Origin: a virus
DNA: 17,390 nucleotides
Reading direction: 5' to 3' (one strand)
UHGV virus genome: UHGV-0137727
A model generated the notes under the pieces. The model searched no databases. It had not been told where the DNA came from and worked only from the letters and a program-made list of their open reading frames with translations. Numbering within the stretch: position 1 is the stretch's first letter; every line of letters begins with the position of its first letter. The position numbers and the translations under genes were made by a program. Below are positions 1 through 17,390 of the stretch, piece by piece.

Positions 1-1
1 A

Positions 2-166
2 CCGGGCGGTGATGGTGCAATGGCGATAACTGGCGATGATGATAAAGTTTATTTCGCTTATGTTAGCCATATCAATAACGCCGCTGGTTTGTATATTTAT
101 CGCATAGTGCATGATTTCCGTGAGATCGCGGAGTTTTGCGCCCGCGAAGGCAGTAAACCGGAATAA
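2..166 (+). CDS. 3' end of an upstream gene (partial, hypothetical protein)
   Basis: Open frame runs from the window edge to TAA at 164-166 (…GLYIYRIVHDFREIAEFCAREGSKPE*). Next gene starts 11 nt downstream with an SD. No recognisable motif. Confidence 0.35.
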   Translation, partial: PGGDGAMAITGDDDKVYFAYVSHINNAAGLYIYRIVHDFREIAEFCAREGSKPE

Positions 167-176
167 GTGAGGTGCT

Positions 177-416
177 ATGAATCGGAAACATAGATACCAG
201 TGCACATACTCACGATGCAGCGCGTTTTTTAAGAATGGCAAGATCTACGAGGTTGACGCGGCATTGGTTGACGCAAAGGATCAGGAATATATTCATGCCA
301 TTACTGACGACCAGGGGCAGTTATGGCGATTTTATAAGATGGGTTGTGGCACGGCGCTTGTTTATGCGCGTGCTGGTGGTGGTGCTTTTGCTGCGTTTTC
401 GTATGTAGGGGTATGA
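177..416 (+). CDS. hypothetical protein (79 aa)
   Basis: ORF-track ORF. SD GAGGTG at 168-173 precedes ATG 177. Stop overlaps the next start (ATGA). Gly/Ala-rich C-terminus. Confidence 0.55.
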   Translation: MNRKHRYQCTYSRCSAFFKNGKIYEVDAALVDAKDQEYIHAITDDQGQLWRFYKMGCGTALVYARAGGGAFAAFSYVGV

Positions 417-637
417 AAATGATTTTAACGTGTAACGAATCGAAATTGGGCTGTTTTGAGGAAGGCGTACAGTACACGGCTGAAAAACCGATGGGATTGT
501 CTCCTAAATTTCCGTTTATCGTCGTGACTGACACTTACGGTCACTTATGGTATGCAGGGCCGCTAGGCGGTATTGGTCGTTATGTTGTCCGTAGTTCGGA
601 TGGGGCGATGAAGGTTACTTTTACGGAAGAAGCATAA
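413..637 (+). CDS. hypothetical protein (74 aa)
   Basis: In frame with track ORF 344..637 but the start is placed at ATG 413 (MKMILTCNE…), overlapping the upstream stop as ATGA (translational coupling). The Cys/Trp-rich 344 extension has no SD and is judged spurious. Confidence 0.55.
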   Translation: MKMILTCNESKLGCFEEGVQYTAEKPMGLSPKFPFIVVTDTYGHLWYAGPLGGIGRYVVRSSDGAMKVTFTEEA

Positions 638-662
638 ATGTGATCTACCCTTCAAAGTTTAC

Positions 663-692
663 AAAATGGCATTGTTCTGGTGGCGCCATTTT
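663..692 (+). terminator. hairpin (8 bp stem AAAATGGC/GCCATTTT, 14 nt loop) followed by a T-rich tract; possible weak terminator or attenuator
   Basis: Inverted repeat read directly, lying between the stop at 637 and the SD of the gene at 736. The stem is AT-rich, so termination efficiency is doubtful. Confidence 0.25.
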
Positions 693-735
693 GTTATAAA
701 GAAGCTGAAGAGAGAACGATGCGGAGGGTAGAAAA

Positions 736-1008
736 ATGAAACGCTGGATTAACGAAGAAACAAAAGCCCGCTTCAATGCAATTTGGGATCTGATTGAAAA
801 AGAGGACGGCGTTTCTAGTCCCTACCTGAACAATCTTGAGTTCCACTATGTAGAAGCGATGAACGCAGAGCATGACCACCAAGTCGGTGCTGATGAATTC
901 GCCAAAAAATACGGCTTCGATGATGCAAACCATATGATTAACAACGTGGTGATGCAGGCAGAGGAAGACTACGAATGCAAATCACTTGAATTCGCACGTA
1001 TGGCATAA
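736..1008 (+). CDS. hypothetical protein (90 aa)
   Basis: ORF-track ORF. Strong SD GGAGGG at 723-728, 7 nt before ATG 736. Confidence 0.6.
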   Translation: MKRWINEETKARFNAIWDLIEKEDGVSSPYLNNLEFHYVEAMNAEHDHQVGADEFAKKYGFDDANHMINNVVMQAEEDYECKSLEFARMA

Positions 1009-1018
1009 GGGGGAAACC

Positions 1019-1159
1019 ATGAACGCTAACGCTAAATATCCGGCCTGGGTTTTCGAACTGTACGCAAGATACTTTGAATTACTGGCACAAGGTGAAGAAG
1101 CATTAAGCATTGACGAGTACGCGGAGTGCTTAGGGTTTAAAGGAGGCGAAGAAGCATAA
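1019..1159 (+). CDS. small hypothetical protein (46 aa)
   Basis: Not in the ORF track (under 60 aa). ATG 1019 is preceded by SD AAGGGGG. Translates MNANAKYPAWVFELYARYFELLAQGEEALSIDEYAECLGFKGGEEA*. Fills an otherwise unexplained gap between flanking genes. Confidence 0.5.
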   Translation: MNANAKYPAWVFELYARYFELLAQGEEALSIDEYAECLGFKGGEEA

Positions 1160-1202
1160 AACACGGGGCAGGATGGCCCCATCAAATCAGAAGGGTGTAA
1201 TC

Positions 1203-1502
1203 ATGAAAAGCGCTAAATTTATTGCTTGCTGTTTTGTTGAAGTTCCTAACGATGATGTTTTCTGTAATTATGAATTTAAAGACAGCTTAGGCAGATCTCA
1301 CATTGTTGTTGGCAAACGTGGTGACTGGTTATATATCACTGATGGAGACAGGATCTTCACTAAAAACCAGTTGTTAATAATAAAGTCAAAAAATGATGAA
1401 ATACAGGTCGGTATTATGGGGATCATAAGTTATCACGCCAGTTTATTGTTAAAACACGATGTGGTAAATAAAGCGCGTAGCTTACCTGGTGCTGAATTTT
1501 AA
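1203..1502 (+). CDS. hypothetical protein (100 aa from ATG 1203; the frame is open from ATG 1173)
   Basis: ORF-track ORF 1173..1502. The internal ATG 1203 has the better SD (AAGGGTG, about 6 nt spacing). Start is uncertain between 1173 and 1203. Confidence 0.55.
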   Translation: MKSAKFIACCFVEVPNDDVFCNYEFKDSLGRSHIVVGKRGDWLYITDGDRIFTKNQLLIIKSKNDEIQVGIMGIISYHASLLLKHDVVNKARSLPGAEF

Positions 1503-1525
1503 TTCCTTACGAAGGAGAATAATCA

Positions 1526-1849
1526 ATGTCTAAATTTATCAGTGTTAAAGTTTTCCGTGGATCTTTTCCAGAAGATAAAGAAATTGGACAATTCGCAGGT
1601 AAACGCGGCGCATGTTTCCGTGTGGCTACTGAAGACGACGCGCACGTTAAACGCTTCCACGTATCTGAACCGCCTTTTGACGCAGACCATCTTGAAGACC
1701 TGGATAGAATTAAAAGCCTAGTTTTTGCCTATCTGATGTTCCAGGGTATCGCTGATATGGAAGTGGAATTGCTTGGCGCTGAACTGGTTGCAGAATACAA
1801 AATGACTGAAGCAGAAAACAGAGGGGTTGAAATTGAGCGCATCAAATAA
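1526..1849 (+). CDS. hypothetical protein (107 aa)
   Basis: ORF-track ORF. Strong SD AAGGAG upstream of ATG 1526. Confidence 0.6.
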   Translation: MSKFISVKVFRGSFPEDKEIGQFAGKRGACFRVATEDDAHVKRFHVSEPPFDADHLEDLDRIKSLVFAYLMFQGIADMEVELLGAELVAEYKMTEAENRGVEIERIK

Positions 1850-2084
1850 GCTGTATAAAGTCAGATGTAAACGCGAATACCCTGGCTTTACGATTGGTTG
1901 CGAATATCTGGGCCATATTGGGTACGGCCCTTTCGGTGAGTTGGGAATGAATACGATTGACGACGACGGCGACAGCAGGACGCTCGATCTTGATACGGAT
2001 GACTTCGAATATATCCCTCCAGTTACTTACCGTGCCGTAGATGATTTCCTGGCTGAACAAGAAGATGATGAAGAGGATGATTAA
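1833..2084 (+). CDS. hypothetical acidic protein (about 83 aa, TTG start)
   Basis: Track ORF 1827..2084. No in-frame ATG near the 5' end; TTG at 1833 sits 6 nt after GAGGGG. Overlaps the 3' end of the upstream gene in another frame. Strongly acidic C-terminus (EQEDDEEDD). Confidence 0.4.
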   Translation: MSASNKLYKVRCKREYPGFTIGCEYLGHIGYGPFGELGMNTIDDDGDSRTLDLDTDDFEYIPPVTYRAVDDFLAEQEDDEEDD

Positions 2085-2086
2085 CT

Positions 2087-2227
2087 ATGGATGACGAATA
2101 CGTTAACAATTTTATTGTTATGTTTCTTAGTGAGAACTGGCGCATGTTTGAACATTATTGTTTTGAGCGCGGGGAAAATGCTGAAGAAATCTATCAATAT
2201 TTAGGCGGGGAGAAAGAGGATGATTGA
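2087..2227 (+). CDS. small hypothetical protein (46 aa)
   Basis: Not in the ORF track. ATG 2087 with SD GAGGA 9 nt upstream. Translates MDDEYVNNFIVMFLSENWRMFEHYCFERGENAEEIYQYLGGEKEDD*. Its 3' end overlaps the start of the next gene by 8 nt. Confidence 0.45.
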   Translation: MDDEYVNNFIVMFLSENWRMFEHYCFERGENAEEIYQYLGGEKEDD

Positions 2228-2420
2228 ATGTCTTATCTTTGCTGTATTTCTCCTTTATATCGCTGGCGCTATCCTGATGTCTTGTTTCATCAAATGTAAC
2301 GATCTCGATCGTGGTGGCCTTGAGATTCCTTTCTGGCCTGTAGCGGTGTTTATCGCTTTCTTCGGTGCAACGCTAGTGCAGATTAAGCGAGCCATTAAGG
2401 AGCGTAAAAATGGGAAATAG
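2220..2420 (+). CDS. small membrane protein (66 aa, two predicted hydrophobic helices)
   Basis: ORF-track ORF with SD GGGGAGAAAGAGG upstream. Hydrophobic stretches CLIFAVFLLYIAGAILMSCFI and IPFWPVAVFIAFFGATLV, basic C-terminus. Confidence 0.55.
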   Translation: MIECLIFAVFLLYIAGAILMSCFIKCNDLDRGGLEIPFWPVAVFIAFFGATLVQIKRAIKERKNGK

Positions 2421-2634
2421 CGACCATCAATATGACGGCGTTTATCAGTCATTGGTGTCACGCGCTTATTATCGCCTTGAAGGTGAACACGTAATGATGC
2501 GATCACGCCAGTTTGAACCGTGGCATGAAACGGTTTTACCTGTGACAGCGAAAGAAGTTATCACGATGTTTAATCACGGACATTGGAGCAAGATTGGCGA
2601 TATTAAGTTCAGGATGTTTAAAGAGGGCGGTTAA
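2410..2634 (+). CDS. hypothetical protein (74 aa), paralog 1 of a tandem triplet
   Basis: ORF-track ORF with SD AGGAG. Shares DG(V/I)Y … Y-R-(L/V)-EG … W … NG/HG motifs with the next two genes. Confidence 0.6.
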   Translation: MGNSDHQYDGVYQSLVSRAYYRLEGEHVMMRSRQFEPWHETVLPVTAKEVITMFNHGHWSKIGDIKFRMFKEGG

Positions 2635-2817
2635 ATGATTGAAGATGGTATATACGCCGTGAACCTCATTGATGAAATGTTTTACCGCGTGGAGGGTAAT
2701 GATATTCGTATCAGTATCGATGGTGGCGAGTGGAAAGAGCCATTCATGGATATGACGCGGGAAATAATTGAAATCATGCTTTATAACGGCGACGTGGTGA
2801 AGGTTAGCGACCTGTGA
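2635..2817 (+). CDS. hypothetical protein (60 aa), paralog 2 of a tandem triplet
   Basis: ORF-track ORF with SD AAAGAGGG. N-terminus MIEDGIY and motif YRVEGNDIRI match the neighbours. Confidence 0.6.
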   Translation: MIEDGIYAVNLIDEMFYRVEGNDIRISIDGGEWKEPFMDMTREIIEIMLYNGDVVKVSDL

Positions 2818-2990
2818 ACGAGATCGAAGATGGCATCTATTTACATAAGGTATTTAACATCGCCTATTTGGTTAGAGGTGAATCGGTGATGATAAGACCT
2901 GATGATGTTCCTTATTGGGAATTAAGCGACATGGATCGGTGGCATATGCAAACATTGCTTGATAATGGCCTGATATATAGAAAGCCGTAA
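2814..2990 (+). CDS. hypothetical protein (58 aa, GTG start), paralog 3 of a tandem triplet
   Basis: Not in the ORF track. GTG 2814 overlaps the upstream stop (GTGA). Translates VNEIEDGIYLHKVFNIAYLVRGESVMIRPDDVPYWELSDMDRWHMQTLLDNGLIYRKP*. The IEDGIY N-terminus matching paralog 2 supports both the gene and the GTG start. Confidence 0.5.
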   Translation: MNEIEDGIYLHKVFNIAYLVRGESVMIRPDDVPYWELSDMDRWHMQTLLDNGLIYRKP

Positions 2991-2998
2991 CGCCGTAT

Positions 2999-3027
2999 TT
3001 GTAGGTCGTAAACAAACAGATTAAAAT
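2999..3027 (+). promoter_or_regulatory. candidate sigma70-type promoter (-35 TTGTAG, 17 nt spacer, -10 TAAAAT)
   Basis: Hexamers read directly from the sequence. Lies just upstream of a terminator hairpin and the lysis cassette. Not validated. Confidence 0.3.
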
Positions 3028-3055
3028 ATTCTCTAACAATGCGAAACTATAACTA

Positions 3056-3077
3056 CCCGGCCCCGCGCCGGGTTTTT
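3056..3077 (+). terminator. rho-independent terminator (stem CCCGGC/GCCGGG, loop CCCGC, then TTTTT)
   Basis: GC-rich hairpin followed by a T-run, 20 nt upstream of the holin start. Confidence 0.55.
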
Positions 3078-3097
3078 GCTTTGTTGGAGGAAAATCT

Positions 3098-3298
3098 ATG
3101 TTCGACAGAATACGGGAGGCGTGCGCGTATGTGACTGGGGCCGTAACTGCTTTTTTCGGCGCGATAACCATCAATGATATTGCCGTCTTTGTGGGTATCT
3201 TATCAACCGTAGGCACATTTGCCGTTAACTATTACTTCAAATCACAGGAGAACAAGCGGGCGCAAGAGGAACACGACGCGCGAATGGGGAATAAGTAA
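3098..3298 (+). CDS. holin, class II / pinholin-like (66 aa, two TMDs)
   Basis: SD GGAGG 7 nt before ATG. Two hydrophobic helices and a charged C-terminal tail (KSQENKRAQEEHDARMGNK). Immediately precedes the endolysin start (TAAATG). Pairing with a SAR endolysin is typical of pinholins. Confidence 0.7.
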   Translation: MFDRIREACAYVTGAVTAFFGAITINDIAVFVGILSTVGTFAVNYYFKSQENKRAQEEHDARMGNK

Positions 3299-3787
3299 AT
3301 GATTAGCCAATCGCTGAAAAACAAGATTGTTGCGGCGGCTGGTGGGGCGATCGCTATTGCGGCGGTGATGATAAAAGATCTTGAAGGCGTTGAGTATAAG
3401 CCATACAGAGATGTCATCGGTGTTTACACGATATGTTATGGACACGTCGGAAAAGACATCATGCTTGGTAAGACTTACACGCAATCAGAATGCGATGCTT
3501 TATTAAATAAAGATCTACACAAGACCGCAAAAGCGATTGACCCATATATCAAAGTCGAAATATCAGATTTTACCCGCGCAGCACTTTATTCATTCGCCTA
3601 TAACGTAGGCGCTACCAACTTCAAAACATCAACCTTACTAAAACTACTCAATGACGGCAAGAAATCAGAAGCGTGCGCACAGCTTAAACGCTGGGTATAC
3701 GCTGGCGGTAAGAAGTGGCAAGGCCTGGTAAACCGCCGCGAGGTTGAATATGCCGTTTGCGAATGGGGGGAAACGTGGACAAGGTGA
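3299..3787 (+). CDS. SAR endolysin (glycoside hydrolase family 24 lysozyme with N-terminal signal-anchor-release domain)
   Basis: N-terminal Gly/Ala-rich weak [19 protein letters not shown]. Catalytic spacing E29-x8-D38-x5-T44 ([23 protein letters not shown]) is characteristic of T4-type lysozymes. From memory the protein closely resembles the phage P21 R21 SAR endolysin. Confidence 0.9.
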
Positions 3788-4245
3788 AGGCGTTAATTAT
3801 CGCCGCTGTTGTTTGCATTATTGCCGGACTGACCGCCGTAACATGTTATTACCAGGGTGAGGCGGCAAGGTTACAGGAAGAAGTCACGGTAACGAAAGGC
3901 GCACTGAAAACGGCAAGTAACACTATTCAGCAGATGAAGGAGCGAAACGCCGAACTGTCAAAACTTGATAAGAGGTATCACGATGAGATTAAAGCTATCA
4001 GATCTGACATTGCCGATCTGCGCACTGGCATTGATAACGGCACTATCAGGCTGCGCGTCAACGCAATACCCGTGCGAGTGTCCGACTCCGCCGAATCCGC
4101 CAGCCGCATTGATGGAGCCTCCTGTAGACTCACTCCCGACGCTGAATCGGCTTATCTATCCCTCAGAGAACAACTAAAAACGAAAGACGCTCAGATTACT
4201 GGTCTTCAGGACTACATCAAAACTCAGTGCTTACGCAAAGAATAA
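3757..4245 (+). CDS. Rz: i-spanin (Rz-like)
   Basis: Sits directly after the endolysin. N-terminal [24 protein letters not shown] followed by a charged, coiled-coil-like periplasmic domain. Contains an embedded lipoprotein gene in the +1 frame. The exact start (ATG 3757/3763 or GTG 3775/3784) is uncertain. Confidence 0.75.
3983..4177 (+). CDS. Rz1: o-spanin (Rz1-like outer-membrane lipoprotein), embedded in Rz in the +1 frame
   Basis: ATG 3983 with SD AGAGGT 6 nt upstream. Signal peptide [23 protein letters not shown] with lipobox LSGC. Proline-rich mature part ([18 protein letters not shown]). Lies wholly inside the Rz ORF. Confidence 0.75.
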   Translation: MRLKLSDLTLPICALALITALSGCASTQYPCECPTPPNPPAALMEPPVDSLPTLNRLIYPSENN

Positions 4246-4523
4246 CAGCGCGTGGACGTGTCGCCGTTTCTGCCAGCCAGCCATAACCAGGCCAATCCTT
4301 CCCGCGAGCGACGGCGGAAATTCAAAAACACGTAATACCGGATCAACAGTCCCATTAACAGGTCAGGCGCTACCTGGGTAGAAGAAAGCGCCACCCACCT
4401 ATTTTATAAAATTCTGAAAACGGTACTCATGCAGCGCCGTTTTTAGTGTTTTATAGCTGTTTTCACTCCCTGCGGTGTCGAGTTTTGCGGGGGTTATATT
4501 TTTCAGAATAGGAGATTATTCTG

Positions 4524-5066
4524 ATGGCTAAGGCTAAAGGCATTAAGTTGCCTCACTTCAAGATCCCGCTTTTTGAGCATACCACTGTTTTCTTTTGCCC
4601 GACCCGCGAGATGTTCTATGAATTTTGCGAAAAGGCAGGAATTCCGATTGAACCTGATTTCGAGTTGGCTGGAGGATTAACGCTTACTTGCACTGGCGAG
4701 AATGGTGGTAACTTCTACGTGATCGCAGTATTCAACAATGAGTTGGGAACGCTGGTCCATGAATGCGCCCACACTACATTCCACGTTTTAAGTGATGTAG
4801 GCGTCGTGGCTACCACGGATCCTACCCATCCGGCGAATGAGACTTACGCTTACATGGTAGACCGTATCTTCGATGCGTTTTTCCCTATCATAGCAGAATC
4901 AAACGAAGCACAGGTTGCAGCAATGCAGGCGGCAGAAGTCGTCGATCAGGCGCTGGAACAGGCAGAACAGCCGAAGGAAGAGGAAAAACCCGCGAAGAAA
5001 GGCAAACGTAAGCCCAAAGCAAAAGAAGCGTATGTGCCGCGCGTAATGAGCTTTAAACGAGGCTGA
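4524..5066 (+). CDS. putative zinc-metallopeptidase-like protein (HExxH motif) with lysine-rich basic C-terminal tail
   Basis: ORF-track ORF with SD AGGAG 9 nt upstream. Motif LVHECAHTTFH (H79-E-x-x-H83) with a downstream Glu (ANETYAY) as candidate third ligand. C-terminus EEEKPAKKGKRKPKAKEAYVPR. Family not identified. Confidence 0.65.
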   Translation: MAKAKGIKLPHFKIPLFEHTTVFFCPTREMFYEFCEKAGIPIEPDFELAGGLTLTCTGENGGNFYVIAVFNNELGTLVHECAHTTFHVLSDVGVVATTDPTHPANETYAYMVDRIFDAFFPIIAESNEAQVAAMQAAEVVDQALEQAEQPKEEEKPAKKGKRKPKAKEAYVPRVMSFKRG

Positions 5067-5068
5067 TT

Positions 5069-5158
5069 ATGATTGCGTCAATATTAACGTTTATGGGTGG
5101 CGTGGCGTTCGGATTCATTATTTGCCTGTTTATGGTGATTATGTCTATGCGAGGCTGA
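5069..5158 (+). CDS. micro-ORF 1 of hydrophobic peptide array (29 aa)
   Basis: MIASILTFMGGVAFGFIICLFMVIMSMRG*. SD GAGG 7 nt upstream. The junction GAGGCTGATTATG is duplicated at the next ORF. Confidence 0.4.
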   Translation: MIASILTFMGGVAFGFIICLFMVIMSMRG

Positions 5159-5160
5159 TT

Positions 5161-5256
5161 ATGGACGCTTACATCATCGCCGGATTAATTGGTATTTCTG
5201 TATTTCTGGTGAGTTTTGTTATTGCCGTACTGATAACCGTAAAAAGCAAGTATTAG
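5161..5256 (+). CDS. micro-ORF 2 of hydrophobic peptide array (31 aa)
   Basis: MDAYIIAGLIGISVFLVSFVIAVLITVKSKY*. SD GAGG 6 nt upstream. Single hydrophobic helix with basic C-terminus. Confidence 0.4.
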   Translation: MDAYIIAGLIGISVFLVSFVIAVLITVKSKY

Positions 5257-5269
5257 ATGGGGTGGCAAG

Positions 5270-5344
5270 ATGATTGACCCGCTAATTATCCTTTCTGCCT
5301 GCGTCGCTGTATGGCTGGCGATCATGATATTCATTGAAAGCTGA
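5270..5344 (+). CDS. micro-ORF 3 of hydrophobic peptide array (24 aa)
   Basis: MIDPLIILSACVAVWLAIMIFIES*. G-rich SD-like sequence GGGGTGG upstream. Confidence 0.35.
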   Translation: MIDPLIILSACVAVWLAIMIFIES

Positions 5345-5437
5345 AGGTATTCACCATAAATATTTACGATCTCATCTGGTGGTCGTTGGTCGCCGTCATT
5401 ATCTATTTCTGGTGGAAGAATGTTGTATAGGTGAAGC

Positions 5438-5518
5438 ATGAACGCATACGAAATGCTATTGCTGGTGGCTGTTATTACAGTTATTGCCGTAGATGTTTAT
5501 CGGGAGTTTAAAAAATGA
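5438..5518 (+). CDS. micro-ORF 4 of hydrophobic peptide array (26 aa)
   Basis: MNAYEMLLLVAVITVIAVDVYREFKK*. Upstream AGGTGAAGC-ATGAACGC is repeated at micro-ORF 6. Stop overlaps the next start (ATGA). Confidence 0.4.
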   Translation: MNAYEMLLLVAVITVIAVDVYREFKK

Positions 5519-5583
5519 AATGGCTTGATTTCTTTTTCCTGGTCGTTGCGATTGTTCTCACTATGACCGCGCTTGCTCAATAG
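5515..5583 (+). CDS. micro-ORF 5 of hydrophobic peptide array (22 aa)
   Basis: MKWLDFFFLVVAIVLTMTALAQ*. SD GGGAG upstream. Start overlaps the stop of micro-ORF 4. Confidence 0.4.
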   Translation: MKWLDFFFLVVAIVLTMTALAQ

Positions 5584-5591
5584 GTGAAAGC

Positions 5592-5666
5592 ATGAACGCT
5601 ATTGATATTATGTTGATCGTGTGTACCGTTGCATTAGTTATTATTGGGGTGATTATCAATGTCTGA
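5592..5666 (+). CDS. micro-ORF 6 of hydrophobic peptide array (24 aa)
   Basis: MNAIDIMLIVCTVALVIIGVIINV*. Upstream TAGGTGAAAGC-ATGAACGC repeats the context of micro-ORF 4; both begin MNA. Confidence 0.4.
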   Translation: MNAIDIMLIVCTVALVIIGVIINV

Positions 5667-5727
5667 TGGTGATTTCTTAATCATGGCTATATGCACGCTG
5701 TTAACTGTTATTGTTTTCTTCGCGTAA
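5659..5727 (+). CDS. micro-ORF 7 of hydrophobic peptide array (22 aa)
   Basis: MSDGDFLIMAICTLLTVIVFFA*. SD GGGGTG 8 nt upstream. Overlaps the end of micro-ORF 6 by 8 nt. Confidence 0.3.
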   Translation: MSDGDFLIMAICTLLTVIVFFA

Positions 5728-5736
5728 AGGTAAACA

Positions 5737-5820
5737 ATGAAAGAATTATTCGATTGGTTGGAAGTATTAACATACTGCGCAAGTTTTGTGGCTTGCGTAT
5801 ATATCATCAATAAATATTGA
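5737..5820 (+). CDS. micro-ORF 8 of hydrophobic peptide array (27 aa)
   Basis: MKELFDWLEVLTYCASFVACVYIINKY*. SD AAAGGT 5 nt upstream. Ends 11 nt before the terminase small subunit start. Confidence 0.4.
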   Translation: MKELFDWLEVLTYCASFVACVYIINKY

Positions 5821-5831
5821 GAGGTGAGATT

Positions 5832-6317
5832 ATGGCCCGCACTAAAAAGGCAAATGCTGACGATAAAAAGCCAGCCGCCAAAAAGGTGGGCCGTCCGCAT
5901 GGCTATACCGAAGAAAAGGCATTAGAGATCTGTGAGCTGGTGGCGGACGGTCAAAGCGTTAACAAAATTTCGAAAATGCCAGGTATGCCAACACGTTCGA
6001 CAATCCTTAAGTGGTTCCGTGATGTGCCGGAATTTTCGGACATGTACATGCGCGCGAAGGAAATAGGTTTTGAGGTATTAGCCGATGAGATCATCGATAT
6101 AGCTGATGCAGCGGAGAATATTGATAAAGATGAATTGCGCCGCCATCAACTGATGATTGAAACGCGCAAATGGTTACTGGCAAAACTGCAACCGCGCAAA
6201 TATGGAGAACGCGTCACACAGGAGATTGTCGGCAATAGGGAGGAGGCGCCAGTACAGGTGGAAGTAACGAAAGAAGAGATCGCCCGCATCGTCCAGGAAG
6301 TAGAAGATGAGGTGTGA
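5832..6317 (+). CDS. terS: terminase small subunit
   Basis: ATG 5832 with SD GAGGTGAG (track ORF begins at TTG 5817 in the same frame). Basic N-terminus, HTH-like segment (SVNKISKMPGMPTRSTILKWFRD), and the LLAKLQPRKYGER motif I associate with small terminase subunits. Sits directly upstream of the large subunit with overlapping stop/start. Confidence 0.75.
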   Translation: MARTKKANADDKKPAAKKVGRPHGYTEEKALEICELVADGQSVNKISKMPGMPTRSTILKWFRDVPEFSDMYMRAKEIGFEVLADEIIDIADAAENIDKDELRRHQLMIETRKWLLAKLQPRKYGERVTQEIVGNREEAPVQVEVTKEEIARIVQEVEDEV

Positions 6318-6319
6318 TT

Positions 6320-7798
6320 ATGTTGACAATCAAAGAACGAGTTATTCAATCCAAATGTGAAAAAGATGGCCTGTTTTTCAATCGCTATTTCTATAAGCAA
6401 GCGAACGGAACGAAGATGTTAATCTCAGGCCATCATTTAGCCATCCGCGATGCACTGCAACGCGTTATTAAAGGTGAGATAACCCGACTCATCATTAACA
6501 TCCCCCCAGGGTACGGCAAAACCATGATTGCCACTATCAATATGATGGCCCGGTCCCTCGCAATAAATCCCCGCACAAGATTCCTTCACGTTTCCTATTC
6601 CAACAACCTGGCGCTACTCAACTCCTCGACTGTAAGGAACATGATCTGTACGCCTGACTATCAGGCGATGTGGCCCATGAAGATCCGCAACGATGCCAAC
6701 AGTAAATCGATGTGGTGGACTGAATACGGCGGCGGCGTGTATGCAACGTCATCACTTGGTCAGGTGACCGGGTTCCGTGCGGGGTACATGGAATCAGGAT
6801 TTAATGGCGCGTTAATCATCGACGACCCATTAAAACCCGCTGACGCTTACTCTGACGTGGTGAGAAAGCAGGTGAACACCAACTATAACGATACGCTTGC
6901 ATCGCGTCTGGCAGTGCAAACAACGCCTGTTATCGTCATCATGCAGCGCATCCACTACGATGATTTGTCCGGCTACCTGTTACGCGGCGGCAGTGGTGAA
7001 AAGTGGTATCACCTTAACCTGCCAGTGAAGATCGACAACAGCCTGGATTATTGGGATCTGTACCCTGAAAACGAGTTCGCCATTCCTATCGCTCACAACC
7101 TGCCGGACGGCTGGCTATGGCCTAAAAAACACAATGACACCCATGAAGCCGGACTGAAGGCGCACAGACGGTCATTTGAAGCCCAGTACATGCAGCGCCC
7201 GCGTAAATTCGACGAAGAAGGCGCATTGTGGACTGAAGCAATGATAACCGCAGCACACCGAATGCAGATAACGCAGGAGAAAATCCGCACTGTGATAGCC
7301 ATTGACCCGGCGACAACATCATCTGATGAGTCGGACGAAACGGGGATCATGGCATGTTCCGCTTATGGTGGTGGCAAGAATGCTCAGTATTCTGTTGATG
7401 GCGACTATTCAGGCCGTATGTCACCTAACGACTGGGCGCAGGCATCAATGAACGCCTACAACATCCATGAAGCTGACGCGATGGTTATCGAAACCAACCA
7501 GGGTGGTGATATGGCAGAGGCCACACTACGCAATGCCGGATTCAAAGGCCGCATTGTTAAGGTGCACGCAAGTAAAGGTAAATTCGCCCGCGCTGAACCA
7601 ATATCGGCACTGTATGCACAAGGAAGGGTGGCACACACTGGTGAGCTATACACGCTGGAAAATCAAATGATGGAATACGTGCCAGCTACCGCCAAAAAAT
7701 CCCCTGACCGTATGGACGCAATGGTATGGGGTATCACCGAACTAAGCCAGCCACAGGCAATGGGCCTTATGTTACCTAAGCGCCTGCGAGGGTTTTAA
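6320..7798 (+). CDS. terL: terminase large subunit (ATPase plus nuclease)
   Basis: ATG 6320 with SD GAGGTG 7 nt upstream (track start GTG 6314). Walker A-like PPGYGKTM, Walker B-like ALIIDDPLKP, and a C-terminal nuclease-like segment (VIAIDPATTSSDESDETGIMA). 493 aa, canonically placed before the portal. Confidence 0.9.
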   Translation: MLTIKERVIQSKCEKDGLFFNRYFYKQANGTKMLISGHHLAIRDALQRVIKGEITRLIINIPPGYGKTMIATINMMARSLAINPRTRFLHVSYSNNLALLNSSTVRNMICTPDYQAMWPMKIRNDANSKSMWWTEYGGGVYATSSLGQVTGFRAGYMESGFNGALIIDDPLKPADAYSDVVRKQVNTNYNDTLASRLAVQTTPVIVIMQRIHYDDLSGYLLRGGSGEKWYHLNLPVKIDNSLDYWDLYPENEFAIPIAHNLPDGWLWPKKHNDTHEAGLKAHRRSFEAQYMQRPRKFDEEGALWTEAMITAAHRMQITQEKIRTVIAIDPATTSSDESDETGIMACSAYGGGKNAQYSVDGDYSGRMSPNDWAQASMNAYNIHEADAMVIETNQGGDMAEATLRNAGFKGRIVKVHASKGKFARAEPISALYAQGRVAHTGELYTLENQMMEYVPATAKKSPDRMDAMVWGITELSQPQAMGLMLPKRLRGF

Positions 7799-7816
7799 GT
7801 TATTGATTATTATCAA

Positions 7817-7835
7817 CTTCGAAAAATTTTCGAAG
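7817..7835. repeat. near-perfect 19 bp palindrome CTTCGAAAAATTTTCGAAG, with an adjacent inverted repeat TTGAT-N4-ATCAA at 7803-7816
   Basis: Read directly from the sequence, in the 148 bp AT-rich gap between terL and the portal gene. Confidence 0.5.
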
Positions 7836-7946
7836 ATGAACAATAATAATTCTCAATTAGCTACACAAAATCTGCCTCACAATCCCTCACGAATTTTTCT
7901 ATTTTTCGCGTAGCAACGCGTAAACATGTATTCAGGAGTAAACATT

Positions 7947-9320
7947 ATGCCATCCAATTTAGAATTGGCGGTTAATGCTGCCTTGTCTCAACGCCAGGCG
8001 GCCTTTGCCCGCTATGCAGCGGCACATCCGTTCACTATGGGGATAGATGCCAAACGTGATGCTGCGTGGAGTGAATACGGATTTAAAGAAGAAATCACCT
8101 ATGCCGATTTATACAAACTGTATCGTCGCGGTGGTATCGCTCACGGTGCTATTGAGAAGATCATTACTACGTGCTGGCGCACCAGGCCAACGCTGATTGA
8201 AGGTACGGAAGACGAGAAAGCGGAAAAGGAAACTTCGTGGGAAAGAGAAATCAAAAAACGATTCGACAATAGATTCTGGCGCGTAATTGCTGAATGCGAT
8301 CGCCGCCGCCTCATCGGTCGTTATGCTGGACTGTTAATTCACGTCAGGGATAACAAGCCGTGGGATCAGCCAGTAACAAAAGGCGTAGGCATTGCCAAAT
8401 TTACCCCCGTATGGGCTGGTGCTCTTACACCGAAGGACTTCGAAGAAAACCCGGATAAAGAAAACTATGGCCTGCCTACATGGTGGGAATACAAGGAGCG
8501 CATTAACAGTAAGACCATAGCAAGAAAGATACATCCAGATCGCATATTTATCTTCGGTGATTATTCTGATGATGCCATCGCTTTCCTTGAACCGTCCTAT
8601 AACGCATTCGTTTCACTGGAGAAAGTGGAAGGCGGCAGCGGTGAATCATTCCTGAAAAACGCAGCACGTCAACTGGCTATCTCGTTCGATAAAGAGATTG
8701 ATTTCCGTTCCCTGGCTGCAACATACGGTTGCGACGTTACAGAGCTACGCGAAAAATTCAATGAAGCGGCAGAGGATATAAATAAAGGTAATGATGTGAT
8801 GATGGCATTGCAGGGAGCTACCGTTAGCCCGCTGGTTACTGCCGTAGCCGATCCGTCCGCTACCTATGACGTCAACCTGCAAACCGCCGCCGCTGGCATC
8901 GACATTCCAACGCGTATCCTGGTTGGGAATCAGCAGGGTGAGCGTGCATCAACCGAAGACCTCCGCTACTTCAATAACCGCTGTATGACCCGCCGGGAGG
9001 AAATAGGAGGCGAGCTTGAGGAACTATTCCGCAAGATGGCAGATCTCCGCCTTATCAGTATGCCAGTAGACGTATCTGTGCTGTGGGACGACCTTAACGC
9101 CATGACAAAAGCTGAGCTACTCGACGCGGCATACAAAATGGCACAAATCAATCATGCATGTCTCGCTACTGGTGAGGAAATATTCAGCGGTGACGAGATC
9201 CGTGAAGCTGCCGGATACGATGGCCCGGCTAATGAAGTAGAACTGGAAGACGAGGAAAACGATGATGAAGGTGAAGAAAATAATCAGGCGAATACCTCCA
9301 GCCGCGATAATGCCATCTAA
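7947..9320 (+). CDS. portal protein (putative)
   Basis: ATG 7947 with SD AGGAG 8 nt upstream (track ORF opens at 7926). About 457 aa, directly downstream of terL and upstream of a minor head protein. Acidic C-terminus (ELEDEENDDEGEEN). Assigned by synteny, not by a recognised motif. Confidence 0.65.
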   Translation: MPSNLELAVNAALSQRQAAFARYAAAHPFTMGIDAKRDAAWSEYGFKEEITYADLYKLYRRGGIAHGAIEKIITTCWRTRPTLIEGTEDEKAEKETSWEREIKKRFDNRFWRVIAECDRRRLIGRYAGLLIHVRDNKPWDQPVTKGVGIAKFTPVWAGALTPKDFEENPDKENYGLPTWWEYKERINSKTIARKIHPDRIFIFGDYSDDAIAFLEPSYNAFVSLEKVEGGSGESFLKNAARQLAISFDKEIDFRSLAATYGCDVTELREKFNEAAEDINKGNDVMMALQGATVSPLVTAVADPSATYDVNLQTAAAGIDIPTRILVGNQQGERASTEDLRYFNNRCMTRREEIGGELEELFRKMADLRLISMPVDVSVLWDDLNAMTKAELLDAAYKMAQINHACLATGEEIFSGDEIREAAGYDGPANEVELEDEENDDEGEENNQANTSSRDNAI

Positions 9321-10206
9321 CACCGAAGACCCGACCATGACAGGGAAGTTAAGGTCTGGCGCTATTAAGCGTTTCAAATCCTGCCTGAACAAAATAGCCG
9401 ATCCATATCTCGCCATACTTGACAGAATACAATATAGCCTGGCTGTTAATAAGAAATACACCTTTCAGATTTACATGGATGAACTGCATGACATGCTGGA
9501 GGACGCCAGCGACATGATTGATGAGATATTCGAGCTAACCGACCCGGAAAGTTTTTGGTTTTGGCAGAATTACGTGAAGGTGGCTTATCAGCGCGGCACG
9601 GCACAGGAATATGCCAACCTCGCTAACCAGTCTGTCACGTACTCAAGCGCCTATCCTGATGTGTCTGTCGTGCTATCCAGCACAACTTACCGCACACGCC
9701 TTGCCCTTGTCCGTACCCGTGTATTTGAGGAAATGCGCGGGCTGACAGCACAGATCAAAAAGGATATGGCCCGCCGACTAACTGAAGGCATGGCCCGTGG
9801 TTTAAACCCACTGGAAATAGCGCGCACATTGAATCAGGAGACGCAATTACCGCTATACAGGTGTAAACGTATTGCTCGAACTGAAATATGCACAGCGTTA
9901 CGCACAGCGCGTATGGATGAGGCAGAAGCGGCGACAGAAGAATTTAATCTGCGCACTATGCAAATGCACATTTCGGCATTATCACCGACTACCAGGCTAT
10001 CGCACGCGCAGCGGCACGGTAAAACATACACCATAGATGAGCAGCGCGAATGGTGGAGTAGATCCCCTAATTCAATTAACTGCAAATGTAGCACGATTAC
10101 CGTATTAGTTGACGAAGACGGTAACATATTAAACGAACGAATATTAGATCGGGCGCAAGAAAACTATAAAGTTGCGCACGCTAAATATGGCGAAGATTGG
10201 GAGTAA
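9262..10206 (+). CDS. minor head / head morphogenesis protein (MuF/SPP1 gp7-like position)
   Basis: ORF-track ORF. SD GAGGAA before the ATGATG at 9262-9267. Overlaps the portal 3' end. About 314 aa in the canonical post-portal position. Assigned mainly by synteny. Confidence 0.5.
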   Translation: MMKVKKIIRRIPPAAIMPSNTEDPTMTGKLRSGAIKRFKSCLNKIADPYLAILDRIQYSLAVNKKYTFQIYMDELHDMLEDASDMIDEIFELTDPESFWFWQNYVKVAYQRGTAQEYANLANQSVTYSSAYPDVSVVLSSTTYRTRLALVRTRVFEEMRGLTAQIKKDMARRLTEGMARGLNPLEIARTLNQETQLPLYRCKRIARTEICTALRTARMDEAEAATEEFNLRTMQMHISALSPTTRLSHAQRHGKTYTIDEQREWWSRSPNSINCKCSTITVLVDEDGNILNERILDRAQENYKVAHAKYGEDWE

Positions 10207-10211
10207 AAACC

Positions 10212-11501
10212 GTGAGTAAAGAACTGATTCAGGTTAATACCAAATTAACCGCTAATACCATACGCCGGGAAACTTATAACGGACGCGAGCACATTGTTGT
10301 GCCATCATATACGCTGCCATTCAATATCGTTATGAATCGTGAATATTACCCGGAAGCTGAAATTATCGCTAATTACCAGTCACTGGAGGGTACGCTTGCC
10401 CCGCTGGGCCATCCTACCGTTGACGGTAAATTTGTTTCAGCATTTAGCCCGGAAGGATTAAACACGGGTTTTTGTGGTGCGTGGAACAGAAACGTTGAGT
10501 TACGCGGCAACCGTGTTTATGTGGAAAAATGGGTGGATGTGGAAACCGCCAGCCATTCAAGCCAGGGCCGCGAATTATTAGCCCGACTGGAAGCACTGGA
10601 GAAAGGAGAAAGCAAAGATCCTATCTGGTCGTCCGTCGCTGTATATCGCCAGCGTATGCCAGCCACCGAAAAAATGAAAGCCCAGGGTGCTGACCATGTA
10701 GTGAAAATCATGTCGATCGACCATGACGCTATCTTGCTGCATGAGCCGCCAGCCGCTTCGCCGGAACAGGGCGTAGGCTTAATGGTTAATACCGACCAGG
10801 CGAAGCCGTTAATGGCGGTGGCAATGAAAGAAAATAGCTATCGCACACTTGAAAAGCAGTTAACCGCTGCCGCGCGGGAAATGTTCCCTGACGCTGATTA
10901 CGTATACGTGGTGGACTTCACTGATAGAGAGGTGACGATCGCCACTAATGAAAACTGTGCGGAAAGATACAACTACGAAAAACAGGCTGATAAAATTATT
11001 CTCAATAATGGCGAGCTTGCAACCAACGAGGAAAGTAAATCATGGTTTGCTCAGTTCGCTGAACACCTTTCTAATCTTTTCTCCCTGAATGAAAAAATTA
11101 AGGCCAATAAATCGGAGGACGATCCCATGCCTTTGACAAAAGAAGAACGCGCCGAACTGGTAAAAGAAATTAACGAAGGCTTAGCCGCCAATATCGCTAA
11201 TGCAGTAGCAGAGGCATTAAAACCAGTACAGGCAAGCGTAGAAGAATTGCAGACCAACCAAGAAGAATTACAGACCAACCAGAAAGCAATTAAAGAAGAA
11301 ATTGCAGCAAACGCAAATAAAGAAGTAGCAGAAAAACGCGCCGCAGTAGCAAAAGTTCACGGCGAAATTGTTGCTAACGCATTAAGCGGTGAAGCATTAG
11401 AGGCAATGTTTAAATCCCTGGGTAAAGCAACTCCGCTAGCCGCCAACACAGCAAGTGAAGACAAAAAAGGCGAAGTCCCTGACTTTAACACTTATTTCTA
11501 A
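10212..11501 (+). CDS. scaffolding protein (C-terminal coiled coil); N-terminal domain may be a prohead protease or other head-assembly domain
   Basis: Track ORF 10197..11501; GTG 10212 after GGGAG is the likely start. The C-terminal third is a heptad-like helical repeat region (VEELQTNQEELQTNQKAIKEEIAANANKEVAEKRAAVAKV). Located between the minor head protein and the capsid genes. Confidence 0.55.
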   Translation: MSKELIQVNTKLTANTIRRETYNGREHIVVPSYTLPFNIVMNREYYPEAEIIANYQSLEGTLAPLGHPTVDGKFVSAFSPEGLNTGFCGAWNRNVELRGNRVYVEKWVDVETASHSSQGRELLARLEALEKGESKDPIWSSVAVYRQRMPATEKMKAQGADHVVKIMSIDHDAILLHEPPAASPEQGVGLMVNTDQAKPLMAVAMKENSYRTLEKQLTAAAREMFPDADYVYVVDFTDREVTIATNENCAERYNYEKQADKIILNNGELATNEESKSWFAQFAEHLSNLFSLNEKIKANKSEDDPMPLTKEERAELVKEINEGLAANIANAVAEALKPVQASVEELQTNQEELQTNQKAIKEEIAANANKEVAEKRAAVAKVHGEIVANALSGEALEAMFKSLGKATPLAANTASEDKKGEVPDFNTYF

Positions 11502-11515
11502 CTGGAGGGAATACA

Positions 11516-11944
11516 ATGTCTCGTTTTCGTCGTGTAAATATTGATGGTAAATCCATTACCGAAACCTACACTGCTAAGGTCGCAGTAAAACCAGGTGAAC
11601 TGGTAAAACTGGACGGAGGTAAGTTTGCAAAAGCAACCAGTGCTGATGTCGGTGCAGCTCAGTTGTACATCGTCAACCCGGCATTCCACGAAGGCAAAAC
11701 CATTACTGATGCAATCGCTGCAAATGAAACTGTTGTTGCTGATTATGTGGAACAGGGCCGAGAGTTTGCTCTCCTTGTTCCTGCAGCCGCTTATGTTAAG
11801 GGTGCAGCTATTGCTCTCGCAGCCGACGGGGTGAAACTGTTTGTTGCGCCAAGTGAACAGGCAGCGCCAGATCCGATCATCGCATACTGCCAGGAAGACG
11901 TAACCCTGGAGGCGGAAGATTTTATCCGCGTTCGCGTTGCTTAA
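11516..11944 (+). CDS. small head protein, possibly decoration/accessory (142 aa)
   Basis: ORF-track ORF with SD GGAGGG. Ala/Val-rich. Sits between scaffold and major capsid, as the decoration protein does in lambda-like modules. Synteny only. Confidence 0.4.
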   Translation: MSRFRRVNIDGKSITETYTAKVAVKPGELVKLDGGKFAKATSADVGAAQLYIVNPAFHEGKTITDAIAANETVVADYVEQGREFALLVPAAAYVKGAAIALAADGVKLFVAPSEQAAPDPIIAYCQEDVTLEAEDFIRVRVA

Positions 11945-11961
11945 TTTAAAAGGGGAAAAAC

Positions 11962-13026
11962 ATGTACTTTACAAAAGAAAACCTTGCCACCAACGCCCGT
12001 ATGCAGGGCCATTGGAAAGAACTGTGGGCGCAACGCAATATCTTCAACGAGCAGCACAACGCCATGATTGCTGCAAATCAGGCAAATATGACCGCTGAAA
12101 TGTTGACCTGTAACGCCGTCGGCGGCTTCGCAAAAGAATTCTGGAAAGAAATCGATAACCAGATTATCGAACTGAACACCGAAGAAATCGGTATTGAGAT
12201 CGTAAACGACCTGATGGGTGTGCAAACCGTACTGCCAATCGGTAAAACGCTGAAAATGTACAACGTATCCGGTGACATCGATGATGAAGTTGTGATGTCT
12301 ATGGATGGTCAAGCGCCACACGGCTTTGATCACACCGAATACGGCAGCGATGGCGACCCGATCCCGATGTTCGCAGCGGGTTACGGTGTTAACTGGCGTT
12401 TAGCTCAGGGCTTAAATACTGTAGGCATCGACCTTGCATTAGACAGCCAGCGCCTTAAACTGAAAAAATTCAACAAAGCACGCGTCCAGTTCTACCTGAA
12501 TGGTAACGATCGCATCGTGGTTGATGGTCATAAAGCAATGGGTCTTAAAAACCACAAAAACACCCAGCAACTTAAACTGAAAACTGTCGCTAAAATCGAC
12601 CTGACCACCGCGACTTTCGATAAGATTATTGAATTCTTTACCACTGGTGAGTTCGGGAAACTGGCCCGCGCCAACTTCGTAGCTAAATACGATGTAATGT
12701 GGGTATCGCCAGAAATCATGGCTAACCTGGCACGCCCACACATCGTTAATGGCGTAATTGTTGGTAGTGTACTGGATGTTATCAAGCCGTTTGTCCCGGT
12801 TGATGATATTCGCCAGACCTATGCGCTGACTGACAACGAATTTATCGCTTATCAGCGTAGTCGCGGCGTCATCACCCCGCTGATTGGCATGACCACTGGC
12901 GTAGTTCCGTTACCGCGCATGATGCCGACCGATAACTACAACTTCCGCATTATGTCTGCTGAGGGTCTTCAGATCACCTGTGATATGAAAGGTCGTTCAG
13001 GTGTGGTCTACGGCAGCAATACCTGA
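11962..13026 (+). CDS. major capsid protein (putative)
   Basis: ORF-track ORF with SD AAGGGG 7 nt upstream. 354 aa. Followed immediately by a strong intrinsic terminator, as is typical for a highly expressed capsid gene. Synteny-based. Confidence 0.7.
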   Translation: MYFTKENLATNARMQGHWKELWAQRNIFNEQHNAMIAANQANMTAEMLTCNAVGGFAKEFWKEIDNQIIELNTEEIGIEIVNDLMGVQTVLPIGKTLKMYNVSGDIDDEVVMSMDGQAPHGFDHTEYGSDGDPIPMFAAGYGVNWRLAQGLNTVGIDLALDSQRLKLKKFNKARVQFYLNGNDRIVVDGHKAMGLKNHKNTQQLKLKTVAKIDLTTATFDKIIEFFTTGEFGKLARANFVAKYDVMWVSPEIMANLARPHIVNGVIVGSVLDVIKPFVPVDDIRQTYALTDNEFIAYQRSRGVITPLIGMTTGVVPLPRMMPTDNYNFRIMSAEGLQITCDMKGRSGVVYGSNT

Positions 13027-13046
13027 TTGATATGTTTCCTGTAACT

Positions 13047-13073
13047 CCCCGGCGCGATGCCGGGGATTTTTTT
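13047..13073 (+). terminator. rho-independent terminator (stem CCCCGGC/GCCGGGG, loop GCGAT, then ATTTTTTT)
   Basis: Read directly; 21 nt after the capsid gene stop. Confidence 0.7.
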
Positions 13074-13091
13074 GTATGTGGAGAAAACAAA

Positions 13092-13478
13092 ATGGTCACT
13101 ACAGAACAGGCGCGGGAATATATTGAAAGCCAGGGTATTGACCTGCCAGACGTTATCTTATCTTTGCTGGTGGAGCAGGCAAATAGCGTTAATGAATGCC
13201 TTGATGCCAACTATCCGGCCTCCACTGCAACATTGATTCAGCTTTATCTGATTGGCCTGTTAGGACTAAGCCAGGCTGATAAATACGTTTCCTCGCAGAC
13301 TGGGCCGAACGGTGCGAGTCAGTCATACCGCTATGTCGATTTTAATAAGCGATGGAAGGCGGCCTATTCGTTGCTTTACTCACTGGACAAACACCATTGT
13401 ACAGCCGAACTAATTCCACCAGATCCAGAAAACACCGCGCACGCCGGGCTGTGGATTGGTAAGAGCAGGAGGGTGTGA
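13092..13478 (+). CDS. head-tail connector / head completion protein (putative)
   Basis: ATG 13092 with SD GGAG. The track ORF start at 13032 would read through the terminator hairpin, so the later start is preferred. Neck-module position. Confidence 0.5.
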   Translation: MVTTEQAREYIESQGIDLPDVILSLLVEQANSVNECLDANYPASTATLIQLYLIGLLGLSQADKYVSSQTGPNGASQSYRYVDFNKRWKAAYSLLYSLDKHHCTAELIPPDPENTAHAGLWIGKSRRV

Positions 13479-13666
13479 CAATGTGGAACGACCTGACATT
13501 ACCAAATCCAGTATTGCCGAAACCATTTACCCGCGTGTGGGTTAAAACGGATAGCGGACGCCAGGTGGCGGCCTACCTCAATGATGCTGGCTTATGGGTA
13601 ATTCTTTGCCCGCGCGTGGCGAAAACTCATCCAAAGGTCATTAGCTGGAGTTACGGCTATGAGTAA
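13475..13666 (+). CDS. small neck-module protein (about 61-63 aa)
   Basis: ORF-track ORF. Overlaps the upstream stop; SD AGGAGGG upstream. Start is GTG 13475 or ATG 13481. Confidence 0.45.
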   Translation: MTMWNDLTLPNPVLPKPFTRVWVKTDSGRQVAAYLNDAGLWVILCPRVAKTHPKVISWSYGYE

Positions 13667-14027
13667 GATTGCGCGATTCAGTTACAAGGCATTAGCCACC
13701 ATCTACCCCGTAACGCATGACGACTGGACAAACGCCGACGTATACGGCGCACCATACCTGATTAACTGCGCATGGGAGCGCACCGACGGCACTGCAACAG
13801 ACACAAACGGTAATGAGGTTAGCAATACAATAACCGTATTTACCGAACTGCTTCATAATATGCAGCCAGTACAGCGCCCGGAAAACGGCTGGATGATTGC
13901 CACTGGTGACACCACCAATATTACCGACCCGATGGCGGCAGGAGCCAACATTATTACCGGGATCGTTGAATGGGATATGAGCATGTTTAACGATACGCCG
14001 GATTATAAGATCGTGACAGGGGGTTAA
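13659..14027 (+). CDS. head-tail joining protein (putative)
   Basis: ORF-track ORF. Overlaps the upstream gene end, consistent with translational coupling in the neck module. Confidence 0.45.
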   Translation: MSKIARFSYKALATIYPVTHDDWTNADVYGAPYLINCAWERTDGTATDTNGNEVSNTITVFTELLHNMQPVQRPENGWMIATGDTTNITDPMAAGANIITGIVEWDMSMFNDTPDYKIVTGG

Positions 14028-14029
14028 TC

Positions 14030-14494
14030 ATGCCTATCAGGGGAGTTAAACGCGTCCGTGAGAGATTAAAGCAGGAGCTAAAGGAAATCACCGATAAAAA
14101 GACGCACGAAGTTTTATGGCGCGTCGGTATGCTGGCTGGTGGCTTTGCGGCAAACATGACACCGGTTGATACGGGTTTTTTAATTAACAGCCAATTTCAA
14201 TATATAGGTAACACGGCGGAGGGTATGCAGTTACGGCTGGGATATACAGCCCGTTACGCTGAATGGGTGCACAATATGCCAGGCACATTAAAAGGCCAGC
14301 CGCGTGAACATTTCGGGAAAACAAATAACCTTTCAGATTTCGGGCCGAAACAGGTAATTGAGTTCGGCGGCGGTACTGGCAAAGGTAAATATTGGGACCC
14401 AAACGCGGAGCCGGAATTCTTGCGCAAGGCATTCGAAGATCCAAACAACGCCGACGATATTTATAAAGAGATTGTAGAAGGTTACAAAACATGA
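14030..14494 (+). CDS. neck / tail-completion protein (putative)
   Basis: ORF-track ORF. Tightly coupled to its neighbours (ATGA overlap with the next gene). Synteny only. Confidence 0.45.
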   Translation: MPIRGVKRVRERLKQELKEITDKKTHEVLWRVGMLAGGFAANMTPVDTGFLINSQFQYIGNTAEGMQLRLGYTARYAEWVHNMPGTLKGQPREHFGKTNNLSDFGPKQVIEFGGGTGKGKYWDPNAEPEFLRKAFEDPNNADDIYKEIVEGYKT

Positions 14495-14877
14495 AACGCA
14501 GCGAAGTATACGACGAAATAAGGGATTGGATTAAATCCCACGGGTACGATAAAGGCTATATTTTGCAGGCCCGTTTCTGGAATGAAAAATCCAATTCGAA
14601 TAACGACCGATACATTGTTATCCAGCAAAACGGCGGCGCGGCTGGTGAAGAAGCAATAACCCGTGATTATTTTCGCATCCTGGTTATTTCAGCGCGTAAT
14701 GATGCAAATATCTGTGAAGTGGAAGACCTGGCCGATGCCATCCGTCAAAGTATGTTAACAGAATATAAAACTGATAAAATTACACACATGAAGCCAGTTG
14801 GCGCTATTCCTGCGATGCAGACAAGAGAAGGGCGCTTTATTTTTACCGTAGCTTTTCAATCCATCATATCCAGATAA
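14491..14877 (+). CDS. tail terminator / tail completion protein (putative)
   Basis: ORF-track ORF. Last small gene before the major tail protein. Synteny only. Confidence 0.45.
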   Translation: MKRSEVYDEIRDWIKSHGYDKGYILQARFWNEKSNSNNDRYIVIQQNGGAAGEEAITRDYFRILVISARNDANICEVEDLADAIRQSMLTEYKTDKITHMKPVGAIPAMQTREGRFIFTVAFQSIISR

Positions 14878-14890
14878 GAGGTAAACCAAT

Positions 14891-15367
14891 ATGTCCGAAA
14901 CCTGTAAATCCGGTGCGTTTACCGGGCGTGATGTTGCCGTGTTCTATGCCATTGCTTGTCCCAGCGCGAAACCGGAAGAGGGTGGCTACAAGCCGTTAGG
15001 TATGATGCGCGGCAAAACGCTTTCCGTAGAATGGGAATCCGCAGACGCTACCGCTGATAAATCCGCCGACTATACCAAAGAGTCGCTGGTTACTTATAAA
15101 TCAGTGAGCTTCTCTGGTGATGGTGTTTCACGTAGCGATGATACATACAACCAGAAAGCACTAAAACGGCATGTAATGTCTCCGGGCACTGCTACCGGAA
15201 ATCAACCATATGTGTGGCTGAAAATTGTCAGTGCCACCGATGTAACCGAGGGGCCATTCCTTTGCACCTCCTTCAAAGAAGAGGCTCCGTATGATGATGT
15301 GACGACCTGGTCTATCGAGTGCGAAAGCGCTGGCCAGGTAACTGTAACCGATCCGGTTGCTGCGTAA
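14891..15367 (+). CDS. major tail (tube) protein (putative)
   Basis: ORF-track ORF with SD AGAGGT. 158 aa. Followed by a strong intrinsic terminator, then chaperone and tape measure. A small tube protein points to a non-contractile tail. Confidence 0.6.
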   Translation: MSETCKSGAFTGRDVAVFYAIACPSAKPEEGGYKPLGMMRGKTLSVEWESADATADKSADYTKESLVTYKSVSFSGDGVSRSDDTYNQKALKRHVMSPGTATGNQPYVWLKIVSATDVTEGPFLCTSFKEEAPYDDVTTWSIECESAGQVTVTDPVAA

Positions 15368-15374
15368 ACAATAA

Positions 15375-15400
15375 GGGGGCTATTTAGCCCCCTTTCTTTT
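15375..15400 (+). terminator. rho-independent terminator (stem GGGGGCT/AGCCCCC, loop ATTT, then TTTCTTTT)
   Basis: Read directly; 8 nt after the major tail protein stop. Confidence 0.65.
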
Positions 15401-15412
15401 AGGGTGAAGACT

Positions 15413-16090
15413 ATGATTCATGTTCGTACCGGACAATTTGTGGCTATGGTGAACGGTAAGCGCTATGAATTTAACCCGTGTTTCGCTGCGATGGCTAAAA
15501 TCGGTAATGACAGGGAGCTTGTGGAATATTTCGCAACCATCCACGGTAGCAAATACCCTTCACGATTACCTACAGATCCAGACCTCCGCAATCGCATTAT
15601 GGCGCGGTGTTATGGTGGGATAGTGCAAACGTCAATGCACATCCTGAAATGTTGCTCAGACGACGAAACAGGCCCGTTATTGGGCGAATGCTGGTTTACT
15701 CCTTCGGGCAAATTAAGGTTAAAGCCCGGAATAATGCCAGTTGATGATGTTATTACGCTGGCGCAACACTGCATGTACCACGGTTTAATCGGTGACGGGC
15801 CGGAAGAAAATACAAGCGAGATCCGGGAAGGTGAATACAAGCCGACATTTGATGTACTTGATTTCGTTTATTCTGCCGTTGCTCATCTGGGATTATCTGA
15901 ATCAGAAGCGTGGAACATGACAATGACCGGATACAGGGCCGCAGTGCGCGCTAAAACGCCGCCAGACGAAAGAAATGAAAGAAGTAGACCAAATGTTCAC
16001 ATAAATAAACGTGCTTATGACGAGCAAATGGAGGCTGCTAAAAAGGCGCTAAAAAGAATGGAAAATCGCAAGCAAGAAAAAGCCCGGTAG
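15413..16090 (+). CDS. tail assembly chaperone (putative)
   Basis: ATG 15413 with SD GGGTGAAG (track start GTG 15404). Lies between major tail protein and tape measure. Charged C-terminus. No slippery heptamer or frameshift partner ORF was identified. Confidence 0.45.
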   Translation: MIHVRTGQFVAMVNGKRYEFNPCFAAMAKIGNDRELVEYFATIHGSKYPSRLPTDPDLRNRIMARCYGGIVQTSMHILKCCSDDETGPLLGECWFTPSGKLRLKPGIMPVDDVITLAQHCMYHGLIGDGPEENTSEIREGEYKPTFDVLDFVYSAVAHLGLSESEAWNMTMTGYRAAVRAKTPPDERNERSRPNVHINKRAYDEQMEAAKKALKRMENRKQEKAR

Positions 16091-16098
16091 ATCCGGGC
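16082..16098. terminator. bidirectional intrinsic terminator (stem GCCCGG/CCGGGC, loop TAGAT), A-run upstream and T-rich downstream
   Basis: The hairpin contains the chaperone stop codon. On the minus strand it is followed by TTTTTCTT, 8 nt after the stop of the reverse-strand gene. Convergent transcription ends here. Confidence 0.55.
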
Positions 16099-16105
16099 GT
16101 TTGTC

Positions 16106-16531
16106 TTATTTGATTCTAACAATATCAATAAAACCGTTACCTAAATCGACAATTGCGTGATTTTTTGCACCAGCGCCGCCTTTATTAAAAATTCTTTCAG
16201 CGAAAGCAACTTTATTTGCTTTACACTCGTTAGCTATCCTGTTTTTTATTTCGCTGTTGTTTTCAAAGACTACGCCTACAGCAGCCTCGTTTACAAGGCC
16301 ATAATTAAACCAACGAGCATAAACTGGTTTACCTTCAAAATTTTTATCAATTGCCTTAAAAAGAATTGTGGGTGCGGCTGGTTCTTTTTTGATCATGTCG
16401 TGATATGCGGCTACATGGTTTGCCACTTCTTCACAGTTAATGTTTATGGCCTCGTTAGCGTTAGCGTTAGCGTTAAATGCTAGTGCAGCAATCACAGCAA
16501 GCACCATTTTTGCTAACCGTTTCATAATCAA
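16106..16531 (-). CDS. secreted/periplasmic protein of unknown function (141 aa, N-terminal signal peptide)
   Basis: ORF-track ORF on the minus strand. SD AGGGGG lies 6 nt before the second ATG (16523-16525), the more likely start. Signal peptide MKRLAKMVLAVIAALAFNANANAN with repeated AxA cleavage motifs. Two Cys in the mature part. Opposite in orientation to all flanking structural genes. Confidence 0.7.
   Translation of the reverse strand: MIMKRLAKMVLAVIAALAFNANANANEAININCEEVANHVAAYHDMIKKEPAAPTILFKAIDKNFEGKPVYARWFNYGLVNEAAVGVVFENNSEIKNRIANECKANKVAFAERIFNKGGAGAKNHAIVDLGNGFIDIVRIK
16454..16475. repeat. tandem hexanucleotide repeat (GTTAGC on +, AACGCT on -), about 3.7 copies, encoding (Asn-Ala)n
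   Basis: Read directly. Lies inside the signal-peptide/cleavage region of the minus-strand gene. The unit length of 6 preserves frame. Confidence 0.6.
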
Positions 16532-16593
16532 CCCCCTGTAATTATTCTGATTTGCTAAATGCTTCCTTTAACTTAGTTATACACGCATATTGT

Positions 16594-16677
16594 TTATTTT
16601 TTAAGTGCTTTTAACATTTCTTCGATAAGGTCCGCATAGCGTTCATATTCGTTGGGACGGTAGTTTACGTTTCTCAT
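16594..16677 (-). CDS. candidate micro-ORF (27 aa) upstream of the secreted-protein gene
   Basis: Minus-strand ATG preceded by SD AGAGGA at 7 nt spacing. Translates MRNVNYRPNEYERYADLIEEMLKALKK*. Hydrophilic. Not in the ORF track. Supported only by the start context and position. Confidence 0.3.
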   Translation of the reverse strand: MRNVNYRPNEYERYADLIEEMLKALKK

Positions 16678-16828
16678 TTTCTTATCCTCTTTCACTTCCT
16701 CCGGGACATCCGGCCTTCCTGCATCTCTTCTATCTTTCTCTACATCATCTATACAAAACGGTATCGTTAAAATAAAGACATTTTGTATAAAATAGATGCA
16801 TAGATCACATTTTGCATGAGGTTAAATC

Positions 16829-17390
16829 ATGGCTACCAGTGTAGGCACAATTTATTACGAAGTTGACGCAAAAACAGGACAACTTCTTGTAGCACAACGA
16901 CAGGCAGACCAGGCCTTTGACCGTATAGAGCGCGGTGCTAAACAGGCCGATCGCCAGGTAAACACACTGAAAACATCAATCAAAGCACTGACCAGGGTTA
17001 TCCATCTGCTAATTGCTGCCGAGGCCGTTAGACAGTTTATGGAAATGGCAGAGCAGGCCAAAATGCTACGCGTCAAAATCAAAATGCTTACAGGCGACGC
17101 GGAATCTGCCGGGCGGGTTTTTGATGGTCTGAAAGAAATATCCAGGGAGACGGGGCAGAGCCTGAAAGATACTGGCGAATTATGGCAAGGCCTGGCTATC
17201 TCACTAAAAAACACCTCCGCTACGGAAGGGCAATTGCTTAACCTGGTTGGCACTATTCAGAAAATGGGTGCATTAGGCGGCGCGTCAGCGGAACAGATGT
17301 CTAACTCAATGCGTCAATTCCGTCAGTCTATCGACGGCGGTGTTCTTCGTGCCGAAGAATTTAACAGCCTGCTTGAAAACACGCCGACCA
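16829..17390 (+). CDS. tail tape measure protein, N-terminal part (continues beyond the window)
   Basis: ATG 16829 with SD GAGG 7 nt upstream. Frame is open to the window end (187 codons). Helical, Ala/Gln/Leu-rich sequence. Canonical position after the tail chaperone. Confidence 0.75.
   Translation, partial: MATSVGTIYYEVDAKTGQLLVAQRQADQAFDRIERGAKQADRQVNTLKTSIKALTRVIHLLIAAEAVRQFMEMAEQAKMLRVKIKMLTGDAESAGRVFDGLKEISRETGQSLKDTGELWQGLAISLKNTSATEGQLLNLVGTIQKMGALGGASAEQMSNSMRQFRQSIDGGVLRAEEFNSLLENTPT

Follow-up and report, generated by a model that had tools for sequence, protein, structure and literature searches.

The cassette through which Q acts has been defined as a promoter (PR′), a sigma-dependent pause element (SDPE) and a terminator, and the Q-binding site as 13 bp contacted at positions 1–4 and 11–13 (PMC9388147). 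In lambda, AACGAT at +1 to +6 is the sigma-dependent pause element, and the pause occurs at +16 (PMC4005639). Stx phages follow the plan that we propose below for a gut coliphage: in lysogens, transcription from a constitutive late promoter stops shortly after the promoter and yields a short RNA as by-product, and the 258-nt pR′–tR′ transcript, StxS, is processed to a 74-nt Hfq-binding sRNA (PMC7547250). For the mEpimmI group of coliphages, N-like early antitermination that relies on host Nus factors, as in lambda, has been described; the promoter, pause element and Q site considered here are not part of that account (PMC11893012).

We analysed a stretch of viral DNA of 17,390 nt, referred to as the window. 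Judging from its sequence, the window derives from an mEp021-like (mEpimmI) temperate coliphage: the mEpimmI coliphages mEp021, mEp010, mEp013, mEp515, mEp554, mEp044 and MagusPhagus are ~90% identical to the region, and the homologous mEp021 locus (MH706966) is ~91% identical over it. Among 5,426 complete E. coli genomes, 34 had similar prophages; temperate phages of the mEpimmI group are common in gut E. coli. The leader studied here (2991–3097) is a 107-base gap between a 58-aa ORF (2814–2990), whose stop codon forms the leader's 5′ edge, and a 66-aa holin gene (3098–3298), which is followed by genes for endolysin, Rz/Rz1, TerS, TerL, portal and head proteins. A tRNA scan found none. The features discussed below are:

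2814–2990, + strand: 58-aa ORF, the final small ORF before the leader and third of three tandem paralogues (ORF list; phrog_15318, E 1e-31)
2999–3004, + strand: weak −35-like hexamer TTGTAG, 3/6 consensus, with T1 and G3 invariant (sequence)
3010–3021, + strand: candidate Q-binding element AAACAAACAGAT in the promoter spacer, −25 to −14 (from conservation and position)
3022–3027, + strand: −10 hexamer TAAAAT, 5/6 consensus, invariant in relatives
3035–3040, + strand: candidate sigma-dependent pause element AACAAT, predicted +1 to +6 (invariant; position of lambda AACGAT; matrix)
3035–3085, + strand: predicted 5′ closing stem of the transcript, 3035–3046 with 3074–3085, around the terminator hairpin (folds)
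3055–3073, + strand: terminator hairpin (tR′-like), ACCCGGC-CCCGC-GCCGGGT, 7-bp stem and 5-nt loop (fold, conservation, TERM_5)
3074–3084, + strand: T-tract TTTTTGCTTTG, invariant (sequence)
3086–3090, + strand: Shine-Dalgarno (SD) sequence GGAGG of the holin gene, invariant (sequence)
3098–3298, + strand: holin, 66 aa, HP1 family, first late gene, ATG at 3098 (PF16080, E 1.6e-14)
3299–3787, + strand: endolysin (PF00959, E 4e-44)
3757–4245, + strand: Rz i-spanin with Rz1 embedded at 3965–4177 (PF03245, PF06085)

We propose that the gap is a compact late cassette of the Q-lambda family, made up of pR′, a Q site, a pause element and tR′, and put the probability of this reading at roughly three in four. 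It builds on the sequence elements, their conservation, the Q genes of relatives and the promoter grammar of the family, from which a transcription start, a pause, Q binding and Q dependence would follow. Host sigma-70 polymerase would start at ~3034–3035 from TAAAAT, with the weak −35 aiding; sigma would re-bind AACAAT at +1 to +6, and the polymerase would pause near +16/+17. Without Q, it would stop at the hairpin and T-tract and release a ~44–47-nt RNA. Q, a 240-aa lambda-family protein encoded outside the window, would bind the spacer DNA at ~3010–3021 and, probably together with NusA, load onto the paused polymerase; the modified enzyme would ignore this and later terminators to transcribe the holin, endolysin, spanin, packaging and structural genes. 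The terminator (3055–3084) would also end unmodified transcription arriving from the upstream small-gene array. Mechanistically, this is lambda control as known from textbooks, compact and rearranged in layout, and not a new type of control; what is unusual is that Q and its probable loading site lie 2–6.8 kb apart, with variable small genes between them. Q and the terminator are already annotated for the group, and the mEp021 record (MH706966) has the terminator at the same position and Q upstream; the promoter, pause element and Q site are unannotated there. A probable Q-loading site gives a concrete map of the late switch of mEpimmI phages, in which the variable small-gene array lies upstream of the switch.

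Promoter, spacer and pause element

The preliminary description of this DNA had reported a sigma70-like promoter in the leader, and its coordinates were exact (TTGTAG at 2999–3004, a 17-nt spacer, TAAAAT at 3022–3027). For conservation, we assembled leaders from 47 relatives reached via the holin gene and from 19 metagenome loci anchored on the 3′ half of the terminator and the SD. TAAAAT was unchanged in all 40 unique holin-anchored relatives and in 19/19 of the metagenome loci, which were anchored on terminator and SD only. In class A leaders the −35 is TTGTAG, TTGTGG or TTGTTG; class B, with 12 of the 40 unique relatives, has TCGCGC instead. The hexamers of the candidate sigma70-like promoter are thus present and its −10 is invariant, but the −35 is weak and is replaced in ~30% of relatives. 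Because the −35 is unconserved and the 5′ part of class B is unrelated, the conserved unit starts at about −25.

Three blocks never varied in either set, namely AAACAA (3010–3015), GATTAAAATA (3019–3028) and CTAACAATGCGAAA (3033–3046), and the same was true of both stem arms, the T-tract and the SD. Across the leader from 3010 to 3097, pi was 0.053, compared with third-position values of 0.124 for the holin gene and 0.213 for the endolysin gene, although conservation has limited power in a group that is only ~10% divergent. The −10 hexamer is unpaired in the consensus RNA fold; as it lies outside the predicted pairing, RNA structure cannot explain its invariance. Within the spacer, AAACAA and GAT (3019–3021) are invariant and variation is restricted to 3016–3018. 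The candidate element at 3010–3021 occupies the same location as the QBE of lambda, and this bipartite conservation is compatible with the 13-bp Q site (PMC9388147), for which binding here is putative.

By consensus alone, the promoter does not stand out from chance. With 8 of 12 consensus positions matched, it stayed under the threshold of our scanner and was not reported by it; the window as a whole held fewer promoter-like sites than shuffled sequences (13 versus 30.5). Promoter-like sites of equal quality that are followed by a −10-like hexamer number about six on the + strand of the window, and we rejected this tandem −10 pattern, taken alone, as significant evidence because it is at chance level.

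AACAAT begins 7 nt past the −10 and is invariant; with the transcription start predicted at ~3034–3035, it would occupy +1 to +6, and the pause would fall at ~3050–3051 (+16/+17). Comparison of lambda pR′ (TTGACT-17-TAAATT-6-AACGAT) with the window (TTGTAG-17-TAAAAT-7-AACAAT) shows the same 17-nt spacer and AAC[G/A]AT at +1 to +6, with a gap between −10 and pause element of TGACTC in lambda and ATTCTCT in the window. At the level of sequence, AACAAT therefore looks like a pause element of the lambda type.

We scored the window with a weight matrix built from 36 unique Q-adjacent late promoters of other Q-lambda-family phages and zero mEp sequences. Among ~34,750 positions on both strands, the top score was at 3029–3046 (15.3 bits), and the matrix also put the homologous site first in three related sequences (L047, L001 and L002; 4/4 with the window). 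The runner-up (16112–16129, GATTCTAACAATATCAAT, 14.1 bits) lies just past a bidirectional terminator at 16082–16098 and is probably a chance match, since it is without an upstream −10 and is located within the 3′ end of a convergently oriented ORF. Between Q and holin, the only match to '−10 plus AAC[AG]NT' common to 43/43 relatives is 76 nt before the holin ATG. The position of AACAAT and the top matrix rank strengthen the likeness to the lambdoid pR′-qut-tR′ arrangement that had been suggested earlier.

To place the leader within its family, we gathered Q homologues from IMG/VR, with an alignment of four Q proteins. At 55 unique Q-lambda loci outside the mEp group (Q of 207–277 aa), the promoter lies 54–78 nt past the Q stop and is followed by a 5–7-nt gap, a motif of the [CT]TAAC[GA]NT, CAATGAT or CCATGAT type and an intrinsic terminator. 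The same −10/gap/motif/terminator grammar is seen in the mEp leader and in the Q-adjacent cassettes of IMG/VR sequences (L110–L173) and of a Xenorhabdus ehlersii prophage (L071; TTGACA-17-TAAATT-TGACGC-TAATAAT, hairpin at about +34), prophages in which Q has 254–277 aa with enlarged arms and in which a 5′ pause-element stem is likewise found. They differ from the mEp leader in having a good −35 (4–6/6, against 3/6 here) and a complement of the pause element 18–22 nt downstream, before the terminator, whereas here the complement lies beyond it. At the loci outside the mEp group the hairpin starts mostly at +27 to +49, with a minimum of +27 in 35 comparators; in the mEp leader it starts at +21, ~20 nt past the predicted start and nearer than in any of the 35. 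On this evidence, lambda's 194-nt leader is the exception in a family whose leaders are as a rule short.

Compared with lambda itself, the locus shares a Q of family PF03589 and an intrinsic terminator ahead of the first lysis gene. It differs in that Q is 2.0–6.8 kb from the cassette, where lambda has it adjacent; the predicted leader RNA is ~44–47 nt long where lambda's has 194 nt; a 31-aa CxxC-rich insertion is present in Q; the −35 is weak or absent; and the TTGACT −35-like element before the pause element is lacking. A TTGAC-type element of this kind just 5′ of AACAAT is absent from the window leader and present in lambda and the Xenorhabdus relative, and the bases that follow AACAAT are GCG, not GGG. 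Several of these observations count against the cassette reading: a −35 of 3/6 that becomes TCGCGC in 12/40 variants when comparators have 4–6/6, a promoter-plus-pause pattern that recurs about six times on the window's + strand, the 14.1-bit matrix match at 16112, the hairpin at +21, the GCG, the missing TTGAC-type element and a Q gene outside the window.

Terminator and position of the Q gene

The GC-rich intrinsic terminator described earlier was confirmed, with hairpin and T-tract present and, in the 66 relatives, an invariant stem and a variable loop. The hairpin at 3055–3073 has 7 pairs, 6 of them G-C, folds at −13.5 kcal/mol and is among the four strongest terminator-like sites in the window. 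In the 47 holin-anchored and 19 metagenome relatives, the stem pairing was unchanged while the loop varied and included 1-nt indels; the sole stem changes were A-U to G.U and C-G to U.G, and pi was 0.011 for the stem versus 0.225 for the loop. The mEp021 record annotates the same site as TERM_5 (score 100). TERM_5 is likely the t5 of publications, an identification drawn only from the GenBank order of TERM features, and t5 is among the terminators demonstrated experimentally in work on early antitermination (PMC11893012). The terminated RNA is predicted to measure ~44–47 nt, with its 3′ end at ~3078–3081.

The window contains other strong hairpin terminators in the late operon, at 13046–13066, 15373–15394 and 16082–16098, of which one follows the major capsid gene and two are bidirectional. 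A processive antiterminator would need to pass these three.

The preliminary description had found no Q-sized antiterminator gene, a result that proved to be an artefact of the window edge, as relatives encode Q farther upstream. Its statement that the upstream genes are all 109 aa or smaller is correct for ORFs of the window but fails as an argument, since the window holds only 3.1 kb 5′ of the holin gene. No Q homologue was found within the window itself. The IMG/VR contig L047 is 99.3% identical to window positions 1–5518, with window position 1 corresponding to L047 5904, and encodes a 240-aa Q at 1899–2621 (PF03589, E 1.2e-29), which places the gene 3.3 kb to the left of the window and ~6.4 kb 5′ of the holin gene. 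Q was present in 43/43 relatives with enough flank, 2003–6801 nt 5′ of the holin ATG (median 5506), with 8 to ~25 small ORFs between its stop and the holin gene; the closest E. coli prophage, in strain M1/5, has the same Q-to-holin layout. In mEp021, gp37 is annotated as 'putative late gene regulator Q' (240 aa) and lies 2 kb 5′ of the holin gene, with eight small genes between. It matches PF03589 (E 1e-29) and is 35% identical to lambda Q over its full length, with a well-conserved N-terminus and a 31-aa CxxC-rich insertion at the start of lambda Q's zinc-ribbon arm. Through L047 and the 43/43 relatives, the phage can be assigned on homology to the Q-lambda family. Whether a relative had the 240-aa or the 242-aa Q allele showed no correlation with its leader class, A or B.

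The cassette is directly 3′ of Q in 55/55 other family members, and this textbook adjacency does not hold in the mEp group. In mEp021, M1/5 and L047, the ORF that follows Q has a start overlapping the Q stop, leaving no room for a Q-adjacent promoter. A candidate pR′ near Q, inside gp38 (CTGGCA-16-GATAAT-8-TATGTT), was rejected, as its −10 is GATAAC or GACAAC in 14/34 variants and its variation keeps to the codon pattern. In both gp38 and gp39, pi shows codon periodicity: 0.21 at third positions versus 0.02–0.06 elsewhere.

Two minor observations concern the stretch downstream of Q. In 5/43 relatives (L011, L014, L021, L039 and L040), the Q stop codon itself forms part of TAAACT/TAAGAT-GGAAATA-AACGAT, recorded 4 nt after the Q stop; this −10-like hexamer with AACGAT behind it at the 3′ end of Q is not conserved across the group. 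Codons 6–16 of gp39, a conserved small gene between Q and holin, contain a near-invariant hairpin with T-tract (AAGCGGGATAAAACCCGCTTTTTTGTTCG, −11 kcal/mol) at L001 4559–4587 (mEp021 22593–22621), outside the window and unannotated in mEp021. Third-position variation vanishes over ~43 nt at this hairpin, which may be an intragenic terminator or attenuator.

Q acts in trans, so its separation from the cassette alters the layout but leaves the mechanism as it is. A further, tentative possibility is that Q and cassette have been uncoupled by a hypervariable, early-expressed array of 8 to ~25 genes, with the cassette terminator serving as insulator and the short RNA being functional. If so, expression of the small-gene array (2–6.8 kb) would come ahead of the late switch and would not depend on it, and the prophage would constitutively make a 44–47-nt RNA that could have a function, as StxS does, with its 5′ end locked in a stem around the terminator as a local version of the family stem described below.

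Gene content 5′ of the leader differs among relatives while the leader stays constant. In the window, three tandem paralogous ORFs (74, 60 and 58 aa; 2410–2990) all match phrog_15318, of unknown function; the triplet adjoins the leader and looks like a local gene amplification. The small upstream ORFs of the window matched only PHROGs of unknown function, with no Pfam family and no antiterminator family. The 5′ edge of the leader (2991–3009) is a mosaic junction. In E. coli M1/5 and several IMG/VR relatives, GCCGTATTTGT is duplicated and flanks an extra small ORF (L002 8927–8945 and 9176–9195), and in class B leaders (12/40) everything 5′ of ~3010 is replaced by CCATAATCGCGCATAAAAAAC.

The alternative that survives best, although we regard it as unlikely, is that the gap contains a terminator and no functional promoter. 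Here t5/TERM_5 would end the delayed-early rightward operon of Q and small genes, and the late genes would be read by polymerase made resistant elsewhere, by N-like Gp17 at nutR or by Q at another upstream site. This would agree with the tight packing of the Q-to-holin genes on one strand, with the N-like antiterminator, three nut sites and experimentally demonstrated t5 of the group (PMC11893012), and with a poor, unconserved −35 in a promoter pattern that alone is at chance level. However, it leaves the invariant −10 without an RNA-pairing explanation, and the Q-lambda matrix puts the site first in 4/4 sequences. No other conserved −10 with pause element exists between Q and holin, the Q-adjacent candidate not being maintained, and retention of a full-length Q with a conserved N-terminal region implies that a loading site must exist somewhere.

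Structure of the leader RNA

The leader is predicted to fold stably: for 2960–3110, the minimum free energy (MFE) was −42.6 kcal/mol (z −3.4), and 29 pairs of the consensus fold were retained in all 29 variants. The inner stem begins near the predicted +1 (3035), at 3029 in the MFE fold and 3033 in the consensus fold, and this onset of pairing fits a start at 3035. Within the fold, AACAATGCGAAA pairs with the invariant TTTTGCTTTGTT, so RNA structure could account for part of the invariance. In transcripts arriving from upstream, the predicted stem could lengthen to include the SD and AUG, although the outer SD-proximal pairs are mismatched in the majority variant (C3032 opposite A3088). The SD is predicted to be mostly paired, with a mean unpaired probability of ~0.2. 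The idea that it is sequestered only in upstream transcripts found no support, as mean accessibility was 0.19 versus 0.24 and long and short transcripts did not differ consistently. Within the mEp group, covariation in the terminator or extended stem was not available, as the columns are invariant and only wobble changes occur.

A comparable structure was seen elsewhere in the family. Late transcripts of Q-lambda-family phages have a covarying 5′-terminal stem in which pause-element RNA (+1 to +5) pairs with a downstream complement (L110–L173; lambda, L003 788–810; L071). Of 44 unique leaders, 31 had the reverse complement of the pause-element 5-mer downstream, where shuffles gave an expectation of 7.4; it usually lay 18–22 nt away and formed the covarying pairs AACGA/TCGTT, TAACA/TGTTA and AATGA/TCATT. 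The mEp stem (AACAA/TTGTT plus GCGAAA/TTTTGC) appears, from its sequence, to be the local version of this family stem. A targeted literature search found no description of a covarying 5′ stem in Q-lambda-type leaders.

Could the leader be conserved for this structure, with the promoter hexamers incidental? In that case, the stem 3029–3046/3074–3091, with outer pairs to the AUG, would determine how well holin is translated or how stable the mRNA is. We consider this improbable, more so than a terminator without promoter. The stability of the 2960–3110 fold, the 29 pairs kept in 29 variants and the mostly paired SD (~0.2 unpaired) all suit such a role. Against it, covariation is zero with every paired column invariant, the SD-proximal C3032/A3088 pair is mismatched in the majority variant, the −10 is invariant yet unpaired, and the SD is not consistently more accessible in either long or short transcripts. 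The position of the inner stem near the predicted +1, which mirrors the covarying 5′ stem of the Q-lambda family, supports the promoter model instead.

Antitermination without a large protein is known from phage HK022, where put antitermination depends on a folded two-stem RNA and needs no phage protein. Both cases would involve processive antitermination in a lambdoid-like phage, but here such an RNA would not fit into the ~20 nt between the predicted start and the hairpin; no such structure was found; and a Q gene is present in relatives. Folding the leader for a put-like structure gave the terminator and its closing stem as the only stable structure, and an Rfam search of the leader returned none at gathering score, with only chance-level matches at E up to 10. 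The earlier proposal of an unusually small protein encoded just upstream, or of a put-like leader RNA, was prompted by window ORFs of at most 109 aa and unknown function, and we give it almost no credence, given Q in all relatives, ~20 nt from start to hairpin, no Rfam match at gathering score, no antiterminator family among the small ORFs, no stable structure besides the terminator with its closing stem, and an upstream gene content that varies while the leader does not. As this case shows, a regulator that seems 'missing' can simply sit past the window edge.

Early antitermination signals were also considered. A nut-like reading of CTCTAACAATG was rejected, as the boxA of the group's nutR2 is TGCTCTTTAAAAA and the leader shares only TAACAA with it. 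The leader hairpin was likewise rejected as a boxB, its loop (CCCGC) not being A-rich and a T-tract following it.

Observations elsewhere in the window

Two features of the packaging and head region stood apart from the leader. A perfect 9+1+9 palindrome, CTTCGAAAAATTTTCGAAG (7817–7835), lies in the 127 nt that separate the large terminase gene from the portal gene; it is also found in relatives and looks like an operator. The 464-aa protein encoded at 7926–9320 (L002 14162–15486) is a portal protein (PF06381, E 1.4e-17) and is annotated as portal in mEp021; its homologues in E. coli M1/5 and KKa019 carry the RefSeq name 'anti-CBASS protein Acb1 family protein', apparently a misannotation.

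Follow-up and report, generated by a model that had tools for sequence, protein, structure and literature searches.

A minus-strand accessory unit with exchangeable cargo between the DUF6246 and tape-measure genes of an mEpimmI-group phage, and its possible role in superinfection exclusion

Layout of the DUF6246/tape-measure junction

The window, which means here the whole 17,390-nucleotide stretch of UHGV-0137727 that was analysed, comes from a member of the mEpimmI/mEp021 group of E. coli siphophages, which are of the temperate prophage type. The junction between the DUF6246 gene and the tape-measure gene (hereafter, the slot) and its two flanking genes contain the following features.

15413..16090, plus strand: DUF6246 family gene, upstream boundary of the slot (Pfam PF19759, E = 3.6e-54)
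16082..16098, strand not assigned: G+C hairpin GCCCGG-tagat-CCGGGC, 3' boundary of the slot (terminator scan, both strands)
16106..16525, minus strand: cargo gene T1, encoding the precursor of a predicted exported protein (open reading frame and translation, dN/dS, homologues)
16594..16677, minus strand: conserved micro-gene of 27 amino acids, MRNVNYRPNEYERYADLIEEMLKALKK (codon-position bias, in-frame length changes)
16750..16789, strand not assigned: inverted repeat TATACAAAA(T/C)G-N18-CATTTTGTATA, 5' boundary of the slot (near-invariant in relatives)
16784..16793, plus strand: TG-TATAAAAT element with a possible -10 hexamer, TAAAAT, at 16788-16793 (nearly invariant)
16829..17390, plus strand: 5' part of the tape-measure gene, downstream boundary of the slot (Pfam TMP_3 PF20155, E = 1.1e-30)

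When the minus strand is read, the order is the inverted repeat (16750-16789), the micro-gene (16677..16594), the cargo (16525..16106) and the hairpin (16098..16082). The earlier note on this DNA had described an antisense gene and a micro-ORF embedded in a co-directional structural operon, and both open reading frames were confirmed on the minus strand; a plus-strand open reading frame of 108 amino acids (16157..16483) was dismissed as the mirror image of the T1 gene. The block had also been called AT-richer than its flanks, and this was borne out: GC content was 0.368 over 16099-16828, versus 0.479 in the upstream structural genes (11516-16098) and 0.496 in the 5' end of the tape-measure gene, and only 1 of 43 consecutive 400-nt segments was lower than the dip at the slot.

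The tape-measure protein matched several tape-measure PHROGs, and its gene has the ribosome-binding site GAGG at 16818-16821. The DUF6246 protein belongs to PHROG 791 (function unknown), gave a weak Pfam match to Phage_TAC_6 (E = 0.26) and had no solved relative in the structure search; its putative label as a tail assembly chaperone comes from position alone (the interval between the tail-tube and tape-measure genes).

The stop codon of the DUF6246 gene (TAG, 16088-16090) lies within the loop of the hairpin, whose folding energies with the flanks were -15.5 and -15.8 kcal/mol. The stem, GCCCGG-N5-CCGGGC, was invariant in 7 phages while the loop varied, and the hairpin was present in every related junction with sufficient sequence, also in lineages whose tape-measure protein was only 31% identical. 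In deposited records it is marked as a terminator, either on one strand or on both, and Rfam gave a sub-threshold rimP-leader match only. The hairpin had previously been taken as a bidirectional terminator. It was indeed called on both strands; however, the minus orientation has a much better T-run (TTTTTCTT) than the plus one (GTTTGTCTTA), and we predict an intrinsic terminator of the minus-strand unit with a weaker terminator-like site on the plus strand.

It had been argued further that this terminator blocks read-through from the late operon and that the tape-measure gene would need its own promoter. That argument is weak, because the plus strand of this operon has stronger terminators further upstream, one behind the capsid gene (13046-13066) and one behind the tail-tube gene (15373-15394), because the mEpimmI group has been described as dependent on N-like and Q-like antitermination (PMC11893012), and because the hairpin is the weaker in the plus orientation. 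The promoter scan found no sigma-70-like promoter after the tail-tube terminator, and the sole plus-strand promoter call downstream of 7,900 was inside the capsid gene, upstream of both terminators.

The cargo gene T1 and its product

Three further features concern the 5' part of T1 and the sequence preceding it.

16454..16525, minus strand: signal-peptide-coding segment, residues 1-24 (n, h and c regions in the translation)
16453..16475, minus strand: hexanucleotide tandem repeat, CGTTAG x 3.8, encoding the (Asn-Ala)n c-region (Tandem Repeats Finder)
16532..16593, minus strand: 62-nt spacer separating the stop of the micro-ORF from the cargo start and containing GGGGG (specific to the allele type of the window)

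The open reading frame extends over 16106..16531 and gives 141 amino acids if a TTG start is used, as in the earlier annotation; relatives conserve the ATG at 16525 instead, which gives 139 amino acids and has the ribosome-binding site GGGGG (16532-16536) 6 nt upstream. Among the cargo types listed, the others have their ATG about 12-15 nt after the micro-ORF stop, versus 62 nt in UHGV-0137727. Pairwise dN/dS of T1 against 10 informative alleles was 0.05-0.22; thus, T1 is a real gene under purifying selection. AT-rich DNA holds many open reading frames, and several GenBank records annotate plus-strand frames here instead, as would fit chance frames in an AT-rich spacer or a decaying remnant. 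These dN/dS values and the third-position bias of the micro-ORF (see below) refute such an artefact, against which the conserved start codon, ribosome-binding site, signal peptide and two cysteines of T1 and its confident structure model also stand, and we give it a negligible probability. The plus-strand annotations in those records are likely wrong and are corrected by the minus-strand reading.

By inspection, the N-terminus of T1 consists of the n-region MKRLAK (+3), an 11-residue core (MVLAVIAALAF) and the c-region NANANA with A-x-A sites; cleavage is predicted after ANA, at residue 21 or 23, the next residue being Asn. A charged n-region, a core within 7-15 residues, small residues at -3 and -1 and no Cys at +1 are the features of a type I (LepB-cleaved) Sec signal. 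No lipobox ([LVI][ASTVI][GAS]C), by which exclusion lipoproteins of the Cor, Llp and Lpp type are recognised, was found in T1, and no Cys occurs before residue 31, in agreement with the classical signal peptide without lipobox that had been proposed. The pattern was kept in 14 T1 homologues, in which the number of NA units per allele was 2, 3 or 4, and the signal-peptide core is the only hydrophobic segment. Judged from its sequence, the product seems to be exported and cleaved without being a lipoprotein, and a periplasmic location is likely. The cysteines at positions 31 and 101 were invariant among the homologues. The AlphaFold2 model (pLDDT 81, pTM 0.80) has five helices and a C-terminal beta-hairpin, with low confidence for residues 1-25.

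The homologues of T1 form 16 protein clusters (69-100% identical), all from E. coli or Caudoviricetes. An exhaustive HMMER search of 1.84 billion representatives placed T1 in just one 50%-identity cluster, plus a fragment. The same search returned three long repeat proteins, whose homology to T1 was rejected after close reading of the EF-hand-like repeat in one of them (P0019), because the score was that of the repeats added together and the position-12 ligand of the loop was missing. In T1 itself, the loop-like DKNFEGKPVYAR has Arg at position 12, where the 12-residue loop of an EF-hand has Glu or Asp among its acidic ligands; at position 1, some homologues have Asp and others Asn, and no EF-hand match was found with Pfam. 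All six genomic places inspected had T1 in the DUF6246/tape-measure slot; the family was not found in bacterial chromosomal contexts and is confined to one phage group.

The earlier statement that the protein could be assigned to no known family held across the sequence and fold searches. Pfam gave noise only (TPR_5, E = 0.14), PHROGs gave no match, NCBIfam gave only DbpB (16.6 bits against a cut-off of 250, driven by the signal peptide), the PDB sequence profile search gave E above 0.5, and Foldseek against viral structures gave a best E of 0.15. With PADLOC-DB 2.0, neither T1 nor three other cargo proteins matched a defence model at E up to 1. Thus, no similarity of T1 in sequence or structure to known exclusion proteins was detected with Pfam, PHROGs, PADLOC and Foldseek, and in the comparison with HK97 gp15/YebO no Pfam, NCBIfam or PHROG family rose above noise.

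Occupancy of the slot and cargo exchange in related phages

Relatives were divided into close ones, with DUF6246 proteins at least 68% identical (n = 45), and distant ones, with 26-42% identity (n = 21 scored). All 45 close relatives carry minus-strand cargo at the junction, with a gap of 640-1275 nt, whereas in 17 of the 21 distant phages the gap between the two genes is -4 to +77 nt (the genes also overlap in L054). An insert lacking from relatives, as the earlier note had envisaged, was therefore found with respect to most of the distant phages but not with respect to the close ones. In the eight relatives checked, the GC content of the gap was 0.39-0.45 versus 0.47-0.58 in the flanks. Extra DNA between otherwise adjacent genes, deviant GC content and an own predicted terminator, which are among the features of a moron in the sense of Juhala and Hendrix (PMC3594210), are all present. 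A moron in that sense also has its own promoter, for which no sigma-70 consensus site was called on either strand in 15300-17390, and is expressed from the repressed prophage. Since all close relatives carry cargo and most distant ones have adjacent or overlapping genes, the unit is a derived insertion and a true moron, and we are confident that it is a moron cassette in a conserved exchange slot.

The cargo is the part that changes. T1 occurs in 17 of 45 related junctions, so that it is not a virion component conserved in all relatives. The cassette has sharp edges: the flanks are 64-100% identical (mostly 79-90%) versus 30-59% across other cargo types. At least 12 cargo architectures were found in the slot, all on the minus strand. 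Most cargo proteins have a type I signal peptide, a lipobox (LVGC, LTGC or IAGC in cargoes other than T1) or transmembrane segments. Three families of lipoproteins could be distinguished, three or four periplasmic families are orphans, and small membrane proteins also occur. One of the lipoproteins belongs to the VasI/TagO family (PF11319, 58 bits), and another has weak, below-threshold similarity to BamE and OsmE. Note that not all cargo is envelope-directed, since some partner genes (for 106-aa and 74-aa proteins and a micro-protein) have no export signal. When T1 of the mEp021 type is compared with T2b, the cargo of L038, identity is 94% over the first 66 nt of the gene, versus 52% (background) over nt 67-300; the signal-peptide-coding segment is likely the 5' recombination arm for cargo exchange. 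That T1, T2/T2b and T3 are diverged alleles of one gene was rejected, the profile-profile probability of the mature parts being below 1%.

A variable gene of the structural module that helps in the lytic cycle (lysis, genome delivery or tail maturation), and is not expressed from the prophage, might also be found inside the tail cluster beside the tape-measure gene, in a slot filled in every close relative. We consider this very improbable for T1, which runs antisense to the late operon, ends at a terminator of its own and has lower GC content. The cargo types are, moreover, mutually unrelated, T1 is absent from 28 of 45 related junctions, and most of the distant relatives have no gene there. 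The T1 homologue in mEp021, gp63, is annotated as 'hypothetical' beside genes labelled 'virion structural protein'.

The micro-ORF, previously a candidate only, has the ribosome-binding site GAGGA at 16685-16689 (7 nt upstream), and its product is a cytoplasmic, helical-looking peptide. Among 20 distinct alleles, the numbers of variable sites at the first, second and third codon positions were (4, 2, 15), (2, 2, 5) and (3, 2, 12), and alleles differ by in-frame lengths, one of which is a 3-nt gap in the DNA alignment; the micro-ORF is coding and under purifying selection. Independent gene callers call it as a 29-aa gene, and its homologues, searched for with an artificially extended 44-aa query, are confined to this phage group. 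It was found in 33 of 45 junctions, with the cargo types T1, T2, T2b, T3, T5 and T7, among which are five unrelated ones. It is thus a conserved leader gene of the minus-strand unit, outside the variable insert to which the earlier note had assigned it. The slot is fixed between conserved boundaries, which are the hairpin at one end and the micro-ORF with the inverted repeat at the other; the exchange is confined to the cargo.

The region of the inverted repeat (16700-16828) is the only conserved non-coding DNA upstream of the minus-strand unit. One set of IMG/VR loci was retrieved via the conserved motif and contains it by construction; retrieval with the DUF6246 protein, in which the motif was not used, is free of that bias and also gave loci with the inverted repeat conserved. 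The predicted RNA fold was -18.4 kcal/mol (z = -4.7) on the minus strand versus -9.4 kcal/mol (z = -1.9) on the plus strand, and a T-to-C change in the left arm in UHGV-0137727 gives a G-U pair in the minus RNA and a C-A mismatch in the plus RNA. The inverted repeat is a candidate divergent promoter/operator region, or RNA hairpin. The TG-TATAAAAT element, earlier proposed as a tape-measure promoter, was identical in the relatives recovered, barring two with TATAGAAT; the only -10 variant seen, TAGAAT, retains the A at position 2 and the T at position 6. The best -35 for TAAAAT is TTAAAA here and TTGAAG in relatives, with a spacing of only 15 nt. Although the element is present and nearly invariant, the consensus scan called no sigma-70-type promoter on either strand in 15300-17390, and the stretch at about 16750-16793 may be a weak tape-measure promoter. 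Searches by hand for a sigma-70 promoter of the minus-strand unit yielded only poor candidates, which were rejected; in TTTACT-17-TATAAA the last T of the -10 is absent, and UHGV-0137727 has TATAGA.

These elements could be the functional core of the locus, with the micro-gene and the inverted repeat acting as a regulator or a cis element for tape-measure expression and the cargo hitch-hiking. The inverted repeat could, for example, be a promoter, an operator or an RNA-processing hairpin, needed since the antisense unit interrupts the late operon. In the distant relatives, the chaperone-position and tape-measure genes overlap, so that the insertion must have disturbed their coupling. Such a role would fit the invariance of the inverted repeat across lineages with tape-measure proteins only 31% identical, the -10 variation that spares two key positions, and the purifying selection on the micro-ORF independent of cargo type. 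However, the micro-ORF is missing from 12 of 45 junctions, the cargo itself is under strong purifying selection, the scan calls no promoter, and no covariation supports an RNA structure, the last because the arms of the inverted repeat hardly vary. As the main explanation of the locus, we regard it as improbable; it complements the moron reading rather than excluding it.

Proposed role of T1 and comparison with known systems

We propose that the locus is an antisense accessory unit from which a periplasmic superinfection-exclusion protein is expressed by the prophage, a reading that, taken as a whole, we judge to have an even chance of being correct; for T1 by itself, exclusion is a tentative assignment, somewhat short of an even chance. 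The results above establish the anatomy of the unit, its conservation and selection, its derived insertion, the exchange of cargo and the export signal, whereas expression in the lysogen, the periplasmic location, the exclusion activity and its target are inferred. In the lysogen, the late operon would be silent and the minus-strand unit would be transcribed from its own promoter. Such transcription is assumed by analogy, because no canonical sigma-70 promoter was found for the unit. The 139-aa precursor would be exported by Sec and cleaved after Ala-Asn-Ala, and the mature protein, folded in the periplasm, would be small and helical with a single disulfide. T1 would then protect the lysogen; its likeliest mechanism would be a block that acts after adsorption of a superinfecting phage, at the passage of the tail tip, the tape-measure protein or the DNA across the periplasm. 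The hairpin terminator would stop transcription before it enters the tail genes in antisense. During lytic growth, terminator-resistant late transcription would cross the slot to the tape-measure gene, perhaps with the help of a weak local promoter. Cargo is exchanged by recombination between the conserved flanks, and at least one exchange has its breakpoint at the end of the signal-peptide segment.

T1 occurs in mEp021, which is OmpA-dependent, as well as in mEp010, which is LamB-dependent, and masking of the phage's own receptor was rejected as the leading mechanism. The exclusion lipoprotein Lpp021 is identical in mEp021 and mEp515, although their slot cargoes differ (T1 versus T2); thus, the receptor-matched exclusion lipoproteins of this group cannot be the slot cargo. 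Since T1 is not tied to receptor choice and the Lpp lipoproteins are encoded elsewhere, a later step is favoured over receptor masking.

The same lack of correlation with receptor usage would suit a lysogenic-conversion or fitness factor that alters the host envelope (in stress, against colicins or type VI effectors, or in gut interaction), the slot being a general store of envelope genes. The VasI/TagO-like and weakly BamE/OsmE-like lipoproteins among the cargo, neither known as an exclusion protein, point in that direction, as does the precedent of the lambda morons lom and bor, which have such roles (PMC3594210). On the other hand, T1 resembles no known fitness factor, its restriction to one phage group fits a role of phage against phage better, and exclusion is the role of HK97 gp15, its precedent in position. 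We consider a fitness factor possible but rather unlikely, and retain the exclusion reading. More speculatively, and in our opinion unlikely, the slot might be a dedicated platform for cargo exchange (control region, leader and signal-peptide adaptor) with a family-wide arsenal of periplasmic, lipoprotein and membrane cargo, T1 included, directed against the tape-measure-mediated genome delivery of competing siphophages, the leader or the repeat tying expression to lysogeny. On such a platform, new mature domains could be acquired by homologous recombination and would be exported immediately; the leader protein is 27-29 aa long.

Morons at the chaperone/tape-measure junction are textbook material, so the existence of one here is unsurprising, and the slot illustrates a familiar kind of element well but does not define a new one. 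Its value is that of a natural experiment: a phage group prevalent in the human gut has a fixed antisense slot with at least 12 mostly envelope-directed architectures, none of them characterised. The 2025 description of the group (PMC11893012) never uses the word 'moron'. The cargoes form a compact panel of candidate superinfection-exclusion or lysogenic-conversion proteins, testable on an existing set of phages (mEp010, 013, 021, 044, 515 and 554). Should T1 block genome delivery, it would represent a soluble exclusion factor of the periplasm, a class that is, to our knowledge, poorly documented in E. coli phages; the exclusion proteins studied best to date are anchored in the membrane or are lipoproteins, rather than soluble proteins of the periplasm.

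The closest comparison is gene 15 of HK97, the first moron named, which encodes an inner-membrane exclusion protein expressed by the prophage and lies at the same junction (PMC3594210), as the earlier note implied in calling this the classic moron position. The deviant GC content, own terminator, small envelope-targeted protein and temperate E. coli siphophage are also common to both. HK97 gp15 is YebO-like and blocks genome entry, with a specificity set by the tail region of the incoming phage. It is recognised by YebO similarity and an N-terminal membrane anchor, and by Pfam it has no sequence relationship to T1. The slot described here differs also in being antisense to the tail operon and in having a leader micro-gene, an inverted repeat and exchangeable cargo. 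Its presence is fixed in all close relatives, unlike that of HK97 gene 15, which Cumby et al. in 2012 reportedly found absent from most close relatives of HK97.

The moron of Pseudomonas phage JBD26 encoding Tab and anti-Tab lies between the terminase genes, and Tab blocks the tail assembly of the invader inside the cell; T1 differs in having an export signal. Within the mEpimmI group, Lpp021 and Lpp010 are prophage-borne envelope proteins that are encoded in the structural cluster and exclude members of the group (PMC11893012). They are lipobox lipoproteins matched to the phage receptor (OmpA or LamB), whereas T1 has no lipobox. Extracytoplasmic exclusion proteins that block genome injection are exemplified by Ltp of Streptococcus phage TP-J34 and by Sp/Imm of T4, which lie outside the cytoplasmic membrane and interfere with tape-measure or tail-tip function after adsorption, as is proposed for T1.

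Minus-strand genes between the DUF6246 and tape-measure genes

In the window, which has lysis and structural genes, all genes assigned with confidence are on the plus strand. The interval between the DUF6246 and tape-measure genes (738 nt; hereafter, the slot) has a GC content of 0.368, compared with 0.479 upstream and 0.496 downstream, in line with the AT-richer block that the earlier note had described by eye. The features of the region are listed below.

Features in and around the slot
14891-15367, plus strand: tail-tube gene (Phage_tail_2)
15413-16090, plus strand: DUF6246 gene, after the tail-tube gene
16082-16098, terminator-like on both strands: hairpin GCCCGG-tagat-CCGGGC, overlapping the DUF6246 stop codon
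16106..16531, minus strand: cargo ORF (T1), as called
16453-16475: hexanucleotide tandem repeat CGTTAG x 3.8, encoding the Asn-Ala c-region of the T1 signal peptide
16594..16677, minus strand: micro-ORF (27 aa), with GAGGA 7 nt upstream
From 16829, plus strand: tape-measure gene (TMP_3)

The coordinates in the earlier note were all correct, but the start codon of the cargo ORF is likely the ATG at 16525, which is kept in relatives (139 aa; GGGGG 6 nt upstream). The hairpin, read there as a bidirectional terminator, was called terminator-like on both strands, with a good T-run in the minus orientation (TTTTTCTT) and an interrupted one in the plus orientation (GTTTGTCTTA). Elsewhere in the window, the stretch 5066-5817, between a 180-aa ORF and a small-terminase-like gene, is without a plus-strand ORF of at least 55 aa and holds two minus-strand ORFs (5185..5439 and 5634..5900; GC, about 0.41); this stretch might serve for regulation or as a second accessory slot.

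The cargo gene and the micro-ORF are genuine genes. The T1 protein had 16 homologous clusters (69-100% identity), with E. coli and uncultured Caudoviricetes as their only sources; at 50% identity it fell into one cluster in a set of 1.84 billion representatives. Pairwise dN/dS of the alleles was 0.05-0.22; the start region, the signal peptide, the cysteines C31 and C101, and many core residues were invariant, and the gene was found between DUF6246 and TMP_3 in 6/6 genomic places inspected. For the micro-ORF, until now a candidate, 20 distinct DNA alleles were found, with variable sites by codon position of [4,2,15], [2,2,5] and [3,2,12] and with in-frame length differences (one of which shows up in the aligned DNA as a gap of 3 nt); the micro-ORF is therefore coding. 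Several GenBank records annotate plus-strand ORFs over the slot stretch, which are probably mis-calls; the distribution of variation over codon positions favours the minus-strand gene of 27-29 aa instead. Plus-strand 'hypothetical proteins' antisense to the micro-ORF are in the records of MagusPhagus (locus L001, 5251-5355), mEp515 (L004, 4256-4375), mEp554 (L005, 4221-4406), and mEp044 (L006, 4146-4325).

As the earlier note had stated, T1 lacks a lipobox and has a signal peptide (n-region MKRLAK, an 11-residue hydrophobic core, and c-region NANANA containing A-x-A sites). The CGTTAG copy number differs among T1 alleles, giving 2, 3 or 4 Asn-Ala units, so that slippage in the repeat alters how long the c-region is and how many A-x-A cleavage sites it has, with the frame kept. 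The AlphaFold2 model (pLDDT 81, pTM 0.80) has five helices and a C-terminal beta-hairpin, with a low-confidence N-terminus. Searches with T1 gave no family, defence-system or fold match, so that the protein is still without a known family. The stretch ILFKAIDKNFEGKPVYARWF (16286-16348; T1 residues 60-80) resembles an EF-hand helix-loop-helix and drives spurious matches to long repeat proteins; the EF-hand was rejected, and calcium binding appears unlikely, because loop position 12 is Arg and the ligand is missing.

Cargo exchange at the slot

Two independent collections of related junctions were made, one with an invariant 18-mer that precedes the tape-measure gene (46 IMG/VR contigs) and one with the DUF6246 protein (76 loci). 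DUF6246 and the tape-measure gene were 640-1275 nt apart in 45/45 loci with DUF6246 at least 68% identical. Twelve architectures were found among the 45 junctions with both boundaries; the recognisable cargo genes were all on the minus strand, and T1 was present in 17. The other cargoes were as follows.

Other cargoes of the slot
Minus strand: three further type I signal-peptide proteins (119, 116-117, and 165 aa)
Minus strand: VasI/TagO-family lipoprotein (219 aa; PF11319, 58 bits)
Minus strand: 124-aa lipoprotein (BamE similarity weak, below threshold)
In a more distant lineage: 245-aa lipoprotein
Minus strand: 100-aa two-helix membrane protein with a 35-aa single-helix partner
Minus strand: a few proteins without an export signal (106 and 74 aa)

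Modules are also stacked: T1 with the 124-aa lipoprotein in locus L045, and T1 with a small membrane peptide in locus L132. Identity to the window was 64-100% (mostly 79-90%) in the flanks and 30-59% in the other cargo types, and profile comparison of the mature domains of T1 and the signal-peptide cargoes T2/T2b and T3 found no similarity. Between the mEp021-type T1 and T2b (locus L038), the first 66 nt were 94% identical and the next 234 nt 52%; the remaining cargo pairs were 48-74% identical in the signal-peptide-coding segment. The recombination breakpoint is at the end of that segment, at least in the T1/T2b (L038) pair. The element is a slot and not a single insertion event; the added finding is that throughout the phage group this slot is fixed and its cargo exchangeable, with a leader micro-gene that is conserved.

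The VasI/TagO-family cargo, a type VI secretion-accessory-like lipoprotein on a prophage, was seen in L008, L011, L016 and other loci, and in L098 (3695-4339), and is named TagO by RefSeq in E. coli strain M1/5. The 33-35-aa single-helix membrane peptide (MD.IK.IIDVY..AW.AFNVM.V.VLA...; L132, 2917-3018; L006, 4046-4153) is an independent module, whose partner is either the 100-aa membrane cargo or T1. A comparison of L076-L078, L097, L098 and L003 with the other relatives divides the tape-measure protein, over its first 187 aa, into two very different types (at least 83%, or 31-46%, identical to the window), over which the cargo types are unevenly spread: T2, T3, the mEp013 stack (a 59-aa membrane protein and the 124-aa lipoprotein), the 245-aa lipoprotein, and one VasI-like lipoprotein occur with the divergent type. 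This uneven spread may reflect either linkage or shared ancestry.

Slot boundaries and tape-measure expression

The 3' boundary of the slot is the hairpin, of which the stem is invariant and the loop varies. The 5' boundary consists of the micro-ORF (33/45 junctions, with five unrelated cargo types) and a near-invariant inverted repeat, TATACAAAA(T/C)G-N18-CATTTTGTATA (16750-16789), kept even where the tape-measure proteins are only 31% identical. Its right arm overlaps TG-TATAAAAT, the candidate promoter of the earlier note. This element is conserved except for one variant, TAGAAT, in which positions 2 (A) and 6 (T) of a -10 hexamer are kept, but the promoter scan made no call there on either strand and the best -35 is at a spacing of only 15 nt. 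As RNA, the inverted repeat folds at -18.4 kcal/mol (z = -4.7) on the minus strand and -9.4 (z = -1.9) on the plus strand, because the one change in the window's arms is read as G-U on the former strand and as C-A on the latter; this bias rests on one event and is not proof. The inverted repeat is a candidate divergent promoter/operator or RNA hairpin. The half-site CATTTTGTATA, a possible recurring regulatory site, occurs six times at no more than one mismatch (658-668, 1794-1804, 8110-8120, 9130-9140, 16750-16760 and 16779-16789; 0.61 expected; 0/200 shuffles reach 6); 29 nt past the right arm, directly before the tape-measure ribosome-binding site, is a degenerate third copy (16807-16817).

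The proposal that the tape-measure gene needs its own promoter is not supported, since stronger plus-strand intrinsic terminators already lie upstream in the same operon, after the capsid gene (13046-13066; 9-bp stem, T7) and after the tail-tube gene (15373-15394; 9-bp stem). The scan found no sigma-70-like promoter after the latter; beyond 7,900 it called a single plus-strand site, which falls within the capsid gene and precedes both terminators. The mEpimmI group is described as dependent on N-like and Q-like antitermination (PMC11893012). The simpler expectation is therefore that terminator-resistant late transcription reads through to the tape-measure gene; a weak local promoter is possible. 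Terminators inside the late block imply terminator-resistant transcription, or attenuation setting relative protein amounts. A further strong plus-strand terminator in this block (3055-3073) precedes a holin-like ORF.

Proposed role and moron status

The closest isolates were Escherichia phage MagusPhagus (86.6% over 15390-17334) and the mEp021 group (mEp021, mEp010, mEp013, mEp044, mEp515, and mEp554). These phages make up the mEpimmI group of temperate, Nus-dependent, non-lambdoid siphophages from human faeces, in whose description the word 'moron' is absent (PMC11893012). The T1 homologue of mEp021, gp63, is labelled 'hypothetical protein', and several adjoining genes 'virion structural protein'. 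The exclusion lipoproteins tested for this group, Lpp021 and Lpp010 (PMC11893012), were ruled out as slot cargo because Lpp021 is identical in mEp021 and mEp515 although their junction cargoes differ.

We propose that the prophage would express the minus-strand unit at a time when the late operon is silent, and that T1 would be exported, cleaved, disulfide-bonded in the periplasm, and block a post-adsorption step of superinfecting phages. Such a block is favoured over masking of the phage's own receptor because most slot cargoes are envelope-directed, because HK97 gp15, the precedent at this position, blocks genome entry, and because T1 is carried by both OmpA-dependent mEp021 and LamB-dependent mEp010. 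The main rival is a role of T1 in host fitness.

The moron reading was borne out by distant DUF6246 phages (26-42% identity), in which the gap to the tape-measure gene was -4 to +77 nt in 17/21 scored loci; in a Castellaniella prophage the two genes overlap. The insert is thus lacking in most distant relatives but present in all the close ones. The observation in the earlier note is confirmed, with its interpretation supported only in part. In a GC-rich lineage of distant DUF6246 phages (loci L107, 3630-4587; L108, 3630-5098; and L113), plus-strand morons, lipoprotein genes among them, were gained independently at this junction; their GC content is lower (0.44, compared with 0.51-0.58 in the flanks). 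HK97 gene 15, which encodes a prophage-expressed inner-membrane exclusion protein (PMC3594210), occupies the same junction and is the same kind of element. From these two cases, the junction has been invaded repeatedly. The window's element is a true moron, of a known kind, with an orphan cargo.
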